DNA from: Gammaproteobacteria bacterium | Lineage (GTDB): Bacteria; Pseudomonadota; Gammaproteobacteria; JAPPPA01 | Length of the DNA: 64,000 nt | NCBI GenBank assembly: GCA_030425645.1 | Contig: JAUHZK010000002.1 | Location: forward strand, 256,487-320,486 | Reading direction: 5' to 3' | In this document: positions 1 to 64,000 of the stretch, piece by piece | Numbering within the stretch: position 1 is the first letter of the stretch | Layout of the letters: each line of letters opens with the position of its first letter | Notes under the pieces: generated by a model | Database searches by the model: none | What the model saw: only the letters and a program-made list of their open reading frames with translations | Told to the model about the DNA's origin: nothing | Made by a program: the position numbers and the translations under genes

Positions 1-1017
1 ATACCCACCCCAACTGTAGCCTAGGCCGAAATATTCGAACCCGTTCAACATCGCCGCAAGGGCCTCAGCATCGGTGGTTTTCAACAACACACCGAGCAAA
101 CCGCTAGCGCCATCAAAATCGCGCTGCCAAAGCTCGTGCCCTCGGCTCGAAGGCAAAGCGGGATACCAGACTTCGGCAACCTCTGAACGTTGTTGCAACC
201 AATTTGCCACCTGCAAGGCATGCTGCTGGTGCTGCTCTAATCTCGCGGACAGCGTTCGCAATCCGCGCAAGCCCAAATAACAGCTATCCGGACCTGGACA
301 ATTACCCAGCCTTACCGCGGTCTTTTTGACTTGTGTGAAGCCGCCTTTGTCGGCGCAACAAATCACCCCGAGCATGGCGTCTGCATGTCCCACCAAATAC
401 TTGGTAGCAGCATGAATCACAATATCAACGCCCTGCTCTATGGGGCGGTAAAAAAGCGGCGTTGCCCAAGTGTTATCAATGGCCGTAACCACACCATGCG
501 CCTTAGCGGCCTCGACAATGGCGGGCACATCTTGTACTTCAAAGGTCAGAGAACCCGGGCTCTCCATAAAGATAAGCCGAGTATTGGGCTTAATTAATGC
601 GCTAATGCCGGCGCCTATATCTGGATCGTAATAGTGGGTAGTAACACCCATATCGGCCAGCACGGTGTCACAAAAACCACGCGTAGGGCCATACACGCTG
701 TCGACCATCAGTAGTTCATCACCCTGTTTGAGGTAGGACAACAAGGTAATGGTAATAGCTGCCAAACCAGAAGAGGTGGCCACTGCCCGCTCATAGCCGC
801 CATCTAGCGCCGCCACAGCTTCTTCAAAGGCAAACACCGTTGGGGTGCCATGGCGGCCGTAGTAAACCCCATCAAAGGGATTAGCGGTGGCCTTTTCTAA
901 AGCCGCCACATCCGCAAACGTAACGGTGCTAGCGTGATAAACCGCAGGATTAACAATGCCATGCTCGGCGTGATTGCGCCCAGCATGGCTCAGCAGAGTT
1001 TTGATGTTCTTAGCCAT
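1..1017 (-). CDS. metC: Cystathionine beta-lyase (PLP-dependent Cys/Met metabolism family). The C-terminus is cut off by the window edge.
   Basis: Minus-strand translation from the ATG at 1017 gives MAKNIKTLLSHAGR... It contains the PLP-lysine region (AATKYLVGHAD) and is near-colinear with E. coli MetC as I remember it. It is absent from the ORF track because it runs off the window start. Confidence 0.8.
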   Translation of the reverse strand, partial: MAKNIKTLLSHAGRNHAEHGIVNPAVYHASTVTFADVAALEKATANPFDGVYYGRHGTPTVFAFEEAVAALDGGYERAVATSSGLAAITITLLSYLKQGDELLMVDSVYGPTRGFCDTVLADMGVTTHYYDPDIGAGISALIKPNTRLIFMESPGSLTFEVQDVPAIVEAAKAHGVVTAIDNTWATPLFYRPIEQGVDIVIHAATKYLVGHADAMLGVICCADKGGFTQVKKTAVRLGNCPGPDSCYLGLRGLRTLSARLEQHQQHALQVANWLQQRSEVAEVWYPALPSSRGHELWQRDFDGASGLLGVLLKTTDAEALAAMLNGFEYFGLGYSWGGY

Positions 1018-1079
1018 ATGCCTAGCCTGACAGCTGTTGCCCCAAGCTTCAATGCACAATCACGGCTAAGCGCGCAGCA

Positions 1080-1949
1080 TTAGTCTTCGTTTAAAAAGGC
1101 CGGATAGGTAGCGCGATGAAAACCGTCGAACTGCGGCCAGCCCTTGTGGTCGGCCAATGGGAACATGCGACCACCCAAGGGGCCCGCACCGTCAACCTCA
1201 ATACAGCAGCCGCTGGCAAAGGCAGCACCTTCGCTTAACAACCACACCACCGCACTGCTGATTTCAGATTCAGTACCCAAACGCTTAGCTGGAATGCTTT
1301 TAGCCGCTTGCTTAAGTACGGTTTGCATACCAGCGTCATAGGTATCCAAGCCAGAAGAGGCAATAATTCCAGGAGCGACGGCGTTTACCCGAATGTTACA
1401 AGAGGCCCATTCAACTGCCGCCGTTTTGGTGAGATTCAGCATACCGGCACGCGCAGCACCGCTATGGCCCATCATCGGCATACCGCCCCACATGTCAGCA
1501 ATAATATTGACGATGCTGCCGCCGGTTTTGTTCATACCTTGCATAAACAGCTCACGGGCAACCAGAAAACCACCAACAAGATTACTTTGCACGACTTTTT
1601 CAAAGCCATTTTTGCTAATGGCGGCTAGCGGCGCCGGGAACTGGCCGCCGGCATTGTTTACCAAACCGGTAACCTTGCCCGCTGCCTGGATCTCGGCAAT
1701 CACTTCTTGTACACGCGCCTCATCACGAATATCGCAGCTGAAATAGCTCGTTTCGTAACCATCCTCGGCCAACTCGGCCTGAACCCGTTGCAGCTTCTCC
1801 TCACTGCGGCCCAATAGCACCACATCGGCGCCTAAAGCGGCCAGCTCATGTGCAATGCAACGACCAATACCACTACCCCCGCCAGTAACTAACAGACGTT
1901 GGCCAGCAAACAGGTCGGCACGGAAAACGGATTGATAAGACACGAGCAC
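1080..1949 (-). CDS. Short-chain dehydrogenase/reductase (SDR) family oxidoreductase, possibly an enoyl- or dienoyl-CoA reductase type.
   Basis: The N-terminus has the TGGGSGIG Rossmann motif, and the overall architecture is SDR-like (NNAG, catalytic region). Confidence 0.85.
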   Translation of the reverse strand: MLVSYQSVFRADLFAGQRLLVTGGGSGIGRCIAHELAALGADVVLLGRSEEKLQRVQAELAEDGYETSYFSCDIRDEARVQEVIAEIQAAGKVTGLVNNAGGQFPAPLAAISKNGFEKVVQSNLVGGFLVARELFMQGMNKTGGSIVNIIADMWGGMPMMGHSGAARAGMLNLTKTAAVEWASCNIRVNAVAPGIIASSGLDTYDAGMQTVLKQAAKSIPAKRLGTESEISSAVVWLLSEGAAFASGCCIEVDGAGPLGGRMFPLADHKGWPQFDGFHRATYPAFLNED

Positions 1950-2069
1950 TCCTAACGTTGACTAAAGTTCGGCGTGCAGTATGGCATTAGCCAATGTCGG
2001 CGCAAGCTGCAGCGGTGCCAAAACCTACTCGGCGGCACGGCCATGACGCGCCTGCACTATGCGCCAACA

Positions 2070-3398
2070 CTAATCGACGATATCGACGCGTTTCAAATAG
2101 CTCTTCAACATCGGGCCAGCGTCGATCTGCGAATCCAACACAGATAAAAAGGTGTAAACGCCGACGAGCTTTCGCGTCATAAAGATAAATTCGCGCGGAG
2201 GGATTTTGAAATGCCGCGACAGCGCCGCGCTGCCACCGCTACGCGCTACCCGTTCAGGCAAGTTACTGCGGCCCCAACCGTAACAACCATTGCTACAAAG
2301 CGCCGCTTTAGGCGTGTCGTTATCTTTGCGACGGTCAAAGGGCTCAATAATTTTATAAGCCACCTTCACAAAGGAATCTTGCACATCATCCGGGAAATCA
2401 TCACGGAGGAAGTTAAGCCCCACCGCTCCACGAAGCAAACGCGTTCGGTTACGGTAGTAAGCGCCGCCGACAACGTCGTAATAAGCCGTCATGAAGGTTT
2501 CGGGGAATAGCTTAACTGCGCCAAAATCAAGCAGCACAATCTTGTCCTGCTCGCCGGCCGGGTCAATACGTAAACGATAGTTACCGAAATTCGGATCGGT
2601 TTGCAGCTCACCCCAGAGGAAGAATTCTTTAAAGAAGAGATCCAAGGCCGCATAACCGATGCTGTCGCGACGGCTTTGCGACAAGGCCATACACTCTTTA
2701 CTACCAACCACAATGCCCGGCTCGTAAGACGTTACTAGCAAGTTAGGGGTTGAATACTCCGGAAAAACTTGCGGCACGATAAAGCGCGGGTCGTCTTTTA
2801 GACGTTCGCGGAAGAAATGCGTAGTTTCTAATTCCAGCTGGTAATCGACCTCGCGGTGCAACATGCCGCGAATTTCGTCCAGCCACTCATCAAAATCTGG
2901 CCCCTTAGGTAGCGCGCGCACCACTTTTAACAAGCCCATCAAGGCTTCAATGTCGGTGTCGATCGCTTGCGCAACGCCTGGGTACTGCAGTTTAAAACAT
3001 ACTTCGCGGCCGTCCTTTTTACGCCGCGCCCGGTGTACCTGGCCAATCGAGGCTGCGCCTAAAGGCTCTGGGTCAATCTCAAACTCATCGTAGTGCCGGC
3101 CCAGTTGGGCGCGAAAATGCGGCTCAACCGCCTGCCATGTTAGCGCCGCCGACTGATCTTCTAGTTGGTGCAGCGCTGCCGTAATTTCATCTGGCAAAAA
3201 ATGCTCGCCGTAAAGCGCCATCATCTGCCCAACTTTAACGATGCTACCTTTTAGCTGGCCAAGCTCATGAACCAAATACTCAGCTTGCTTGCTAAGCATT
3301 TCACTGTTTTTCTCCGCCCTTTTCTCGGGACTACGAAACAGGTTGGCAAAACCGGAGGCCGCTGCCTTGCTGCCAGCCACCATGCCGGCCTTGGCCAT
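2070..3398 (-). CDS. ABC1/UbiB-family atypical protein kinase.
   Basis: It shows the ABC1/AarF domain pattern (KVGQ...LYGEHFLPDE, EFEIDPEPLGAASIGQVHRA, LLDFGAV). The start was chosen at the internal Met (MAKAGM), and the ORF extends to 3467. Confidence 0.8.
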   Translation of the reverse strand: MAKAGMVAGSKAAASGFANLFRSPEKRAEKNSEMLSKQAEYLVHELGQLKGSIVKVGQMMALYGEHFLPDEITAALHQLEDQSAALTWQAVEPHFRAQLGRHYDEFEIDPEPLGAASIGQVHRARRKKDGREVCFKLQYPGVAQAIDTDIEALMGLLKVVRALPKGPDFDEWLDEIRGMLHREVDYQLELETTHFFRERLKDDPRFIVPQVFPEYSTPNLLVTSYEPGIVVGSKECMALSQSRRDSIGYAALDLFFKEFFLWGELQTDPNFGNYRLRIDPAGEQDKIVLLDFGAVKLFPETFMTAYYDVVGGAYYRNRTRLLRGAVGLNFLRDDFPDDVQDSFVKVAYKIIEPFDRRKDNDTPKAALCSNGCYGWGRSNLPERVARSGGSAALSRHFKIPPREFIFMTRKLVGVYTFLSVLDSQIDAGPMLKSYLKRVDIVD

Positions 3399-3551
3399 TG
3401 TTGCCCGGCGCTCAAATTGGCCAGTGCGAATGCGATCTACATGTTGAGGCGGGCGACGGCTAGACAAGCGATACTCCAGAAAATGTTGCAGTGCGTCATT
3501 TTATTCTACGCAAAACCACGCGGCGTTGCTAAATGATTCCGCAAAAACAGC

Positions 3552-4964
3552 CTAGTTCGCCAACTTGGTAGACACCAATTCCGCAATCTGACGGTTGATA
3601 CTGGGGATATCTTTAAACACCAAATGCGAGCCTTGGAACCAGCTCACCCGGCCGGTTTGCCAAACGTCCTCTAACTGCTGCACATGCCCCGGTGGGATAA
3701 CCTCGTCAGCTAGGCCAGCAATAATCTGGCGGTTATCCAGATCAACTTTTGAATCACGCGCTAGCGGCGATAGCGGCTTCATTAGCTGTTTGACGCGGTC
3801 GATGGAAACTCCACAGTCGGTAGTGGCATCCAGAATCTGTCGTGGGCCATGAAACCAAAAAATATCCGGTATATCGGTTAGAGGAATGACGGGTATTGCT
3901 AGGTCTAACTCCTCGAGCGTACTCAACAACGCCGTGTTGTAACCGCCCAGCGAATAGCCCAAAGCCCCTATTTTCTCGGCACCCTGGCTGCGTGCCCAGC
4001 TAACTAAGCGGCGAATATCCCACTGCGACTGCCGTACCGCGTTAAAGGTATCCATCGCATCGCCATTCAAATAGCCGTCACCGCTAATCATGCGCAGCTT
4101 GCGGCCGCCGTGCAGAGGCAGTAGTGGCAGAATCAAATTACAACCGAGTTTTTCATGCAAAAACTTAGGTTCAAATAAATTTAAGTCTAGAAACGGCACA
4201 CCCATTTGGTAGCCATGAATACATATCAGCCACGGCCTAGGCTTGTCGTCATCATGACGAAACACCATTGCCCGAGCATCACGATTACTGGTGTAGCTCA
4301 GCCAGCGCTCGCCACCCGGTAACTCAGGGTGTGGTTGATAACCGGAATCAAAACGTAACATTTCAACGTCATGGCCCTGCAGGCGACGGCGTCGAATCTC
4401 TGGGCTCTCAAGTGGGGGCGGCGCTTCAACTAACGCTTCGGGGTTATCGTGCCAGCCATTTTTATCATACACCGACAACGCCGCATCTAGCTCTTCGGCA
4501 ACCCGCTTGATTTCCGACTCACCTTGGATAATTTTGGGCACGCTGACAAAAACACCAACAATAATATTGTCGAGCGCCGCCCTTAGCGCCAACACCGGTG
4601 TCAACTTAGGCTGCGGTAAATCACTAGGCGCATCATGGTTATCTACCGCAATCCAGCCACTTAAGGCCGCTACCGCTACACTCATAAACAACAGCCCGAC
4701 CGTTACCAGAAAGCCCCAGCTCAGTACGCCGAGTATTGAGCCGATAATCCCAAACAAGCCTGCCAAGGACATAAAACGCAGGAAGCGCCGCTCTCCAGGA
4801 ACCACCAGCCAGCCACCGCCACTAATCACCATTAAAATGGCCGCTGGACCGCCACATATCCACGCCCACAGGCTGGCACCATGCAGCTGCGATAGCCAAA
4901 TCAGGCCAGCCAGCACTGCCGGTGTCGCGACAAAACCCCAACGTTTTGCAGTGGCAATACTCAT
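3552..4964 (-). CDS. Membrane-anchored alpha/beta-hydrolase.
   Basis: About 110 aa of N-terminal hydrophobic helices are followed by a hydrolase fold with the nucleophile elbow GYSLGG. The gene is divergent from fadE. Confidence 0.7.
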   Translation of the reverse strand: MSIATAKRWGFVATPAVLAGLIWLSQLHGASLWAWICGGPAAILMVISGGGWLVVPGERRFLRFMSLAGLFGIIGSILGVLSWGFLVTVGLLFMSVAVAALSGWIAVDNHDAPSDLPQPKLTPVLALRAALDNIIVGVFVSVPKIIQGESEIKRVAEELDAALSVYDKNGWHDNPEALVEAPPPLESPEIRRRRLQGHDVEMLRFDSGYQPHPELPGGERWLSYTSNRDARAMVFRHDDDKPRPWLICIHGYQMGVPFLDLNLFEPKFLHEKLGCNLILPLLPLHGGRKLRMISGDGYLNGDAMDTFNAVRQSQWDIRRLVSWARSQGAEKIGALGYSLGGYNTALLSTLEELDLAIPVIPLTDIPDIFWFHGPRQILDATTDCGVSIDRVKQLMKPLSPLARDSKVDLDNRQIIAGLADEVIPPGHVQQLEDVWQTGRVSWFQGSHLVFKDIPSINRQIAELVSTKLAN

Positions 4965-5033
4965 TACAAATCTCCCATATAGGCTTGTTTTAATTGTGTT
5001 TCTAGGGAGTTATCACTCCCAAGCATGTGTCTT

Positions 5034-5051
5034 AGCATACACTTGTATGCT
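5034..5051. promoter_or_regulatory. An 18-bp palindrome AGCATACA-CT-TGTATGCT in the divergent promoter region between the hydrolase and fadE. It is a candidate operator. A second palindrome GGGAGTtatcACTCCC lies at 5005-5020.
   Basis: Read directly from the sequence. It sits about 100 bp upstream of the fadE start. Confidence 0.3.
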
Positions 5052-5148
5052 GTCGTTCAAGCGCTTGCTCTGTTAATATTGTCCGGCTTTGGAACAGCTG
5101 TCCACCGAATGCGACGGCTGTATTTTTTAATCTTTAGGAGGATTTCCT

Positions 5149-7614
5149 ATGTCAGTTGCTGCTGCTATTGCTGTAGCTGTTGCCGCGTTCTGGCTGCTAG
5201 CGTTTGTGGGCGCACCTTTATTGGTGTGGACTGCCGCTGCCGCCGCATACGTGGGCGGCTTATACGCACTGGGCACAATCGGCTCTACCGGTCTTTATAT
5301 CGGTGGCGCGGTTGTCGGCGTTCTAGTGTTCTTTAACTTGGTGCCGCTGCGTCGCGCCCTTGTTACGTCTGCCATTTTCAAAGGCTTCAAAGCTGTTCTA
5401 CCAGACATGACGTCTACCGAACGCGAAGCGCTAGAAGCTGGTGACGTATGGTGGGAAGGCGAAATGTTTCGCGGTAAGCCAGAATGGAGCAAGCTGCTAG
5501 ACTTCAAACGCACCGAGCTTACCGAGGAAGAAAAAAGCTTCCTTGCTAACGAGGTAGAAGAGCTATGCGCCATGATCGACGACTGGCAGATTCAGCACGA
5601 GCTGAAAGACATGCCAGAAGACGTATGGAACTACATCCGTAGCAAAGGCTTCTTCTCAATGCTGATCAGCAAAGAATGGGGCGGCCTTGGCTTTAGCTCT
5701 GTTGCACAATCAGCTGTAGTGACCAAAATCTCTACCAAGTCTATTGGTGTTGCCGTAACCGTAATGGTGCCTAACTCTTTAGGTCCAGGCGAGTTGCTAA
5801 TGCACTACGGTACTCAAGAGCAAAAAGAAAAATGGCTGCCTGGTCTTGCTGACGGCACCCACATCCCTTGCTTTGGCCTAACTGGCCCAGAAGCGGGCTC
5901 TGACGCTGGCGCGATTCCTGACGTAGGTATTATTTGCGAGCAAGACGGCGTATTGGGCATGAAGATCACCTTCTCCAAGCGCTACATCACCTTGGCACCG
6001 GTATCGACTGTTATTGGTCTTGCCCTTAAGTGCTACGACCCAGATGGTCTACTAGGCGATCCAAACAAAGTTGATTACGGCATCACCTGTGCGCTGATCG
6101 CTTCAGATCTTGAAGGCGTAGAAATTGGCCGCCGTCACTGGCCTTGCAACACCCCGTTCATGAACGGCCCAATCAACGGTAAAGAAATCTTTGTACCAAT
6201 CGATTCAGTGATTGGTGGAAAAGATATGGTTGGCCGCGGCTGGCGTATGCTGGTTGAGTGTCTATCAGCTGGTCGTGGTATTTCACTACCTGCACTTTCT
6301 ACCGCTGCTGGTAAAGCGTCATACATGGCTACCGGTGCTTACACTCGCGTTCGTCGTCAGTTCAAAGTATCAATCGGCCAATTTGAAGGCGTACAAGAAG
6401 CTATGGGCCGCATTGCCGGCTACGCTTATCGTCTAGAAGCAGCACGCATCCTAACCGCCTCTGCGGTTGATAACTGCTCACCGTCTGTGACCACGGCGAT
6501 TGCCAAGTACCACATGACCGACATGATGCGCGACAGCCTAACCGACGCTATGGACATCCACGGCGGTCGTGGCGTTATGCAGGGCCCACGCAACTACCTA
6601 GCGTCTAACTACCAAGGTGTACCGATTGCGATCACCGTAGAAGGTGCGAACATTCTGACCCGTAACTTGATGATCTTCGGTCAAGGCGCTATTCGCTGCC
6701 ATCCTTACGTGTTCCCAGAAATGGAAGCTGCACGTAACCCGGATGACAAAGCAGGCCTTACTGAGTTTGATAAGTTGCTATGGGGCCACATTGGTTTCTC
6801 TGTAAACCGTGGCGCACGTGCTCTAACCCTTGGCCTAACTCGCAGCCAGCTTGCTGGTAGCCCAGTTTCTGGCCCAATGGCTAAGTACTACAAGCAACTT
6901 ACTCGTTACAGCTCTGCCCTAGCGTTCGTTTCTGACGTAACCATGGGTGTGCTAGGTGGCGAACTTAAGCGTATGGAACGTCTGTCTGCTCGTTTGGGCG
7001 ACGTGCTATCTCACCTATACCTAGCGTCTGCGGTACTTAAGTACTACCAAGACGAAGGTGAGCAAGCGGTAGACCTACCGAATGCTGAGTGGGCGCTGCA
7101 AGATTCGTTGTTCAAAATTGACGAAGCTTTCCGTGAGTTCTTCCGTAACTTCCCTAACCGCCCTATCGCCGGTCTGATGAAGTTCATCGTTTTCCCTCCT
7201 CTGTCTGGACGTGCGCAGCAGCCTAGCGACAAGCTAAGCCAAACCATCGCTCTACAGATGATGGAAAACACCAACCTACGCGAGCGCTACGCAGAAGGTG
7301 TTTACACCGGCACTAAAGACGAGCCAATTGGCCGTGTTGAAGCTGCGTTCCAAATGTGCCAAACCGTTGAGCCTATCTTCAACAAGTTTGCACGCGCTGT
7401 TGCCAAGGGCAAAACCCCTGGCTGCTACGATTTGGATTCACAAATCGCTGCCTGCATTGAACAGCAAATCCTGACTCAGGAAGAAGCTGATCAAGTACGC
7501 GAGTACGACGCGCTCCGCGCTGACGCCATGTTGACTGATGCTTTCACCAAGGAATACATCCGTGGTGAGGTTAAAGTTAACGACTCAGCGACCGAGCCAG
7601 CCAAGGTTGCTTAA
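5149..7614 (+). CDS. fadE: Acyl-CoA dehydrogenase FadE.
   Basis: The 821-aa product has an N-terminal membrane segment and is colinear with E. coli FadE along its whole length (WWEGE, GANILTR, IFGQGAIRCHPY). An SD sequence AGGAGG lies upstream. Confidence 0.92.
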   Translation: MSVAAAIAVAVAAFWLLAFVGAPLLVWTAAAAAYVGGLYALGTIGSTGLYIGGAVVGVLVFFNLVPLRRALVTSAIFKGFKAVLPDMTSTEREALEAGDVWWEGEMFRGKPEWSKLLDFKRTELTEEEKSFLANEVEELCAMIDDWQIQHELKDMPEDVWNYIRSKGFFSMLISKEWGGLGFSSVAQSAVVTKISTKSIGVAVTVMVPNSLGPGELLMHYGTQEQKEKWLPGLADGTHIPCFGLTGPEAGSDAGAIPDVGIICEQDGVLGMKITFSKRYITLAPVSTVIGLALKCYDPDGLLGDPNKVDYGITCALIASDLEGVEIGRRHWPCNTPFMNGPINGKEIFVPIDSVIGGKDMVGRGWRMLVECLSAGRGISLPALSTAAGKASYMATGAYTRVRRQFKVSIGQFEGVQEAMGRIAGYAYRLEAARILTASAVDNCSPSVTTAIAKYHMTDMMRDSLTDAMDIHGGRGVMQGPRNYLASNYQGVPIAITVEGANILTRNLMIFGQGAIRCHPYVFPEMEAARNPDDKAGLTEFDKLLWGHIGFSVNRGARALTLGLTRSQLAGSPVSGPMAKYYKQLTRYSSALAFVSDVTMGVLGGELKRMERLSARLGDVLSHLYLASAVLKYYQDEGEQAVDLPNAEWALQDSLFKIDEAFREFFRNFPNRPIAGLMKFIVFPPLSGRAQQPSDKLSQTIALQMMENTNLRERYAEGVYTGTKDEPIGRVEAAFQMCQTVEPIFNKFARAVAKGKTPGCYDLDSQIAACIEQQILTQEEADQVREYDALRADAMLTDAFTKEYIRGEVKVNDSATEPAKVA

Positions 7615-7633
7615 TTAGTAATACTTGACTGAC

Positions 7634-7669
7634 AAAAGCCCCGGCGGGAAACTGCCGGGGCTTTTTTAT
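7634..7669 (+). terminator. Rho-independent terminator of fadE.
   Basis: The hairpin GCCCCGGC-gggaaact-GCCGGGGC is followed by TTTTTT. Confidence 0.7.
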
Positions 7670-7680
7670 ACTCGCAAACA

Positions 7681-7754
7681 GGGGACAGACCCCACCAACC
7701 AAACAGTACACACTCAGGCTGATCCCAGCATTGTTTATAGCGGGGTCTGTCCCC
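7681..7754. repeat. A pair of perfect 13-bp inverted repeats, GGGGACAGACCCC and GGGGTCTGTCCCC, separated by 48 bp (MITE/REP-like).
   Basis: Read directly. The GGGTCTGTCCC motif is also present at 62532-62542. Confidence 0.5.
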
Positions 7755-7770
7755 AATCACAGGAAAACCC

Positions 7771-8301
7771 ATGACTATCCAAGTCACCATTAAAACCAAT
7801 AAAGGCGACATCAAACTCGACCTTTATGAAGACAAAGTTCCTTACACCGTTGCCAACTTCGTTAACCTAGCGAGCCGCGGTTTTTATAACGGTATTAAGT
7901 TTCACCGCGTTATCCCGAATTTCATGATCCAAGGCGGCTGCCCGATGGGTCAAGGCACTGGTGGCCCGGGCTACCGCTTTGGTGATGAGTTCCACCCGGA
8001 ACTGCGCCACGACGCTGCTGGCATCTTAAGCATGGCCAACGCTGGCCCAGGCACCAATGGTAGCCAATTCTTTATTTGCCACGGCCCACAGCCACACCTA
8101 GACGGCGCTCATGCGGTATTCGGCGCTGTGCAGTCAGATGCTGATCAAGACATCGTAAATAGCATCGAAGGCGGTGACATCATGGAAGAAGTGATTGTCG
8201 ACGGCGACTGGGCTGCGCTCCGCGAACAGTGTGCTGATGCACTTAGCCAATGGAACGGCGTACTAGACGAGCAGTTCCCAGCGCTTAACCCAGCGCTATA
8301 G
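7771..8301 (+). CDS. ppiB: Cyclophilin-type peptidyl-prolyl cis-trans isomerase, cytoplasmic type.
   Basis: Cyclophilin motifs are present ([16 protein letters not shown]). There is no signal peptide. Confidence 0.9.
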
Positions 8302-8307
8302 CACTTG

Positions 8308-8344
8308 CCCCATAACGCACCGGCGCTACCGGTGCGTTATGGGG
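8308..8344 (+). terminator. A 16-bp perfect-stem hairpin immediately after the ppiB stop. It is a transcript-end or mRNA-stabiliser structure, and the T-tract is displaced by about 12 nt.
   Basis: CCCCATAACGCACCGG-cgcta-CCGGTGCGTTATGGGG. Confidence 0.45.
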
Positions 8345-8416
8345 TCATCAATACCCTTTTTAAAAGCGCCTCAGCCTCGGGCCGACCCCTAATTTCAGCT
8401 ACACGAGCCTCACCAC

Positions 8417-8947
8417 ATGTCGACGCAAACGCCTACTGATTGGCAGTCATTAGATTTAGATTGCCTAAATAGTAACGAATACAAATTACTTATCGCGCCA
8501 GCCCTTGAATGCATTACCGATATCGCCGCCAGACGCGGCGATCCCGATTGCTATAACGACATGAGCGCAATGTTGGCCTTATTTACCGTGGTTACCGGGC
8601 TCTCACGGTGTTACCTAGAGGAATGGGGACAGTTAGGCGGCGCCTCAGACGCCGACGCGATTAATAGCGCGCCACTTGGCGCTTGTTTGATGGTCCTCCA
8701 GCAAGCCAAACTAGAACCACTGCAATGCCAAGAAATGTTGCGTGGCCTATCCGGCGCCTGGCGTCACCTAGTGAAAGAAGGCGTAATTGGCGGCGAATTT
8801 CCGCTAATTCAGCAAACATGGCGCAAGCTTGTGGATGAAGATCACACCACTGCAAAGATACACTTGAGAGATGCGGCCATGGCCGTAGTTGCCAGCGTCG
8901 ACCAGTGGGAAGCGCAACGCAACTACAAAGAAGCTACTCTGCAATAA
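8417..8947 (+). CDS. Hypothetical protein with no recognisable family.
   Basis: The 176-aa ORF has coding-like composition. It overlaps the convergent membrane ORF by 14 nt. Confidence 0.45.
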   Translation: MSTQTPTDWQSLDLDCLNSNEYKLLIAPALECITDIAARRGDPDCYNDMSAMLALFTVVTGLSRCYLEEWGQLGGASDADAINSAPLGACLMVLQQAKLEPLQCQEMLRGLSGAWRHLVKEGVIGGEFPLIQQTWRKLVDEDHTTAKIHLRDAAMAVVASVDQWEAQRNYKEATLQ

Positions 8948-9344
8948 CCGGGCTTGTTGTCCGCTGGTTGCGCCAGAAGCTATAGATTGTGGTGTAAGTC
9001 AGGCCAATCACAATTGATGGCGCAATAGTCAGTAGCCAGTTCGGCGTGCCAGCCAATAGGTGTACAACCACCAAAAAGAACAAAACGACCGCGCAGGGCC
9101 CTAACACCGAGTAGCTCCACTGTCGCCATGGTGAATATTGCCGCGCCGAAATCGCCTCTATGCTGAACGTCATAAACAAGGTGATAAAAAAGCTCATCGT
9201 CGATTGCGTTACCGCTGCGCGTGATGCAGCATCCCAACCGAACTCATGGTTTGCCCATGCTGCCCAAGGCGCCCAGAGCACAATTGCCCCTAGCGCCATC
9301 ACCAACGCCCGCCTAGCCATTGCCAGTTGTGGCCGCCGAACCAT
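8934..9344 (-). CDS. Small integral membrane protein of unknown function, downstream of tldD.
   Basis: It has 3-4 predicted TM helices. Its start is abutted or overlapped by the tldD stop, and the true start may be the internal Met (MARRALV). Confidence 0.5.
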   Translation of the reverse strand: MVRRPQLAMARRALVMALGAIVLWAPWAAWANHEFGWDAASRAAVTQSTMSFFITLFMTFSIEAISARQYSPWRQWSYSVLGPCAVVLFFLVVVHLLAGTPNWLLTIAPSIVIGLTYTTIYSFWRNQRTTSPVIAE

Positions 9345-10792
9345 TAATTGTTTACCTGCGTACCGCCAACGGTAATCTCGTCAATTTTCAACGTCGGCTG
9401 GCCAACACCAACCGGCACCGACTGACCATCTTTACCACAAACACCCACACCTTCATCCAAGGCTAGGTCATTGCCTACCATGCTGATCTTCTGCATCACA
9501 TCAGGCCCAGAACCAACTAAGGTCGCGCCTTTAACCGGATACTGAACCTTGCCGTTCTCAACCCAATAAGCCTCGCTGGCCGAGAAGGTGAAATTACCAC
9601 TAGTAATGTCGACTTGGCCGCCACCAAAATTGACCGCGTAAAGCCCTTTATCGATTGTGGCAATGATCTCATCCGGTGCTGACTCACCGGGCAACATGTA
9701 TGTATTGGTCATGCGCGGCATCGGCAAATGCGCATAAGATTCGCGTCTACCATTGCCGGTAACCGGCATCCCCATCAAACCGGCGTTATGCTTGTCTTGC
9801 ATATAAGCAGCCAAGCGCCCGTTTTCGATCAATATCGTGTTCTGACTAGCGACACCCTCGTCATCAATTGATAGCGAGCCTCTGCGGCCATCCAAAGTGC
9901 CGTCATCCACCACTGTAACCAGTGGATTAGCCACCAATTCGCCTAGGCGCCCGGCAAAGGTAGACGTGCCTTTACGATTGAAATCAGCCTCGAGACCGTG
10001 ACCGACAGCCTCATGCAATAGCACACCCGGCCAGCCCGGCCCTAGCACCACCGGCATCGTACCGGCCGGCGCGGCCTGCGCCGCCAGGTTCACCGTCGCT
10101 TGCCGTACGGCTTCACGCGCCCAACGCGCCGGCTGGTCGCCGGCTACCAAAGTTTGCAAGCCATAACGACCACCGCCGCCCGAGCTGGCTTGTTCGCGGC
10201 GACCGTTTTCCTCAACAACCACCGTTACGCTCAAACGCGTTAACGGTCGAATATCCGCAGCCAAAGTGCCATCGCTGGCCACAACCATGATCACATCTTG
10301 CGCAGCGACTAGGTTCGCCATCACCTGCACCACGCGTGGGTCGGCTGCGCGCGCGTCGGCCTCCACTTGCTGCAGTACTGCCACTTTATCGGCTGCGTCC
10401 AACTCATCAATCGGGTCGATCGCCGGATATAAGGCCTGCGCGTTTTGCCCTACCAAACTAGGCACCGTTAACGACTGACCTTGACGAACAATCGCCGCGG
10501 CAACACCACCTGCCTGCTCAAGGCTCGGCAAGGTGATGTCGTCAACATAAGCAAAACCGGTCTTTTCGCCCTGTAGCGCTCGAATGCCAGCGCCCTGTTC
10601 AATGCCATGATTGCCGTGCTTAACAATCCCGTCTTCCAAACCCCAACTTTCGTGGCGGTTGAACTGACAATAAATATCCGCCGAATCAGCTCCCGAGCGC
10701 ATAATGTTATGGAGCTGCGCTTGCAGCTGGTCAACAGTCAGAGCGTTTGAGCCTAGCAGCTGCTGGCTAGCCTGATGAATTAGGTCGGTCAT
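9344..10792 (-). CDS. tldD: Metalloprotease TldD.
   Basis: The 482-aa product is colinear with the TldD/PmbA family, and the synteny yhdP–tldD matches E. coli. Confidence 0.9.
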
Positions 10793-10801
10793 GAAATGGG
10801 C

Positions 10802-11161
10802 CTAAAAAGAATCAATCTGTAAACGAAGTTGCTCTTTCAACTTACGATTAGCTTGTAGTCGAATATTCGATGGTGGCATACCTAGAATCACCAGCCAGTC
10901 AGCTAGCTCCATAGCACGGGCTTTTTCCAACTCATCCTTGCCGTGCTCAACAATCAAGACTTGCGCCGGATCGGCTTCAACAGCGGCGTTGTAAGCTTGC
11001 ATTGCCAGCTGTAGCTGCGGCTCGCGCATTACTTGCAAGCCATGCTCAATATTGCTCGGAAACTGCGCTGGCAGCTCCCACTGCGTCTCGGCCTGCAACG
11101 GTGGCAATACGCCAGCCGCTAGCAAAACGAATAGGCCCAAGGGCGCTAGAAAACGCCGCAT
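10802..11161 (-). CDS. Small exported protein of unknown function.
   Basis: It has a signal-peptide-like N-terminus (MRRFLAPLGLFVLLAAG...A-ETQ) and sits between yhdP and tldD. The start is uncertain. Confidence 0.45.
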   Translation of the reverse strand: MRRFLAPLGLFVLLAAGVLPPLQAETQWELPAQFPSNIEHGLQVMREPQLQLAMQAYNAAVEADPAQVLIVEHGKDELEKARAMELADWLVILGMPPSNIRLQANRKLKEQLRLQIDSF

Positions 11162-11253
11162 CGCCATCATTGAGCTGCTAACACCGACCACCTAACTCAC
11201 CTCACTTAAGCCACAACCACAAAGGGCGGGCATTGTACCTTAGTGCAGCCGCA

Positions 11254-14200
11254 CTAGCGGCGGCGCGCCCCGCCTCGGCGTCGGGCTTTAGCGCTAGCCT
11301 CACTAGCAGCCGCGGGCGCGTCCTCAGTGACCACTGCGCTTGGGCGGCCAAACTGAATAGCCGTCGCTGGGCGAGACTCAACTTTGGGTTTCTCAGGAAT
11401 AGGTTCACCGTTGATCAATGGCTCATCCCAGCTGCCAGTTAGATGGAAACGCAACACACCAAGCTCGTCAAACGGCTGCCCAAATAGCTCGTTACCCAGT
11501 AGCAGCAATGCTCCGACCCCAAGCCCGGAAACCAAAGCGCCTACCACCGCGGTCCCGCCTCCAATTTGAGGGCGTACCGTGATCCGCTGATCATAGTCTT
11601 GCTCTAATAAGCCAGCCCGACCAACAATCATGGCATCGGCACCACGAGCTTTAATTTCTAAGTTATCCGTCCACGCATTGCCGTCACTAACGGCAAAGTC
11701 GCCGGTGATTCTGTCGAAGGTAAGGCCGCTTTTGGCGATATCCGAAAAATCCAGCAACAAACGCTTAGGCAAGGTGTAAAAGCTAAATAAGCCTAAGATT
11801 CGTCCCAAGCCCGGATCCACCTGATAAATCTGGCCTTCTTCGAAATCAACCGAAAACCCACCGCTCGCCCGCTCGGCGTCAAACTGAGTCATTGGGCCAG
11901 GCCACTGTAATTTCACGTCAACATTTGCGCCTTTTGCACCGAGCACGTCAGGCAGGTCAATGCCGTTCATTACTGCATCCCAATCACCCGATGACAGTTT
12001 TACTTCTAGCTCACTGTGGTGGCCATGTTCGTAAACATCCCAGCGGCCAGAGGCGTCCAGTGCAAGCTCGCCGCCACGGCTAGTTAACCGCCGCATTACT
12101 AGGCCACTCACGCCTGGTTCGGTAACCACATCAATCTGACCTAAGCGAACGCCCATGTAGCGGCCATCACGTATCCGTGCCCGCACCACAGGTAACTCTC
12201 GCGGATCCACCGTTGACGCTGCTACTGGTGCCGGCGGACCAACAGCCTCAGCCTCAGGTGTACGCACCAAATCAGGCAAATACAAATAATCAAAATCAAC
12301 TTCAATCTGCGCGGCCAAGCGACGCTTCTGCAAGGCACGCGCCGCCTCGCCTAGATCCGCTACCTGTGCCGCACTAACCACGCTATCTGGCACCAGCACC
12401 GTGCCAGCGCCATCGGCGCTTTTCATTGTTAGCTGGGCCGCGTTTTCCTGCCGCCGGATATTAGCGTTCAAGGCCCGCCAATTGATGCCGAAGGCTCTGA
12501 ATTCGTCACTGCGCAAACTGAGATAGTCGAGAAAATCAGGCAGCAGCATGTTGCGCGCCGGCGCCGCCGCAGCCTCGGGTTGTTGCTCCGCAAACCAACT
12601 TAGCAGGTAGTCGAGGTCGCCTTTCGGCAGGTCGACAACCACGCCAATGCCATCTTCGGTTGGCAGCACGGCATTGATATTACCAACCGCGAATTCAGCC
12701 CGACGCAACTCACCATCGTCTTCATCTGCCAGCCACAAGGCGGCACCACCAAGGCCACGTGCGTTCGCGGTAACGGCCATTCCGGAACCGGCGCTGCGAT
12801 CTACAAGCAACTCGAACGGCGCTTGCCACTCAGGCCGTTTCTCGATCCCGCTTGGCCCATTAACGGCCACCCCTTCTAGGCTTGAGGTAACACGAATACG
12901 CTCGCCTGGTGCAGCGCCATCGCGGCCGCTCAAATCGACCTGTAAGGCGCTACTGCCAGACAGAATATTCAGCAGCCAATCCGGCATAAAGCGGCCCATA
13001 AATGCCTTATGCTGAGGCTGCTCATCTAAATCCAGCTGGGTTTCGGCAGTAATTAACATGTCACCGCCTACTAGACTTAAATCCAGCTGCGCCGCAGCAT
13101 CAAAGCCATGAAACTGGCCGCGGATGTCATTTGCTAAAACCCTAGCTTCGGTAAAACCAACGCGGCCATTGATATTGTCCAACGCAAGGAATTCCGAGCT
13201 GCGTAGCTTGGTGTCTTCTAGTACGAGCTCTCCATTCGCCTTTAGCCCTCCAATGTTGCTAACCGGCACATGAAGCTGCAAACTCAAGTCGGCCTCGCCA
13301 GAGGCGGACAAACCTTTTAGTAACGGCGCCACCGGCTCTTTCAGCGGCGACTGCCTTACATAGCCCAACAGTTTAGAAACCGGGGCCGTAGCCTCAGTCA
13401 CAATGTTGACATCGGTCAATCGCAGGTTGGGAATATTTACGTTTAACCGAGTCGGGACAACGCCTTCGGTCTCGGCATGAGCTACCCTCGCCATTAAACC
13501 GATATTTCGGAATAACAGCGCCGCTGTCACATTGCTTAGCGCCGGCCAATCTTCGGCAAACTCAATCGCCCCACCGCTAACATCGGCGTCAACCCGGAAG
13601 CTGCCCTCATTAGCCTCGTAAGGAAAACCCTGCAACGGGCCATCAATACCCACCTCAGCATCGACCCGCCCCGCCAGTAAAGCGCCTTGCAACCAGCTCT
13701 GCGCCGTTGCTGGCGTGAAGGCGGGGATAAAACGCTTCACCAGAGGAACCGTGCCATTTCTAACCTTTCCTTGTAGCTTAATATCACCCGCAACTTTGGG
13801 CCCACCGAGCTGGGCGTTAACCGCTACCACCACCTCAGCAGTCGCCCCTTCCTTAACTAGATTGAGGCTCGGAGCATTGATCGCCAAACCATCAATACGG
13901 CCACTGTTGTCGTCTGTTCTTCGCATCGCAATACTAAGCTGGCCGGCCACGGTATCAACGCTGCGCCGCCCCTCGTAAAGCCACGGCCAATCAATGATCA
14001 ACGAGGAACTGTCTAACTCCACATCGACGACATCATTATCTACTGTGAAACGGCCTGCCAAATTTTCAAAGCCTGGCCAGCCCTTATTCTCATCCGCAGC
14101 TCCAGCCACTTTTCCCGTGCCCCAGCCCAATTCGCTGAAAGCGCCTTTTGCCTGCGTTTTAAGCCCGCCATCGGCACTATGGGAAACATCGAACTGCTCT

Positions 14201-15474
14201 ACCTTAAAACGGCCAGACGGCGCCATCTGTTGCAACACGCTCGCCATCTCGCTTGGAAATGGCAAGGCTTCAGCTTGGTCGAATACGTCACCCCAAAGCA
14301 GACTGTCGAGCTGCCCATGAAATCGCAGCTTGCGACCTTCGTCTTCAGTGCCAATCGCCGAGTGCATGGTCAGGCCTTCAACTTCCACCACCTCACCAGC
14401 AACCGTTAGCTGGGCTTTTTCACTCGACACGGTCCACTTGCGCCCTAGCTGCGCCAGATTCTTGAGTGCATCAACTTCCTCACTTGAAGACTCATGGCTC
14501 TCCCAAGACAAGTCGCCCACAAAGGATTCAACAAGATGGCGATCACGTTGCGCGCTACTTTCGTTATCTAAACTCAGTTGCAAGGCCTGCAACGAGATAT
14601 GGCTAGTTACCTTGGTGGTCTTTTGCCGGTCCCACTGCAGGTTAATATCACCGCGTTCCAACACGCCAGCGCGTATATCCAGCGGCAAGGCCGCAAGCAA
14701 CGGCTGCACCCACGGCGAATGCAATTGAAAGCCCTGCAGCCGAGCAAACATAGAGCCACGCATATTAACCATGTCGGCCATGCTGCCTTCGGCATCTAGC
14801 ACCAGCTCAACGTTTTCACCAATTGAATTCGGCGGCTTACCGGATAGTTCAATATGGTATTCACCGCCGCCACTCCGGAACGCCAGATCAAACCAAGCAC
14901 TTTCTGTATCCAAACCAGTGTCGCCAGCCGGCACCCACACAACCTCAGTGCGGCCGAGAGAAATGCGCCCACGTGCCGCTAAGAAATCTAATAACGGCCC
15001 TAGGAAATCACTTTGGTTGCCGGCACTGCCATCAAAGCCCCGCAACCGAAGTCGACCGTTATCGGTTTGCTCGACAACCAAGCGCAAACCTTGGGCATCA
15101 ACACTAGCTGGACGTAAGGGCTGCTTAGAAAACAGCTGAAAGATATGTGTCCCGACCGCCAACTGGCGCAGGCCAACCAGCTCATCGCTATCGACTGGTG
15201 AACGGATGGACACATCCTCGAAAATCAATCGCGGCCCCCAACCAGACCATTCGGCCTGCATACTGCCAATCACCAGTGGCTTGCCAATCGCATCGCTGGC
15301 CATGGCCTCGATATCGCGTTGCAACTCTGGCAGCTCTGGTAGTAATAGCCGAAACAGACTGAAACTGACCGCCAACAAAATCAGCAGAACCGCAAAAAGC
15401 CCAAGCAAGCTGCGCCGTATGGCGTAAAAAACGTTATTAGGTAATGCCACGCGGCTAGACCAAGACCACATCGT
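11254..15474 (-). CDS. yhdP: YhdP/AsmA-family large inner-membrane-anchored envelope protein (TIGR02099-like).
   Basis: The product is about 1400 aa with an N-terminal TM segment and a Gly/Arg-rich C-terminal tail. Its position after rng matches E. coli maf-rng-yhdP-tldD. Confidence 0.85.
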   Translation of the reverse strand, partial: TMWSWSSRVALPNNVFYAIRRSLLGLFAVLLILLAVSFSLFRLLLPELPELQRDIEAMASDAIGKPLVIGSMQAEWSGWGPRLIFEDVSIRSPVDSDELVGLRQLAVGTHIFQLFSKQPLRPASVDAQGLRLVVEQTDNGRLRLRGFDGSAGNQSDFLGPLLDFLAARGRISLGRTEVVWVPAGDTGLDTESAWFDLAFRSGGGEYHIELSGKPPNSIGENVELVLDAEGSMADMVNMRGSMFARLQGFQLHSPWVQPLLAALPLDIRAGVLERGDINLQWDRQKTTKVTSHISLQALQLSLDNESSAQRDRHLVESFVGDLSWESHESSSEEVDALKNLAQLGRKWTVSSEKAQLTVAGEVVEVEGLTMHSAIGTEDEGRKLRFHGQLDSLLWGDVFDQAEALPFPSEMASVLQQMAPSGRFKVEQFDVSHSADGGLKTQAKGAFSELGWGTGKVAGAADENKGWPGFENLAGRFTVDNDVVDVELDSSSLIIDWPWLYEGRRSVDTVAGQLSIAMRRTDDNSGRIDGLAINAPSLNLVKEGATAEVVVAVNAQLGGPKVAGDIKLQGKVRNGTVPLVKRFIPAFTPATAQSWLQGALLAGRVDAEVGIDGPLQGFPYEANEGSFRVDADVSGGAIEFAEDWPALSNVTAALLFRNIGLMARVAHAETEGVVPTRLNVNIPNLRLTDVNIVTEATAPVSKLLGYVRQSPLKEPVAPLLKGLSASGEADLSLQLHVPVSNIGGLKANGELVLEDTKLRSSEFLALDNINGRVGFTEARVLANDIRGQFHGFDAAAQLDLSLVGGDMLITAETQLDLDEQPQHKAFMGRFMPDWLLNILSGSSALQVDLSGRDGAAPGERIRVTSSLEGVAVNGPSGIEKRPEWQAPFELLVDRSAGSGMAVTANARGLGGAALWLADEDDGELRRAEFAVGNINAVLPTEDGIGVVVDLPKGDLDYLLSWFAEQQPEAAAAPARNMLLPDFLDYLSLRSDEFRAFGINWRALNANIRRQENAAQLTMKSADGAGTVLVPDSVVSAAQVADLGEAARALQKRRLAAQIEVDFDYLYLPDLVRTPEAEAVGPPAPVAASTVDPRELPVVRARIRDGRYMGVRLGQIDVVTEPGVSGLVMRRLTSRGGELALDASGRWDVYEHGHHSELEVKLSSGDWDAVMNGIDLPDVLGAKGANVDVKLQWPGPMTQFDAERASGGFSVDFEEGQIYQVDPGLGRILGLFSFYTLPKRLLLDFSDIAKSGLTFDRITGDFAVSDGNAWTDNLEIKARGADAMIVGRAGLLEQDYDQRITVRPQIGGGTAVVGALVSGLGVGALLLLGNELFGQPFDELGVLRFHLTGSWDEPLINGEPIPEKPKVESRPATAIQFGRPSAVVTEDAPAAASEASAKARRRGGARRR

Positions 15475-16969
15475 GCTGGTCAGGCGGGTACTGGGCCTCT
15501 GCCTGCAAACGAATAGGATGACCAATGGCTGCTTCCAAATCAGCTAACGCCTTAGCCTCGTCGCTTAGCATCAAATCAACCACCGCAGGTGCAGCAATGA
15601 TCAGCATCTCGCGCGGCTCAAACTGCCTTGCGGAGCGTGAAATCTCACGGAAAATTTCGTAACACACCGTTTCAACCGTTTGTACGGTGCCTAAACCACC
15701 ACAAGTACCGCAAGGTTCCATCAGCAAGCGCTGCAAGCTTTCACGCGTTCGCTTACGCGTCATTTCTACTAGCCCCAGCGGGGAAAAATCGTAGACCTGC
15801 GTGCGGGCGTAATCCTTCTGCAAGTACTTCTCTAAAGATCGCAGCACCTGGCGCTTATGATCCGCATCCTGCATATCAATAAAATCGATAATGATGATGC
15901 CGCCGAGGTTACGCAGCCTAAGCTGCCGCGCGATGGCTTGTGCTGCCTCTAGGTTGGTCTTAAAAATAGTTTCTTCGAGTGTTCGATGACCAACGAAACC
16001 ACCGGTATTGACGTCGACCGTGGTCATGGCTTCGGTCTGATCAAAAATCAGGTGACCACCTGACTTCAGCTCCAAGCGCCGGTCTAGCGCGCGGCCGATG
16101 TCTTCTTCCACGCCGTAAATATCAAACAACGGCCGATCACCAGCGTAATGCACCAGCCGGTCTTTCATATGCGGGAAGAAACCTTCGGCAAACTGTTTGA
16201 CCTGCTGAAACGCCTCCGGTGAATCAATCCGCACGGTATCGACTTCTTCTGACAGTAGATCTCTAAGGATTCGAAGCACCATGGGCAAGTCACCATGGAC
16301 TAAAGAAGGCACCGCTGACGAGGTTGCAGCGCCGGCTATTTTTTCCCACAACCGACGCAGAAAAAGCATGTCCGCCCAAATAGCTTCCTGGCTAACGCCC
16401 TCGCCGGCCGTTCTAACAATAAAACCGCCATCTTCTTCATTCTTGAGATTGGCGCGAACCGCTGCCCTGAGGCGCTCCCGCTCCTCTTCACACTCAATCT
16501 TGCTAGAAACACCTAGATGTTTCTCACCGGGCATATAAACCAAATAACGCGACGGCAGGCTTATTTGCGTAGTCAGACGCGCGCCTTTACTGCCAAGCGG
16601 GTCTTTTAGCACCTGCACCAGCACCGTCTGACCTTCTGCTAACAACTGCGTGATATTGGCCCCTGCGGTATTGCGATGCGCTAGCGGCCCGCCACCGTCA
16701 CTGTCGACCTCATTAGCGAGCGCTGAAATATCTTCCGATGAACGCATGCCGATATCGCCGACATGCAAAAACGCCGTGCGCTCGAGACCGATCTCGACAA
16801 AAGCTGCCTGCATGCCAGGCAAGACTCGCGAGACTTTACCCTGGTAAATATTACCGACCAGACCGTGGCGATTAGTTCTCTCAATAAAAAGCTCCTGCAA
16901 AACACCGTGGTCAACAACCGCCACTCGCGTTTCTTGAGGGCTCACATTGATGAGGATTTCTTCGCTCAA
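15455..16969 (-). CDS. rng: Ribonuclease G.
   Basis: It has an RNase E/G catalytic domain (S1 followed by DNase I-like and Zn-link CGTCGG). The 504-aa size fits RNase G. Confidence 0.9.
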   Translation of the reverse strand: MSEEILINVSPQETRVAVVDHGVLQELFIERTNRHGLVGNIYQGKVSRVLPGMQAAFVEIGLERTAFLHVGDIGMRSSEDISALANEVDSDGGGPLAHRNTAGANITQLLAEGQTVLVQVLKDPLGSKGARLTTQISLPSRYLVYMPGEKHLGVSSKIECEEERERLRAAVRANLKNEEDGGFIVRTAGEGVSQEAIWADMLFLRRLWEKIAGAATSSAVPSLVHGDLPMVLRILRDLLSEEVDTVRIDSPEAFQQVKQFAEGFFPHMKDRLVHYAGDRPLFDIYGVEEDIGRALDRRLELKSGGHLIFDQTEAMTTVDVNTGGFVGHRTLEETIFKTNLEAAQAIARQLRLRNLGGIIIIDFIDMQDADHKRQVLRSLEKYLQKDYARTQVYDFSPLGLVEMTRKRTRESLQRLLMEPCGTCGGLGTVQTVETVCYEIFREISRSARQFEPREMLIIAAPAVVDLMLSDEAKALADLEAAIGHPIRLQAEAQYPPDQHDVVLV

Positions 16970-17574
16970 AGGGTCTCTACTCCAAAACGGCTCAATAACT
17001 GCGAGGTTTCGAAAATCGGCAAACCCACGACAGCACTATAGGATCCGGATATTTTACGCACAAATACAGCAGCAAGCCCTTGAATTGCATATGAACCAGC
17101 CTTGTCTTGAGGCTCTCCCGTCTGCCAGTAGCGGCGCATGGCCTCGGGCGCAACGTGGTCGAAGCTCACACGGGTTGCCACCACAGCAGATTCGACCCGC
17201 TGACCCTGCACACAAACCACCGCAGTTAATACCTCGTGCTCACGCCCTGACAGCAGCGACAGCATGCGCACGGAATCGTCAAAATCGACGGGTTTACCCA
17301 AGGCCTCACCATCCACCACCACCGCCGTATCGGAACCCAATACGGGTAATGACATGGCTTCGCCCTGCTGTTGCCAGCCGGCAATGGCTTTATCTGTGGC
17401 GACCCTTAAGACGTAGTCCTCTGGCGTCTCGTCTGCCGCTTGTTGTTCTGGCACGGAAATCGATGCGACCTCGAAACGCAAACCCAGTCCTGCCAACATC
17501 TCCCGCCTACGCGGCGAACGCGATGCGAGGACAAATTGCGCTAGCTTATTGGCGTGTTCGCCAGACATATCCAC
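16966..17574 (-). CDS. maf: Maf-like nucleoside triphosphate pyrophosphatase.
   Basis: The Maf family N-terminus (LASRSPRRREML) is present. Its stop overlaps the rng start (ATGA). Confidence 0.85.
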   Translation of the reverse strand: MDMSGEHANKLAQFVLASRSPRRREMLAGLGLRFEVASISVPEQQAADETPEDYVLRVATDKAIAGWQQQGEAMSLPVLGSDTAVVVDGEALGKPVDFDDSVRMLSLLSGREHEVLTAVVCVQGQRVESAVVATRVSFDHVAPEAMRRYWQTGEPQDKAGSYAIQGLAAVFVRKISGSYSAVVGLPIFETSQLLSRFGVETL

Positions 17575-17665
17575 TACCCCTTGTATTGCTTATCCAAGAC
17601 CCGTTCACACCTCATAACGTTCCCCGCTTACTCGGAAGCTGACTCACGACGTCTATTCACGACAG

Positions 17666-18148
17666 CTATTCCCGATGATAAGGGTGGTTATGCAGAATGC
17701 TGTGAGCACGGTAGAGCTGTTCGGCAACCAATACCCGCACCATTGCATGCGGCAGCGTCAGCGGTGACAAACACCATTGCTGATCCGCCATTTGTCGCAG
17801 CTCTTCATCTAAACCGTCGGGTCCACCCACTAACAAAGCAACATCTTTGCCGCTGTGCCGCCAATGATCTAACTGCTGCGAAAGCTGTTTTGTGGTCCAA
17901 GGTTTACCGCGCTCATCCAGCGCCACCACGATCGCGCCTTTAGGAATCGCGGCTTTTATATCAGCGGTTTCTTTGCGCACTGCGGCTACTGCGGCGTCAC
18001 GTCCAACGTCTTGCTTTTTGCGCGGCCCTGGCGGTAGCTCTTTAAGCTGTAAAGCCGTTTGACTAGGCATTCGCTTGGCGTAGGTTTCATAGCCATCAAC
18101 AACCCATTTAGGTGGTTTTTGACCGACGGCTATTAGGTGAATTTTCAT
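17666..18148 (-). CDS. rlmH: 23S rRNA (pseudouridine1915-N3)-methyltransferase RlmH.
   Basis: The 160-aa SPOUT-type product follows the MKIxLIAVG pattern (YbeA). Confidence 0.9.
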   Translation of the reverse strand: MKIHLIAVGQKPPKWVVDGYETYAKRMPSQTALQLKELPPGPRKKQDVGRDAAVAAVRKETADIKAAIPKGAIVVALDERGKPWTTKQLSQQLDHWRHSGKDVALLVGGPDGLDEELRQMADQQWCLSPLTLPHAMVRVLVAEQLYRAHSILHNHPYHRE

Positions 18149-18253
18149 GCGTGAATTGTACCCTCGTTACGGCAGCTAACCTAAGCGCTTACTCCGCTTA
18201 ACCGGTAACCCAAGACGACCCGAACCAGCCGCCTTTTAAGATACTGAGTCCCT

Positions 18254-19159
18254 TTACGCTGGCGCTTCGTCAGATTGGTACACAGTTACCTGACCGTAAC
18301 CTTGCGCCCGACTCTGGGCCAACGCCACATCACAAGCAGACAGCGTATCCGAGGCCGACCAACGGCCATTATTGAATTGCACAATACCCATGCAAACACT
18401 GACCGAGACGGCTTCGCCGCTGGGCGCTTTAAGCCAACGCTGACTCAACTTCTGCTGTACTCGCAGGGCAACATTCATTGCGTCTTTGGCTTCCGTCGCC
18501 GGCAGAATGAGCAGAAACCGATCGGCCCCAAGACGCCCCACGTAATCAAGTTCTCGACAAGTACTTCGCAACATCATGGCGATCTCAGCGAGCACCTCGT
18601 CGCCAAACGGCTCACCGTGACTGGCATTAATTCTCGACAGACCATCGACGTCGACCACCATTGCGGAGAAACGCATCTGCCCTCGCCGCCATCGCTGAAT
18701 AGCCTTGTCTAGTTCTTCTAGTAAGTAGTGCCGGTTATGTAGCCGTGTTAGTCGGTCTAGCTTAGCCACGTCATACAAGCGCCGACGAGAACGTCCAAGA
18801 CGCTGTCTCAGCGCCATCGACATTAGGCTCGGCAAACCAATAACCAACGCACTCATTAATAGATACTGCAGGGCCTGCTCGGCACCTAAACGTGGCGGCT
18901 GCAGAATATAGCTTGCAACACACAAGGCGCTAACCAGTAAGAACGCCTGCAGGCTACGACGTTTGCCCGTGGCGAGCGCTGCAGAAAAAATTATCGGTAA
19001 ATAGAAGACACCACGAATGCCGTCGCTATTCGCGTGGGTATCAAACCAAAAGCCCCAAACAGCCGCCGCCGCAGCGAGTAGCGCCAAGGCGACGGTGAGT
19101 AGCCGCCGCGGCGCTAGTGGATGCAGACGCTGGTTGACCGAAGCTGGCGCCATTGCCAA
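18254..19159 (-). CDS. Membrane GGDEF-domain protein with a degenerate active site (GADRF) and an intact I-site (RELD). It is probably not an active diguanylate cyclase.
   Basis: The N-terminus has about 4 TM helices, and the C-terminus is a GGDEF domain (DVDGLSRINASHGEPFGDEVL). The GGDEF position reads GADRF (nt 18515-18529, verified by reverse-complement translation), with RxxD five residues upstream. Confidence 0.8.
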   Translation of the reverse strand: MAMAPASVNQRLHPLAPRRLLTVALALLAAAAAVWGFWFDTHANSDGIRGVFYLPIIFSAALATGKRRSLQAFLLVSALCVASYILQPPRLGAEQALQYLLMSALVIGLPSLMSMALRQRLGRSRRRLYDVAKLDRLTRLHNRHYLLEELDKAIQRWRRGQMRFSAMVVDVDGLSRINASHGEPFGDEVLAEIAMMLRSTCRELDYVGRLGADRFLLILPATEAKDAMNVALRVQQKLSQRWLKAPSGEAVSVSVCMGIVQFNNGRWSASDTLSACDVALAQSRAQGYGQVTVYQSDEAPA

Positions 19160-19171
19160 AACCGAACTAGC

Positions 19172-19534
19172 CTATTCTTCTTCCGCGGCTGGAATGCCTG
19201 ACCAGATTTTTTCCAGCTCATAGAACTCGCGGGTTTCTTGCTGCATTACATGCACCACAATATCGCCGAGGTCGATCAAAACCCATTCGCCATTGGCTTG
19301 CCCTTCAACCCCTAGCGGTTGCAAACCCGCCTCTTTAGCTGACATCACAACGCTATTGGCGGCGGCTTTGGCATGACGGTTTGAGGTGCCGCTAGCCACA
19401 ACGACCTTGGACATCACCGAACTAATCTCAGCCGTGTCTAGGCAGACAATCTCTTTGGCTTTTAAATCTTCTAGCGCGTTAATTACCAAGCTCTCTAGCT
19501 CTTCTAAGCTTAGGTCAGCTGCTTTTGCAGTCAT
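19172..19534 (-). CDS. rsfS: Ribosome silencing factor RsfS.
   Basis: The 120-aa product belongs to the RsfS/Iojap family, and it follows nadD as in Pseudomonas and E. coli. Confidence 0.9.
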   Translation of the reverse strand: MTAKAADLSLEELESLVINALEDLKAKEIVCLDTAEISSVMSKVVVASGTSNRHAKAAANSVVMSAKEAGLQPLGVEGQANGEWVLIDLGDIVVHVMQQETREFYELEKIWSGIPAAEEE

Positions 19535-20219
19535 AAGTGGGTTCCAAAAATTTAAGAATAGCCTCGGGCACCAAGCCCTTCAGCGTTTTACCAGCGTCAA
19601 TTAAACGCCGTATATCGGTGGCAGAAATATCAACTTCCGGCACCGTTAGCTGGCGCACTGAACCGGCCAGACATTGGTTAATATCATTTGTCGCTGTCAC
19701 AGCATATTGCGACAACCAGTCGGCCGCTAGCCCTTGATAAGCGTCGCAATATCCTGGGCGATTCACCACCACCAAGTGGCAAAGCTGAGGCAGCTCATTT
19801 GCCTGATACCAACTCTCAATGCCCGCGTAGGCGTCAGCGCCCATTAAAAATACTAACGGCCGCCGCGGATACAGCTCGCGCAAGCGCCGCAAACTATCAA
19901 CGCTATAAGCGGGCCTTGCATCATCACTCTGCGCCTGCCACTCACTCATCTCTAAAGACAGCCGCGGCTCAGCTTGTAATGCCAATTGCAGGGCGTTAAG
20001 ACGGGTTTCTGGCGCCAATACTGGCTGCCCTCTATGCGGTGGCAGCGGATTCGGCATTAGACGCACATCATCAACAGCCAATTGATCGGCCACTGCCGAG
20101 GCCATGGCTAAATGGCCGTTATGCACCGGGTCAAAGGTACCGCCAAGTATGGCCAGCGGTTTATCTAGAGGAGCTAGTTCGATCACCTTAGCCGCGTATT
20201 TCGCCTTGGCCAAAGACAA
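19515..20219 (-). CDS. nadD: Nicotinate-nucleotide adenylyltransferase.
   Basis: [12 protein letters not shown] (HxGH nucleotidyltransferase motif). Confidence 0.85.
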
Positions 20220-21477
20220 TGTACTTTTGCGTCGTTAAGCCTTCTAGGCCAACCGGGCCCCGCGCGTGCAGCTTATCGGTACTAATACCAATTTCGGCAC
20301 CTAAACCGTACTCAAACCCATCGGCAAAACGCGTTGAGGCATTTACCATCACCGAGCTTGAATCGACTTCGCGCATGAAGCGCATGGCACGACCATAATC
20401 CTCAGTAACAATACTTTCGGTATGGCCAGAGCTGTATTCAGCAATATGCTGCATTGCATGTTCAATATCGTCGACCACACGGATCGAAAGCACCGGCGCT
20501 AAATATTCGGTGGCCCAATCTTCTTCAGTCGCAATCGCCATATCAACGATCGCGCGAGTGCGCTCACAACCTTTTAGCTCAACGCCTTCGGCCTGATATT
20601 TGGCGGCCAACTCAGGCAGCACTGCTGCTGCCACATGTTGGTTTACCAACAAGGTTTCCATGGCGTTACAAACGCCATAACGATGGGTTTTGGCATTAAA
20701 GGCAATGCGCTCGGCCATCTCAAGATCGGCCTTGTCATCAATATAAACATGACAGATACCATCAAGGTGCTTGATCACCGGCACGGTCGCGTCGCGGCTA
20801 ATGCGCTCAATCAGGCCCTTACCACCGCGTGGCACGATGACGTCCACGTACTCAGGCATAGAAATCATGCGGCCAACGGCGGCGCGATCTGTAGTTTCCA
20901 CCACTTGCACCGCAGCCGCAGGCAAACCAGCCGCTTCTAAACCTGCCCGTATACAACGTGCCACGGCTTGGTTGGAATGAATCGCCTCAGAACCACCCCG
21001 CAAAATAGTGGCATTGCCCGATTTTAGGCATAGGCCAGCGGCATCGGCCGTCACGTTCGGGCGGCTTTCATAAATGATGCCGATCACGCCGAGCGGTACG
21101 CGCATCTTGCCAACTTTAATACCTGAAGGCCGTGCCGCTAAGTCGGCGATTTCACCAACGGGGTCTTGTAGGCCGGCAATCTGGCGTAAGCCTTCAGCCA
21201 TGCCGTCGATGGTGCCATCCGTTAGCGCCAAACGATCCAATAAGGCCGCATCTAAACCATTGGCTTTACCGGCTTCAATATCTTTAGCGTTTTCTGCTTT
21301 CAGCAATTCACGCGTATCTAACAAGGCATCGGCAATCGCATTCAGCGCGGCATTCTTTTGCCCGGTGCTAGCGGCTGCTAACACGCGTGCGGCGGCACGA
21401 GCTTGCTCGCCGAGCTGCTGCATATAGGCATCAACATTCATATTGCTGTTAGATTCATTCAAAGAAACAACGGTCAT
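20188..21477 (-). CDS. proA: Gamma-glutamyl phosphate reductase.
   Basis: The 429-aa product is an aldehyde-dehydrogenase-fold ProA, and the synteny proA-nadD is Pseudomonas-like. Confidence 0.9.
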
Positions 21478-21578
21478 AAAATTCGTTTCACTAAACCACC
21501 CAAGTCACAAAACTCGGGCAGCGCCATCTTTGGCAAGTTAATCAATAGCGCTATTTTAGCGCAGATAGCGCCGAGGAA

Positions 21579-22556
21579 TTAGGCTGCGAGGCGTAAACAA
21601 GCTCTTTCTAGCACCAACCAGGCATCACCTTGCTGTTGGCCTTTGCCGGTGGCGTCAGCTGCGCGCAGCTGCTCAACAGCGCTTTGCCAATGCGCCAAAG
21701 GTGCGCGATTAGCCCAGTTTCGCAGTTGTTTTTCTCTTTGTGGCCAGGTTCTGCGACTCAGCGGGTTGCCGCTAGCCAGCTGGATTACGTCGTGTAGCTC
21801 TTTTTGCAGTACGGCAATAATCGGTACCACATGCAAACCTTCTGACTTCAGACGCAATAACTGCCGCAAAGCGCGTGCGCCCTGCCCAGAAAACACCGCT
21901 TCAGCCAGCCCAAACACATTAAAGCGGGCGCTATCGGCCACCACTTGTTCCACCTGCTCAGCGGAAACCGTTTGCCCGGGAAACAACAAGGCCAGCTTTT
22001 CAATGTCCTGTGCCGCGGCCAGCAAGTTACCTTCTACCCGCTGCGCCAATGCCGCCACCGCGTCGCGGTCAGCATTAAGGCCCCGCGACTGCAACCGCCG
22101 GCTAATCCACTGCGGCAACTTGCTGCGGTCGATTGGCCAGCACTGCACAGAAACACCGGCAGCATCGACCGTTTTATACCATTTAGACTTCCGCGCACTG
22201 CTGTCCAAACCACCACAAACCACTAGCAAACAGGTATCCGGCGGCGGATTATTGGCCCAGGCCACTAGGGCTTTAGCGCCGGCGTCACCGGGCCTGCCGG
22301 TTGGCAGTCGAACCTCAATTAAACGCAGCTCAGCAAACAAAGATAAGTTAGCACCACCCTCTTGCAGGCTCTCCCAACGAAAGCCGGGCTCAACGTGATA
22401 AACCTGACGCTCGGAATACCCTGCCGCACGCGCTGCTGCACGCACCTCATCAAGGCACTCTTCAACTAGCAGTAATTCATCACCGCCAATTAGCCATACA
22501 GGCGCGAGGCCTTGGCGTTGAATATGCTGGGCAATGCCGTCGGGATAAACTTGCAC
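21579..22556 (-). CDS. holA: DNA polymerase III delta subunit.
   Basis: The 325-aa product is in the lptE-holA context downstream of leuS, and the N-terminal pattern is HolA-like. Confidence 0.8.
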   Translation of the reverse strand: MQVYPDGIAQHIQRQGLAPVWLIGGDELLLVEECLDEVRAAARAAGYSERQVYHVEPGFRWESLQEGGANLSLFAELRLIEVRLPTGRPGDAGAKALVAWANNPPPDTCLLVVCGGLDSSARKSKWYKTVDAAGVSVQCWPIDRSKLPQWISRRLQSRGLNADRDAVAALAQRVEGNLLAAAQDIEKLALLFPGQTVSAEQVEQVVADSARFNVFGLAEAVFSGQGARALRQLLRLKSEGLHVVPIIAVLQKELHDVIQLASGNPLSRRTWPQREKQLRNWANRAPLAHWQSAVEQLRAADATGKGQQQGDAWLVLERACLRLAA

Positions 22557-22577
22557 GTAAAGTTAGGCCTGAGCGCG

Positions 22578-23120
22578 CTATGGGGCCGTTAGTTGACCCA
22601 CCGCAGAACGGGTGATTTGGTTAGCCAAATACTGCGCCATTTCGTCATACAGACTTTCCGCTTCACGCTCAACGGCGAGTACCGCATCAGGATTGAATAC
22701 CTGTGCGCGTCGCGACTCTACTTCTTTAGAGTCACCCACGGAGAACGGCGTTTGATGTTCAGATTCAGCAACTTCGGTTTGGTCGCGTCGGGCATCAATG
22801 CGGTAGCGAACATGGTAGATCAACTCATACTCAGCTGGCTCGTTACCATTACCCACGGCTAGCAGGCGTCGATCGCGCTTCTCGCTTAGCAACACGAAGA
22901 CCGCGTCTGCCAGCGTTTCATCACTAACCAACACCAAACTTTGCTGGCTTAAGTTGTCTTTAAGATAAGCGTAAACCGGACTACTTGGGGTATCCGTCGT
23001 GACCAGCACGCGTTTCACGCTATCAGGCCACGCAACGCAGGGATTGCAGAGGCGATAACCGCAGCTCGTCAGCGAAACCACCAACAACAGCAAACTGAAT
23101 TTGATCGCCTTATTCATCAC
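22578..23120 (-). CDS. lptE: LPS-assembly lipoprotein LptE.
   Basis: It has a lipoprotein signal peptide with a lipobox (LTSC) and sits in the leuS-lptE-holA context. Confidence 0.75.
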   Translation of the reverse strand: MMNKAIKFSLLLLVVSLTSCGYRLCNPCVAWPDSVKRVLVTTDTPSSPVYAYLKDNLSQQSLVLVSDETLADAVFVLLSEKRDRRLLAVGNGNEPAEYELIYHVRYRIDARRDQTEVAESEHQTPFSVGDSKEVESRRAQVFNPDAVLAVEREAESLYDEMAQYLANQITRSAVGQLTAP

Positions 23121-23146
23121 TTTATTTCCTTGCCCGAAGTCACTAT

Positions 23147-25564
23147 TTAAGCGACAACGATGTTAACCAGCTTACCCGGCACCACAATAACCTTGCGTAC
23201 GGTTTTATCTTGCGTCCATTTTTGCACGGTTTCATCCGCCAAAGCCAAGGCTTCCACCTCATCTTTGCTGGCGCTAGCCGCTACCGCAATACGGGCACGC
23301 AGCTTGCCATTAACTTGAACCACTAGCTCCAGCTCGTCTTTCACTAGGGCAGACTCGTCGAATACTGGCCAACCGGCATTCATTACATCGCCTTCATGAC
23401 CTAACTGCTGCCACAGTTCCGCGGCAATATGCGGCACGATTGGTGCCAAGCATTGAACGATCGCGTCTAGCGCTTCTTGGCGTACAGCCTTTCCTTGCTC
23501 GCTGCTATCGTCAAACTTCGCCACGGCGTTACTTAGCTTCATCATCGCTGCAATCGCGGTGTTGAATTTATAGCGTTGCTGGTAATCGCTGCTGGCTTGT
23601 TTGATAGCGGTATGCGTTTCTAAACGTAGCGCTTTTTGATCGCCGTTTAGGCTGGCAACATCCAATGCCACTGCGGCATCGGCAGCGGCGTGGCCTTCTA
23701 CCTGTGTCCATAAACGTTTAAGGAAACGGCTCGCACCATCTACACCTTGGTCATTCCATTCCAAGCTTTGCTCTGGCGGCGCCGTAAATAGAATAAATAA
23801 GCGCACGGTGTCGGCACCGTATTGCTCAATCATCTGCTGCGGGTCAACCGTGTTGCCCTTCGACTTCGACATCTTGGCGCCGTCTTTTAGCACCATGCCT
23901 TGGGTTAGTAGGTTCTTAAACGGCTCATCGCTCGTTACCAAGCCCATATCGCGCAATAACTTATGGAAGAAGCGCGCATATAGCAGGTGCAAAATAGCGT
24001 GTTCAATACCACCGATATATTGGTCTACCGGCAACCAGTAATTGGCACGGTCATCGAGCATGGCGTCTTTGTTATCGGCCGAGCAGTAACGCGCGTAATA
24101 CCAGCTCGATTCCATAAAGGTATCGAAGGTGTCTGTCTCACGGAAACCATCCGCCAGCTCAGAAAATTCGGGCATTTTCTTAATCGGCGAGCTAACACCG
24201 TCTAACTCAACATCCTCTGGTAGCTGCACCGGGAATTCGGTCGCTGGGCGTTCGTTACCTTCAGCATCGTATTCCATCGGAATCGGGCAACCCCAATAAC
24301 GTTGGCGCGACACCCCCCAGTCACGCAAGCGGTAATTCACTTGGCGTTGACCTAGGTTTTTCGCTTCCATCCAGTCGGCAATCGCATTAAAGGCATCAGC
24401 CGAGCTTAAGCCGGTAAATTCACCGGAATCTACCAACACACCTTTGTCGGTATAAGCCGCCTCGCTAATATCGGCATCACCCTCGGCGTTGTTAATCACC
24501 TGCTTAATGGCAATGCCGTATTTGCTAGCAAATTCGTAATCGCGTTGATCATGCCCCGGTACGGCCATTACGGCACCGGTGCCGTAGCTCATCAGGACGA
24601 AGTTGGCGGTCCACACCGGTACAAGCTCGCCGGTAACAGGGTGCTTGGCTTTTAGGCCGGTATCCATGCCACGTTTTTCCATGGTTTCGAGGGTTTCCTC
24701 GTTCACCGCGGTTTGTTTGCACTCGGCAATAAAGGCCGCCAGCTCAGCATTGTTCTCAGCGGCTTGTAGCGCTAAAGGATGCTCTGCTGCCACGGCGACA
24801 TAGGTCACACCCATTAATGTGTCTGGGCGCGTGGTGTAAATCTCTAACGCGGTACCGTCCACGTCAAATTGCATTTGCAAACCTTCAGAGCGACCAATCC
24901 AGTTGCGCTGCATGGCTTTTACGCGTTCTGGCCAGCCGTCTAGCTCGTCTAGGTCGTTTAACAGCTCTTCGGCGTAGTCGGTAATTTTAATAAACCACTG
25001 CGCCAATTCTTTGCGCTCTACCTGCGTATCGCAACGCCAGCAGCAGCCGTCTTCAACCTGCTCATTCGCCAATACCGTTTGATCCGTTGGGCACCAATTA
25101 ACGGTGGCTTCTTTTTTATAGACCAAGCCTTTTTTATAAAGCTCGGTAAAGAACCACTGTTCCCAGCGGTAATAATCTGGATCACAGGTCGCCAGCTCGC
25201 GATCCCAGTCATAACCTAAGCCCAGTTTTTTCAATTGGGCTTTCATATAAGCAATGTTTTCGCGGGTCCATTTGGCCGGCGGTACGTTGTGCTTAATCGC
25301 AGCGTTTTCTGCGGGCAAACCAAAGGCATCCCAACCCATTGGCTGCAATACGTTTTTGCCTTGCATACGCTGATAACGGCTAATGGCGTCACCAATGGTG
25401 TAGTTACGCACATGGCCCATATGCAAACGCCCGCTGGGGTACGGGAACATGCTTAGGCAGTAAAACTTTTCTTTGCTGTCGTCTTCAATGGCTTTGAAGG
25501 CGCCGGTGGTTTCCCACTGCTGTTGATACTTAGCTTCGAGGGACTGGGGATCGTATTGGGTCGA
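23147..25564 (-). CDS. leuS: Leucyl-tRNA synthetase.
   Basis: Class I HMGH motif ([19 protein letters not shown]) and KMSKS. The start was taken at MSTQYDP by alignment to the E. coli LeuS N-terminus. Confidence 0.95.
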
Positions 25565-25695
25565 CATTATTTGGATGACTAGCGCCGCCAAAACGGCACA
25601 AAAAAGACAAAAATGGAATTGCTGTATAGGATACAGCAGCAGAGGATTTCAAATCAGCAAAAGCGACTTATCGCGCGGCAAATAACGCATAAAAA

Positions 25696-26541
25696 ATGAA
25701 AAAAATCGCCCTAAAGACTCACGACAACCATGAATTTGAGCTGCAAGCCTTTGCCGCCGCCAATAGCGAGGCACCGGTTTTTCTTATCTGCCCCGCCATG
25801 GCGGTTAAAGCCAGCTATTACGCGCCATTTGCTGAAGCCCTGCAAGCGGCAGGTTTTAATGCCGTTTTAATGGAATTACGCGGCCTTGGCAGCAGCAATA
25901 AACAGCCTCATAAAGGCAACAACTTTAGCTACCACCATTTAGTCGATATTGATTGGGATTTGGCGGTTAACACCATCCGTGAGGCGCACCCAAAGTCCAA
26001 AATTGTTTTGTTAGGCAATAGCTTAGGCGGCCAAATGAGTGCGTTGTATACAGCCGCCAACCCCAACAAAGTAGACGCACTGATCCTGATTGCCTCGTGC
26101 TCGGTTTATTACAAAGCCTATAAAAATAAAATCGGCACCCTGCTAGGCACCCACACACTGGCTGCTGCCGCCGCTCTATTCGGCTACGCACCGGGTGACA
26201 AACTCGGTTTCGCAGGCAAAGAAGCGAAAAGCGTCATTTACGACTGGGCTTATAACGCCCGCACTGGTAAATATCGTGCAAGCGGCTCTAGCAATGATTT
26301 CGAAGCCCTACTGCCCCAAGTGAAAAAACCGGTACTGGCGATCTCATTAGCTAAAGACCAGCTAGCACCCAAATCGGCAGTAGAAGCCTTGCTAGCCAAA
26401 CTACCCAGCTGTGATATCGAACACCAGCATCTATCGGCGCAGGACCTGGGCTTAGAAAAGGTCAGCCACTACAGTTGGGCTAAACAGCCCGCGCCATTTG
26501 TACCTCGTATTCAAAGCTGGTTGGACAAAGCTGTTAGCTAG
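25696..26541 (+). CDS. Alpha/beta-hydrolase.
   Basis: Nucleophile elbow GNSLGG in a hydrolase-fold layout. Confidence 0.7.
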   Translation: MKKIALKTHDNHEFELQAFAAANSEAPVFLICPAMAVKASYYAPFAEALQAAGFNAVLMELRGLGSSNKQPHKGNNFSYHHLVDIDWDLAVNTIREAHPKSKIVLLGNSLGGQMSALYTAANPNKVDALILIASCSVYYKAYKNKIGTLLGTHTLAAAAALFGYAPGDKLGFAGKEAKSVIYDWAYNARTGKYRASGSSNDFEALLPQVKKPVLAISLAKDQLAPKSAVEALLAKLPSCDIEHQHLSAQDLGLEKVSHYSWAKQPAPFVPRIQSWLDKAVS

Positions 26542-27040
26542 CTTTTTCGATGCAGGCGCTATGCGCGCGGCTATTGTGAAATTTACCCGGGCCAATTTGC
26601 GGCGTTACATCATGTGGGTCAATCGGTTCGCCGCATTCTGAGCACACGACCATAGGACTGTAGTGATGGCCGCAAGGGTTGTGTTTGTAGAGCATGGGCA
26701 CGCCTTTGCCATCGTCCATCCATTTGTCGCCCCATTTGGCCATGCTGATTAGAATCGGGTATAACTCTAGGCCTTTTTCGGTGAGTCGGTATTCATAGCG
26801 GTTGGCTTGGTAGGCTTCTTTTTTAAGCACACCGTAGTCGACTAACTTTTTCAGGCGCTCAGATAGGCGGTGGCGGCTCATGCCTAGATTCTTCTGGAAG
26901 TCATCAAAGCGGCGCACTCGTAGGAAGGCGTCGCGGATAATCAGCATGGTCCAGCGATCCCCTACCACGGCTAGCGTGCGGGAGACTGAGCAGACTTCGT
27001 TTTCTATTTCGTCCCATTTCATGGGTATTGCCTCGCACAA
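26534..27040 (-). CDS. HxlR-family winged-helix transcriptional regulator.
   Basis: HxlR-type HTH (CSVSRTLAVVGDRWTMLIIRDAF). It is divergent from fadH. Confidence 0.75.
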   Translation of the reverse strand: MCEAIPMKWDEIENEVCSVSRTLAVVGDRWTMLIIRDAFLRVRRFDDFQKNLGMSRHRLSERLKKLVDYGVLKKEAYQANRYEYRLTEKGLELYPILISMAKWGDKWMDDGKGVPMLYKHNPCGHHYSPMVVCSECGEPIDPHDVTPQIGPGKFHNSRAHSACIEKAS

Positions 27041-27043
27041 AAT

Positions 27044-27129
27044 GTCCGCCCTTCGACAGGCTCAGGACTAACGGTGTATTGCTCTCACCGCCGTGTGAAG
27101 TTCATCCTGAGCTCGTTGAAGGACATTCG
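27044..27129. repeat. REP-like palindromic element, family copy A: left arm CCGCCCTTCGACAGGCTCAGGAC, right arm TCCTGAGCTCGTTGAAGGAC.
   Basis: Read directly. The arms are reverse complements, and homologous copies lie at 61479-61540, 63483-63566 and, as a partial copy, 30997-31016. Confidence 0.6.
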
Positions 27130-27145
27130 ATTGATTGCATCATAG

Positions 27146-29251
<2,106 letters not shown>

Positions 29252-29402
29252 ATCGTATACAGCCAACGACCGGGCGGCGCTGTGTTACTCTACGCGCCGC
29301 CCCAGTGGGGCAACTTGGCACTGCGGCTGAGAAACCATTAACCGTAGTGACGTTGCAGGACGGTTCCTGCCAAAGCTGAAAAGCCTCACAACGGATAATA
29401 GA

Positions 29403-30701
29403 TTGAGTACTCCAGACCATTTAACGGATACGCTTTTTGCGGATCTAGACCTCGCCCCTACCCTGCATAGCGCCCTTGCCGACGCCGGTTTTAAAAACTG
29501 CACCCCTATTCAAGCGGAATCGATTCCCAAGTTTTTGGAAGGCAAAGACGTTGCTGGCCAAGCCCAAACGGGTACCGGCAAAACCATCGCCTTTTTACTC
29601 TGCACGCTAAACAAGCTGCTACGGGATGAGCCGATGCAAGGCCGCACTAGCCGCGATACCCGCGCACTCATTTTGGCGCCAACTCGCGAGCTAGCGATTC
29701 AAATTGAGAAAGACGCGATCCCGCTGATTGCCGGCACCGACATCAAACTCGGCCTTGCTTATGGCGGCACCGACTGGGAAAAACAGAAAGAAAAAATTGA
29801 GGGTGGTGTCGATATTCTGGTCGGTACGCCCGGCCGCATTATCGACTACTTCAAGCAAGGCGTATTTACGCTGAAGAAATGTGAAGTAGTGGTATTGGAC
29901 GAAGCCGATCGCATGTTCGACCTTGGCTTTATTTCCGACTTGCGCTACTTATTACGCCGCTGCCCTTCTACAGAACATCGCCGTAACCTACTGTTTTCGG
30001 CGACATTATCCGCCAAGGTTTTGGAACTCGCCTACGAGCATATGGGCGACCCAGTATCAGTAAAAATTGAAGCCGACACCATGACCGCCGACAAAGTGCG
30101 TCAGGTGATGTACTACCCCGGCAACCACGAAAAGATTCCGTTGCTAATCGGTCTACTGCAAAAAATGCAGCCCGAACGCACCATGATCTTTATCAACACC
30201 AAATACGAAGCCGAAAATGTTTGGCGTTGGCTCAAAGGCAATGACTTCTCGGTCGAAGTCATCAGTGGCGATGTACGCCAGAAAAAACGCGAGCGTTTAT
30301 TACAGCAGTTTAAAAACGGCGAGTTGGATATTGTCATCGCCACCGACGTAGCCGCGCGTGGGCTACATATCCCTGGCGTAACCCATGTCTTCAACTACGA
30401 CCTGCCGGACGACAAGGAAGATTACGTACACCGTATTGGCCGTACCGCACGCGCCGGTACCGAAGGCGACGCCATTAGCTTTGCTTGCGAAACCTACGCC
30501 TTCAACCTAGGAGATATCGAAGACTATATCGGCCACAAGATTCCGCTAGAGTCGGTCGACCCAGACTTATTAGTCGAGCCAAAGCCGAAAGCGCCTCGCC
30601 CTGAACGTAAAGGACCACCACCTGGCAGTGGCAACCGCAACAGGGGCGGCGGTCGCGGTGGCAATCGCGGCAACTCAGGCGGCGGACGCCGTCGCCGCTA
30701 A
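29403..30701 (+). CDS. rhlB: DEAD-box ATP-dependent RNA helicase RhlB.
   Basis: Q-motif and motif I (CTPIQ...AGQAQTGTGKT), DEAD and SAT are present. The N-terminus aligns closely to E. coli RhlB, and there is a C-terminal RGG-rich tail. Confidence 0.85.
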   Translation: MSTPDHLTDTLFADLDLAPTLHSALADAGFKNCTPIQAESIPKFLEGKDVAGQAQTGTGKTIAFLLCTLNKLLRDEPMQGRTSRDTRALILAPTRELAIQIEKDAIPLIAGTDIKLGLAYGGTDWEKQKEKIEGGVDILVGTPGRIIDYFKQGVFTLKKCEVVVLDEADRMFDLGFISDLRYLLRRCPSTEHRRNLLFSATLSAKVLELAYEHMGDPVSVKIEADTMTADKVRQVMYYPGNHEKIPLLIGLLQKMQPERTMIFINTKYEAENVWRWLKGNDFSVEVISGDVRQKKRERLLQQFKNGELDIVIATDVAARGLHIPGVTHVFNYDLPDDKEDYVHRIGRTARAGTEGDAISFACETYAFNLGDIEDYIGHKIPLESVDPDLLVEPKPKAPRPERKGPPPGSGNRNRGGGRGGNRGNSGGGRRRR

Positions 30702-30724
30702 AATAAAGCACAAAAAAAGGCCCC

Positions 30725-31063
30725 ATCTATTGCAAGGCGTTTGGTGGCGGTTTCGGCCTTTGCAGCATTACCCGTTTGCGGTAAGCGCCCAGTGCGGGCC
30801 GAGCCTATTTTGAGGCATCAAAATAGGCGAAAAATGCTTTACCCGCCGTGCGACCGCTGCGCGGTTCCTTGCGGTGCTCACTAAATCAAGCGCCTGCGGA
30901 ACTCGCTACGCTCAAACAGGCCGCAGGCTCGATCTTGATTTAGCTCCGCTCCTCAGTCGCACAAAGGGCGAAATACTGCTAACCAACTTCCCGCTCGCCC
31001 TGAGCTTGTCGAAGGGTAGCCGAGAAAGTCTTCAACACCCTTGGTAAACGCCTTGCATCTATT
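30725..31063. mobile_element. Putative non-autonomous MITE of 325 bp. It has 11-bp perfect terminal inverted repeats GCAAGGCGTTT / AAACGCCTTGC and is flanked by a 7-bp direct repeat ATCTATT.
   Basis: The TIRs are at 30732-30742 and 31046-31056. The direct repeats are at 30725-30731 and 31057-31063. Removing the element reconstitutes a bidirectional terminator (AAAAAAAGGCCCC-atctatt-GGGGCATTTTTT) about 10 bp from both convergent stop codons. Confidence 0.5.
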
Positions 31064-31085
31064 GGGGCATTTTTTGTGTTCGCCT

Positions 31086-32678
31086 TTAATTCTGCGCCGC
31101 GTCTATAAATAAACTGTGTTCGCAATTTGCGGGCGCGTTGGCCGGGTTACACAAGGCGCTGGGGTCATCAACGGTTGCGCTGCCCTTGCCGTCAATCGTC
31201 GCCGCATAGGCAAGAAACCGTGCGTAGCTCTCGTTATTGGGGCAGTCATTCACTTCGTCATCAGGATACGGATTGGCTGGATGCTCGGTACTCACCATAT
31301 GCGCACCCGAGGCTAACGCGTCTGCCAAACGGGTTTCATAGCTGGCTACCTCTGGGTCGTAATCAAATAGGCAGACCGGCGTGTAGTCTGGGCACTGATT
31401 GGGATCAAACGCACATTGCTCGGCGTTATTACTCGGCGGGCTGTCTGAACGCGTCCGAATCAAGACCCCGGTTTGGGCCGCATCTGCCACCGAGTTACCT
31501 TCACCAAAGCAATCGCCATTCGGGTTATCACAGCGCGAAATAGCGGCATTGGGACCACTGTCGTTCTCTAGAAAAGCCACCCAGTTCTGCACTGGATTAC
31601 CACCCGCAGTGGAGTCACAATCGTCGTCGTTTTGCTCGCGGTAATCGCGCCCGTGCGTGCTGCAATCATTGCTAGCCATCACAAACACCAGCGCTTTACC
31701 GCGGGCCTCATCAATATGCGGCCAACCACCGCAGGTGGTATCAAAACGCACCGCCTCAGCTAAGCTATCGCAGCTGCCTAGCACCTGCGCCGGCGTAATC
31801 AGCTGGTCTTCCTCGCCTTCAGCCGGCTCCGGAAAGACAGCACGGATATCGTTATCAAAATCCCGCCAATGCCCCACTAAAGAACCCTCGTTTGGATCTT
31901 CGGGGAACGAATCCTTCGGCTCAATCATAATCATTGCCGGCAGCGAATTAGGGTTCGCATCTAGGCCGGCTTTAATCATTTCTAAACAACCCATTGTTAG
32001 TGAGCTCGGGTCGGCACCAAAGCGATCACACATGCTGACGGGATCTAAAGCGCTAACGTGATACACCTGCATGTACTGTAGCGGCGACCAATGAATATCA
32101 AGCTCAAAGGAACGCACTCGGTGCTCAAGTAACTGCTTATCTAATGAATCGTGGGAGTAGTTCCAATCGGCCACCAGGCCTGCCAACAAACCCTTCTCGT
32201 GATAACTATTGTGAGTACCCATGGCGACGTACTGGTTAATACGAGGTAATACCGACAATGTAAAGGTCGCAGTCGCGGCCAATTCGCCGTCTGACACGGT
32301 CACCGTGATATCGGTATCCCCCACCGCCCCAAAGTCACCGACGCTAGCCGGCTGTTCGATGCTGGCGGTCCAGATGCCATCGTTCTCTGTAATAACAATT
32401 GCACTATTAGGCACAATGCTTGGATCGCTAGAAACAGCAGAAACCTGCAAATCTGTCGCCGCAGTTTCCTCATCATTCAAAGCCAAACTAAACGGCCCCA
32501 AGCGACCCCTAGTGCCCATTTTTTGATCAGGAATCTCAACGACACTAGGCGCGGTATTGCTGCCCGTAGGCGGTGGCTCACCAGTGCCTGTGCCACCCGA
32601 AGAGTCCACACTACCGGCTCCACCACAAGCCACCAATAGACCCGCCGCTAAAGCGGCTAGCCACTGCTGATAAACCAT
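31086..32678 (-). CDS. Secreted lipoprotein with a PI-PLC X-domain-like phosphodiesterase fold.
   Basis: It has a lipoprotein signal (LLVACGG). Motifs resembling the eukaryotic PLC X-box catalytic histidine regions are present (GTHNSYH; FELDIHW). The C-terminal half is Cys- and Asp-rich. Confidence 0.6.
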   Translation of the reverse strand: MVYQQWLAALAAGLLVACGGAGSVDSSGGTGTGEPPPTGSNTAPSVVEIPDQKMGTRGRLGPFSLALNDEETAATDLQVSAVSSDPSIVPNSAIVITENDGIWTASIEQPASVGDFGAVGDTDITVTVSDGELAATATFTLSVLPRINQYVAMGTHNSYHEKGLLAGLVADWNYSHDSLDKQLLEHRVRSFELDIHWSPLQYMQVYHVSALDPVSMCDRFGADPSSLTMGCLEMIKAGLDANPNSLPAMIMIEPKDSFPEDPNEGSLVGHWRDFDNDIRAVFPEPAEGEEDQLITPAQVLGSCDSLAEAVRFDTTCGGWPHIDEARGKALVFVMASNDCSTHGRDYREQNDDDCDSTAGGNPVQNWVAFLENDSGPNAAISRCDNPNGDCFGEGNSVADAAQTGVLIRTRSDSPPSNNAEQCAFDPNQCPDYTPVCLFDYDPEVASYETRLADALASGAHMVSTEHPANPYPDDEVNDCPNNESYARFLAYAATIDGKGSATVDDPSALCNPANAPANCEHSLFIDAAQN

Positions 32679-32849
32679 CCCTAAGCTCCTGCCATTTTTA
32701 ATAATCGTATTAGTTAGCGGGATAGCTTACCGGAAAAAGGGCTTACTGGAATCCGCAGGCTGGCTTAACTTTTTGCTCAACAATAGAACCAAGCGGCGAC
32801 CGCATAGGCTTAGTACCGTACCGACCTTGGCACTGCCAGAAATCACCAG

Positions 32850-33728
32850 CTAGACCGATGCTGAGGCAGTACCCATCGGTTTTGCATTTTTTCTAAGCCA
32901 TAAGGTAAACGGCAGCAGTAACAGATACATCACAAAGGCGTAACTGAGTATGGCCAAAATCAGGCCGTTACTAACAAATACCTGTGATGCCAATAACAAG
33001 GCCAGATTCAAATTGCGAGTACAGCTGCAAAACAATAATGCCGTCCCCCAACTCTGCTGTTGCCAGAAAAGAGGCACTAGATAGGTGGCCGCAACCAACA
33101 ACAGCAACACCGCCCATTCGAGCGCCGGAATGGCCAACATAAGGTGCCCCTGGGTCGCGGTAATTCCGACTATCAATACGCCTAAGGTGACATTGCCCAA
33201 CCACTTAAACCGTGCTGCCCAATACTCAGCCCGTGCCGGCCAGTAGTAATGACAAAGCATGCCCAGCAATAAGGGCAGAACTTGCCACAACAACATGGTG
33301 ACAAAGGCCTGCCAAGCAATCGCTGACACTGATGCAGTGAATCCCTGTAGCTCAAAGCCGGCTAGCGCCAAAGTCAGCGGTAGCGTCAGCAAGCAAATAA
33401 AACCGCTAATCACCAAGGCTGCCGTCGCCAGAGCAATATTGCCGCGCACATTGGCGGTAAACAACGGCGCCGTACTCCCTACCCCACAGGCGCCAGCCAG
33501 TAACAAGGCCAATGCCATTTCTGCCGACAGCAGAGGCGCTAGCAGAATCGCTAACAACGGCAATGCAACCAGGTTAATGCCCAGAATCATTAACAACGGC
33601 CGCGGCCGCTGTAACGCCTGCCATAATTGTTGTGGCTTTAGCGACAAGCCCATCGACAGCATAACGCTGGCAATAAGGACAATAATCAGGGCATCCTGTA
33701 GGCTCATACTTAAACCAATATAAAACAA
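32850..33728 (-). CDS. Bile acid:sodium symporter (BASS) family transporter.
   Basis: The product is about 290 aa, polytopic, with 8-10 TM helices and BASS-like length and hydropathy. The assignment is tentative. Confidence 0.55.
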   Translation of the reverse strand: MFYIGLSMSLQDALIIVLIASVMLSMGLSLKPQQLWQALQRPRPLLMILGINLVALPLLAILLAPLLSAEMALALLLAGACGVGSTAPLFTANVRGNIALATAALVISGFICLLTLPLTLALAGFELQGFTASVSAIAWQAFVTMLLWQVLPLLLGMLCHYYWPARAEYWAARFKWLGNVTLGVLIVGITATQGHLMLAIPALEWAVLLLLVAATYLVPLFWQQQSWGTALLFCSCTRNLNLALLLASQVFVSNGLILAILSYAFVMYLLLLPFTLWLRKNAKPMGTASASV

Positions 33729-33771
33729 TTCTGGTTTGTCAGTGTACCGCGCACACCAGTATGGAGACCAA

Positions 33772-34404
33772 ATGAAACTCTACGACTTCAAATACGCCGT
33801 AAACCCAATGCGCGTAAGGCTGTTTTTGGGCGAGAAAGGCATTGCTCTCGACGCCAGCGCAGGCATCGAACTCTGTGACGTAGACATGATGAAGGGCGAA
33901 CATCGCAGCGCCGACTACCGCGCCATCGCTCCCAATGGGCTACTACCTAGCCTAGTGCTTGACGATGGCACGGTACTTCAAGAAACCATCGCCATCTGCC
34001 GATACTTTGAGCTAACCCACCCCGACAATCCTTTATTTGGTGAGAGCCCGTTGCAGCAGGCCACGGTAGAAATGTGGCAGCGCAAAATGGAAATGGAACT
34101 GATGCTACCGACCGCCATGACCTTTCGGCACTGTCACCCAGCGGCAAAGATGTTGGAAGACCAGGTACCCGAGTATGGCAAGAAGATGCAGCAACGTGCC
34201 GCCAAGCGCATGCAAATTCTAGACAAAGAACTCGACAACAAAACCTGGATTGCCGGCGACGACTTTTCAGTAGCTGACATTACCGCTTACTGCACCATCA
34301 AATTCTTCAAAAAGTTATCCGATCTACCGATCGAGGCCGATCATCAGAACCTGCAACGCTGGTACGACAGCATTAATCAACGTCCAAGCATTGCCTGGTT
34401 ATAG
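33772..34404 (+). CDS. Glutathione S-transferase.
   Basis: A GST N-terminal thioredoxin-like domain and a C-terminal helical domain are present. The start was taken at MKLYDF. Confidence 0.8.
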
Positions 34405-34412
34405 GAACAAAC

Positions 34413-35105
34413 ATGATTACGCTATATACCGCCCCCACGCCTAACGGCCACAAAGCCTCTTGCACACTCGAAGCCATGGGCTTGGAATACAACGTTAAGG
34501 TCATCAATATTCTAGGCGGCGATCAGCACAGCGATGAATACCGCGCGCTAAGCCCCAACGGCAAAATCCCCGTTATTGTCGATCACGACAACGACGATTT
34601 TGTGGTCATGGAATCGGGCGCGATTATGATTTACCTAGCTGAGAAAACAGACCAGCTAATGCCCAGCGATGCCAACGGCCGCAGCCAAGTTATTCAGTGG
34701 TTGATGTTCCAAATGGCTGGCGTTGGCCCAATGATGGGTCAAGCCAATGTGTTTTACCGTTATTTCCCAGAGAAAATTCAGCCGGCCATTGACCGCTATC
34801 AAAACGAAGGCCGACGCTTGTTTGAGGTACTCAACAAGCACCTAGCGGACAAAGATTGGCTGGCCAATAATCAAATGAGCATTGCCGATATTGCCAACTG
34901 GTGCTGGGTACGCACGCACCGCTGGAGCGGCATCAGTATTGACGGCCTCGAGCATCTGCAGCGCTGGATGGGTCAGTTGGCCGAGCAGCCGGCTTTGCAG
35001 AAAGGCCTAGAGGTGCCGGTTAAGCTGCCGGACCTAACCCAACTGGACAACAGCAAGGCTGCTGACGAATTTGCCAAAAACGCTCGTAATATCGTGAGCA
35101 AATAA
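34413..35105 (+). CDS. Glutathione S-transferase (second paralogue).
   Basis: GST fold ([13 protein letters not shown]...IPVIVDHD...ESGAIMIYL). Confidence 0.8.
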
Positions 35106-35138
35106 AACACAAAAAAGCCTGTACTAAGGAGACCCACT

Positions 35139-35540
35139 ATGAACCCTCGCTTTATTGGTGCTGTGATCGCAACCTTCCTTTTCATCTTTGCCTATGACTT
35201 TGTCTACCACGGCATTTATCTAGCCGATATCTATCAGGCCACCGCGCAACTTTGGCGCCCTGAAGCCGATATGGCGCCGTATATGAAATATCTGAGCCTA
35301 GGCCAGGCATTAGTGGCACTCGGCGTGGTCTGGATCGTGTTCCGCACTGAACGCGGTGGTTGGGCCGCCGGCGCCATGACCGGCCTAGCACTGGGCGTAA
35401 TAGGCGCTGGCACCAGCACCATATTCTTTGCCGTACAACCACTCCCAAGCGAATTAGTATGCAGCTGGATTAGCAGCGGCTTCATCCAATCCGCCGCAGC
35501 CGGTGCCATTGCCGGCGCTATCTATAAACCACAGTTATAA
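35139..35540 (+). CDS. Small membrane protein, DUF1761-like.
   Basis: The 133-aa product has 3-4 TM helices. The family assignment is from memory and is weak. Confidence 0.45.
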   Translation: MNPRFIGAVIATFLFIFAYDFVYHGIYLADIYQATAQLWRPEADMAPYMKYLSLGQALVALGVVWIVFRTERGGWAAGAMTGLALGVIGAGTSTIFFAVQPLPSELVCSWISSGFIQSAAAGAIAGAIYKPQL

Positions 35541-35599
35541 GCCACACTGCACGGCCCGGACTGTCGCCAACAGTCCGTGGCCGAGCCAACACACCATCC

Positions 35600-36559
35600 A
35601 TGTTAATCCAAGACTTATTTTTCTCCGCCTGTGTTTATTTATCTTTATGTGACGGCTCCGAGCCGATTAGCCCAGAGTCAGTAGATCACGGCCAGCTATA
35701 CAACCTAACAAGCCGTGAAGTCGCCGAGACTAGCGGTATGGCGGCTAGCCGGCTACAGCCGGGAGAGCTTTGGTTACATAACGACAGTGGCAACGACGCC
35801 AAGCTGTATCGCTTTGATCCGAGCAACGATAAATTGACGAAGACAGTCAGCTTGAATGGCGCCGAAAGCGACGACTGGGAGGATATGGCCAGCTTCCAAT
35901 GGGATGGGAAAAATTGGTTATTAGTGGCCGACGTTGGCGACAATTTCAGCAACAAACAGCATGTGCAGCTTTACTTATTGCCGGAGCCCAACGGCACCGC
36001 CGAAGAGCAGCAAGTAGACGTTGTAACCACCTATACGCTGCGTTTTGAAGATGGCCCACGCGACTGCGAAGCCATTGCTGTCGACCCCGACAGGCAACGC
36101 CTATGGCTGCTTAGCAAACGCGACAAGCCTGGGCGTTTATACTCAGCACCGCTAGATCAAGGTAGCGACATCTTCGCTACCTTTGCCGGCGAAGCAATCA
36201 CAATCCCAGAACCCACCGCCGACGATATTGAACAAGACCCGTGGTATGGCGGCCGCCGCTGGCAAGCCTCAGCAATGGACATCAGCCCCGATGGTCAACA
36301 GCTGTTGATTACCACGTACAAAGACAGCTACATCTACCAGCTACAAGCAAGCGACCAAGGCAATTGGGGCATTGCGATTTCACGGCCACCGCTTGTAGTG
36401 GATACACCGCAATTAATGCAAACCGAAGCCGGTGCCTTTAGCCACGATGGCGAGCACGTGTGGGTGGCCTCAGAGCAGCTGCCAACTCAGCTGTTCCAGA
36501 CCCAGCTGACTAAAACAACATCAACAGTTTCTCGGGATACTCTCAGTAAGCCTCGATAA
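35600..36559 (+). CDS. Hypothetical protein, possibly a beta-propeller of the YjiK/SdiA-regulated type.
   Basis: The 319-aa product has repeated aromatic/Asp-rich segments. Its N-terminus is weakly hydrophobic. The family call is of low certainty. Confidence 0.45.
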   Translation: MLIQDLFFSACVYLSLCDGSEPISPESVDHGQLYNLTSREVAETSGMAASRLQPGELWLHNDSGNDAKLYRFDPSNDKLTKTVSLNGAESDDWEDMASFQWDGKNWLLVADVGDNFSNKQHVQLYLLPEPNGTAEEQQVDVVTTYTLRFEDGPRDCEAIAVDPDRQRLWLLSKRDKPGRLYSAPLDQGSDIFATFAGEAITIPEPTADDIEQDPWYGGRRWQASAMDISPDGQQLLITTYKDSYIYQLQASDQGNWGIAISRPPLVVDTPQLMQTEAGAFSHDGEHVWVASEQLPTQLFQTQLTKTTSTVSRDTLSKPR

Positions 36560-37475
36560 ATTGCCGATAAACGGCTGCGGCTTCAGCCGGCACCTCCACC
36601 ATTGGCATATGACCAATTCCCTCAAAGATATGCAGCTGGCTATTGGGTAGTTTTTGCTGCCATAGCGGGGCTGCACTCACATGCAAAATTCGGTCAGCTT
36701 CGCCCCACATCACTAAGCTAGGTGTTTCAATATATTGCAGTTCATCGGTTAACCAATCGTGGTGGTAAAACCCGTTCTCAATTAGCACGAGTTCTTCGCG
36801 TCGCTGCTGATAGTCTTGTGCCTGCGCGGCCAACACTGACTCCGGCAGAAATGGCGGTTGCTCCATCGTCATGCCATAGAACAAATCAAAATCCGCGCGG
36901 TTATGAACGAAGAACGGGTTCTTGCCCTGAGCTTCAATCATTTTATGCATGTCGCTAAGCACCGGAAAATCCAACCCCGCTGGATCCATCGGTGCCGCTG
37001 TTAAGGTTCTTTCTGGGTACATACGAGCAAACCAAGCAGTAATAAAACCACCCATTGAATTACCAATGACATGCGCCTGTTGAATATCTAAAGCTTCCAA
37101 CAATGCCGCCAAACGCTTGGCCTGCGCCGGCGCACTGTAATCCCATTTCGGGTCATAGCCGGTATCGCCATGACCAGCCAAATCTGGAATCACTAGGCGA
37201 TAATCTTCGACAAAGTGCTTCGCGAATCGAGGCCAGACATCGCGATCAGCACTAAATCCATGAATCATCAAAATGGCAGGCTTCTGTTTCTGCTCTATGC
37301 CAGACACATAAGTCACCATTGGCAACTCACCAATATCTACCGTCCGTTGCTCTAAGCCATATACAGAAGCCTCAACAGTAGTTGCCGCCGCATAGATCCA
37401 GCGCCCTGCTGTAGGCGAGGTTGCGGCCCAGTAACCAGCTACCGCCAGCAGTAGCACAACAGTTATTTTCTTCAT
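36543..37475 (-). CDS. Secreted alpha/beta-hydrolase.
   Basis: Signal peptide, then HGF...GNSMGG. Confidence 0.75.
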   Translation of the reverse strand: MKKITVVLLLAVAGYWAATSPTAGRWIYAAATTVEASVYGLEQRTVDIGELPMVTYVSGIEQKQKPAILMIHGFSADRDVWPRFAKHFVEDYRLVIPDLAGHGDTGYDPKWDYSAPAQAKRLAALLEALDIQQAHVIGNSMGGFITAWFARMYPERTLTAAPMDPAGLDFPVLSDMHKMIEAQGKNPFFVHNRADFDLFYGMTMEQPPFLPESVLAAQAQDYQQRREELVLIENGFYHHDWLTDELQYIETPSLVMWGEADRILHVSAAPLWQQKLPNSQLHIFEGIGHMPMVEVPAEAAAVYRQFIEAY

Positions 37476-37504
37476 AGGTTTACTCCTCCTCTCACTATTT
37501 CCGC

Positions 37505-38548
37505 CTAACGCGGCTCGTGGCGTGCGCGATACACGCCGGGTGTGACGCCATACCAGCGACGGAATGCGCGCTGGAAGCTACTCTGTTCGGAAAACCCAAG
37601 CATCAATGCCACATCAAGTAACGATAGCTCTGATTGAGCAATGTAGTGTTTGGCTAGTTCCTTACGCAGCTCTTCTACCAAGCTGCGGTAGTCCACGCCC
37701 TCTTCACCCAACAGACGCTGCAAGGTTCTAACAGGTTGGCCGGTGTAGGCGGCAACCTGCTCAATGCTAGGCACACCGTGCATCAATCCCTGACGTACAA
37801 ACTCGCTGATCTCATTAACGAGTTCCGAATGCGAAATTTCGCTACGGCCTCGTAACTCGCGCAAACGCTGACGGGCAGCTTGCTCGATCGTGGCGCGCAA
37901 ATTCGGTGCCGAAGAAAAATACGGCGTATTCAACAAATGCCGGTCAAAACGCACACATAAGCTGGGGCTGGCGTTGTAGCTCAGCTCGCAGCCCAGCACC
38001 TGGCGTTGCACACTATTGTCAGCCGGTGCCGCAAATGGGAATTCAATAACTTTGGGCCTGTACTCATTGCTATCGCTAATCAGGTCAATCAGATTGAGCC
38101 AGCCAGCGACGCTGTATTCCATAAACTGACGAATGCCACTTTCGCTGCGCCCATTAGGATTAGTCAGCTCCAGTCGTAACTGCACCTCGTCGCCTGCAAT
38201 CTGATAACGCACGCGAGATGCTGTTGCCACCAAAGCGTGATAACGAGCATGTAGTTCAAACATCTCGTCGGCACGTTTACAGGTCATAAACAAATGGCCT
38301 AAAACACCGAGGTGTTTAACCGCCATAATCTGCCCTGCCCGCAAGCCCACTAACGGGTCACCGGAGACATCTAAGGCCGCATCAAACATCGGATCCACCC
38401 GCTCGTCGGCCAACATCAAATCGCCATCTCGCAGCTGTTGCGCGTCTAAGCCTGCGGCTTTCATTAAGCGCGCTGTTGGCAAACCCTCGCTCTCAAAATA
38501 GTCGAATAGTGGTCGAAAGTAAGCAAAGTTAACGTGACTGGGTTCCAT
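37505..38548 (-). CDS. AraC-family transcriptional regulator with an N-terminal arabinose-binding-like domain.
   Basis: It has a C-terminal AraC HTH (LLDVALMLGFSEQSSFQRAFRRWYGVTP). It is divergent from the reductase-desaturase pair. The start was taken at MEPSHV. Confidence 0.8.
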   Translation of the reverse strand: MEPSHVNFAYFRPLFDYFESEGLPTARLMKAAGLDAQQLRDGDLMLADERVDPMFDAALDVSGDPLVGLRAGQIMAVKHLGVLGHLFMTCKRADEMFELHARYHALVATASRVRYQIAGDEVQLRLELTNPNGRSESGIRQFMEYSVAGWLNLIDLISDSNEYRPKVIEFPFAAPADNSVQRQVLGCELSYNASPSLCVRFDRHLLNTPYFSSAPNLRATIEQAARQRLRELRGRSEISHSELVNEISEFVRQGLMHGVPSIEQVAAYTGQPVRTLQRLLGEEGVDYRSLVEELRKELAKHYIAQSELSLLDVALMLGFSEQSSFQRAFRRWYGVTPGVYRARHEPR

Positions 38549-38762
38549 AGCATTCCTAAGCGAAAACGTTAGTCTGGCCTGCCGCGCCAAACCTGCTCCG
38601 TGACTATACTGAATCTGTATTAATTGGGATTGCCAGCCGACAATCTGGCATCGAAAGTCAATGGCATAGGGCGTCAATACCCCCGAACAAACTCCTAAGC
38701 ACAATGTTTTTAGGCATTACCGCAACAGGCACTGCCCTATAACAAAACGCTAGGAGACAAAA

Positions 38763-39884
38763 ATGCTACAGCAGCAAAGCGGCAACGCGGCGCTTGGTTT
38801 TGTAAAGAACCAGCTCAGTAATATTGCCGACATGATGGCTTACCCCTTAAGGGCCTCGCACTACGTTGAGCTGGTAAATCCACTCTGGACGACGCATAAA
38901 CTACAGGCCAAAGTCGTTGCCGTATGGGATGAAACCAAGGACGCCAGAACCATTACCCTGCAACCTGGGGGACATTGGCGGCTACCGCGTGCCGGCCAAC
39001 ATGTACGCATTGGCATACCTATCAAAGGTAAACATTACACCCGCACCTATACCATTTCTTCAGCGCCTGAACGCGATGATGGTTGCTTTACGATTACCGT
39101 GAAAGCCATTGCCGGCGGACGGGTTTCGCACCATATCGTGCGTAACCTCAAAGTGGGTGATCACCTCCCCATTGCGATTCCTCAGGGCGATTTTTACCTG
39201 CCCGATGCTTCGCCTATCCAGCCGTTATTTATTACCGCCGGCTCTGGTATTACCCCTGCTATGAGCATGTTACGTAGCCTAATTTCACAGCAGCGCCTGC
39301 CGAGTACCGTGCATATTCATTATGCGCCGCATGAGTTTGATGTGATCTTTGGCCAAGAGTTAAGACAAATAGCGACTAACCACCAGCATTACCAATTGCA
39401 CGAGGTACACACCCACGAGTTTGGCGACGACAAGCAAACCAAGGGTTACTTCAGCCTAGAGCAGTTGGAACGCTACTGCCCTGACTGGAAGGAACGTGAC
39501 TGCTACGCCTGTGGACCACCGGGTTTGCTCGCGGCACTCGAAAAAACCTTTGAGCAAGCCGGTCGCAGTCGACACCTGCATATTGAACGTTTTCTGGCTG
39601 ACTTCGCGGAGGTCCCGGCCGACGCTGTGGGCGGCAAAGTTCGTTTTGCCAGTAGCGGCGTTGAAGTTGACGCTGACTCTGAAACCAACTTGCTGAGAGT
39701 CGCCGAAGACGCCGGCCTAAACCCACCACATGGCTGCCGTATGGGCATCTGCCATACCTGCAACACCACACTCAAATCCGGCTGCGTACGTGACCTGCGC
39801 AGTGGCGAAATTCTCAACGAAGCTGGCGCCATCGTGCAGACCTGTGTCTGTGCTGCCGCCGGCGACTGTGAACTCGAACTCTAG
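38763..39884 (+). CDS. Ferredoxin-NAD(P) reductase-type oxidoreductase with FAD/NAD-binding and C-terminal 2Fe-2S ferredoxin domains.
   Basis: RxYT FAD motif (RTYTISS), and a C-terminal CxxxxCxxC...C cluster (CRMGICHTCNTT...C). Confidence 0.85.
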   Translation: MLQQQSGNAALGFVKNQLSNIADMMAYPLRASHYVELVNPLWTTHKLQAKVVAVWDETKDARTITLQPGGHWRLPRAGQHVRIGIPIKGKHYTRTYTISSAPERDDGCFTITVKAIAGGRVSHHIVRNLKVGDHLPIAIPQGDFYLPDASPIQPLFITAGSGITPAMSMLRSLISQQRLPSTVHIHYAPHEFDVIFGQELRQIATNHQHYQLHEVHTHEFGDDKQTKGYFSLEQLERYCPDWKERDCYACGPPGLLAALEKTFEQAGRSRHLHIERFLADFAEVPADAVGGKVRFASSGVEVDADSETNLLRVAEDAGLNPPHGCRMGICHTCNTTLKSGCVRDLRSGEILNEAGAIVQTCVCAAAGDCELEL

Positions 39885-39895
39885 GAGCAACCCCA

Positions 39896-41083
39896 ATGGC
39901 TACCGCAAAACCGTTACCGGTCAATTTGACCGACGACCAAATCGACGAATTTGGCCGCGAGATGGAAGCGATCTACGACGAGGCAATGGCCTCGCGTGGC
40001 GATCGTGACCGCGCCTATATTTTAAAACTAATGAAAACCCAACGATCGATGGCTTTTATAGGCCGCATGATCATTTACGCCAGTTTATTTCTGCTACCAA
40101 CATGGCCGCATGCGCTTGCTAGCTGGGGCGCTACGCTGTTAGTAGCCGGCATCGGCGTATTGATGCTGGGCATCGCCAAAATTCTAGAGAATATGGAAAT
40201 TGCCCATAACGTGCTGCACGCTCAATGGGATTGGATGAAAGACCCCGATATTCAGTCCAACACTTGGGAGTGGGACAGCATGAGTCCGGCAGACCGCTGG
40301 ATGCATTCACATAACGTGGTGCACCACACTTGGACCAATGTAGTCGGCAAAGATCTGGACGTTGGCTACGGCATTATGCGGGTCACCCCCATGCAGCCTT
40401 GGCACCCGAAATACCTTTTGCAGCCAGTTTACTTTGTCATCTTGATGCTGTTTTTTGAAGAAGGTGTAGCGCTGCATGAACAGGCCTTGGTCGACTATTT
40501 TGAGGGCAAGAAGAAGCCTAAAGATTTAGGCCGCATACTTCGCCACGTGGGACGTAAAGCCTGGCGTCAGATTCGCAAAGATTATCTACTTTGGCCGGCT
40601 GCTGGCGCACTCGTCGCTGCCGTAATCAATCTGTTTATTCCTTATCCGCCGCTAACCGTATTTTTAGCGGTGATGGCAGCTAACGCCGCTGCTAACATCG
40701 TAAGAAATATCTGGGCCTTTATCATTATCTTCTGCGGTCACTTCCCAGACGGGGTTTACGCCTTTACGCCAGACCAAATTGAGGGAGAGAGCAAGGGTCA
40801 GTGGTATCTGCGACAGCTATTGGGGTCGGCCAATATTAACGGCGGCCGCCTGTTCCATATTTTGTCTGGCAACCTCAGCCACCAAATTGAACATCACCTG
40901 TTCCCGGATCTGTGCAGCAACCACTACCCAGTTGTGGCGCCGCGGGTACAAGCTTTAGCGGCACGTTACGGCGTGCCCTATAACAAGGCCTCTATTTGGC
41001 GACAGTTCGGCACCACTTGGAAAAACAATCTACGTTTAGCGCTACCGGGTGGTAAATTACCCCCAGCCGTCGCCACTGCCTAG
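39896..41083 (+). CDS. Membrane fatty-acid (acyl-CoA/acyl-lipid) desaturase.
   Basis: Three histidine boxes are present (HNVLH, HNVVHH, HQIEHHLFP), along with TM segments. Confidence 0.85.
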   Translation: MATAKPLPVNLTDDQIDEFGREMEAIYDEAMASRGDRDRAYILKLMKTQRSMAFIGRMIIYASLFLLPTWPHALASWGATLLVAGIGVLMLGIAKILENMEIAHNVLHAQWDWMKDPDIQSNTWEWDSMSPADRWMHSHNVVHHTWTNVVGKDLDVGYGIMRVTPMQPWHPKYLLQPVYFVILMLFFEEGVALHEQALVDYFEGKKKPKDLGRILRHVGRKAWRQIRKDYLLWPAAGALVAAVINLFIPYPPLTVFLAVMAANAAANIVRNIWAFIIIFCGHFPDGVYAFTPDQIEGESKGQWYLRQLLGSANINGGRLFHILSGNLSHQIEHHLFPDLCSNHYPVVAPRVQALAARYGVPYNKASIWRQFGTTWKNNLRLALPGGKLPPAVATA

Positions 41084-41375
41084 GTTCGCCCAATTGACTA
41101 ATAACCCAGCTAACAACACAGTCGCCGTCATTATTGCCATCGGCAGCTTTAGCACCGCCATGCTGGCGTTTTTATGCGGCTATTGGTTGAGCGTTAACGC
41201 TAGCTTTGACGAGTTAAAGCTGGGTTTTAGCGTGGCTAGCTGGAGTGTAGAAATTAACCTCGGTATCGCACCAATGGCCGCGGGCATTTGCTTCGCGGCC
41301 TTTGGCATGGCTATTGTCATTGTGGCGATGTCGCTGTTGCTTAAGCCACGACAGCGCCACAACATTAATCAATAG
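41049..41375 (+). CDS. Possible small two-TM membrane protein, an uncertain ORF.
   Basis: It fills the 280-bp gap between the desaturase and prfC and overlaps the desaturase by 35 nt. There is no family support. Confidence 0.3.
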
Positions 41376-42972
41376 CGGCTACCGAGTGTTCGCGCGTGGC
41401 GCGGAAGTTAACTTCAGGAAAGCGCTCTTCGGTAAGCTGCAGGTTCACTCGCGTTGGCGCTAAATAAACCAGTTCACCACCGTGGTCGATAGCTAAGTTG
41501 TCATTGGCTTTGGTACGAAAGCCCTGCAGGGTTTTGTCGTCATCACATTCCACCCAGCGCGCCACTTGCACGTTGATGTTTTCAAACGCGGCCTCTACGC
41601 CGTATTCGTGCTTAAGACGATCTGCCACCACATCAAACTGCAGCACACCCACGGCACCGAGAATAAAGTCGTTATTACGCATTGGGCGGAAGAATTGCGT
41701 GGCGCCCTCTTCCGACAGCTGAATCAAACCCTTCTGCAGTGCTTTCATTTTCAGCGGGTCTTTCAGCACTACACGACGGAATAGCTCCGGCGCGAAGTTA
41801 GGAATACCGGCAAAACGGATTTGCTCGCCTTCGGTAAAGGTGTCGCCAATACCAATGGTGCCGTGGTTATGCAGGCCGATAATATCACCGGCATAACAAA
41901 CGTCAGCACGCTCTCGGCTATTCGACAAAAACGTTTGTGCATCAGGCACTTTCACGTCTTTACCCAAACGCACGTGGCGTAGCTTCATGCCCTGCTTAAA
42001 TTGGCCAGAACAAATGCGCACAAAGGCCATGCGGTCGCGGTGATTAGGGTCCATATTGGCCTGAACCTTAAACACGAAACCGGTGAATTTGTTCTCGTGG
42101 GTTTCCACCGCGCGGCTGTCGGTCTCACGCCCCTTCGGCGCTGGCGCTTGCTCAACAAAGCTGTCTAACAACTCTTTAACGCCGAAGTTAGCGATCGCCG
42201 AGCCGAAAAACACCGGCGTTAATTCGCCAGCCAAATACTGCTCTAGGTCGAATGAATGCGAGGCCTCACGAATCAGCTCAACCTCGTCGCGAAACTCTGC
42301 TGCATCAACCTCACCCAGCAACTCATCCAGCTTAGGGTTATCAAGGCCTTCAAAGCTTTCGGTTTGCGGAACCGAGCCATCTTTGCTGGCGCTGTAGAGG
42401 CAGACCTTATCTTCTAACAGGTGATAAACACCCTTGAGTCGTTTACCCATGCCAATCGGCCAGGTCACCGGCGCACAGCGAATCGCCAGAATATCCTCGA
42501 CCTCATCCAACAACTCCATCGGCTCGCGGCCTTCGCGATCGAGCTTGTTAATAAAGGTAAAGATCGGCGTATCACGCAGGCGGCAGACCTCCATCAACTT
42601 GATGGTGCGTTCCTCTACGCCTTTGGCGCAGTCAATCACCATTAGGGCGGAGTCGACCGCGGTTAATGTGCGGTAGGTATCTTCCGAGAAGTCGGCGTGA
42701 CCTGGGGTATCGAGCAAGTTGACCATGCGCTGGTTGTGCTCAAACTGCATTACCGAGGTGGTTACCGAAATACCACGCTGCTTTTCCATCTCCATCCAAT
42801 CAGAGGTGGCATGACGCGCCGCTTTGCGGCCTTTTACGGTACCGGCCAACTGAATGGCACCGCCGAATAACAACAGTTTTTCGGTCAGCGTTGTTTTACC
42901 GGCATCGGGGTGAGAAATGATCGCAAAGGTACGGCGGCGATCAATCTCTTGTTGCCATGGAGAAGCACTCAT
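41365..42972 (-). CDS. prfC: Peptide chain release factor 3.
   Basis: GTPase G1 [12 protein letters not shown]. The 535-aa product has an RF3 layout. Confidence 0.95.
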
Positions 42973-43055
42973 GATTACAGCTACTGGGTAAGTTGGGCGC
43001 GCATTCTACAGCGCCGCCGCGGCGAATTCGAGGGGCCGCGCCGTATAGAAAACGC

Positions 43056-43529
43056 TTAGCGCGGTTTAGGTAATTCCAAAACATAGACGTAGGCGTCTTC
43101 CCTACCCACAGGCGCCTGATAATAATCTCTACGTAAGCCGACATTTTCAAAGCCGTAACTTTGATACAAATGAATCGCTGCCTGATTTGAGGCACGAACC
43201 TCCAAAAACAGCCGCTGTGCGTCAACTGCCGCCAAGGCCTCGATGGTTTTGTTTAACAGCCACCGCCCCCAGCCCTGCCCCTGTTGGTTTTGGTTCACAA
43301 CAATATTCTGCAGGTGTGCCTCACCGGCCCCAAAGGAACACAGACTAAAACCTTGCACCTGCTGCTGGTGTAACAGCACGTGATTGAGGTAATTATCTCT
43401 TAGGCATTGTTCAAACAAAGAAGACGGCCAAGGTACAAACGCGCTGGCTTGCTCTATTTCAACCACGGCAGACAAATGCTCAGCCGTGAGTGGCGCTAGG
43501 CTAAGAACAGAATCTAGCGCCGCTGTCAT
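43056..43529 (-). CDS. rimI: Ribosomal-protein-S18 alanine N-acetyltransferase (GNAT).
   Basis: GNAT motifs (QGQGWGRWLL). It lies immediately downstream of holD as in E. coli. The start was taken at MTAALDSV. Confidence 0.75.
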   Translation of the reverse strand: MTAALDSVLSLAPLTAEHLSAVVEIEQASAFVPWPSSLFEQCLRDNYLNHVLLHQQQVQGFSLCSFGAGEAHLQNIVVNQNQQGQGWGRWLLNKTIEALAAVDAQRLFLEVRASNQAAIHLYQSYGFENVGLRRDYYQAPVGREDAYVYVLELPKPR

Positions 43530-43533
43530 GCCA

Positions 43534-44133
43534 TTAGCTATTAAATGGCATCGCCGCTTTAAGCGCATTCCAAGCGGCGCGCTTAGCGTCAACGTTACTC
43601 AACATATCGCTAAGCGACGGCAGCTCCAGCGCTTTCGCGGCTAAGCCCGGCGGCGCCTGTAGACCGAAACACCAGAGGTGTTTCACCGAAGCCGGCGGTA
43701 AATGGGTCGGCATGGCCCACAGCAAGTAACACTGTGATTTGTCTACTTCAACCGCCGCCAATACTTTATCCAAAAGCGCTTCCGCCTCAGGCCGTTGGGC
43801 ATCAGCAATATTGGGCAGCACCAACCAAAACGCTACTTCTGTCGCAGCTGTTATTGCCTGATCATTAACCTCTAGTGGAGTGCCGGCGCGTAGGCTCTGA
43901 GCGATCTGTTGCGCTGGAGACAAAGCCGATGACTCAGTCGCCGTACTTGGAGGAGCTTGGGTCGCCCCTAGCGCCGCTTTATCACTTGGAGATGCTGCAG
44001 GGCCCGCCGACGTAGCTGCCGACGAGCCTATTTGGTCTTCTGCAGGCGCATCAGCTAAGTCTTCACTGCCCCTAGGCAACCACACCGGGATGCCCATTTG
44101 CTGTAAATACCAATGACGTGTTTGCGCGTCCAC
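43534..44133 (-). CDS. holD: DNA polymerase III psi subunit with an extended low-complexity linker.
   Basis: The N-terminus MDAQTRHWYLQQMGIPVW matches the E. coli HolD N-terminus (RRDWQLQQLGITQW), and the holD-rimI adjacency is conserved. Confidence 0.6.
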   Translation of the reverse strand: MDAQTRHWYLQQMGIPVWLPRGSEDLADAPAEDQIGSSAATSAGPAASPSDKAALGATQAPPSTATESSALSPAQQIAQSLRAGTPLEVNDQAITAATEVAFWLVLPNIADAQRPEAEALLDKVLAAVEVDKSQCYLLWAMPTHLPPASVKHLWCFGLQAPPGLAAKALELPSLSDMLSNVDAKRAAWNALKAAMPFNS

Positions 44134-44148
44134 TCAGCTACCGGCGTG

Positions 44149-45696
44149 TTAGACGTCGCCGCGCTGCGGGTGCTCGCGCGGCATACTCGCCTCAAGCTTA
44201 TTCAGGGCGCTGATATAAGCTTTCGCTGACGCAATAATGACGTCAGTATCAGCACCATGCCCATTAACCACACGATCATCTTTGCTCAGGCGAACCGTGG
44301 TTTCACCTTGCGAGTCAGTACCATCGGTGACGTTATTCACGGAATAAAGCAACAGACTCGCGCCGCTATTAGCCACGGTCTCAACTGCTTTAAAAATCGC
44401 ATCAACCGGGCCTGAACCAGCCGCCGTCGCCTGTTGCTCAACGCCGTCTACAATCACAGTAATCTCAGCTTGCGGAGTTTCGCCGGTCTCGCTGATCACC
44501 TTAGAGCTGACATAACGGTATTTGTCGGCAACGGCAGCGGCTTCGGTTTCACTGACCAAGGCCTGTAAGTCATCATCAAATACTTCGTGTTTCTTATCAG
44601 CCAAGTCTTTGAAGCGCGTGAAGATGTCGTTTAATGCTTCCTGACTTTCTACTGTGACGCCAAGATCTTCTAACCGCGCTTTAACTGCCGCCCGGCCTGA
44701 GTGTTTGCCCAATACGATCTTATTGTCGCTCCAACCCACATCTTGAGCGCGCATAATTTCGTAGGTCTCACGGTTCTTGATAACCCCATCTTGGTGAATA
44801 CCAGACTCATGAGCAAAAGCATTGGCGCCGACGATGGCCTTGTTTGGTTGAATGGGGAAACCCGTCACCGAAGACACCAAACGCGAAGTCGGCACAATCT
44901 GTGTCGCATCAATATTGGTATCGAGGTTAAAGACATCTCGACGAGTCCGTAAGGCCATCACCACCTCCTCCAAAGAGGCATTACCGGCACGCTCACCTAA
45001 GCCATTAATGGTGCATTCAACTTGGCGAGCACCGTTCATCACAGCGTCTAGTGAGTTCGCTACCGCTAAGCCTAGATCGTTGTGGCAGTGCACAGAGAAG
45101 ATAGCTTTGTCGGCGTTCGGAACACGTTCAATCAATTGCTTGATCAAGGCGCCAAACTGCCACGGCACGTTATAACCCACGGTATCAGGGATATTAATGG
45201 TGCCAGCACCGGCATCAATCACCGCTTCAATTAGGCGGCATAGAAAGTCCGGCTCCGAACGGCCTGCATCTTCCGGCGAAAACTCAACATTGTCGGTAAA
45301 ACCGCGTGCCAATTTAACCGCTGCAACCGCCTGCTCTACCACTTCATCAGGAGTCAGACCTAACTTCTTCTCCATATGAATGGGCGAGCTCGCGATAAAG
45401 GTATGAATACGGCGTTGCGGTGCTGGCGCTAGGGCTGCCGCTGCGCGTTCAATATCAGCCTGCTTAGCACGCGCCAAACCACAAACCGTCGACTCTTTAA
45501 TCACTTCGGCAATAGCTTTTACCGAATCAAAGTCACCGGGGCTGGCAATCGGAAAACCGGCCTCGATAACGTCTACCTTCATACGCTCCAAAGATTTAGC
45601 AATACGTAGCTTTTCTTCTTTGGTCATCGAGGCGCCAGGGCTCTGTTCGCCATCACGCAAGGTAGTATCAAAAATTATGACGCGATCGGTCATCAT
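44149..45696 (-). CDS. leuA: 2-isopropylmalate synthase.
   Basis: [15 protein letters not shown], a HMGL-like TIM barrel, and the LeuA C-terminal regulatory domain. Confidence 0.95.
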
Positions 45697-45980
45697 TTAC
45701 TCCAGTCAAAATTCTTTACATTAATGCTTGGCTACGCGTATCGAGGACGCGCTAACCAGAAAGTGGGCTTGATGTCGCCAAAACGCTGCCCAGCGTTTGG
45801 CCGTCTCTGTTTTCACCGCCCTAAGGCAGTCGGCAGAGTGTGACTGAAACAGGCAAGAGCCCCGCCAAGCAGAATGCTGCGGTGCTGAGAAAACTGTTAT
45901 GTTTAACGTTTTTGATTGCCATAGTTCGACTATAAATTGCCCACTGCCGAAGTCAACCACTGGGACAAAAAATCTTTTCC

Positions 45981-46796
45981 TTAGTCGTCGCTTACTGTGT
46001 TTACAGGCACACCCTTTACCCGCCGCATCACCGCGCCAACAGGACCAGACACAGCGAAGATCATTGCGGCACCAAAGAGCACGTTTGCCGGGCTCGCTGC
46101 GATCAGTGCGAATATGCCAAGTAGAAACAGTAGATAGCGAAACGGCACACGGCCTTCCAAGCTTAGGTCTTTAAAGCTGCGAAAACGCACGTTAGAAACC
46201 ATAAAGAAGCCTGCTGCAAACGTCACTACAATGGCCACGTAATTGAGGCTCTCACCCGTTAAGCCGTTATGCGTGGCGCACCAAATCATGCCCATGACCA
46301 TGGCAGCGGCCGACGGACTCGGCAAACCTAAGAAATAACGTTTTTCTTCCTTCTCGGTACCGGCCATGGTGTTGAAACGGGCCAAGCGCAAGGCCGCGGC
46401 AGCGCAGTAGAAAAATGCCGTTAACCAGCCAATTTCGGCCCACACCCATAGCTTAGGATCAAAGCTATTCAAGGCCCACATATACATCACCACCGCCGGG
46501 CAAACGCCGAAGACCATCATGTCTGACAAGGAGTCATATTCCTTACCGAAATCAGACTGTGTATTGGTCATGCGGGCAACGCGGCCATCAAGACCATCAA
46601 AGATCATGGCGATAAAAATGGCGATGGCGGAACGCTCATATTCGCCGTTCATGGCCGACACGATTGAGTAAAAACCAGAAAATAGCGAAGCGGTAGTAAA
46701 CAGGTTAGGCAGCAAATAAATGCCCCGTCGCCGACGTGGTCGCTGCATATCGGCCATATTGTCGTCGTTGTCTACCGGATCTGTAGTGTTAGTCAT
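45981..46796 (-). CDS. pssA: CDP-diacylglycerol--serine O-phosphatidyltransferase (CDP-alcohol phosphatidyltransferase type).
   Basis: The CDP-OH transferase motif DGxxAR...G...D is present (DGLDGRVARMTNTQSDFGKEYDSLSD). Confidence 0.85.
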   Translation of the reverse strand: MTNTTDPVDNDDNMADMQRPRRRRGIYLLPNLFTTASLFSGFYSIVSAMNGEYERSAIAIFIAMIFDGLDGRVARMTNTQSDFGKEYDSLSDMMVFGVCPAVVMYMWALNSFDPKLWVWAEIGWLTAFFYCAAAALRLARFNTMAGTEKEEKRYFLGLPSPSAAAMVMGMIWCATHNGLTGESLNYVAIVVTFAAGFFMVSNVRFRSFKDLSLEGRVPFRYLLFLLGIFALIAASPANVLFGAAMIFAVSGPVGAVMRRVKGVPVNTVSDD

Positions 46797-46880
46797 GGAT
46801 ACTCGGGCAATGCTGCCAACGCTATTTAAATTAGCGCCATTATAGTAGTTTTAAAAACTAAGCAGCTGTTTTAGATAGCA

Positions 46881-46910
46881 AAAAGCCCCGCAAGCGGGGC
46901 TTTTTAGCAG
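46881..46910 (-). terminator. Rho-independent, sequence-symmetric terminator downstream of skp.
   Basis: AAAAAGCCCCGC-aag-CGGGGCTTTTT. Confidence 0.7.
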
Positions 46911-46927
46911 CTCAAACCAATAAATCG

Positions 46928-47452
46928 CTACTTAGACGACTTAAAGTCCTTTTCTAGCTGCTTAAGTAAGGCATCAGTGATATCCACTTGATCACTCGCG
47001 TAAATCACGCCCTCACCCACAATTAAGTCAAAGCCTTCTTTCTCAGCTTTCTCAACAATGGTCTTAAAGACGCCGCTTTGCAAAGCTACAAATAGCTCCT
47101 TCTCACGACGGCTAAATGACTCTTGAAAGTCTTCAGATCGACGGCGTAGGTCTTTGGTGTCAGAGATAATATCGCGCTCTAGCTCGGCACGTTCGCTAGC
47201 ACCCATAACCGGGCCATCACGCTGCAGCTTCTCTTGCTTAGCAATAATGTCTTCTTGCAGCGCTTCAAGCTCACGCTTGCTGCCACCAAATTCTTTTTCC
47301 AGCTTTTTACGGGCCTGCTCTGCCTGTGGCGCCTGACCAAACAAACGGGTCACGTTGACCGCACCAATTTTGGTGTCAGCAACAGCCTGAGCTGGAGCGA
47401 AAAGACTAGCGGCTAGTAAAGCGCCAGTAGCCAAACGAAATGCAATACGCAT
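46928..47452 (-). CDS. skp: Periplasmic chaperone Skp (OmpH).
   Basis: Signal peptide followed by a coiled-coil-rich region of about 150 aa. It lies downstream of bamA. Confidence 0.85.
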   Translation of the reverse strand: MRIAFRLATGALLAASLFAPAQAVADTKIGAVNVTRLFGQAPQAEQARKKLEKEFGGSKRELEALQEDIIAKQEKLQRDGPVMGASERAELERDIISDTKDLRRRSEDFQESFSRREKELFVALQSGVFKTIVEKAEKEGFDLIVGEGVIYASDQVDITDALLKQLEKDFKSSK

Positions 47453-47481
47453 GAGTCGTCCTCAAAAAATAATAATTAATG

Positions 47482-49821
47482 TTAGAAATTTACGCCGAAG
47501 GTGAACTGGAAACGATCCAATTCATCGCCGGCTTGATCATTTACCGGGAAGGCGTAGCTAAACTTCATCAAGCCTAAAATTGGTGTTAACCAATAAAAGC
47601 CTAAACCATATGAGCCACGCAACTCGTCAACGTCAAAGTCGCTGGTCGAGTTAAAGACGTTGCCGTAGTCAAAGAAGGTCACTAAACGGGTTGAACGGTT
47701 GTTGTTCTTAAAGCCCGTCGGAATGGCCAATTCAAAACGGCCCACGGTACGGAGCAAGCCACCAAAGGCATTGCCGTTAGAGTCACGCGGCCCCAAAGAA
47801 GAAGCACGGTAACCACGGATAGATTCAGGCCCACCGGCAAAATAACGCTCATACGGTGGCAGGAAGCGGGTGTCGCCATAAACATCCGAATAACCGATAT
47901 CTACACGCGCATGGAAGGAGCTGATCTTGCCGATCTCAAAGTTTGAACGGAAATCGTAACCTAGGCGGTAATATTCCAAATCACCCAACGGGGTAGAAAG
48001 TGTTGCATTTATTCGGTGTTGGAAACCACGGGTAGCAAAGAAGGCACGGTTACGCGTGTCTTTACTCCAGCCCGCTGTGACGGTGTAGGTTCTAAACAAG
48101 GTACCGTGCGCCAAGGTGAAGGCGTTAACCTCATCAGAGGTAGTACCAAAGGTCTTCAGCGCTGTCTCTCTAAAACCACCGCCCAAACTCCAAGAGTTTG
48201 TTTCACTCAGAGGGAAGCGATAACTCACCGCGCCGCCCCACACATCAGTGGTGAAATTAGAGGCAATAGTGGTCGACAACGCGTCACTGCGACGGAAGAA
48301 ACCTGACAAGGTGCGGCCGATTCCATCATCGGTATGGTAAGGGTTGGTATAACTCAGGTTAATCACCTCAGATGTCTCTGAGCTACTGACCGAAGTCGAG
48401 ATGCTAGAACCAGTCCCGCGGAAATTACTATGCGACACCGAACCGTTAATTAGGAAACCCTGTGAACCAGAGAAACCAACGCCCAATTGCACAGAGCCTG
48501 GAGCACGCTCAGTTACCGTCACCCGTAGATCAACTTGGTCTTTAGTGCCTGGCACCGGCACAGTATCCAAGTTCATATCTTCAACATAAGGTAAACGCGA
48601 AATACGCGCTTGCGAACGCTTGATACGGGCCTGCGAGAACCAATCGCCTTCTAGCAAACGCATTTCACGGCGCAGGGTCTCATCATTCGTTTTGTTGTTA
48701 CCAACAATATCAATGCGGCGAACATAAACCCGTTTACCGGCGTCAAATACGTAATTCAGATCAACCACGTTCTCACCCTCACCTTGGCGAGGCTGCGGTT
48801 CCACATCAGCAAAGGCGTAACCACCATTGGCGAGCGCGTCGGTCATAAACTGCGCCGAGCTGCGAGCCCGCTGACGTGAATAGCTATCGCCTTTTTTCAT
48901 CAGCAATAAGCTACGCATTTTTTCTTCACCGATGACGGTGTCGCCTTCGAAGGTGATGTTGCCAATCACATGAGGCTCACCTTCGCTGATATTCACGGTG
49001 ACGTAAATATCGCGGCGGTCAGGAGACATTGACACCTCAACGCCTTCGATGCCAAAACGCACATAACCGCGGTCTTGGTAAAACGCCGCCAAAGTCTCTA
49101 AGTCACCCAATAACTTTTGTTGTGAGTACTGATCTTTAGACGACATAGCCGTGCGCCAGCTCTGCTCGCGCAAGGTGAACTGCTCCAACAGTAAATCATC
49201 GTCATAAACGGTATTACCGACGATATTGATACGTTTGATATTGGTGACACGACCCTCGTCCACATCAATAGTGACGTTGACTCGGTTGCCGGGCAGCTCT
49301 TCTACCGTGGCTTCCATCTCCACGCCATAACGGCCATTAGAGAAGTATTGATTGCGAATTTCTTGCTGAACCTGATCCAAAATTGACTGGCGGAAAATGC
49401 GGCCCTCGGCCAAGCCAATGCCCTCAAGGTTCTTCTTTAATTCATCGCCACCTAGTTTTTTGGCGCCATCGATTTCCAATTTAGCAATCGTTGGCCGCTC
49501 TTCCACCTTAACAATCACCAGATTGCCGTCTCGGAACAGCTCAATATCCTTGAAAAACTCAGTGCCATATAAGGCCCGCACGGCGCGCTGAACCGCAGCT
49601 TCATCAATCTCTTCACCAACCGAAATTGGCAAATAGTTGAGAACGGTACTATCGGTAATACGTTGTAGCCCTTCAACCTGAATATCGTCGACTACAAACG
49701 CAGTGAATGACTGACCAGCAAACGGGAACAGGCATAACACAGCCCCAAGCGCACCATGGCGTAGGGGTTTAGCTAACAACGCTAAATGCTTGGAGCAGCG
49801 AGCCCAAGAAACCAATTTCAT
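47482..49821 (-). CDS. bamA: Outer membrane protein assembly factor BamA.
   Basis: POTRA repeats plus a C-terminal beta-barrel, colinear with E. coli BamA. The signal peptide may start at an internal TTG. Confidence 0.95.
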   Translation of the reverse strand: MKLVSWARCSKHLALLAKPLRHGALGAVLCLFPFAGQSFTAFVVDDIQVEGLQRITDSTVLNYLPISVGEEIDEAAVQRAVRALYGTEFFKDIELFRDGNLVIVKVEERPTIAKLEIDGAKKLGGDELKKNLEGIGLAEGRIFRQSILDQVQQEIRNQYFSNGRYGVEMEATVEELPGNRVNVTIDVDEGRVTNIKRINIVGNTVYDDDLLLEQFTLREQSWRTAMSSKDQYSQQKLLGDLETLAAFYQDRGYVRFGIEGVEVSMSPDRRDIYVTVNISEGEPHVIGNITFEGDTVIGEEKMRSLLLMKKGDSYSRQRARSSAQFMTDALANGGYAFADVEPQPRQGEGENVVDLNYVFDAGKRVYVRRIDIVGNNKTNDETLRREMRLLEGDWFSQARIKRSQARISRLPYVEDMNLDTVPVPGTKDQVDLRVTVTERAPGSVQLGVGFSGSQGFLINGSVSHSNFRGTGSSISTSVSSSETSEVINLSYTNPYHTDDGIGRTLSGFFRRSDALSTTIASNFTTDVWGGAVSYRFPLSETNSWSLGGGFRETALKTFGTTSDEVNAFTLAHGTLFRTYTVTAGWSKDTRNRAFFATRGFQHRINATLSTPLGDLEYYRLGYDFRSNFEIGKISSFHARVDIGYSDVYGDTRFLPPYERYFAGGPESIRGYRASSLGPRDSNGNAFGGLLRTVGRFELAIPTGFKNNNRSTRLVTFFDYGNVFNSTSDFDVDELRGSYGLGFYWLTPILGLMKFSYAFPVNDQAGDELDRFQFTFGVNF

Positions 49822-49823
49822 AG

Positions 49824-51182
49824 TTAAAGCAATCTTGTAAAGTCGTTATAAAAGGCAACGCCCATTAGCAGCAGCAACAACGCGAGGCCAATACGTTGAC
49901 CAGCGGCCTGCACTTCTAAAGAAACAGGGCTACCTTTAATGATTTCGACGAAATAATACAGAAGATGTCCGCCATCCAGAACCGGTACCGGCAATAGATT
50001 TAGCACACCTAAACTAATACTTATAAGCGCAAGATACCCTAGATAGGCCGTAATACCTAAAGCTAATGTTGCGCCGGCTCCAGCCGCAATTTGTACCGGT
50101 CCGCCAATATTCTCAATTGAGGCACCGCCGGTCAGCATTTTGCCAAACATCCCCAGTGTTAGCCAAGACAACGAACCGGTTCTCTCAACCGCCAGGCCAG
50201 CCGCTTCTAGTGGCCCGTACTGCAGGGTTAATTGGCGTGCTTGTAGCTCGGCACGCAGCTCGTCCGAGATCATCGGCCCAATACCAGCAAAGCCTTGAGT
50301 AACCGTCGCGCCGTCTACTTTGACATCGCGCCTCTGCGGCACCAATACAATCTGTAACGGTTCGCCATTGCGTAATATTTCAAGCTGCAGCAACTTGCCA
50401 CCACTGCCTTGGATTTTTGTCACCAGTGCAGACCAGTTAGCAACCGACTCACCCTCCAGCCGGACAATTTCGTCACCTACGGCTAGGCCAGCCGTTTCAG
50501 CAGCACTGGCCGGCACAATCTGCCCAACCTGCGCGGGTAGTTCAGGCCGCCAAGCCTGTAACCCAGCGGCTTGATCAACCAACTCTGGTGTTCCCTGTAG
50601 CGGAATTTGCACGCTTAAATTTTGCTCTTCACGGGCAACCGTTAAGGTGGCAGCGTCATTGGTTAAGGCATGTTCAATCAAGCCTAGGCGTAGCGCTTCC
50701 CAGCTCTCAATTTTGTCGCCGTTTAGCCCCGTTACCACGTCGCCTGCCTGTAAGCCTGCTGCCGCAGCTGGGGTATTAGGACGCACCTCACCCAATTCAG
50801 GCTTAGTGGCCGTAACGCCCAAAATAAATACCAACCACCAAGCAAAAATAGCGAACAAAAAGTTAGCCAATGGGCCTGCGGCTACTACGGCAATCCGTTT
50901 CCATACTGATTGCGTATTAAAGGCCAGATGCCGTTCTTCTGCTGGCACTTCGCCTTCGCGCTCATCCAGCATTTTGACGTAGCCGCCCAGCGGAATAGCA
51001 GCCACCTGGTACTCAACGCCATCACGTCCAATTTTGGTCCACAGCGGTTTGCCAAAACCCACAGAAAAGCGCAGCACTTTAATGCCACACCAGCGAGCCA
51101 CTTGAAAATGTCCGTACTCATGCACAGCCACTAACAAACCAATGGCCAATACGAAACCCAACAGTGAAAGCAAAACTGACAT
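49824..51182 (-). CDS. rseP: Sigma-E regulated intramembrane zinc metalloprotease RseP.
   Basis: HEYGH zinc motif, PDZ domains, and an LDG motif near the C-terminus. Confidence 0.9.
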   Translation of the reverse strand: MSVLLSLLGFVLAIGLLVAVHEYGHFQVARWCGIKVLRFSVGFGKPLWTKIGRDGVEYQVAAIPLGGYVKMLDEREGEVPAEERHLAFNTQSVWKRIAVVAAGPLANFLFAIFAWWLVFILGVTATKPELGEVRPNTPAAAAGLQAGDVVTGLNGDKIESWEALRLGLIEHALTNDAATLTVAREEQNLSVQIPLQGTPELVDQAAGLQAWRPELPAQVGQIVPASAAETAGLAVGDEIVRLEGESVANWSALVTKIQGSGGKLLQLEILRNGEPLQIVLVPQRRDVKVDGATVTQGFAGIGPMISDELRAELQARQLTLQYGPLEAAGLAVERTGSLSWLTLGMFGKMLTGGASIENIGGPVQIAAGAGATLALGITAYLGYLALISISLGVLNLLPVPVLDGGHLLYYFVEIIKGSPVSLEVQAAGQRIGLALLLLLMGVAFYNDFTRLL

Positions 51183-51200
51183 CAGACTCTAATAATCCAT

Positions 51201-52382
51201 TTAAGCGGCCAACTGCCGCGCTAAGGCACGAGCTTCTTCATCTACCGCCATTAATGCGGCCAAGCTGTCGTGCGCCTCACTGCCCCAAGCTTTGGCATTC
51301 AAAACCTGCTCAACAAGTTCGGCAATATTGGTAAATCCGACTTGCTCATTCAAAAACAGTTCAACCGCAATTTCATTTGCCGCATTTAACGCGGCTGGCG
51401 CTGCACCACCCAACGCTGAAGCCTCACGCGCCAAACGCAAACAAGGGAAACGTTGCTCGTCAGGCGGGAAAAATTCCAAAGCACCGGCTGTGGTTAAATC
51501 AAACAAACCAACGCCGGAATCAATCCGCTCCGGCCATGCCAAGGCATGTGCGATAGGCGTACGCATATCCGGATGCCCTAGCTCAGCCAGTACTGAGCCG
51601 TCGATATACTCCACCAAGGAATGCACAATACTTTTTGGATGCACCACGACGTCGACTTGAGTGTGTGCGCAGTCAAATAACCAGCAGGCCTCAATCACCT
51701 CGAGACCTTTATTCATCATTGTCGCTGAGTCGACCGAGATTTTGGCCCCCATCGACCAGTTTGGGTGCGCGACCGCCTGTGCGGGTGTTGCTTGCTGCAT
51801 TTCTTCCAGTGACCATTCTCGGAACGGACCACCGGAGGCCGTCAGCAAAATGCGTTTAACCGACTGCTTGGCAGCACCACCCTGCGGCCAGCACTGAAAC
51901 ACCGCATTGTGTTCGCTATCAATCGGTAGCAAGGTCGCGCCAGACGCGGCCACGGTATCCATCAACAGCTGACCGGCAACCACTAGGGACTCTTTATTAG
52001 CCAACAACAGCACCTTGCCAGCTTCAGCCGCCGCCAATGCTGATGGAAGACCCGCCGCGCCAACAATGGCCGCCATTACGGTATCCACCGCATCCAATCG
52101 CACAATATCAACCAGCGCCTCGGCACCAGCCAATACTTCTGTCTTCAGCCCTAGTTGTTTTACTTCCGTAGCTAATCGTTGCGCGGCGTCGCGATCTGCT
52201 AGCGCTGCATACTGGGGTTGAAACTGCTGAATTTGCTTTAGCAGGCCGGCCACATCAGCGTTGGCCGTTAATGCCACCACCCGAAATCGCTCCGGATTAC
52301 GAGCCACCACATCCAAGGTGCTACAACCAATACTACCGGTAGCCCCTAGCACGGCTAAGGAGCGAGGAAGCTGATGACTCAT
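51201..52382 (-). CDS. dxr: 1-deoxy-D-xylulose 5-phosphate reductoisomerase.
   Basis: N-terminal GATGSIG NADPH motif, in dxr family layout. Confidence 0.95.
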   Translation of the reverse strand: MSHQLPRSLAVLGATGSIGCSTLDVVARNPERFRVVALTANADVAGLLKQIQQFQPQYAALADRDAAQRLATEVKQLGLKTEVLAGAEALVDIVRLDAVDTVMAAIVGAAGLPSALAAAEAGKVLLLANKESLVVAGQLLMDTVAASGATLLPIDSEHNAVFQCWPQGGAAKQSVKRILLTASGGPFREWSLEEMQQATPAQAVAHPNWSMGAKISVDSATMMNKGLEVIEACWLFDCAHTQVDVVVHPKSIVHSLVEYIDGSVLAELGHPDMRTPIAHALAWPERIDSGVGLFDLTTAGALEFFPPDEQRFPCLRLAREASALGGAAPAALNAANEIAVELFLNEQVGFTNIAELVEQVLNAKAWGSEAHDSLAALMAVDEEARALARQLAA

Positions 52383-52386
52383 AGAG

Positions 52387-53202
52387 TTAGGCCAGGCCTA
52401 AAAGCAACATGCCCAACCACCACAGCGGTGCCGCTGCCATGGTTGAATCTAGGCGATCGAGAATACCGCCGTGGCCGGGGAATATTTGGCCACTGTCTTT
52501 AATTTTAACGGCACGCTTAAACATGCTCTGCGTCAGGTCACCGATAATCGACATCGCTACAACTGCCATCGCCAGCATGACAAAGGCTGGCCAGGCCGCG
52601 CCTAGCTCAAACCAATAAGCGCCAAAGGCGGCAACAATGCCTGAGAACAACACGCCACCGGCAACGCCTTCCCAGGTTTTGCCCGGGCTAACTTTAGGGG
52701 CCAATTTGGTTTTACCAAATAGACGGCCACCCACGTAACCACCGACGTCAGAACCCCAGACCAAAAAGAATAGAAACAAGATACGCTCAGGCCCGTTGGC
52801 ACTGGCGTGAATATCCACCAATACCAAAGCAGAAGGCACCAATACAAACACACCAACCCAAGGGGTGCGCCCGCGCCAACCCGCGGTAATTGGTTCAAAA
52901 CCCTCTGGATAGCGTAATACCCAGCGCACTGCCAATAGCCACCAAGCGGCGGTTAACAGCAATACAGGCATCCGCAATAGCTCAGCCCAATGAGCAACGG
53001 CAACACAGCCAAATAGAATGAGGAACACATATGCAGTTTTCGCTTGGCGGCTTTCTTTTTGCATGAAAGCGGTCCACTCCCAAGCGCCTAACGCCCAAAC
53101 CGCAGCCACTAGGTAGCCTAGCCACTCTGTCGGCATCAGCAAAATAGCGGCTATGACCGGCGGTAATAGCACCAATATTGTGAGTAGTCGTTGCCAAAAC
53201 AT
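52387..53202 (-). CDS. cdsA: Phosphatidate cytidylyltransferase.
   Basis: C-terminal CTP-transferase signature (SxFKRxxxxKDxGxxxPGHGGxxDRxD). Confidence 0.85.
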   Translation of the reverse strand: MFWQRLLTILVLLPPVIAAILLMPTEWLGYLVAAVWALGAWEWTAFMQKESRQAKTAYVFLILFGCVAVAHWAELLRMPVLLLTAAWWLLAVRWVLRYPEGFEPITAGWRGRTPWVGVFVLVPSALVLVDIHASANGPERILFLFFLVWGSDVGGYVGGRLFGKTKLAPKVSPGKTWEGVAGGVLFSGIVAAFGAYWFELGAAWPAFVMLAMAVVAMSIIGDLTQSMFKRAVKIKDSGQIFPGHGGILDRLDSTMAAAPLWWLGMLLLGLA

Positions 53203-53263
53203 GAGCGTATTTGTCTCCTAAAGGATTTTTATCCGGCTACCGCATTGTACCTAAGTTTTACGG

Positions 53264-54007
53264 TTACGCAGGCCCAGTTGCATCGTTAGACACCTGCTCG
53301 CCAGTTTGGCCAAAGCGTCGCTGGCGATGGGTAAACCACTCCAAAGCTTGGGCCATTTCGTGGCGATCAAAGTCAGGCCAAAGGGTATCGGTGAAATAAA
53401 GCTCGGCGTAGGCCAAGTCCCACAGCAGAAAATTACTGATGCGGCGCTCACCACCGGTGCGGATAAGCAGGTCAGGGTCAGGCACCTCGGCGCCGTACAG
53501 TCCGGCGGAAATATCAGATTCTTGGATATCAGAGGCCGCCAAATCACCCGTAGCAACTCGCTCGGCTAGGCGCTTCACAGACTGCGTGATGTCAGCCCTA
53601 CCGCCATAATTCAGCGCCAATTGTAGGCATAAGCGACGGCCATGCTGGGTAGCCTGTTCAGCCTCACGCATTTGTTGCTGTAACGACGCTGAAAAACGCG
53701 ACAGATCACCCACAAAACGGATGCGGATGTCATTCTTAGCCAAGGTATCGACTTCTTCCGACAGCGCTGACGCGAACAAGCGCATCAAGCCGCTGACTTC
53801 GTCTTCTGGGCGCGCCCAGTTCTCGGTGCTGAATGCGAATAGCGTCAGCACATCAATGTCCGCATGGCGGGCTGCGAATTCAACCGCTTCACGGGCAGCC
53901 TTGCGCCCTGCCCGATGCCCCGCCAAACGCGGCATCAAGCGTTTTTTAGCCCAACGGCCATTGCCATCCATAATGATGGCGATGTGTTTCGGAGGAGTCA
54001 GCATCAA
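53264..54007 (-). CDS. uppS: Ditrans,polycis-undecaprenyl-diphosphate synthase.
   Basis: HIAIIMDGNGRWAKKR. Confidence 0.9.
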   Translation of the reverse strand: MMLTPPKHIAIIMDGNGRWAKKRLMPRLAGHRAGRKAAREAVEFAARHADIDVLTLFAFSTENWARPEDEVSGLMRLFASALSEEVDTLAKNDIRIRFVGDLSRFSASLQQQMREAEQATQHGRRLCLQLALNYGGRADITQSVKRLAERVATGDLAASDIQESDISAGLYGAEVPDPDLLIRTGGERRISNFLLWDLAYAELYFTDTLWPDFDRHEMAQALEWFTHRQRRFGQTGEQVSNDATGPA

Positions 54008-54026
54008 TTTAGGACCGTGTCGGCGC

Positions 54027-54584
54027 CTAAATTTCCATCAACTCTTTTTCTTTAGCCGCTAGTACAGCATCCATTTCAGCGATAAAGCGATCGGTGATTT
54101 TTTGCACATCATCTTCAGCTTTACGGCCATCGTCTTCGCTAATTTCTTTTTCTTTAACCAGCTCTTTGATATCACCAATAGCGTCACGGCGAATGTTGCG
54201 CGCAGCCACGCGGCCGTTTTCAGTTTCTTGGCGAACAATGCGCACAAACTCTTTGCGGCGTTCTTCGGTCAAGGCAGGCATCGGAATACGAATGACGTCA
54301 CCGGCGCTCATTGGGTTTAGGCCCAAATCAGAAATCATGATGGCCTTTTCAACGGCCTGCACCATGGTTTTTTCCCAAGGGGTTACCATCAAGGTACGAG
54401 AGTCTTCCACGGCCACGTTGGCAACCTGGGTAATTGGCGTTTCGCTACCGTAGTAGTCAACTTTAATGTGCTCAATCAAGCTTGGGTGTGCACGGCCAGT
54501 ACGAATTTTCGACAGCTCGGTCTTTAGTGACTGAACACTTTTACCCATACGTGTTTCAGCGTCTTGTTTGATGTCGTTAATCAT
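54027..54584 (-). CDS. frr: Ribosome recycling factor.
   Basis: [13 protein letters not shown]... The product is about 185 aa and belongs to the RRF family. Confidence 0.9.
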
Positions 54585-54591
54585 TTTCGTA

Positions 54592-55446
<855 letters not shown>

Positions 55447-55591
55447 TTAGCGACTAGCCAAACTCTCGGGGTTTGTCAGAAGCGACTTGGCAAGGCGGGC
55501 GCGTATTTTACAAGCGGAGTGTAGTCAGTCCTACATGAGCATTGGAAAATGCGTGCCCAACGCCGCCAAGGCGTTTCTGACGAAGCCCTAT

Positions 55592-56455
55592 TTATACCTG
55601 AGCGGCAGCAGCTACTTCTGCCAAGTAATCAGTTTCTTCAACTTCGATACCTTCGCCTACGGCGTAACGAGACATAGCAGTCACGTCTACACCAGCGGCT
55701 TTAACAAGCTTCTCGATAGATTGATCAGGGTCTTTAACGAACGGCTGACCGTATAGAGTCACTTCGTTAAGTTGCTTGTTCAAACGACCTTGGATCATCT
55801 TCTCGATGATTTCAGCAGGCTTGCCTGAAGACGCCGCTTGCTCAGTAAGGATGTCTTTTTCCTTAGCAATGTAGTCTTGGTCAATATCGTTTTGAGTGAT
55901 GTATAGCGGCGTGCTAGCAGTGATGTGCATAGCAATATCACGAGCCAACTCAACCTCACCACCGCTTAGCGCAGCAGCAGCGATGATACGACCACCGTGG
56001 CTGTAAACACCCACAGTCTCGCCATCAACGTACTCGAAACGACGGATAGCAATGTTTTCGCCAATTTTAGCGATCAGTGCACGACGTACTTCGTCAACGG
56101 TACCGCCAGCAATGGCTGCGCCATTCAACGCTTCAACGCTGTCTAGGCGGTTTTCTGACAATGCAGCCAAAACCGCGTCAACAAAACCACCAAAATCGTC
56201 GCCTTTAGCAACAAAGTCGGTTTCGCAGTTAACTTCAAGTAGTACAACGCCAGTACCGGTGTTACCCGCCACTACAACGCCGTCAGCAGCGGTACGGTTC
56301 GCTTTTTTATCAGCTTTAGCCATACCTGCCTTACGCATGTTTTCAATGGCTTGATCGATATCACCATTAGTTTCAACAAGCGCTTTTTTGCATTCCATCA
56401 TGCCTGAGCCAGTACGCTCACGCAGTTCTTTAACCAATGCAGCAGTAATTGCCAT
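55592..56455 (-). CDS. tsf: Elongation factor Ts.
   Basis: MAITAALVKELRERTGSGMMECKKAL. Confidence 0.95.
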   Translation of the reverse strand: MAITAALVKELRERTGSGMMECKKALVETNGDIDQAIENMRKAGMAKADKKANRTAADGVVVAGNTGTGVVLLEVNCETDFVAKGDDFGGFVDAVLAALSENRLDSVEALNGAAIAGGTVDEVRRALIAKIGENIAIRRFEYVDGETVGVYSHGGRIIAAAALSGGEVELARDIAMHITASTPLYITQNDIDQDYIAKEKDILTEQAASSGKPAEIIEKMIQGRLNKQLNEVTLYGQPFVKDPDQSIEKLVKAAGVDVTAMSRYAVGEGIEVEETDYLAEVAAAAQV

Positions 56456-56543
56456 GATTAGTTACCTATTTGATTCGTATATGAAAGTAGATCAACCACT
56501 CGGCCTAGAGAACTAGGCCGAATGATTCGCCAGCCAAAACTGA

Positions 56544-57362
56544 TTACTCAGCTTTAGCGGCTTCCTCAGCTGGAGCTTCTTCAGCAGCCGCTTCTGGCGC
56601 TGCTTCTTCCGCTGGTGCTTCTTCGGCCTTGGCCGCTTTAGCAGGAGCTTCGTCCGCAACCTGGTTTACAGGTACACGGCTAGCTTTACCTTCTAGTACC
56701 GCATCAGCAATACCAGCAGCGTACAAACGAATAGCGCGGATCGCGTCATCGTTGCCCGGGATTACTAGGTCAACGCCGTCAGGCTTGTTGTTAGTATCAA
56801 CAATACCTACTACCGGGATACCTAGCTTGTTAGCTTCAGCAATAGCGATGTTTTCGTAACCTACGTCAATCACGAAGATTGCGTCAGGCAAACCGCCCAT
56901 GTCTTTAATACCACCAAGAGTCTTGTTCAGCTTCTCGATTTCACGAGTCAGCATCAAGGCTTCTTTCTTGGTTACACGGCTGAAAGAACCATCAGCTTTC
57001 TGTGCTTCTAGGTCTTGTAGACGCTTGATAGAAGCTTTGATGGTACGCCAGTTAGTGAGCATGCCGCCCAACCAACGGTGGTTTACGAAAGGCATACCAC
57101 AACGCTCAGCTTCTTCGCGGATAGCCGCGTTAGCAGAACGTTTGGTGCCTACAAACATTACCTTGCCGCCATTGCCAACAATGTCACGAACCCAATCGTA
57201 GGCTTCGTTGAAACGTGGCAACGTTTCTTCAAGGTTAATGATGTGAATTTTGTTACGCGCACCGAAAATGTACGGTGCCATTTGAGGGTTCCAGTAGCGA
57301 GTCTGGTGACCAAAGTGGACACCAGCTTCCAACATCTGGCGCATGCTGATAGCAGAAGGCAT
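56544..57362 (-). CDS. rpsB: 30S ribosomal protein S2, with an Ala/Glu-rich C-terminal tail.
   Basis: [22 protein letters not shown]. Confidence 0.95.
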
Positions 57363-57605
57363 AAGTTTTGTTTCCTTCGGGTTAAACACAAACCTGAACT
57401 CAATTTGACAACCTTAAGCACAACGACCAAGGCACCCAGTCAAACCTGATAGCACAGGCGAAAATTAAAATTACCCTTTCGGGCGGCGCGCTTTATACCA
57501 AAACAACGCCCCAACCGCAAACTTTTCCTCACATTTGCACGCTGCAGGCAAACGCAGAATCCACTAGAATGCGCGCTTTATTTTTGCCGCAAAAGCTCTG
57601 TTGTC

Positions 57606-58400
57606 ATGGCCGCCACCATTAAAACCCCAGAAGAACAAGAAAAAATGCGCATCGCCGGCAAGCTTGCCGCCGACGTACTCGACATGATCACACCGCATGT
57701 TAAAGCTGGCATTACCACGGAAGAGCTAGACAAGATCTGTCACGACTACATTGTTGATGTGCAAGACGCGATTCCGGCCCCGCTTAACTACAAAGGTTTC
57801 CCAAAGTCGATCTGCACCTCGGTTAACCACGTGGTCTGCCACGGCATTCCCGGGCCTAAAAAGCTCAAGCGCGGCGACATCATTAATATCGACGTCACCG
57901 TTATCAAAGACGGTTACCACGGCGACACCAGCAAAATGTTTGCCATTGGCAAAACCCCTGTCGCCTCACAAAAAGTGATGCGTGTCGCTTGGGAAGCCAT
58001 GTGGGTAGGCATTGACATGGTTAAACCCGGCGCTCGCCTAGGCGACATTGGCGCAGCCATTCAGCAACACACAGAGAGCAACCACTGCAGCGTGGTGCGT
58101 GACTTTTGCGGCCACGGCATTGGCGCCCAGTTCCACGAAGAACCACAGGTATTGCACTACGGCAAACGCGGCACCGGCTTCCGCTTAGAAGAAGGCATGT
58201 GCTTCACCATCGAACCAATGGTTAACTCTGGCCGCGCTGAAACCAAAGTCCTGCCAGATGACTGGACCGCGGTGACCCGCGATCGCTCCATGTCAGGCCA
58301 ATGGGAGCACACGCTATTGGTCACGCCAACGGGTTACGAAGTACTCACCTTCCGCAGCGACGAAGTGCCACCAAACTTTGTCCGCAACTTTAAAGGCTAA
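57606..58400 (+). CDS. map: Type I methionine aminopeptidase.
   Basis: MAATIKTPEEQEKMR..., with a MetAP pita-bread fold. Confidence 0.95.
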   Translation: MAATIKTPEEQEKMRIAGKLAADVLDMITPHVKAGITTEELDKICHDYIVDVQDAIPAPLNYKGFPKSICTSVNHVVCHGIPGPKKLKRGDIINIDVTVIKDGYHGDTSKMFAIGKTPVASQKVMRVAWEAMWVGIDMVKPGARLGDIGAAIQQHTESNHCSVVRDFCGHGIGAQFHEEPQVLHYGKRGTGFRLEEGMCFTIEPMVNSGRAETKVLPDDWTAVTRDRSMSGQWEHTLLVTPTGYEVLTFRSDEVPPNFVRNFKG

Positions 58401-58407
58401 CGCCGCC

Positions 58408-61071
58408 ATGAGCTCGTCAGTGAACAACACCCCACTCCTTGATTTTGATTTCTCGCCGCTGACTGCAGACAACAGCATTCAAAGCTTTAAAAGCTTTATT
58501 GCCGAACAAAGCCAACGCCTAAACGACAGCTTTGACCCACAACAGCGCTGCGAGCCGCAGGTTTATGGCCGCGCCGCCATGATTGATGGCGTGCTGCAGG
58601 CTATCTGGCAAAAGTTCTGCGCCGAACATGCCAGCGGCATTTCCCTACTAGCGGTGGGTGGTTATGGCCGTGGTGAATTACACCCAGCCTCCGACGTCGA
58701 CATTCTTATCCTCTTAAAAGAAGACGACGACACGCCTTACCAAGAGGCACTACAAAGCCTGGTCACCTTCCTTTGGGATATTGGCCTCGACATCGGCTCG
58801 TCGGTACGCTCGCTAAGAGACTGTACCCGTGAAGCCGGCAAAGACATTACCGTTGCCACCAACCTCATGGAAGCGCGCCATCTAGCCGGTGACGAATGCC
58901 TGCTGGCCGAAATGCAGCAAGCCATTGGCCCGGAAAAGGTCTGGCCGGTAAAAGAGTTCTTCCTAGCCAAACGCGAAGAGCAACAGCAACGCTATGGCCG
59001 CTTTCAAAACTCTGCCTATAAAGTTGAACCTAATCTAAAAGAAAGCCCCGGCGGCCTACGCGACATCCAAATTATTGAATGGGTGGCACAGCGCTACTTC
59101 GACACCGACGGCATGGCCGGCCTAAAGCTGCAGGGTTTCTTAACCGGCGAAGAATACCAATCCTTAATGGACGCCCGCGAATACCTTTGGCGCGTGCGTT
59201 GGGCTTTACACACTTTGGTTGGCCGCGGCGAAAACCGCCTGCAGTTCGACAACCAAGTGAAGCTCGCTGACCAGTTCGGTTACGAGGACAAAAACAACCG
59301 TCCGGCAGTTGAGCACTTTATGCAAACCTACTACCGCACCGTGATGCTGGTAGAGCGGGTTTCTGAAATGCTGTTGCAACTGTTTAATGAAAACATCGTG
59401 CAGGCCGACGAGGATGCCACGCCCATTCCTATCAACCCCCGCTACCAAGTGGTGCGTGGTTATATCGAAGCCACTCACGAAAACATCTACCTAGAACGCC
59501 CACTGGCGCTGCTAGAGATTTTCTACCTGATTCAGCAGCGCCCAGAAATCAAAGGCGTGCGCGCCAACACCATTCGCTTAATTCGCAAATACCGCGACTT
59601 AATCGACGACAAATTCCGCAACGACATCCGCGTTCGCAGCCTGTTTATGGACATGCTGCGCCAACCGCGCGGCATTACCCACGAATTCCGCCGTATGAAC
59701 CGCTACGGCATTTTGGCGCGTTATATCCCCGCCTTCCGCGGCATTGTTGGGCAAATGCAGTTCGACATGTTCCACGCCTACACGGTGGACGAACACACCC
59801 TCATGGTGCTGCGCAACCTGCGTCGCGTTAGCGTGCCTGAATTTGAGCACGAACTGCCTTACGTTAGCGAAATCACCAAACGCATTCCCAAGCCTGAACT
59901 GCTGTATCTAGCCGGCATTTTCCACGACATCGGCAAAGGCCGCGGCGGCGACCATTCCGAGCTGGGCGCGGTAGATGCACGCGAGTTCTGCGAACTACAT
60001 GGCCTCAGCGCCGAAGACACCGAGCTAGTCGCCTGGCTAGTTGACAGTCACTTATTGATGTCGATGACCGCACAGCGCAAAGACATTTCCGACCCTGACG
60101 TGGTGAATGACTTTGCCGAGAAAATGGGCACCCGAGAAAACCTCGACTACCTATTTTTGCTGACCACTGCCGATATTCGCGGCACCAACCCCGAACTCTG
60201 GAACGGCTGGCGTCAGTCATTACTGTTCGAGCTGCACAAACTCACCGCGCGCGCACTAGAGCAAGGCTTAGCCAACAAGCTGTCGGAAACGCAGCTGATA
60301 GAAGAAGCGCAAAACCATGCGCTCTACCTGCTTAGCAAAAACGGCTTCCCAGCTGAACGCGCCGAACGCATTTGGGAAACCCATCACAGTGAATATTTCC
60401 TACGAAACACTTCATGGGAAATTTACTGGCACACCCAAGTGATTGCCAACGCTGGCAAAGAGCATCTGCCGATTGTGGCCGTTAAAGAGGTCTTTGAACG
60501 TGGCGGCAGCACCGTGCTGGTCTACACCTACGACCGCGATTACCTATTCGGCCATATCTGCGCCTGCCTAGACCAGCTCAACCTAAACATTCTTGACGCG
60601 CGTATCCACGACACCACCGACGGCATGACCGTTTGTAGCTACGTGGTAGTAGAAGACAACGGCAACGGTGTAGAAAGCATCGAACGCGAGCTAGAAATCG
60701 TCGCCAATATGCGGGACGCCCTCGCCCAAGATGCCAGCTGCCCAATCCCGGTTAACCGCCATGCGCCACGACAGCTGAAAATCTTCAATACCCAAACCGA
60801 AGTCAGCTTCCAGCAAGACAGCCGCAATAACCGCACCGCCTTAACGCTGTTTAGTGCCGACCGCCCTGGCCTGCTATCTAAAGTCGGTTATGTATTCCAG
60901 AAATACGGCATCGTTATCCAAAACGCCAAGATCGGCACCGTCGGCGAGCGCGCCGAAGACGTGTTCTTTATTACCGATAAAGACCGCAATCCGATTACCG
61001 ATCTCGACCTTCAAGAACAACTGCGTCAAGCCTTGGTAACTGAGCTAGACCCCCAGCAAAACGCCGCCTAA
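58408..61071 (+). CDS. glnD: Bifunctional [protein-PII] uridylyltransferase / uridylyl-removing enzyme.
   Basis: NTase domain (GGYGRGELHPASDVDIL), HD domain, and two C-terminal ACT domains. The start is taken at the second Met, while the ORF opens at 58378. Confidence 0.9.
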   Translation: MSSSVNNTPLLDFDFSPLTADNSIQSFKSFIAEQSQRLNDSFDPQQRCEPQVYGRAAMIDGVLQAIWQKFCAEHASGISLLAVGGYGRGELHPASDVDILILLKEDDDTPYQEALQSLVTFLWDIGLDIGSSVRSLRDCTREAGKDITVATNLMEARHLAGDECLLAEMQQAIGPEKVWPVKEFFLAKREEQQQRYGRFQNSAYKVEPNLKESPGGLRDIQIIEWVAQRYFDTDGMAGLKLQGFLTGEEYQSLMDAREYLWRVRWALHTLVGRGENRLQFDNQVKLADQFGYEDKNNRPAVEHFMQTYYRTVMLVERVSEMLLQLFNENIVQADEDATPIPINPRYQVVRGYIEATHENIYLERPLALLEIFYLIQQRPEIKGVRANTIRLIRKYRDLIDDKFRNDIRVRSLFMDMLRQPRGITHEFRRMNRYGILARYIPAFRGIVGQMQFDMFHAYTVDEHTLMVLRNLRRVSVPEFEHELPYVSEITKRIPKPELLYLAGIFHDIGKGRGGDHSELGAVDAREFCELHGLSAEDTELVAWLVDSHLLMSMTAQRKDISDPDVVNDFAEKMGTRENLDYLFLLTTADIRGTNPELWNGWRQSLLFELHKLTARALEQGLANKLSETQLIEEAQNHALYLLSKNGFPAERAERIWETHHSEYFLRNTSWEIYWHTQVIANAGKEHLPIVAVKEVFERGGSTVLVYTYDRDYLFGHICACLDQLNLNILDARIHDTTDGMTVCSYVVVEDNGNGVESIERELEIVANMRDALAQDASCPIPVNRHAPRQLKIFNTQTEVSFQQDSRNNRTALTLFSADRPGLLSKVGYVFQKYGIVIQNAKIGTVGERAEDVFFITDKDRNPITDLDLQEQLRQALVTELDPQQNAA

Positions 61072-61112
61072 AACACGCAACCTAGAAAAACGCTGCCTAA
61101 TAAACGAGCACC

Positions 61113-62399
61113 ATGAACCCAGCCATTAATGACCTGCACCCCTACCCGTTTCAAAAGCTAGAAAAACTACTAGCCGAAAAACCGTGGACAGGCCCAGAAC
61201 GTGGCATGGGTGAGGCGATTCGCTTAACCATTGGCGAACCACGCCACGCGCCGCCACAGTTTGTTTTGGATGTGTGGCAAAACGCCTTGCCGCAAGTAGC
61301 CAAATACCCAACCACCCTTGGTACCCCAGAGCTACGCCAAGCCATTAGCCAATGGCTAAAACAACGCTTTAACGCCGACGTGAGCGCCGCCACGCAAATC
61401 TTGCCGGTTAACGGTACACGCGAAGCGCTATTCGCCTTTGCCCAAGCGCATATCGACGCATCAACGCCTTCGCAATTGTCCCGCCCTTCGATGAACTCAG
61501 GGCTAGCGGAAAACGTTCGTCCTGAGCTTGTCGAAGGACAAACACTAGCAAACCAACCACTCGTCGCCAGTCCTAACCCCTTCTACCAAATTTACGAAGG
61601 CGCAGCCTTACTCGCCGGCGCCAAGCCCTACTTCGTTAATTGCGACGCCAGCGGTTTAGCCGACTTTGACGCCGTTAGCGCTGACGTATGGCAGCAAGTG
61701 CAACTGGTTTACGCTTGCTCTCCCGGCAACCCCACTGGCGCCGTGGTAAGCAAAGAGCAATGGCAGCGTTTAATCGCACTATCGGATGAGCACGACTTCA
61801 TCATTGCCGCCGACGAATGTTATTCCGAGATTTGGTTTGACGAACCACCGGTTGGCCTGCTGCAAGTCTGCGCCGAAATCGGCCGTAACGATTTTAAAAA
61901 CTGCCTCGTGTTCCACTCACTCAGCAAACGCTCCAACCTGCCCGGTTTACGTTCAGGTTTCGTGGCTGGTGACGCCACAGCACTGGCCAGCTTCCTTAAA
62001 TACCGCACCTACCACGGCTGCGCCATGCCTATCCCTAGCCAACTGGCCAGCATTGAAGCCTGGAACGATGAAAGCCATGTAGAAGAAAACCGCCGGCTGT
62101 ACCGCGAGAAATTCCAACGCGTATTGGAAATACTAGAACCGGTAATGCAGGTCAAAAAACCAGACGCCAGCTTCTACCTGTGGCCCACGCTTAACGATAT
62201 CTGCGGCGGTGACGACGAAGCTTTTGCGCAAGGCCTACACCATGAACAAGGCGTAACCGTGTTACCGGGTAGCTACCTCTCGCGCGACACCGACAACGGC
62301 AACCCCGGCGCGGGTCATGTGCGCATCTCACTGGTTGCCAGTGTTGAAGAATGCGTAGAGGCCGCCAATCGCATCGCCCAATTCGTTCGCACAAACTAA
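61113..62399 (+). CDS. dapC: Class I PLP aminotransferase, probably N-succinyldiaminopimelate aminotransferase DapC. It contains an in-frame palindromic-element insertion.
   Basis: The context map-glnD-dapC-dapD is Pseudomonas-type. Aminotransferase class I motifs are present (NPxNPTG, SKR). Confidence 0.7.
   Translation: MNPAINDLHPYPFQKLEKLLAEKPWTGPERGMGEAIRLTIGEPRHAPPQFVLDVWQNALPQVAKYPTTLGTPELRQAISQWLKQRFNADVSAATQILPVNGTREALFAFAQAHIDASTPSQLSRPSMNSGLAENVRPELVEGQTLANQPLVASPNPFYQIYEGAALLAGAKPYFVNCDASGLADFDAVSADVWQQVQLVYACSPGNPTGAVVSKEQWQRLIALSDEHDFIIAADECYSEIWFDEPPVGLLQVCAEIGRNDFKNCLVFHSLSKRSNLPGLRSGFVAGDATALASFLKYRTYHGCAMPIPSQLASIEAWNDESHVEENRRLYREKFQRVLEILEPVMQVKKPDASFYLWPTLNDICGGDDEAFAQGLHHEQGVTVLPGSYLSRDTDNGNPGAGHVRISLVASVEECVEAANRIAQFVRTN
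61479..61540. repeat. REP-like palindromic element, family copy C, lying in-frame within the dapC CDS. It encodes approximately SRPSMNSGLAENVRPELVEGQ.
   Basis: Left arm CCCGCCCTTCGATGAACTCAGGGCTAGCGG, loop aaaacgtt, right arm CGTCCTGAGCTTGTCGAAGGAC. The arms are homologous to those of the intergenic copies. Confidence 0.6.
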
Positions 62400-62500
62400 C
62401 CCCCTCCCTCCAAATCACATCTAGGGCCTCCCCCTCGCAGGTGGAGGGACTCTCTTACTCCCCTCTCCCTTTGAGGGAGAGGGGTTGGGGGAGAGGGTGA
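62400..62500. repeat. Cluster of G/C-rich palindromic units (BIME/REP-like) immediately downstream of dapC.
   Basis: CCCTCgcaggtgGAGGG, and CCCCTCTCCCtttgaGGGAGAGGGGttgGGGGAGAGGG. Confidence 0.5.
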
Positions 62501-62507
62501 AAACTCC

Positions 62508-62536
62508 GACCCATTTGGGACTGTCCCAAATGGGTC
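62508..62536. repeat. Perfect 29-bp palindrome GACCCATTTGGGAC-t-GTCCCAAATGGGTC, followed by TGTCCC.
   Basis: Read directly. It shares the GGGTCTGTCCC / GGGACTGTCCC motif with the inverted repeats at 7681-7754, and lies about 110 bp upstream of the dapD start. Confidence 0.5.
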
Positions 62537-62648
62537 TGTCCCAAGCTTGAATTCAATTATTTCGCTAGGCCTGTCGCTGCTTAAGCAAATCTGAGAAAAT
62601 ACGCGCCACTTATTTTTTGCCATATCAAATTTATTACTGGAGCCAGCC

Positions 62649-63482
62649 TTGTCTGACTTACAACAAATCATTGAAGAAGCCTTTGAGCGCCGCGCCGACA
62701 TTACCCCTAGCAATGTAGACGCCGACACCAAAGCCGCGATCAACCAAGCCATTGAAATGTTAGACAACGGCAGCGCGCGCGTAGCCGAGCGTGTTGGCGA
62801 CACCCAAGAATGGAAAGTAAACGAGTGGCTGAAAAAAGCCGTTCTACTTGGCTTCCGTATTGAAGACAACGCGCCTATCGACGCGGGTTACACCAAGTTT
62901 TACGACAAAGTGCCAATGAAATACGCCGACTGGACTGCCGAGCAGTTCAAAGCCAGCGGCACCCGCGTAGTACCAGACGCCATCGTACGTAAAGGCTCGT
63001 TTATTGCTGAAAACACAGTACTCATGCCTTCATACGTCAACATCGGCGCCTATGTAGACAGCGGCAGCATGGTCGACACCTGGGCCACCGTAGGCAGCTG
63101 CGCCCAAATTGGTAAAAACGTACACCTTTCTGGCGGCGTAGGCATCGGCGGCGTATTAGAGCCACTGCAAGCCAGCCCAACCATTATTGGTGACAACTGC
63201 TTTATCGGCGCCCGCTCAGAAGTAGTAGAAGGCGTGGTCGTTGAAGACAACTGCGTGATCTCTATGGGCGTATACATCGGCCAAAGCACCAAAATCTTCG
63301 ACCGCGAAACCGGCGAAGTACACTACGGCCGCGTACCACAAGGTTCGGTAGTGGTTTCTGGCAACCTACCTAGCAAAGACGGCAGCTACAGCCTGTACTG
63401 CGCCGTGATTGTTAAAAAAGTAGACGCCAAAACGCTAAGCAAAACTGGCCTTAACGACCTACTACGTTCAATCGACGAGTAG
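62649..63482 (+). CDS. dapD: 2,3,4,5-tetrahydropyridine-2,6-dicarboxylate N-succinyltransferase.
   Basis: [20 protein letters not shown] aligns to the E. coli DapD N-terminus. There are hexapeptide repeats and a TTG start with SD GGAG. Confidence 0.9.
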
Positions 63483-63566
63483 CCCTTCGACTCTTCGACA
63501 AGCTCAGAGCTAGGGCGAACGGTAGCAATCCGCTAGTCCTGAGCCCGTCGAAGGACGGAACCCGTT
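63483..63566. repeat. REP-like palindromic element, family copy D, directly after the dapD stop.
   Basis: Left arm CTTCGACAAGCTCAGAGCTAGGGCGAACGG, right arm CCGCTAGTCCTGAGCCCGTCGAAGGAC. Confidence 0.6.
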
Positions 63567-63588
63567 ATCTACATTTAGATATACACTA

Positions 63589-63618
63589 AGCCTCGGTCTC
63601 CCCGAGGCTTATTTATTT
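63589..63618 (+). terminator. Rho-independent terminator of dapD.
   Basis: AAGCCTCGG-tctcc-CCGAGGCTT followed by ATTTATTT. Confidence 0.65.
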
Positions 63619-63637
63619 AGAAAAGAAACAAAACCAG

Positions 63638-63985
63638 ATGAAGCTCTACGGCATCCCAAACTGCGACACCATTAAAAAAGCCAAAAAATGGCTAGACACC
63701 AACGGCATTGATTACCAATTCCACGACTACCGTAAAGACGGCGTAGACACCGCATGGCTACAAGCACGCTGTGAAGAGCACGGCTGGGAAAACGTCTTAA
63801 ACCGTCGCGGCACTACTTGGCGCCAGCTAGACGAAGACACCAAAAACAACGTCAACGCTGCCAGCGCCGTAGCATTGATGCAAGAACATCCCGCCATGAT
63901 AAAACGTCCGTTATTGGGCCCACTGCCGAATCAACACTACCTACTGGGCTTTAAAGCCGACACCTACCAAAGCGAACTCGCCTAA
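63638..63985 (+). CDS. ArsC/Spx-family thioredoxin-fold protein (YffB-like).
   Basis: The N-terminus [19 protein letters not shown] carries the CxxT/S motif of the ArsC family. Confidence 0.8.
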
Positions 63986-64000
63986 ATGACTAGCGACATG

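What the first reader, a model, noticed from the sequence alone, without database searches (positions are those of the whole stretch)
18254..19159. A membrane GGDEF protein with degenerate A-site (GADRF) and intact I-site (RELD) is inserted into the conserved proA-nadD-rsfS-rlmH operon
The signature GG(D/E)EF is replaced by G-A-D-R-F (nt 18515-18529, checked by translation). This loses the second glycine and the metal-coordinating glutamate, so cyclase activity is unlikely. The RxxD inhibitory or c-di-GMP-binding site five residues upstream is intact (R-E-L-D). That combination is typical of c-di-GMP receptors and effectors such as PelD- or PopA-like proteins. The gene sits between rsfS and rlmH, two ribosome-associated genes that are normally adjacent. 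This raises the possibility that a c-di-GMP-sensing membrane protein is co-transcribed with ribosome silencing and maturation factors.
Basis: partly seen in the sequence, partly recalled or inferred. Interest (0 to 1): 0.6.

Follow-up and report, generated by a model that had tools for sequence, protein, structure and literature searches.

The report
Inactive membrane GGDEF protein inserted between rsfS and rlmH
A small group of uncultured gammaproteobacteria carries a membrane protein whose cyclic-di-GMP-making domain has lost its catalytic residues but kept its cyclic-di-GMP-binding residues; it is probably a c-di-GMP sensor of a well-known type that landed between two ribosome genes, and nothing shows that it works with them.

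Summary
ORF 18254-19159 (minus strand, 301 aa) is a four-helix membrane protein with a GGDEF domain (Pfam E 1.9e-32). It has GADRF in place of GG(D/E)EF and RELD exactly five residues upstream.

The motif is not a sequencing error. All six other lineages found (58-71% identical to the window protein) carry GADRF and R(E/D)LD. The gene is under strong purifying selection (dN/dS 0.025-0.095).

Several further catalytic residues are replaced (PleD K332, D336, H340, R446). All four I-site arginines/aspartate are invariant (PleD R313, R359, D362, R390). The best reading is a catalytically dead I-site c-di-GMP receptor. Its architecture is that of B. subtilis YdaK and Listeria PssE.

It is a true clade-specific insertion. 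The sister lineage and more distant relatives have rsfS directly next to rlmH.

A functional tie to ribosome silencing is not supported:
- Four relatives have a canonical intrinsic terminator between the gene and rlmH, and a fifth has a weaker copy.
- The spacing between rsfS and the gene varies from 12 to 135 nt.
- An unrelated metal/RiPP operon occupies the same junction in another genome.

In this window alone the terminator has decayed and the gene abuts rsfS, so co-transcription here is plausible. This is a new member of a known kind, of modest interest.

The parts
18254..19159 (-). GGDEF* gene: 301 aa from TTG at 19159; the likely start is the ATG at 19153 (299 aa)
   Evidence: ORF list; Pfam GGDEF E 1.9e-32; six other lineages carry it at the same locus (the short L001 contig does not show rsfS); dN/dS 0.025-0.095
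18806..19096 (-). Family-specific four-helix membrane module (residues about 22-118). Predicted periplasmic loops carry the invariant motifs GFWFDTHxNxxGxR and QPPxL.
   Evidence: Hydropathy and charge distribution; AF2 helices 14-40, 51-60, 64-84, 91-131; conservation; no homologues outside the family among 1.84 billion representatives
18299..18766 (-). GGDEF domain (residues 132-287), joined to TM4 by one continuous helix
   Evidence: Pfam; alignment to PleD; AF2 pLDDT above 90; Foldseek hits to SiaD, PleD, DosC and DgcB
18515..18529 (-). Degenerate A-site GADRF (residues 211-215; PleD G368-F372)
   Evidence: Translation; PleD alignment; invariant in all 7 family sequences; 112 of the 114 best non-family hits (P0007-P0120) have GG[DE]E[FLI]
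18545..18556 (-). Primary I-site RELD (R202 and D205, equivalent to PleD R359 and D362)
18683..18694 (-). RWRR (residues 156-159). R156 aligns with the PleD secondary I-site R313. The position is analogous to the RxxR at 157-160 of YdaK.
   Evidence: Alignment offset; invariant in the family; YdaK data from PMC5422440
18461..18463 (-). R233, equivalent to the PleD I-site residue R390
19172..19534 (-). rsfS. Its stop codon lies 12 nt (TTG start) or 18 nt (ATG start) before GGDEF*.
   Evidence: Pfam RsfS and TIGR00090; sequence
17666..18148 (-). rlmH, 105 nt downstream of the GGDEF* stop
   Evidence: NCBIfam RlmH equivalog, 214.7 bits
18213..18234 (-). Decayed homologue of the terminator hairpin that follows the gene in relatives. 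It has 8 pairs, 3 of them G-U, and no T-tract.
   Evidence: Intergenic comparison; folding z = -1.46; the terminator scan reports nothing here but does report terminators in L007, L016, L019 and L009
18155..18160 (-). TACAAT box 6 nt before the rlmH ATG. It is conserved in all insert-bearing lineages and in the insert-free sister L021. It may be a -10 element for rlmH.
   Evidence: Inference only; no transcript data.

Best explanation
The gene encodes a homodimer-type inner-membrane protein with topology N-in, four TM helices, C-in. Its cytoplasmic GGDEF domain can no longer make c-di-GMP but retains the complete allosteric c-di-GMP pocket. That pocket comprises the primary I-site R202/D205/R233 and the secondary-site R156. 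The protein most likely acts as an I-site c-di-GMP receptor. Intercalated c-di-GMP would bind, and possibly cross-link, the two GGDEF domains. The resulting change would pass through the continuous TM4-stalk helix to the membrane module. The invariant periplasmic loops of that module would contact an unidentified partner. The gene arose from a canonical I-site-bearing cyclase. It was inserted with its own terminator into the spacer between rsfS and rlmH in the common ancestor of a narrow clade of uncultured gammaproteobacteria. Its place among ribosome genes is a permissive insertion point, not evidence of shared function. Shown here: domain identity, motif substitutions, family-wide conservation, purifying selection, clade-specific insertion, and terminators in relatives. 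Inferred: loss of cyclase activity (strong), c-di-GMP binding (moderate), and inside-out signalling with a membrane partner (speculative).
For: Domain and motif.

Catalytic residues replaced and fixed in the family:
- K332 to S (one lineage has A)
- D336 to A or G
- H340 to E
- G369 to A
- E371 to R
- R446 to Y
PleD K332 contacts the beta-phosphate (bioRxiv 10.1101/2025.08.22.671821). An E-to-A change at the fourth motif position is the standard inactivating mutation (PMC3974145).

I-site residues R156, R202, D205 and R233 are invariant. Of 112 related canonical GGDEF proteins, 107 carry RxxD, so the ancestor was an I-site cyclase.

Purifying selection: dN/dS is 0.025-0.095 for close pairs. 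For distant pairs pS is about 0.8 (saturated) against pN 0.19-0.28.

Architectural precedent: YdaK has 4 TMH plus a degenerate GGDEF (SDERI), with RxxD at 202-205 and RxxR at 157-160, and it binds c-di-GMP (PMC5422440). PssE is a membrane-anchored degenerate GGDEF whose I-site binds 2 c-di-GMP per protein (PMC4125290).

Insertion: relatives with RlmH 79-92% identical whose loci were read carry the gene. L021 (73%), L022 (62%) and L024 (63%) do not.

Insulation from rlmH: terminators in L007, L016, L019 and L009.

The junction is permissive: L026 carries a different cargo there.
Against: No binding or activity data exist.

I-site invariance alone is not significant. In the family, 62% of GGDEF-domain columns are invariant, so four chosen positions would all be invariant with P of about 0.15.

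The guanine-binding residues (N178 and D187, equivalent to PleD N335 and D344) and the metal ligands (D170 and D213, equivalent to PleD D327 and E370) are also invariant. A-site nucleotide binding therefore cannot be excluded.

No partner gene of the polysaccharide-synthase kind is adjacent, unlike YdaK, PssE and PelD.

No other c-di-GMP gene occurs in the 64 kb window. It is unknown whether the organism makes c-di-GMP.

One population (L009-L012) carries a frameshift in the gene, so it can be dispensable.
Confidence: 0.55

Rival explanations
1. One reading: the protein is a c-di-GMP-sensing membrane partner of the ribosome silencing and maturation module. It would be co-transcribed with rsfS and rlmH and would couple the second messenger to 50S silencing or 23S methylation.
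For: In the window, L007 and L013 the gene starts 12-22 nt after the rsfS stop. In the window the downstream terminator has lost its T-tract. The position is kept across lineages whose synonymous sites are saturated.
Against: Canonical terminators separate the gene from rlmH in four lineages, with a weaker one in a fifth. The other subclade has a spacer of 126-135 nt after rsfS. The TACAAT box before rlmH predates the insertion. An unrelated operon is inserted at the same junction in L026. The whole leuS-to-yhdP cluster is syntenic, so retained position says little. Only two papers hold the terms c-di-GMP, RsfS and ribosome, each with one mention of c-di-GMP and neither read here.
Confidence: 0.08
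2. The remodelled A-site, not the I-site, is the working site. The domain would bind a guanine nucleotide (GTP, (p)ppGpp or c-di-GMP) as a sensor, or would retain a weak or altered nucleotidyl-transferase activity.
For: Guanine-pocket residues N178 and D187 and acidic residues D170 and D213 are invariant. (p)ppGpp binds the PleD active site through D344, N335, K332, D327 and E370 (PDB 9g85 and 9g86 appear). The substituted residues (A212, R214, E183, Y288) are themselves fixed, which suggests a re-shaped site rather than a decayed one.
Against: The phosphate-contacting K332 and R446 equivalents are lost. An Arg replaces the fourth-position Glu that mutagenesis studies target to kill activity. 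In the paper read here, the natural variants that stay active (AGDEF, SGDEF) differ only at the first motif position.
Confidence: 0.14
3. The protein is a nucleotide-independent scaffold or regulator. The dead GGDEF domain would pair with an active cyclase or another membrane protein (decoy or adaptor), and the membrane module would sense a periplasmic cue.
For: The most conserved parts of the membrane module are the predicted periplasmic loops. Degenerate GGDEF domains with c-di-GMP-independent roles are documented, for example CdpA and YybT (PMC3974145).
Against: This does not explain why all four I-site residues stay intact. No candidate partner is encoded nearby.
Confidence: 0.15
4. The gene is a decaying remnant of a cyclase with no current function.
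For: The catalytic motif is degenerate. One population has a frameshift.
Against: dN/dS is 0.025-0.095, and the reading frame is intact in six lineages despite saturated synonymous divergence. The substituted residues are themselves invariant. The frameshifted copy is otherwise intact, so that lesion is recent.
Confidence: 0.03

Closest known systems
YdaK (Bacillus subtilis), a degenerate GGDEF-TM c-di-GMP receptor
   Same: About 280-300 aa. Four N-terminal TM helices followed by one degenerate GGDEF domain. RxxD lies five residues before the motif (coincidentally also R202-D205), and an upstream arginine motif sits at 157-160 against RWRR at 156-159 here (PMC5422440).
   Different: The YdaK motif is SDERI. 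YdaK lies in the ydaJ-N exopolysaccharide operon and activates that synthase. Here no polysaccharide genes are adjacent. The TM module here has no detectable homologue outside the family. Direct sequence comparison with YdaK was not run.
PssE (Listeria monocytogenes Lmo0531)
   Same: A membrane-anchored, enzymatically inactive GGDEF protein with RxxD five residues upstream. It is a demonstrated I-site receptor binding two c-di-GMP per protein (PMC4125290).
   Different: It is the last gene of the pssA-E exopolysaccharide cluster. Its output partner is known there and unknown here.
PelD (Pseudomonas aeruginosa)
   Same: An inner-membrane protein with a degenerate GGDEF domain that binds c-di-GMP at RxxD (cited in PMC3974145).
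   Different: From general knowledge, PelD has a GAF domain between its TM region and a much more diverged GGDEF domain, and lies in the pel operon. Here there is no GAF domain and no pel genes. PelD is not among the PDB sequence hits at E <= 1e-10.
PopA (Caulobacter crescentus)
   Same: Degenerate A-site with an intact I-site, working as a c-di-GMP effector (cited).
   Different: From general knowledge, PopA is a soluble protein with two receiver domains that acts as a protease adaptor. The protein here is membrane-anchored with no receiver domain.
PleD, SiaD and other active I-site diguanylate cyclases
   Same: These are the closest relatives by sequence and fold: PleD E 2e-21; SiaD, PleD, DosC and DgcB are the top Foldseek hits; SiaD is the best NCBIfam model at 116.9 bits. 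Primary and secondary I-site residues are shared.
   Different: All of them carry GG(D/E)EF and the phosphate-binding K332 and R446, which are lost here. No NCBIfam equivalog model reaches its cutoff (for example 116.9 against 290 for SiaD).

Membership tests
GGDEF domain superfamily (PF00990 / TIGR00254) | Significant match to the domain profile over its full length | tested here: met
   PF00990 at 112.7 bits (cutoff 23.8), profile positions 1-158 of 161. TIGR00254 at 114.8 bits (cutoff 37.4).
Active diguanylate cyclase | GG(D/E)EF signature with Gly at position 2 and Glu at position 4 | tested here: not met
   GADRF, invariant in 7 family sequences
Active diguanylate cyclase | Phosphate-contacting residues equivalent to PleD K332 and R446 | tested here: not met
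   S175 (A in one lineage) and Y288
Active diguanylate cyclase | Guanine-binding N335 and D344, and metal ligand D327 | tested here: met
   N178, D187 and D170 are invariant
Active diguanylate cyclase | c-di-GMP synthesis from GTP | not testable with these tools
   Requires an enzyme assay
I-site c-di-GMP receptors with a degenerate GGDEF domain (functional class: PelD, PopA, PssE, YdaK, CdgA) | Degenerate A-site | tested here: met
I-site c-di-GMP receptors with a degenerate GGDEF domain | RxxD exactly five residues upstream of the signature | tested here: met
   R202-E-L-D205, then YVGRL, then G211. R and D are invariant.
I-site c-di-GMP receptors with a degenerate GGDEF domain | Additional I-site arginines (PleD R390; secondary-site R313) | tested here: met
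   R233 and R156 are invariant
I-site c-di-GMP receptors with a degenerate GGDEF domain | Demonstrated c-di-GMP binding that depends on the I-site | not testable with these tools
   Requires ITC, DRaCALA or equilibrium dialysis
YdaK/PssE-type polysaccharide co-activators | Encoded within a polysaccharide synthase operon | tested here: not met
   The neighbours are rsfS, rlmH, nadD, proA, maf, rng and yhdP in every lineage
PelD family | GAF domain between the TM region and the GGDEF domain; pel operon context | tested here: not met
   Only GGDEF is detected by Pfam. TM4 runs straight into the GGDEF domain. No pel genes are present.
rsfS-rlmH transcription unit | No terminator or promoter between the gene and its neighbours, i.e. 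co-transcription | tested here: inconclusive
   Window: 12-18 nt after rsfS and no canonical terminator before rlmH. Relatives: canonical terminators before rlmH. No transcript data.

The most novel reading that the evidence does not exclude
The degenerate GGDEF protein is a membrane-anchored guanine-nucleotide sensor, binding c-di-GMP at the I-site or (p)ppGpp/GTP at the remodelled A-site. It would have been recruited into the nadD-rsfS-rlmH unit and would tune ribosome silencing or late 50S maturation. That would be a direct link between c-di-GMP-type signalling and ribosome hibernation factors. The tight rsfS-gene junction in the window subclade and the decay of the downstream terminator in the window would then be steps towards operon integration.
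Probability: 0.06. Interest if true: 0.7.

Novelty: new member of a known kind. Interest (0 to 1): 0.3.

Why it matters
If the I-site receptor reading is right, this adds a small family with a previously unseen four-helix membrane module to the list of degenerate-GGDEF c-di-GMP effectors. It would be one whose output is not an adjacent polysaccharide synthase. The invariant periplasmic loops (GFWFDTHxNxxGxR and QPPxL) make it a candidate for inside-out signalling, which is rare for GGDEF-only proteins.

The more general lesson concerns gene context. The rsfS|rlmH junction has been used at least twice for unrelated cargo, so a position between two ribosome genes is not evidence of a ribosome-related role.

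The family is confined to a few uncultured lineages, and about a quarter of all GGDEF domains are degenerate (PMC3974145). The finding is therefore of specialist interest only, unless a link to RsfS or RlmH is shown experimentally.

Tried and rejected
1. Sequencing error in the motif: rejected. GADRF is identical in all seven family sequences (the window and six independent lineages).
2. Riboswitch or known RNA upstream or downstream of the gene: none found. The window had no hits at gathering thresholds. Five related loci at E <= 1 gave only a chance sub-threshold STnc40 hit on the L016 terminator.
3. Homologues of the membrane module: a profile search of 1.84 billion representatives found only the family itself plus spurious repeat proteins.
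4. Additional members or other genomic contexts: two metagenome-contig scans, one with a protein pattern and one with a degenerate DNA pattern, found nothing. The genome-contig scan found one MAG (L001) plus unrelated canonical GGDEF proteins.
5. Recent horizontal transfer: rejected by composition. GC is 0.557 and GC3 0.563, within the range of the neighbours.
6. Own sigma-70 promoter: the consensus scans found none for the gene on its coding strand in the window or in L007, L016, L019 and L009. Only a -10-like TATAAT/TATACT/TATATT box is seen by eye in subclade B.
7. Other c-di-GMP genes in the window: none among the 49 larger ORFs scanned.
8. Literature on the motif or on a link between c-di-GMP and RsfS: 'GADRF' gave no relevant paper, and only two papers, neither read, hold c-di-GMP, RsfS and ribosome together.
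9. Programmed frameshift in L009-L012: considered. There is no slippery or stop-codon context, so it is treated as a recent lesion.
10. Statistical weight of I-site conservation: computed and found weak on its own, P about 0.15.

Full report
**Observation**

The minus-strand ORF 18254..19159 encodes 301 aa from a TTG. An ATG two codons downstream (19153) is the more likely start. Pfam places a full-length GGDEF domain at residues 132-287 (E 1.9e-32, 112.7 bits), and TIGR00254 agrees.

R-E-L-D occupies residues 202-205, with five residues (YVGRL) between it and the motif.

The neighbours on the same strand are lptE, holA, proA, nadD, rsfS (19172-19534), the GGDEF gene, rlmH (17666-18148), maf, rng and a yhdP-type gene. 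Each was identified by Pfam or NCBIfam.

**Is the motif real and is the gene alive?**

A search of 5.8 billion proteins found only a handful of true relatives, P0001-P0006. A genome scan added one MAG, L001, labelled 'Gammaproteobacteria bacterium'. Together with loci recovered through RlmH, there are six lineages besides the window. They are 58-71% identical to the window protein.

Every one has GADRF and R(E/D)LD. Among the 114 best non-family hits, 112 carry GG[DE]E[FLI], and 107 of those have RxxD five residues upstream. The family therefore derives from an ordinary cyclase that carried an I-site.

- Nei-Gojobori estimates give dN/dS of 0.025-0.095 for the pairs whose synonymous sites are not saturated.
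- For distant pairs pS is about 0.8 against pN of 0.19-0.28.
- The GGDEF part is more constrained than the membrane part.
- The substituted residues are themselves fixed.

This is a functional, re-purposed protein. It is neither a sequencing error nor a decaying gene.

One population (L009-L012, four sequencing runs) has a single extra A that splits the gene into 167-aa and 146-aa ORFs. Removing that base restores a fully intact, motif-bearing protein. The lesion is recent and shows the gene can be lost.

**Anatomy**

The alignment to PleD (window residue + 157 = PleD residue) gives the following map.

| PleD residue | Role | Here |
|---|---|---|
| D327 | metal ligand | D170, retained |
| N335 | guanine binding | N178, retained |
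| D344 | guanine binding | D187, retained |
| R366 | precedes the motif | R209, retained |
| E370 | metal ligand | D213, conservative |
| K332 | phosphate contact | S175, replaced |
| D336 | – | A179 (G in some lineages), replaced |
| H340 | – | E183, replaced |
| G369 | motif position 2 | A212, replaced |
| E371 | motif position 4 | R214, replaced |
| R446 | phosphate contact (general knowledge) | Y288, replaced |
| K442 | phosphate contact (general knowledge) | R284, conservative |

All of these states are invariant or nearly so in the family. K332 contacts the beta-phosphate, and D327 and E370 hold the Mg ion in PleD structures (bioRxiv 10.1101/2025.08.22.671821). The fourth-position Glu is the residue routinely mutated to inactivate cyclases (PMC3974145). 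In the paper read here, the natural variants that stay active (AGDEF, SGDEF) differ only at the first motif position. Loss of cyclase activity is therefore a strong inference.

All four residues of the allosteric pocket are present and invariant: R202 and D205 (PleD R359 and D362), R233 (R390) and R156 (the secondary-site R313). This invariance is not statistically decisive by itself. Some 62% of the domain's columns are invariant in the family, which gives P of about 0.15 for four chosen positions.

The N-terminal 120 residues form four hydrophobic segments. Arg/Lys-rich segments lie at the N-terminus, between TM2 and TM3, and after TM4, which implies N-in/C-in topology. AlphaFold2 (pLDDT 86.5) predicts helices 14-40, 51-60, 64-84 and 91-131. 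The last helix runs without a break from TM4 into the GGDEF domain.

The best-conserved parts of this module are the two predicted periplasmic loops, GFWFDTHxNxxGxR and QPPxL. A profile of the module searched against 1.84 billion representative proteins found nothing but the family itself and spurious repeat proteins. The membrane module is therefore family-specific.

**Insertion and transcription**

RlmH homologues show a clear identity gap.

- Lineages at 79-92% identity whose loci were read carry the GGDEF gene between rsfS and rlmH.
- The next lineage, L021 (73%, sharing a clade-specific 5-aa RlmH insertion), has rsfS followed after 61 nt by rlmH with nothing between.
- L022 (62%) and L024 (63%) have 23-nt and 17-nt gaps.
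- E. coli K-12 has 3 nt.

The gene is thus a single, clade-specific insertion. Its composition is fully ameliorated.

The insertion behaves as an independent cassette. L007, L016, L019 and L009 have a canonical intrinsic terminator, a GGCGCC-type stem followed by T6, directly after the gene. L013 has a weaker copy. A (T)TACAAT box sits 5-6 nt before the rlmH ATG in all lineages. It is also present in the insert-free L021, so it predates the insertion and may be a -10 element for rlmH.

The gap from rsfS to the gene is 126-135 nt in L016, L019, L009 and L001. It is only 12-22 nt in the window, L007 and L013. In the window the terminator homologue has three G-U pairs and no T-tract, and the scan does not call it.

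In this window specifically, co-transcription of rsfS, the gene and rlmH is plausible. In most relatives rlmH is insulated from the gene.

In L026 (RlmH 61%), seven unrelated genes occupy the same junction. They are small ORFs including a BufA1-like peptide, MbnB/TglH, HvfC and a CDF transporter. The rsfS|rlmH boundary is a permissive insertion point. Position there is weak evidence of function.

**Mechanism**

The best-supported model (confidence about 0.55 as a whole) is an I-site c-di-GMP receptor. Inactivity and insertion are close to certain. c-di-GMP binding is moderately likely.

In this model the two cytoplasmic domains of a dimer bind intercalated c-di-GMP through R202/D205/R233, and possibly R156 of the partner subunit. 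The change passes along the TM4-stalk helix to the membrane module and its conserved outer loops. The output partner is unknown.

The closest architectural precedents are B. subtilis YdaK and Listeria PssE.

- YdaK has four TM helices plus a degenerate GGDEF (SDERI), with RxxD at 202-205 and RxxR at 157-160. It binds c-di-GMP, and I-site mutants lose function (PMC5422440).
- PssE is a membrane-anchored degenerate GGDEF that binds two c-di-GMP per protein (PMC4125290).
- Both sit in polysaccharide operons, which this gene does not.

Rivals:
- An A-site guanine-nucleotide sensor, or an enzyme with altered activity (0.14). The guanine pocket and two acidic ligands are invariant, and (p)ppGpp is now known to bind GGDEF active sites.
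- A nucleotide-independent scaffold or decoy (0.15).
- A true functional partner of RsfS/RlmH (0.08).
- A decaying remnant (0.03).

**What is missing**

No other c-di-GMP gene lies in the 64 kb window. No known RNA element flanks the gene. No paper in the library connects the GADRF motif to GGDEF proteins. Only two hold c-di-GMP, RsfS and ribosome together, and neither was read. Two metagenome scans found no further members.

**Verdict**

That inference is strengthened here by family-wide conservation and by additional catalytic and I-site residues. The 'insertion' is real. The proposed coupling to ribosome silencing and maturation rests on position alone. The terminators in relatives, the variable spacing and a second unrelated cargo at the same junction all undercut it. 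This is a new, narrowly distributed member of the known class of degenerate-GGDEF I-site effectors, with a novel membrane module. Interest is 0.3.

Noticed in passing
L026 1720-6471 (CP037918.1, 2.7 Mb genome): A different seven-gene cargo sits between rsfS and rlmH. It comprises four small ORFs (one BufA1-like), an MbnB/TglH/ChrH-family protein, an HvfC_N protein and a cation-efflux (CDF) transporter that overlaps the rlmH start. This is a bufferin-type RiPP/metal operon. The rsfS|rlmH junction has been used at least twice for insertions.
   Followed up: partly
window 18155-18160 (-); also L007, L013, L016, L019, L009 and L021 154-160: A (T)TACAAT box lies 5-6 nt upstream of the rlmH ATG. It is conserved in all insert-bearing lineages and in the insert-free sister L021, and absent from L022 and L024. 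The spacing fits a -10 element that would give a leaderless or near-leaderless rlmH mRNA. No good Shine-Dalgarno sequence lies between the box and the ATG.
   Followed up: partly
L009 8420-8427 (also L010, L011, L012): A single inserted A (TTCTTAATTGG against TTCTT-GTTGG) splits the GGDEF gene into 167-aa and 146-aa ORFs. It is seen in contigs from four sequencing runs of one project. The rest of the gene is intact with all motifs, so the lesion is a recent, population-wide frameshift.
   Followed up: yes
L019 4849-4977, L016 4851-4976, L009 7866-8000, L001 about 690-816: In one subclade the 126-135 nt spacer between rsfS and the GGDEF gene holds a TATAAT/TATACT/TATATT box. It also holds a small hairpin about 10 nt before the ATG whose stem differs between lineages (CTGC-N4-GCAG against GCGCC-ACTA-GGCGC). 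This may be the gene's own promoter and a 5' UTR structure. There is no Rfam match.
   Followed up: partly
window 17666-18148 (-) and alignment A5: RlmH of this clade, including the insert-free L021, carries a 5-residue insertion (around D-A-A-V-A-A, residues about 51-56) relative to the next relatives and to L026. This marks the clade as a distinct deep lineage: RlmH identity drops from 73% to 65% or less outside it.
   Followed up: no
window 15455-17574 (-): rlmH is followed by maf, rng and a 1423-aa yhdP-type gene instead of the mrdA-mrdB-rlpA genes that follow it in E. coli. The arrangement is conserved in all related loci. The TTG start listed for the rng ORF (16969) overlaps the maf stop by 4 nt, and the TTG start listed for the yhdP ORF (15525) overlaps the end of rng.
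   Followed up: no
L009 751-1352: A VapB/PIN toxin-antitoxin pair lies just upstream of leuS in the L009/L010 lineage. It is absent from the corresponding position in the window.
   Followed up: no
window 3552-4964 (-), 8417-8947 (+), 35600-36559 (+): Three sizeable ORFs (470, 176 and 319 aa) have no Pfam family at E <= 1e-5. They were not examined further.
   Followed up: no

What the first reader, a model, noticed from the sequence alone, without database searches (positions are those of the whole stretch)
30712..31076. A 325-bp element with 11-bp terminal inverted repeats and a 7-bp direct duplication is inserted into the loop of a bidirectional terminator
Between the convergent genes rhlB (+) and the PLC-like lipoprotein gene (-), the sequence reads AAAAAAAGGCCCC-ATCTATT-[GCAAGGCGTTT ... 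AAACGCCTTGC]-ATCTATT-GGGGCATTTTTT. If the bracketed 325 bp and one ATCTATT copy are deleted, what remains is a textbook bidirectional rho-independent terminator, with a 6-bp GC stem, a 7-nt loop and A/T tracts on both sides. That terminator would sit about 10 bp from each stop codon. The outer arms are inverted while the 7-mer is direct. This is what a transposition with target-site duplication into the hairpin loop would produce. The element has no ORF. It carries internal perfect hairpins, for example GCCTATTTTGA-ggca-TCAAAATAGGC at 30812-30837, and a partial REP-family copy, so it looks like a composite MITE. Its presence splits the terminator and could alter termination of rhlB and the PLC-like gene.
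Basis: partly seen in the sequence, partly recalled or inferred. Interest (0 to 1): 0.65.

Follow-up and report, generated by a model that had tools for sequence, protein, structure and literature searches.

The report
Orphan MITE-like insert splitting a terminator
A 325-bp non-coding, transposon-like DNA piece sits exactly in the loop of the shared transcription terminator between two convergent genes of an uncultured gammaproteobacterium; it is a genuine insertion, but I saw only this one copy, so its family and its transposase are unknown.

Summary
Window 30732-31056 (325 bp) has perfect 11-bp terminal inverted repeats (GCAAGGCGTTT/AAACGCCTTGC). It is flanked by a direct ATCTATT, or by 9 nt if the ambiguous C and G are counted. 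Outside that lie the two halves of a hairpin (GCCCC/GGGGC) with A7 and T6 tracts.

Removing the element and one repeat restores a strong bidirectional intrinsic terminator (-22 and -19.8 kcal/mol). Four loci of the sister clade (rhlB 92.6% identical in L003, the one locus measured) have only a 48-57 bp rhlB-PLC spacer there. That spacer holds an intact bidirectional terminator and no element. This fits a transposase-type insertion with a target-site duplication centred on the hairpin dyad.

The element has no coding signal and no Rfam match. It folds back strongly (z -5.6 to -6.3) and carries a degenerate copy of the genome's REP doublet.

MITE family membership is not shown. There is no second copy in about 72 kb of host DNA, in relatives, plasmids, phages or IMG/VR, and no cognate transposase. 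The genome and metagenome collections did not return the host locus, so those negatives are weak. Four independent assemblies break inside the element, which is unexplained.

Verdict: a real but ordinary kind of feature, a new member of a known kind.

The parts
29403..30701 (+). rhlB-like DEAD-box RNA helicase gene with an RGG-rich tail. Its 3' end faces the element.
   Evidence: ORF and translation. Pfam DEAD plus Helicase_C on the identical gene in L001. JGI names it 'ATP-dependent RNA helicase RhlB'.
30712..30724 (.). Left half of the split bidirectional terminator: A7 tract, then GGCCCC.
   Evidence: Sequence. It pairs with 31064-31075 in the reconstructed empty site, at -22 kcal/mol and z -5.4.
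30725..30731 (.). Left copy of the direct repeat ATCTATT, the presumed target-site duplication. It could extend to 30724-30732.
   Evidence: (D8).
30732..31056 (.). The 325-bp inserted element: non-coding, fold-back, MITE-like.
   Evidence: It is absent from the syntenic site in L003, L018, L019 and L021.
30732..30742 (+). Left terminal inverted repeat, GCAAGGCGTTT.
   Evidence: 0 mismatches.
30803..30828 (.). Perfect internal hairpin, GCCTATTTTGA-ggca-TCAAAATAGGC.
   Evidence: I7. It is present in both RNA folds.
30848..30962 (.). Inner palindromic module. It has imperfect inverted arms at 30848-30864 and 30946-30962 around a long hairpin at 30881-30943 (perfect arms CTAAATCAAG / CTTGATTTAG). 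All four contig breaks (30844, 30846, 30854, 30945) fall within a few bases of, or just inside, this module's two inverted arms.
   Evidence: I3, I10. Contig ends.
30940..31035 (.). Degenerate copy of the genome's REP doublet. The right arm, CCCTGAGCTTGTCGAAGGG, is well kept and the left arm is decayed.
   Evidence: blastn and nhmmer hits to the doublets at 27049-27122, 61484-61537 and 63490-63554. Alignment.
31046..31056 (-). Right terminal inverted repeat, AAACGCCTTGC on the + strand.
   Evidence: 0 mismatches.
31057..31063 (.). Right copy of the direct repeat ATCTATT.
   Evidence: (D8).
31064..31075 (.). Right half of the split terminator: GGGGC, an A, then the T6 tract.
31086..32678 (-). 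Ca2+-dependent PI-PLC-like lipoprotein gene, convergent with rhlB.
   Evidence: ORF and translation with an LVAC lipobox. Pfam PF16670.

Best explanation
The 325 bp are a non-autonomous transposable element, an IS-derived MITE-like sequence. A transposase supplied in trans inserted it once into the loop of the bidirectional intrinsic terminator shared by rhlB and the PLC-like gene.

**Inferred mechanism.**
- The transposase made staggered cuts 7 bp apart (possibly 9) placed symmetrically about the dyad of the hairpin GCCCCA-TCTAT-TGGGGC.
- Repair of the gaps duplicated ATCTATT.
- The palindromic, A/T-flanked terminator DNA probably served as a favoured symmetric target for a dimeric transpososome.

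**Inferred consequence.**
- The two stem halves are now 332 bp apart, so neither transcript meets a local terminator hairpin at its old position.
- Each transcript must read through the whole structured element.
- Only at the far side can the TIRs and the old stem halves pair to rebuild a hairpin base followed by a U tract.
- Both mRNAs would therefore gain about 330 nt of mutually complementary 3' UTR, and termination is probably weakened or delayed.

**Shown versus inferred.**
- Shown: the anatomy, the absence of the element in relatives, the non-coding nature and the fold-back.
- Inferred: the transposase class, the target preference and the effect on termination.
For: - **Transposon anatomy.** Perfect 11-bp TIRs lie directly next to a 7-9 bp direct repeat. 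This is the only such configuration in the window, against 0.1 per shuffled window at the looser 10/6 threshold.
- **Restored terminator.** Deleting the element and one repeat restores a terminator that folds at -22 kcal/mol on the + RNA and -19.8 on the - RNA. Both have z about -5.3 and none of 200 shuffles does as well.
- **Symmetry.** The duplication is centred on the hairpin dyad, as read directly from the sequence.
- **Relatives lack it.** Four loci of the nearest clade keep rhlB and PLC convergent (L003: rhlB region 92.6% nt identity, PLC 85% aa). Their spacer is 48-57 bp and consists of an intact bidirectional terminator, AAAAAGGCCTCTT.AAGAGGCCTTTTT, with no element.
- **Non-coding.** There is no protein similarity in any frame and no Rfam family.
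- **Fold-back.** The element folds back strongly, as MITEs do. DNA z is -6.2 and RNA z is -5.6 and -6.3, with the TIRs and outer stem halves paired in both the minimum-energy and centroid structures.
- **Junctions.** The junction hairpins are weak, at -4.9 and -4.7 kcal/mol, no better than shuffles.
- **Precedent.** IS elements of five families are known to target extragenic palindromes (PMC1525189). MITE hallmarks are TIRs, target duplications, no transposase and stable stem-loops (PMC3184786).
Against: - **No second copy.** None in the 64-kb window, in about 8 kb beyond it, in sister-clade loci, in plasmids or phages, or in IMG/VR.
- **Collection scans.** The TIR-gap-TIR scans of 185,579 species genomes and of the JGI metagenome collection returned only unrelated chance pairs.
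- **No empty site.** No exact empty site was found.
- **No transposase.** No transposase or IS with these ends was found.
- **Short TIRs.** The TIRs are only 11 bp, with no subterminal symmetry.

The weight of these negatives is limited. Neither large scan recovered the host's own locus, so the host genome is not in those collections.

The sister-clade terminator has a different stem sequence. It shows absence of the element, but it is not a base-perfect empty site.
Confidence: 0.68

Rival explanations
1. Stepwise mosaic, like a BIME. The spacer grew by several independent small insertions of palindromic units (REP doublet, inner hairpin module and others) into and next to the terminator. On this view the 11-bp inverted ends and the 7-bp repeat are partly fortuitous, not the ends of one mobile unit.
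For: - The interior is modular. It has a degenerate REP doublet of a family that is mobile in this lineage.
- It also has a separate 115-bp palindromic module and a separate perfect hairpin.
- A second 7-nt direct repeat, GGCGAAA (30826-30832 and 30967-30973), brackets the inner module (sequence, D5).
- Assemblies break inside, not at the ends.
- No second full copy was found.
Against: - A perfect 11-bp inverted repeat abutting a perfect 7-9 bp direct repeat is expected about 0.006 times per 64 kb.
- Here it is also exactly centred in a hairpin loop.
- Nested insertions into an already inserted element would explain the modularity equally well.
- The GGCGAAA repeat is at chance level for 7-mers in 325 bp.
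Confidence: 0.12
2. One-off mobilisation or remnant. Either an autonomous IS inserted here and then lost its transposase gene by internal deletion in place, or two IS ends mobilised a piece of ordinary intergenic DNA once. On this view there never was a multi-copy MITE family.
For: - The TIR and duplication anatomy is the same as in the best explanation.
- Only a single copy is visible.
- The interior looks like host intergenic DNA, including a host REP doublet.
Against: - No trace of decayed transposase coding sequence appears in any frame.
- The strong overall fold-back is more typical of amplified MITEs.
- This cannot be separated from the best explanation without the full genome.
Confidence: 0.15
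3. An ancestral, functional structured RNA or 3'-UTR element whose symmetry reflects RNA structure, not mobility.
For: - Both strands fold very stably (z -5.6 and -6.3).
- The sequence is identical in all host contigs.
Against: - It is absent from all four sister-clade loci, which have a compact terminator instead.
- RNA structure does not explain a direct 7-9 nt repeat.
- No Rfam family matches, even at E up to 10.
- The host contigs are one strain-level population, so their identity carries no information on conservation.
Confidence: 0.04

Closest known systems
Bacterial MITEs (for example Nezha, Correia/NEMIS, ERIC, IMU), as reviewed in PMC3184786
   Same: - Small (325 bp) with no transposase.
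- Terminal inverted repeats and a flanking target-site duplication.
- A very stable long stem-loop fold.
- An intergenic location at gene 3' ends.
- A filled versus unfilled site when related genomes are compared.
   Different: - No second copy and no IS with matching ends were found, so the defining multi-copy and trans-mobilisation features are unverified.
- The TIRs are short (11 bp).
- There is no sequence similarity to anything in plasmids, phages or IMG/VR.
IS1397 / ISKpn1 (IS3 family) and other REP-targeting IS elements of the IS110, IS4, IS256 and IS5 families (PMC1525189; Clement et al. 1999, as cited there)
   Same: A mobile element inserted inside an extragenic hairpin-forming palindrome at the 3' end of genes. 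This fits symmetric or structured-target recognition by the transposase.
   Different: - Those are autonomous IS elements that target the multi-copy REP/PU family. Here a non-coding element sits in a unique intrinsic terminator.
- From my own knowledge, IS3-family ends are TG...CA with 3-4 bp duplications, and IS110 members have no TIR or duplication. Neither fits GCAAGG...CCTTGC with 7-9 bp.
IS231A (IS4 family) target preference GGG(N)5CCC flanked by A/T-rich bent DNA (recalled from Hallet et al. 1994; not checked here)
   Same: A symmetric target of short G/C runs separated by a few bases and flanked by A/T tracts, with the staggered cut centred on the dyad.
   Different: - Polarity and spacing differ: CCCC-N7-GGGG here.
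- The duplication is 10-12 bp for IS231A against 7-9 bp here.
- No IS4-type transposase or end sequence was identified. This is a lead from memory only.
REP doublets / REPINs and BIMEs
   Same: The element contains a degenerate copy of the genome's own REP doublet. It lies where REPs and BIMEs usually lie, between convergent genes.
   Different: - The whole 325 bp is not a repeat of that family.
- From my own knowledge, REPINs are spread by RAYT tyrosine transposases without TIR-plus-duplication signatures.

Membership tests
Bacterial MITE (non-autonomous TIR transposon) | Short (under about 0.5 kb) with no transposase or other coding capacity | tested here: met
   The element is 325 bp. The six-frame translation gave no hit at E<=10 among 5.8 billion proteins. 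A phmmer search of the longest open frame gave only repeat-protein false positives.
Bacterial MITE (non-autonomous TIR transposon) | Terminal inverted repeats | tested here: met
   Perfect 11-bp TIRs at 30732-30742 and 31046-31056.
Bacterial MITE (non-autonomous TIR transposon) | Flanking target-site duplication, and a filled versus empty site in related genomes | tested here: met
   A direct repeat of 7 bp (up to 9) abuts both ends. Four sister-clade loci have the terminator without the element. No base-perfect empty site was found, but the collection searched lacks the host.
Bacterial MITE (non-autonomous TIR transposon) | Stable long stem-loop fold | tested here: met
   z is -6.2 for DNA and -5.6 and -6.3 for the two RNA strands. 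No shuffle folds as well.
Bacterial MITE (non-autonomous TIR transposon) | Multiple copies in the genome | tested here: inconclusive
   One copy in about 72 kb of host DNA. None in other collections. The genome and metagenome scans did not return the host's own locus, so the host genome is not in them. Recurrent contig breaks inside the element hint at repetition or polymorphism but do not prove it.
Bacterial MITE (non-autonomous TIR transposon) | Ends shared with an autonomous IS that supplies the transposase | not testable with these tools
   No ISfinder-type library of IS ends is available. There is no other TIR pair in the window. A literature string search gave only unrelated papers, most of them primer listings.
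REP / BIME (REPIN) repeats | The feature as a whole is a member of the short, high-copy palindromic family of the genome | tested here: not met
   Only 30940-31035 aligns to the REP doublets of the window. The other roughly 230 bp have no counterpart.
IS3-family hairpin-loop targeting elements (IS1397 / ISKpn1) | Encodes its own OrfAB transposase, with TG...CA ends and a 3-4 bp duplication (features from established knowledge) | tested here: not met
   There is no ORF. The ends are GC...GC and the duplication is 7-9 bp. Only the behaviour, insertion into a hairpin loop, is alike.
Known structured RNA families (Rfam 15) | A covariance-model match | tested here: not met
   No match at gathering scores over the whole window. 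Only two chance-level hits appeared at E up to 10, both outside the element.
Bidirectional intrinsic terminator (the reconstructed target site) | A GC-rich stem followed by a U tract on both strands, between convergent genes, and conserved in position in relatives | tested here: met
   Fold energies are -22 and -19.8 kcal/mol with z about -5.3. A7 and T6 tracts flank the stem. A homologous terminator sits at the same place in L003, L018, L019 and L021. Function was not assayed.

The most novel reading that the evidence does not exclude
The element could be the first visible member of an undescribed IS/MITE family whose transposase specifically recognises intrinsic-terminator hairpins. It would cut symmetrically about the hairpin dyad, giving a 7-9 bp duplication of the loop. 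Its interior would itself be dynamic (a nested repeat, or an indel or inversion polymorphism in the population), which would explain why four independent assemblies break near its internal inverted repeats. Such a family would systematically lengthen and rewire 3' UTRs of convergent genes.
Probability: 0.12. Interest if true: 0.55.

Novelty: new member of a known kind. Interest (0 to 1): 0.3.

Why it matters
If the reading is right, this is a clean natural example of a small transposon splitting a shared bidirectional terminator. It would add about 330 nt of mutually complementary, highly structured 3' UTR to an RNA helicase gene and a phospholipase gene. That makes it a convenient case for asking two questions: how intrinsic terminators tolerate large insertions in their loops, and whether palindromic terminators are preferred transposition targets. 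It also flags that this uncultured gammaproteobacterial lineage has active small repeats. One REP doublet sits in frame inside dapC and is missing from a 97%-identical homologue. Beyond that, it is one more bacterial MITE-like element, and it is not surprising to specialists.

Tried and rejected
**Other copies in the window.**
- blastn with word size 7, nhmmer, and a scan for TIR pairs with up to 2 mismatches found only the element itself and the REP piece.
- The third perfect GCAAGGCGTTT, at 61280-61290, lies inside the dapC-like coding sequence with no partner. I take it as chance.

**TIR-gap-TIR pattern scans.**
- Genome contigs gave 2 hits, in Turneriella and Lachnospiraceae. They share only the 11-mers with the element.
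- Metagenome contigs gave 5 hits, with no similarity to the element beyond the 11-mers; three (L013, L016, L017) read as long inverted repeats.
- Viral contigs gave nothing.
- Neither large scan returned the host locus, so these negatives say little about the host genome.

**Empty site.** An exact 23-mer of the reconstructed empty site had no match in metagenome contigs. The same caveat applies.

**Element sub-sequences.** Six sub-sequences had no match in IMG/VR.

**Plasmids and phages.** A 'distant' blastn found only the 34-nt REP piece, in a Novosphingobium replicon listed in the plasmid collection.

**Spurious-ORF trick.**
- The concatenated six-frame translation found nothing among 5.8 billion proteins.
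- A phmmer search of the 77-aa open frame against 1.84 billion representatives gave 4 hits at E about 1e-6. All are long internally repetitive proteins, and I reject them as compositional false positives.

**Rfam.** Nothing relevant. No tRNA or tmRNA. No promoter-like site in or next to the element.

**Junction hairpins.** The scanner flagged terminator-like hairpins at both junctions. I rejected them as functional substitutes because they fold at only -4.9 and -4.7 kcal/mol, no better than shuffles.

**Literature.** A string search for the TIR returned only unrelated papers, most of them primer listings.

**Walking out of the window.**
- One side gave about 8 kb more sequence with no copy.
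- The other side, and two further window proteins, were not on record.

**Other TIR-plus-repeat candidates in the window.** Those at looser thresholds (43686-44546, 52009-52322, 12187-12368) occur at the chance rate; 43686-44546 overlaps called ORFs, and the other two were judged from their end sequences only.

Full report
**1. What is there**

After the rhlB stop (ending at 30701) the order is:
- A7 (30712-30718)
- GGCCCC (30719-30724)
- ATCTATT (30725-30731)
- GCAAGGCGTTT (30732-30742)
- 303 bp of interior
- AAACGCCTTGC (31046-31056)
- ATCTATT (31057-31063)
- GGGGC-A-T6 (31064-31075)
- the stop of the convergent PLC-like gene (31086-31088)

The repeat finder and the pattern search confirm the perfect 11-bp inverted ends. 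They show that the exact direct repeat is 9 nt, CATCTATTG, because the element begins with G and ends with C. The duplication length is therefore 7, 8 or 9 bp, and the reconstructed empty site is the same in each case.

The flanking genes are as stated:
- A DEAD-box helicase that JGI annotates as RhlB.
- A PF16670 PI-PLC protein with a lipoprotein signal.

**2. Is it more than chance?**

I scanned the whole window for a perfect inverted repeat of at least 10 bp directly abutted by a direct repeat of at least 6 bp. Only this site was found. Sixty block-shuffled windows gave 0.1 such sites per window. That is about 0.006 for 11 plus 7 bp, before counting that the site is bracketed by the two halves of a hairpin with A and T tracts.

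The same 325 bp occur base for base in independent assemblies: L001 and L025 in full, and L002 and L026-L028 in part. It is not an assembly artefact.

**3. The target was a terminator**

With the element and one ATCTATT removed, the + RNA folds at -22 kcal/mol and the - RNA at -19.8. The stem is GCCCCA/UGGGGC with a 5-nt loop, extended by A/U-tract pairing. Both have z about -5.3 and none of 200 shuffles does as well.

The duplicated heptamer is exactly centred on the dyad of the 17-nt palindrome GCCCC-ATCTATT-GGGGC.

The scanner flags small hairpins at the two new junctions. They fold at only -4.9 and -4.7 kcal/mol, no better than shuffles. The local terminators are therefore destroyed.

**4. 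Relatives**

The PLC protein has no relatives at 90-99% identity. Its 90% cluster holds only the exact sequence.

The nearest clade (in L003, PLC 85% aa identity and rhlB region 92.6% nt identity) keeps the same convergent rhlB-PLC arrangement. In four loci from different samples (L003, L018, L019, L021) the spacer is only 48-57 bp. It consists of an intact bidirectional terminator, AAAAAGGCCTCTT.AAGAGGCCTTTTT, which folds at -18.9 kcal/mol, and there is no element.

The ancestral state at this site was therefore a compact bidirectional terminator, and the 325 bp are a gain in the window's lineage. This is not a base-perfect empty site, because the stem sequence differs. More distant homologues have lost the synteny.

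**5. What the insert is made of**

- No frame has any protein similarity. The only phmmer hits of the longest open frame are internally repetitive proteins, which I reject.
- No Rfam family matches, even at E up to 10.
- There is no promoter-like site.
- The element folds back very strongly. DNA z is -6.2 and RNA z is -5.6 and -6.3. The TIRs and the old stem halves are paired at the base in both the minimum-energy and centroid structures.

Inside the element are three modules:
- A perfect 11+11 hairpin at 30803-30828.
- A 115-bp palindromic module at 30848-30962, built around a long hairpin at 30881-30943.
- A degenerate copy of the genome's REP doublet at about 30940-31035. Intact doublets lie at 27049-27122, 61484-61537 and 63490-63554.

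**6. Is it a family?**

This could not be settled.
- There is no second copy in the window, in about 8 kb beyond it, or in any fetched locus of relatives.
- There is none in plasmids or phages, apart from the REP piece.
- There is none in IMG/VR.
- The TIR-gap-TIR scans of the species-representative genomes and of the JGI metagenome collection returned only unrelated chance pairs, some of them long inverted repeats.
- The reconstructed empty site had no exact match.
- Neither large scan returned the host's own locus. The host is not in those collections, so these negatives are weak.
- No IS with matching ends is known to me, and none could be searched for.

**7. An unexplained hint**

Four contigs from four different samples stop inside the element. 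All are identical to the window up to the last base.
- L002, coming from the PLC side, stops at 30846.
- L027 and L028, coming from the rhlB side, stop at 30844 and 30854.
- L026 stops at 30945.

Contigs carrying these genes are mostly 20-50 kb. A random break in a given 325-bp stretch is therefore about a 1% event per contig.

The break points sit next to the internal inverted repeat (30848-30864 and 30946-30962). Possible causes are:
- a nested repeat present elsewhere in the genome or community;
- a population polymorphism (indel, inversion or a further insertion);
- a sequencing drop-out.

**8. Mechanism proposed**

A DDE-type transposase acting in trans cut the terminator DNA with a 7-bp (or 9-bp) stagger symmetric about the hairpin dyad and joined the element's 11-bp ends. 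Gap repair duplicated the loop.

A palindromic, A/T-flanked target suits a two-fold symmetric transpososome. IS elements of five families are already known to target extragenic palindromes (PMC1525189). MITE hallmarks are exactly those seen here (PMC3184786).

The consequence is inferred, not shown. Both transcripts must traverse the element, gaining about 330 nt of mutually complementary structured 3' UTR. Termination would depend on long-range re-pairing of the stem halves ahead of the U tract.

**9. Comparison and verdict**

The element works like a bacterial MITE, and like REP-targeting IS elements in its choice of site. Membership in any named family is not established. Four MITE criteria are met: small and non-coding, TIRs, a duplication with an unfilled site in relatives, and fold-back. 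Copy number is inconclusive. A cognate IS is not testable here.

It is not a REP/BIME as a whole, not an IS3-type element and not a known RNA family. I rate it a new member of a known kind, of modest interest.

The host is an uncultured gammaproteobacterium. The closest homologues carrying an organism name in the listing are only about 57-60% identical in DapC; they include Pokkaliibacter, Aestuariicella, Marinobacterium and Pseudomonas.

Noticed in passing
window 61113-62399 (+), insert at about 61455-61553; REP doublet at 61484-61537: A REP doublet lies in frame inside the dapC-like succinyldiaminopimelate aminotransferase gene. It adds about 28 residues (…STPSQLSRPSMNSGLAENVRPELVEGQTLANQ…) that have no counterpart in the solved homologue 3jtx. 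A 97%-identical homologue (P0033, 400 aa) lacks the insert. P0032 (90%) has it. P0034 has a shorter, different insert at the same spot. More distant homologues are 394-411 aa long (most 396-400) and lack it. This is an RPE-like, recently polymorphic in-frame repeat insertion in a biosynthetic gene.
   Followed up: yes
window 30844-30854 and 30945; loci L002, L026, L027, L028: Four contigs from four different samples end inside the 325-bp element, next to its internal inverted repeat. Two others (L001, L025) run through it. This suggests a nested repeat, a population polymorphism or a sequencing drop-out. It is unresolved.
   Followed up: partly
window 27625-29882: 134 of the 136 differences between the window and L001 fall in this 2.3-kb stretch (the oxidoreductase gene plus the 5' part of rhlB), which is about 6% divergent. 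The same differences recur in L025-L028, and the remaining roughly 11 kb are essentially identical. This looks like a homologous-recombination tract that sets the window's strain apart.
   Followed up: partly
window 27049-27122 and 63490-63554: Two further intergenic REP doublets of the family GTCCTTCGACAAGCTCAGGAC … GTCCTGAGCTTGTCGAAGGAC. In translation they give the widespread FDKLR / PELVEG motifs. A 34-nt piece also matches a Novosphingobium replicon in the plasmid collection.
   Followed up: partly
L023 5278-11484 (just beyond the window's right end): Directly after the dapD-arsC-M20 peptidase genes comes a tyrosine integrase gene. It is followed by HigB-like toxin and HTH genes, an AbiGi gene and several unannotated ORFs. 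This is probably an integrated island bordering the window.
   Followed up: no
window 29184-29402 compared with L001 9277-9495: In L001 the gene caller extended rhlB to 505 aa, and in some Logan contigs to 499 aa. The window has stop codons upstream and supports only the 432-aa form starting at TTG 29403. The long forms are probably over-extended calls.
   Followed up: partly

What the first reader, a model, noticed from the sequence alone, without database searches (positions are those of the whole stretch)
61479..61540. A palindromic REP/MITE-like element sits in-frame inside the dapC coding sequence
The dapC ORF contains about 62 bp whose two arms are reverse complements of each other (CCCTTCGATGAACTCAGGGCTAGCGG and CGTCCTGAGCTTGTCGAAGGAC). 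These arms are clearly homologous to intergenic hairpin elements at 27044-27129, 63483-63566 and 30997-31016. The segment translates without stops as SRPSMNSGLAENVRPELVEGQ. It lies where class I aminotransferases normally have a short loop before the conserved PNPFYQIYEGAAL block. This is the pattern known for Rickettsia palindromic elements and Neisseria Correia elements. In those cases a selfish hairpin element inserts in-frame and adds a peptide loop to an essential enzyme. That behaviour has not been described for this repeat family.
Basis: partly seen in the sequence, partly recalled or inferred. Interest (0 to 1): 0.7.

Follow-up and report, generated by a model that had tools for sequence, protein, structure and literature searches.

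The report
REP-like hairpin inserted inside dapC
A small palindromic repeat that normally sits between genes has landed in-frame inside the lysine-pathway gene dapC, adding a floppy 28-residue loop; this is real, but it is a new example of a known phenomenon, not a new kind of biology.

Summary
dapC (61113-62399, TIGR03538 equivalog) contains a 53-nt hairpin at 61485-61537 (RNA MFE -33.3 kcal/mol, z -5.2). Its arms match intergenic repeats at 27044-27129, 30992-31017 and 63483-63566. A 92%-identical strain lacks exactly 28 codons at this spot. The extra residues model as a disordered loop (pLDDT <50 only at 121-145), while the rest superposes on PDB 3JTX at 1.6 Å. The identical insert-bearing protein was read on 21 contigs, from several sources and samples, so an assembly artefact is very unlikely.

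The element is a REP-type inverted doublet. Each unit is a short covarying stem closing a conserved 13-nt loop, TGAGCYYGTCGAA. The same 19-mer occurs in genomes of many phyla. I found no paper or Rfam family that describes it.

A sister strain carries a different palindromic repeat in the same DapC loop. Two neighbouring intergenic spacers likewise hold one family, the other, or neither.

In-frame REP singles and dimers encoding 20-30 aa are already catalogued (Di Nocera 2013; Rickettsia RPEs). My verdict is a new member of a known kind. No transposase or target duplication was found, so how it moves remains inferred.

The parts
61113..62399 (+). dapC (succinyldiaminopimelate transaminase), 428 aa, the host gene of the insert
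   Evidence: ORF listed. NCBIfam TIGR03538 DapC_gpp equivalog, 601 bits against a cutoff of 474.6, covering the full 395-position profile. Gene order glnD-dapC-dapD-arsC. The model superposes on PDB 3JTX with target-normalised TM 0.95 and rmsd 1.6 Å.
61464..61559 (+). Allele-variable loop segment (residues 118-149): 96 nt here against 12 nt in the empty allele, a net +84 nt or +28 aa, in frame
   Evidence: Protein and DNA alignments with P0002/L001 (empty), P0001/L002 (same insert), P0122/L129 (a different repeat) and P0003/L005 (a third insert). AlphaFold pLDDT is below 50 only at residues 121-145. The alignment to PDB 3JTX breaks at query 114-148 against chain 112-120.
61478..61540 (+). Core of the repeat (called F1 here): an inverted doublet of two hairpin units. 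Left unit 61483-61503 (GCCC-TTCGATGAACTCA-GGGC) with tail to 61509; 4-nt centre AAAA at 61510-61513; right unit 61514-61539 (CGTTC-GTCC-TGAGCTTGTCGAA-GGAC). The long hairpin spans 61485-61537.
   Evidence: Positions 61496-61541 are identical over 46 nt to the L002 copy even though the two lineages differ at 16.5% of sites.
27044..27129 (.). Intergenic F1 doublet between divergent genes; loops at 27052-27064 (-) and 27108-27120 (+)
   Evidence: Folds at -35.8 kcal/mol, z -3.8. Flanking ORFs.
30992..31017 (+). Solo F1 unit between convergent genes
   Evidence: No partner arm, and the region does not fold better than shuffles (z +0.39).
63483..63566 (.). Intergenic F1 doublet directly after the dapD stop codon; loops at 63494-63506 (-) and 63540-63552 (+)
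   Evidence: Folds at -32.5 kcal/mol, z -2.7. The orthologous spacer is empty in L005 and holds the second repeat family in L129.
62461..62505 (+). Copy of a second palindromic repeat family (called F2 here: CCCCTCTCCCTTTGAGGGAGAGGGGTTGGGGGAGAGGGTGAAAAC) in the dapC-dapD spacer. This family occupies the DapC loop in the sister strain L129.
   Evidence: F2 in the L129 dapC loop forms a 12-bp perfect stem, -39.6 kcal/mol, z -3.4.

Best explanation
A REP-type palindromic repeat became part of the dapC reading frame. It is an inverted doublet of two about 25-nt hairpin units, the arrangement known as a REP dimer or REPIN. The insertion is a multiple of three, and the frame it landed in has no stop codon. 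It also fell in a short connector between a helix and a strand of the large PLP-binding domain. The enzyme therefore keeps its fold and carries 28 extra residues as a disordered loop. Shown here: the insert is repeat-derived, it is absent from the closest relative listed, it is in frame, it occupies a normally short loop, and the gene has stayed intact in two lineages that differ at about 16% of nucleotides. Inferred: the copy arrived by transposition of the doublet by a trans-acting enzyme (for REPs, a RAYT-type Y1 transposase), and it is neutral or slightly deleterious passenger DNA rather than an adaptation. The same loop carries a different palindromic repeat in a sister strain and a third insert in another relative. 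So the loop is a permissive site, and possibly a preferred one, where such insertions survive selection.
For: The hairpin and the motif enrichment are real. The empty allele P0002/L001, at 92% nt identity, lacks exactly 28 codons. The same insert, with an identical centre and right arm, is present in L002/L003/L004 from a lineage 83.5% identical in nt, with a near-perfect hairpin of -42.5 kcal/mol. The exact 428-aa protein was read on 21 contigs from several sources (JGI, Logan, NCBI) and several samples. AlphaFold gives mean pLDDT 88.9, with only residues 121-145 below 50. Foldseek gives TM 0.95 and 1.6 Å to 3JTX. The gene scores 601 bits on the DapC_gpp equivalog. The unit is a genuine hairpin family. 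Over 89 units, covariation is 0.446 against 0.20 for shuffles (0 of 500 reach it) and at most 0.15 for slid controls, with CG-to-GC flips in the closing pairs. The 19-mer occurs in at least 119 stretches of DNA from genomes of many phyla. Copies also lie in frame inside Pfam-confirmed glyS, ubiE, atpC and nrdJ genes of other taxa. There is precedent for REP dimers inside ORFs encoding 20-30 aa, and for different REPs at the same site of one gene (PMC3733652).
Against: I found no transposase. A tblastn search with seven RAYT/TIRYT sequences against the window plus 129 loci (1.0 Mb) hit only L037, 3 kb from a motif copy. No target-site duplication is visible. The sequences flanking the core (61464-61477 and 61541-61559) do not match the empty allele, whose 12 nt appear to be replaced rather than split. 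No sibling copy of this compact doublet was found, but that scan also missed the dapC copies themselves, so the collection evidently lacks this lineage. The tree ((window,(L129,L001)),(L002,L005)) carries the states F1, F2, empty, F1, other. That pattern needs several gains, losses, replacements or allele transfers, and I could not resolve the order. The 46-nt run identical between the window and L002 is the third longest in 3.9 kb, behind two runs in glnD, one of which encodes the HD-domain motif HDIGKGRGGDH. This hints at constraint or gene conversion rather than pure neutrality.
Confidence: 0.85

Rival explanations
1. The insert has been domesticated. The hairpin (as an mRNA processing, pausing or stabilising element within the glnD-dapC-dapD transcript, or as a protein-binding DNA site) or the added peptide loop is maintained by selection.
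For: The centre and right arm are identical over 46 nt between lineages that differ at 16.5% of sites, while the flanks of the insert have diverged heavily (8 of 28 residues differ, all in the flanks and left arm). The L002 copy is a near-perfect 19-bp hairpin. Three of the four substitutions in the window's left arm are transitions that keep G-U or A-U pairing (read).
Against: The nearest relatives lack it (L001) or carry an unrelated repeat there (L129). The window copy has lost pairing relative to L002 (-33.3 against -42.5 kcal/mol). Three of four pairing-compatible transitions is not significant. Homogeneity among repeat copies can also come from gene conversion. The peptide is predicted to be disordered.
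Confidence: 0.1
2. The copy did not arrive by transposition. It came by recombination: a templated patch or gene conversion from another genomic copy of the repeat, or exchange of whole alleles between strains. Palindromes at a few fragile sites would then be swapped repeatedly between the two repeat families.
For: Three orthologous sites each hold F1, F2 or nothing in relatives that are 83-94% identical: the DapC loop, the dapC-dapD spacer and the dapD-arsC spacer. There is no target duplication, and the empty allele's 12 nt are replaced rather than split. The insert distribution conflicts with the strain tree. GGTGA is shared between the F2 right end and the empty allele.
Against: The window resembles L001 and L129, not L002, right up to the insert on both sides (0.88-0.97 against 0.70-0.81 identity per 100 nt), so there is no sign of a long imported tract. 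The cross-phylum spread of one 19-mer is easier to explain with an active mobilisation mechanism. This rival concerns the route of arrival only and is compatible with the main statement.
Confidence: 0.2
3. The segment is ancestral DapC sequence, and the intergenic look-alikes are decayed dapC fragments.
For: Nothing beyond the shared sequence itself.
Against: Only 5 of the 67 DapC sequences I aligned carry any insert at this loop, and the consensus loop is 3-4 residues. The identical motif occurs in genomes of many phyla next to unrelated genes. The intergenic copies share only the palindrome and no flanking dapC sequence.
Confidence: 0.01
4. The insert is an assembly or sequencing artefact, such as a chimeric join at a repeat.
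For: Repeats are common sites of misassembly.
Against: The exact 428-aa protein was read on 21 contigs from several sources (JGI, Logan, NCBI) and several samples, on contigs up to 328 kb. A diverged lineage carries the same insert on three further contigs. The reading frame is preserved.
Confidence: 0.01

Closest known systems
Intragenic REPs and REP dimers of the GTAG- and CGTC-tagged superfamilies (Di Nocera, De Gregorio and Rocco 2013, BMC Genomics 14:522, PMC3733652)
   Same: Short palindromic units that are mostly extragenic and often sit just after stop codons. They commonly occur as inverted (head-head) dimers that can fold into a larger hairpin. G-T pairs in the stems are frequent. 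Some copies lie wholly inside ORFs, and dimers there encode 20-30 aa. Different REPs occupy about the same site of recB in two Xanthomonas species. [quoted passage not shown] Many F1 units start with TGTC/CCTC/CGTC followed by AT(CC), like the CGTC tag plus AT stem start, and the unit length (about 21 nt plus tail) is similar.
   Different: F1 has a 4-8 bp stem closing a strictly conserved 13-nt loop (TGAGCYYGTCGAA), instead of an 8-9 bp stem with a 4-5 nt loop. I saw no CCA tail. Its characteristic peptides (PELVEG, LRQAQ, LSLSK, FDKLR) are absent from that paper's list of intragenic REPs. It appears in more phyla than the 5 reported for CGTC REPs.
Rickettsia palindromic elements (RPE; Ogata et al. 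2000, as cited in PMC3184786 and PMC3733652)
   Same: A palindromic repeat inserted in frame in housekeeping genes, adding a peptide segment without destroying the protein. According to PMC3733652, RPE-4 and RPE-6 are themselves CGTC-type REPs.
   Different: RPEs are about 105-146 bp (Table 1 of PMC3184786) and were described in Rickettsia. This insert is 63 nt of recognisable repeat (84 nt net) in a free-living-type gammaproteobacterial MAG lineage. I made no sequence comparison with RPEs.
REPINs with RAYT transposases (Bertels and Rainey; PMC8049555, PMC5581495), and E. coli BIMEs
   Same: The mobile unit is proposed to be an inverted REP doublet forming a long hairpin, with singlets as remnants. 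Occupancy of orthologous spacers varies between strains.
   Different: No RAYT was found in the window or in the 1.0 Mb of loci examined. REPIN families are usually specific to a species or genus, whereas this unit's 19-mer is shared across phyla.
Bacterial MITEs found intragenically (Correia/CREE, ERIC/RU-1, RU-2, RU-3; Delihas 2007 PMC2759123; Delihas 2011 PMC3184786)
   Same: Small non-autonomous inverted-repeat elements that fold into long hairpins and are sometimes fused in frame to ORFs.
   Different: MITEs are typically 100-400 bp, have terminal inverted repeats matching an IS, and have target-site duplications (TA for Correia and ERIC). This element is shorter, shows no duplication, and is built from two REP-like hairpin units.

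Membership tests
REP / REP doublet (REPIN, BIME-like) | Unit is a short (20-40 bp) imperfect palindrome forming a stem-loop | tested here: met
   The unit is a 4-8 bp stem, a 13-nt loop and a short tail. Over 89 units, 71.5% of cells are paired against 55.9% in shuffles, and covariation is 0.446 against 0.20 (0 of 500 shuffles reach it), with slid controls at most 0.15. Caveat: the seed pattern fixed the two closing pairs for one unit per locus.
REP / REP doublet (REPIN, BIME-like) | Many dispersed, mostly extragenic copies within one genome | tested here: inconclusive
   The 13-nt loop pattern hits the 64-kb window 7 times against 0.49 expected. Six hits lie in the four element loci, three of which are intergenic. 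Further copies lie in spacers of L002 and L005. No whole genome of this lineage was available for a census.
REP / REP doublet (REPIN, BIME-like) | Units frequently paired in inverted orientation, able to form a longer hairpin | tested here: met
   Three of the four loci in the window are inverted doublets with significant folding. Many doublets occur in Caulobacter, Novosphingobium and other loci.
REP / REP doublet (REPIN, BIME-like) | A cognate RAYT (Y1/HUH transposase) gene flanked by the repeats | tested here: inconclusive
   tblastn with 7 RAYT/TIRYT sequences taken from PMC3733652 Additional file 5 gave no hit in the window. The single hit, in L037, is 3 kb from a motif copy and not flanked by units. 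RAYTs are single-copy genes, so absence from 64 kb says little.
CGTC-tagged REP superfamily (Di Nocera 2013) | Unpaired CGTC (or TGTC/CCTC) tag at one end, followed by a stem starting with AT | tested here: inconclusive
   Many family members read TGTC-ATCC, CCTC-ATCC or CGCTC-ATCC. The dapC copy reads CGTTC-GTCC, where CGTC overlaps the stem. Figure 2 of the paper, which holds the consensus sequences, was not available for direct comparison.
CGTC-tagged REP superfamily (Di Nocera 2013) | Stem of 8-9 bp and loop of 4-5 nt, with tail fitting CCA | tested here: not met
   The loop is 13 nt and invariant in sequence. Only the inner 4 pairs are consistently formed (82-98% of sequences), and the outer pairs form in 40-63%. 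No CCA tail is present.
MITE | Terminal inverted repeats plus a target-site duplication, typically 100-400 bp, with ends related to an IS | tested here: not met
   Inverted arms are present, but no direct repeat flanks the insert when it is compared with the empty allele. The recognisable element is 63 nt. No IS with these ends was seen.
Rickettsia palindromic elements (RPE) | Sequence membership in RPE-1 to RPE-8 | not tested
Only the behaviour (in-frame insertion adding a peptide loop) is shared.
DapC_gpp (TIGR03538), the host gene | Full-length match above the equivalog cutoff | tested here: met
   601 bits against a cutoff of 474.6; protein residues 1-425 match profile positions 1-395 of 395.

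The most novel reading that the evidence does not exclude
The hairpin unit, with its invariant 13-nt loop TGAGCYYGTCGAA and covarying stem, is a cosmopolitan and so far undescribed element shared almost unchanged by genomes of many phyla. It and a second, unrelated palindromic family replace one another at the same chromosomal addresses, including inside a protein loop. That would imply a site- or structure-directed insertion or exchange mechanism, or a conserved host factor that recognises the loop, rather than random transposition followed by selection.
Probability: 0.15. Interest if true: 0.7.

Novelty: new member of a known kind. Interest (0 to 1): 0.4.

Why it matters
The finding gives a clean natural experiment. 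Closely related environmental strains carry four different versions of one enzyme loop: empty, repeat family 1, repeat family 2, and a third insert. This shows how palindromic repeats create protein length variation in a core biosynthetic enzyme without breaking it. It marks the helix-102-113 to strand-150-155 connector of DapC-type aminotransferases as insertion-tolerant. It is also a warning for annotation and for homology-based loop modelling, since the PELVEG, LRQAQ, LSLSK and FDKLR peptides are repeat read-through, not protein motifs. The wider question of why one 19-mer is shared across phyla, and what moves it, goes beyond this locus and can be tested with complete genomes.

Tried and rejected
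1. Literature search for the repeat itself. The peptide strings PELVEG, FDKLR, LSLSKH and LRQAQ gave only unrelated hits. Four 14-nt DNA strings gave 0 papers.
2. Rfam. There was no hit in the window at gathering thresholds. In five loci holding canonical copies, no hit at E<=1 covered the hairpin as a described family: the only two hits were a tmRNA 3' fragment beside and overlapping a unit in L027, and a chance-level sRNA match (E 0.57) in L032.
3. Metagenome scan for sibling copies of the compact doublet centre gave 0 hits. The pattern also failed to recover the known dapC copies, so the collection does not hold this lineage and the result is uninformative.
4. Protein-database search with the insert peptide. 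A 43-aa tandem version found only 7 word-sharing candidates and none scored.
5. RAYT/TIRYT search found no association.
6. The Caulobacter 'CIR' repeats (Chen and Shapiro 2003) may correspond to the about 100-nt Caulobacter doublets seen, but the paper is not held, so this is untested.
7. ARAGORN found no tRNA or tmRNA gene in L027.
8. I tried to show that the glyS, ubiE and atpC copies are insertions by comparing them with solved structures. glyS (+5 aa) and atpC (+8-9 aa) show extra residues. ubiE does not, because yeast Coq5 has a loop of similar length.
9. I rejected an intein, an intron and translational bypass. The segment is 84 nt, in frame and free of stops, and it has no matching features.
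Full report
**Observation**

The window encodes a 428-aa ORF at 61113-62399. It is a full-length member of the DapC_gpp equivalog TIGR03538, scoring 601 bits against a cutoff of 474.6 over a 395-position profile. It sits in the order glnD-dapC-dapD-arsC.

Inside the ORF, the repeat finder reports 24-nt arms at 61485-61508 and 61514-61537, 75% complementary and 5 nt apart. As RNA, 61473-61556 folds into a single long hairpin of -33.3 kcal/mol. Shuffles give -17.5 +/- 3.0 (z -5.2, 0 of 200 as good).

The 13-nt core TGAGCYYGTYGAA hits seven times against 0.49 expected, and six of those hits lie in the four element loci. The segment reads through as ...SRPSMNSGLAENVRPELVEGQ....

**Is it an insertion?**

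Of 8000 DapC homologues scored, the closest listed fall into two small clades.

- P0002 (contig L001; 96-97% aa and 92% nt identity) reads HIDAS-AGDA-LVASP. The window has 32 residues between S117 and L150, a net gain of 28 codons or 84 nt.
- P0001 (L002-L004, including GCA_028817755.1, annotated 'MAG: Gammaproteobacteria bacterium') belongs to the other clade, at 83.5% nt identity. It carries the same insert at the same place, with an identical centre and right arm and a nearly perfect hairpin of -42.5 kcal/mol, z -7.5.
- In a 66-sequence alignment the loop is otherwise 3-4 residues long. Only the window, P0001, P0003 and P0047 have extra residues there.

The exact 428-aa protein was read on 21 contigs from several sources (JGI, Logan, NCBI) and several samples, on contigs up to 328 kb. 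An assembly artefact is therefore very unlikely.

**Where it sits in the protein**

An AlphaFold2 model built on the 66-sequence alignment has mean pLDDT 88.9. The only segment below 50 is 121-145, a coil between helix 102-113 and strand 150-155. The model superposes on the N. meningitidis aminotransferase 3JTX with target-normalised TM 0.95, rmsd 1.6 Å and 48% identity. The sequence alignment to 3JTX breaks at query 114-148 against chain 112-120.

The insert is therefore an unstructured addition to a normally short connector, and the rest of the fold is unchanged. From general knowledge of fold-type I aminotransferases, this connector lies at the far end of the helix whose N-terminus binds the PLP phosphate. 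I could not measure its distance from the active site or the dimer interface because model coordinates are not returned.

**What the element is**

I call this family F1. The dapC element is an inverted doublet of two units. Each unit is itself a small hairpin: a short stem (GTCC/GGAC in the right unit, GCCC/GGGC in the left) closing a 13-nt loop, TGAGCYYGTCGAA (TTCGACRRGCTCA on the other strand), with a short tail (CGTTC / TAGCGG).

By their record titles these come from:

- Sphingomonadales, Caulobacterales and other Alphaproteobacteria
- Beta-, Gamma- and Deltaproteobacteria
- Dehalococcoidia, SAR202 and other Chloroflexota
- Bacteroidota and Acidobacteriota
- Eremiobacterota and Vulcanimicrobiota
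- Treponema, Verrucomicrobiota and an actinobacterium (Microlunatus)
- Patescibacteria, Dependentiae, Zixibacteria, Marinimicrobia and Wallbacteria

In these loci the motif occurs as solo units, often just after a stop codon, and as inverted doublets about 100 nt long.

Across 218 occurrences the three loop-closing pairs are about 95% Watson-Crick, with CG-to-GC flips. The fourth pair is A·C in 93 cases and G-C in 86 on the TGAGC strand, which means G·U on the TTCGAC strand. A formal count on 89 units gives a covariation score of 0.446 against 0.20 for shuffles (0 of 500 reach it) and at most 0.15 for slid controls. One caveat applies: the seed pattern fixed the two closing pairs for one unit per locus.

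The unit is thus a real stem-loop whose loop sequence, not its stem, is conserved. Its single-stranded form is best on the TTCGAC strand.

Nothing in Rfam matches it. No paper in the searchable library contains its sequence or its typical read-through peptides in a relevant context.

**Relation to known repeats**

Di Nocera et al. 2013 (PMC3733652) sorted REPs into GTAG- and CGTC-tagged superfamilies and reported the following.

- REPs lie mostly downstream of ORFs and often form head-head dimers.
- G-T pairs in the stems are frequent.
- REPs occur 'entirely located within ORFs'. [quoted passage not shown]
- Different REPs occupy about the same site of recB in two Xanthomonas species.
- RPE-4 and RPE-6 of Rickettsia are CGTC REPs, and CGTC REPs lack a dedicated transposase.

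Their supplementary list includes many metabolic enzymes.

F1 shares several features with this group: the (C/T)GTC or CCTC start followed by AT(CC), the overall unit length, and the dimer habit. It fails the stem and loop definition, which requires an 8-9 bp stem and a 4-5 nt loop where F1 has a conserved 13-nt loop. Its peptides are absent from their list. I therefore treat it as REP-type, possibly a relative of the CGTC superfamily, but not as a demonstrated member.

I did not find it described for this family.

**Mobility**

This part is inferred. A tblastn search with seven RAYT/TIRYT sequences against the window plus 129 loci (1.0 Mb) gave one hit, in L037, 3 kb from a motif copy and not flanked by units. 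No target-site duplication is visible.

The 14 nt to the left and 19 nt to the right of the recognisable core do not match the empty allele, whose four codons (GCC GGT GAT GCC) appear to be replaced rather than split. Attempts to find sibling copies of this compact doublet failed for technical reasons.

**An unexpected pattern among relatives**

Nucleotide identity over glnD plus dapC gives the tree ((window,(L129,L001)),(L002,L005)). Identity is 92-94% within the first clade, 91% within the second, and about 83.5% between them.

| Site | window | L129 | L001 | L002 | L005 |
|---|---|---|---|---|---|
| DapC loop | F1 | F2 | empty | F1 | third insert (14 extra aa) |
| dapC-dapD spacer | F2 | F2 | F2 | F1 | F1 |
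| dapD-arsC spacer | F1 doublet | F2 | contig ends | half an F1 plus other sequence | empty |

F2 is a second palindromic family. In the L129 DapC loop it reads CCCCTCTCCCCTCGAGGGGAGAGGGGTTGGGGAGAGGGGTGA, encodes SPSPLEGRGVGERGEK, and forms a 12-bp perfect stem at -39.6 kcal/mol. It also lies in the window at 62461-62505.

Three addresses, one of them inside a protein, thus hold either family or nothing. This fits two readings: permissive hot spots with rapid turnover, as known for BIMEs and REPs, or a targeted or recombinational exchange. The loop states cannot be explained by one gain and one loss, and I could not order the events.

Sliding identity shows that the window resembles its own clade right up to the insert on both sides, so no long imported tract is evident.

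The 46 nt covering the centre and right arm (61496-61541) are identical between the window and L002. This is the third-longest identical run in 3.9 kb, behind two runs in glnD, one of which encodes the HD-domain motif HDIGKGRGGDH. The flanks of the insert, by contrast, have diverged strongly. This points to constraint on the repeat or homogenisation by gene conversion, and it remains unexplained.

**In-frame copies elsewhere**

Among 219 motif occurrences in the fetched loci, 44 have at least 60 open codons on both sides, although many of these are spurious frames in high-GC DNA. Pfam-confirmed genes carrying the motif in frame include:

- glyS (Sphingomonadaceae, L014, ...GVLRQAQDQPE...)
- ubiE (Lysobacterales, L070)
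- atpC (Eremiobacterota, L126)
- the C-terminal linker of a class II ribonucleotide reductase (Dehalococcoidia, L022)

Compared with solved homologues, glyS has about 5 extra residues and atpC has 8-9 extra residues at the motif. The ubiE comparison is inconclusive. So dapC is not an isolated case for this family.

**Verdict**

It is a new member of a known kind: a REP-type palindromic doublet read through as a protein loop.

Its added value lies in three things: the four-allele natural series at one enzyme loop, the alternation of two repeat families at the same addresses, and the cross-phylum identity of the hairpin loop. How the element moves and why its loop sequence is so conserved remain open questions. 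Interest is moderate (0.4).

Noticed in passing
L129:10352-10405 (dapC loop of a sister strain); window 62461-62505; L129:11306-11350 and 12349-12392; L001:4265-4305: A second, unrelated palindromic repeat family (F2: CCCCTCTCCC-N3/4-GGGAGAGGGG TTGGGGGAGAGGGTGA) occupies the same DapC loop in strain L129, in frame, as SPSPLEGRGVGERGEK. It also lies in the dapC-dapD spacer of the window.
   Followed up: partly
window 62400-62650 and 63483-63566, compared with L002:4282-4390 and 5222-5372, L005:4246-4352 and 5186-5255, L129:11243-11478 and 12312-12455: Two intergenic spacers next to dapC hold F1, F2 or no repeat in relatives that are 83-94% identical. Together with the DapC loop, that makes three addresses where the two families alternate.
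   Followed up: partly
L010-L128 (genome-contig scan): The exact 19-mer CCTGAGCYYGTCGAAGGAC, often within a 27-mer CCGTTCGTCCTGAGCTTGTCGAAGGAC, occurs in genomes of many phyla, from Patescibacteria and Dependentiae to Bacteroidota, Chloroflexota and Proteobacteria. No description of it was found in Rfam or in the searchable literature.
   Followed up: partly
alignment A7; all TGAGCYYGTCGAA occurrences in L010-L128: The fourth stem pair is A·C in 93 of 218 units on the TGAGC strand, which is G·U on the TTCGAC strand. This suggests the folded single strand (RNA or ssDNA) is the TTCGAC strand.
   Followed up: yes
L014:5256 (glyS), L070:2862 (ubiE), L126:2919 (atpC), L022:3143 (nrdJ), L037:1079 (large repeat protein), L038:5955 (after a lipoprotein-like signal peptide): Solo F1 units lie in frame inside genes of other phyla and read as VLRQAQD..., VRPEPVEG or PSTGSG. 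Pfam confirms glyS, ubiE, atpC and nrdJ; the L038 ORF has no Pfam match and the L037 ORF was not scanned.
   Followed up: partly
window 61496-61541 compared with L002:3372-3417: The centre and right arm of the dapC element are identical over 46 nt between lineages that differ at 16.5% of sites. This is the third-longest identical run in 3.9 kb, while the flanks of the insert are highly diverged.
   Followed up: partly
L005:3340-3400 (P0003) and P0047: Two further DapC alleles carry unrelated 13-14 aa inserts at the same loop: FRTQRSGDPESPTDY, with a small inverted repeat ATTCCGGA/TCCGGAAT, and QQDGQRGTPLNRPPD. Their origin was not determined, and the L005 segment does not fold better than shuffles (z -0.9).
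   Followed up: partly
L027:4470-4531: An F1 unit directly abuts a fragment matching the 3' end of tmRNA (RF00023, 22.5 bits, E 2.6e-5, below gathering score). ARAGORN finds no intact gene, so this may be an att-site remnant of an integrated element.
   Followed up: partly
L013:5290-5420, L048:5540-5600, L044:3000-3100 and 5000-5090, L035:5300-5360: In Dehalococcoidia, Bacteroidota, Eremiobacterota and Acidobacteriota loci, partial F1 units form short tandem arrays such as (GTCGTCCTGAGCTT)n and repeated GTCATCCTGAGC. This suggests slippage or serial partial insertion.
   Followed up: no
window 62505-62545: A further small inverted repeat, GACCCATTTGGGAC / GTCCCAAATGGGTC, lies just downstream of the F2 copy in the dapC-dapD spacer. 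It was not analysed.
   Followed up: no
L031, L083, L087, L103, L125 (Caulobacter loci): Conserved doublets of about 100 nt in which each F1 unit is extended to an 8-bp stem flanked by an A-tract and a T-tract (GAAAACCTCGCCC...GGGTGAGGTTTTC), resembling a bidirectional terminator.
   Followed up: no
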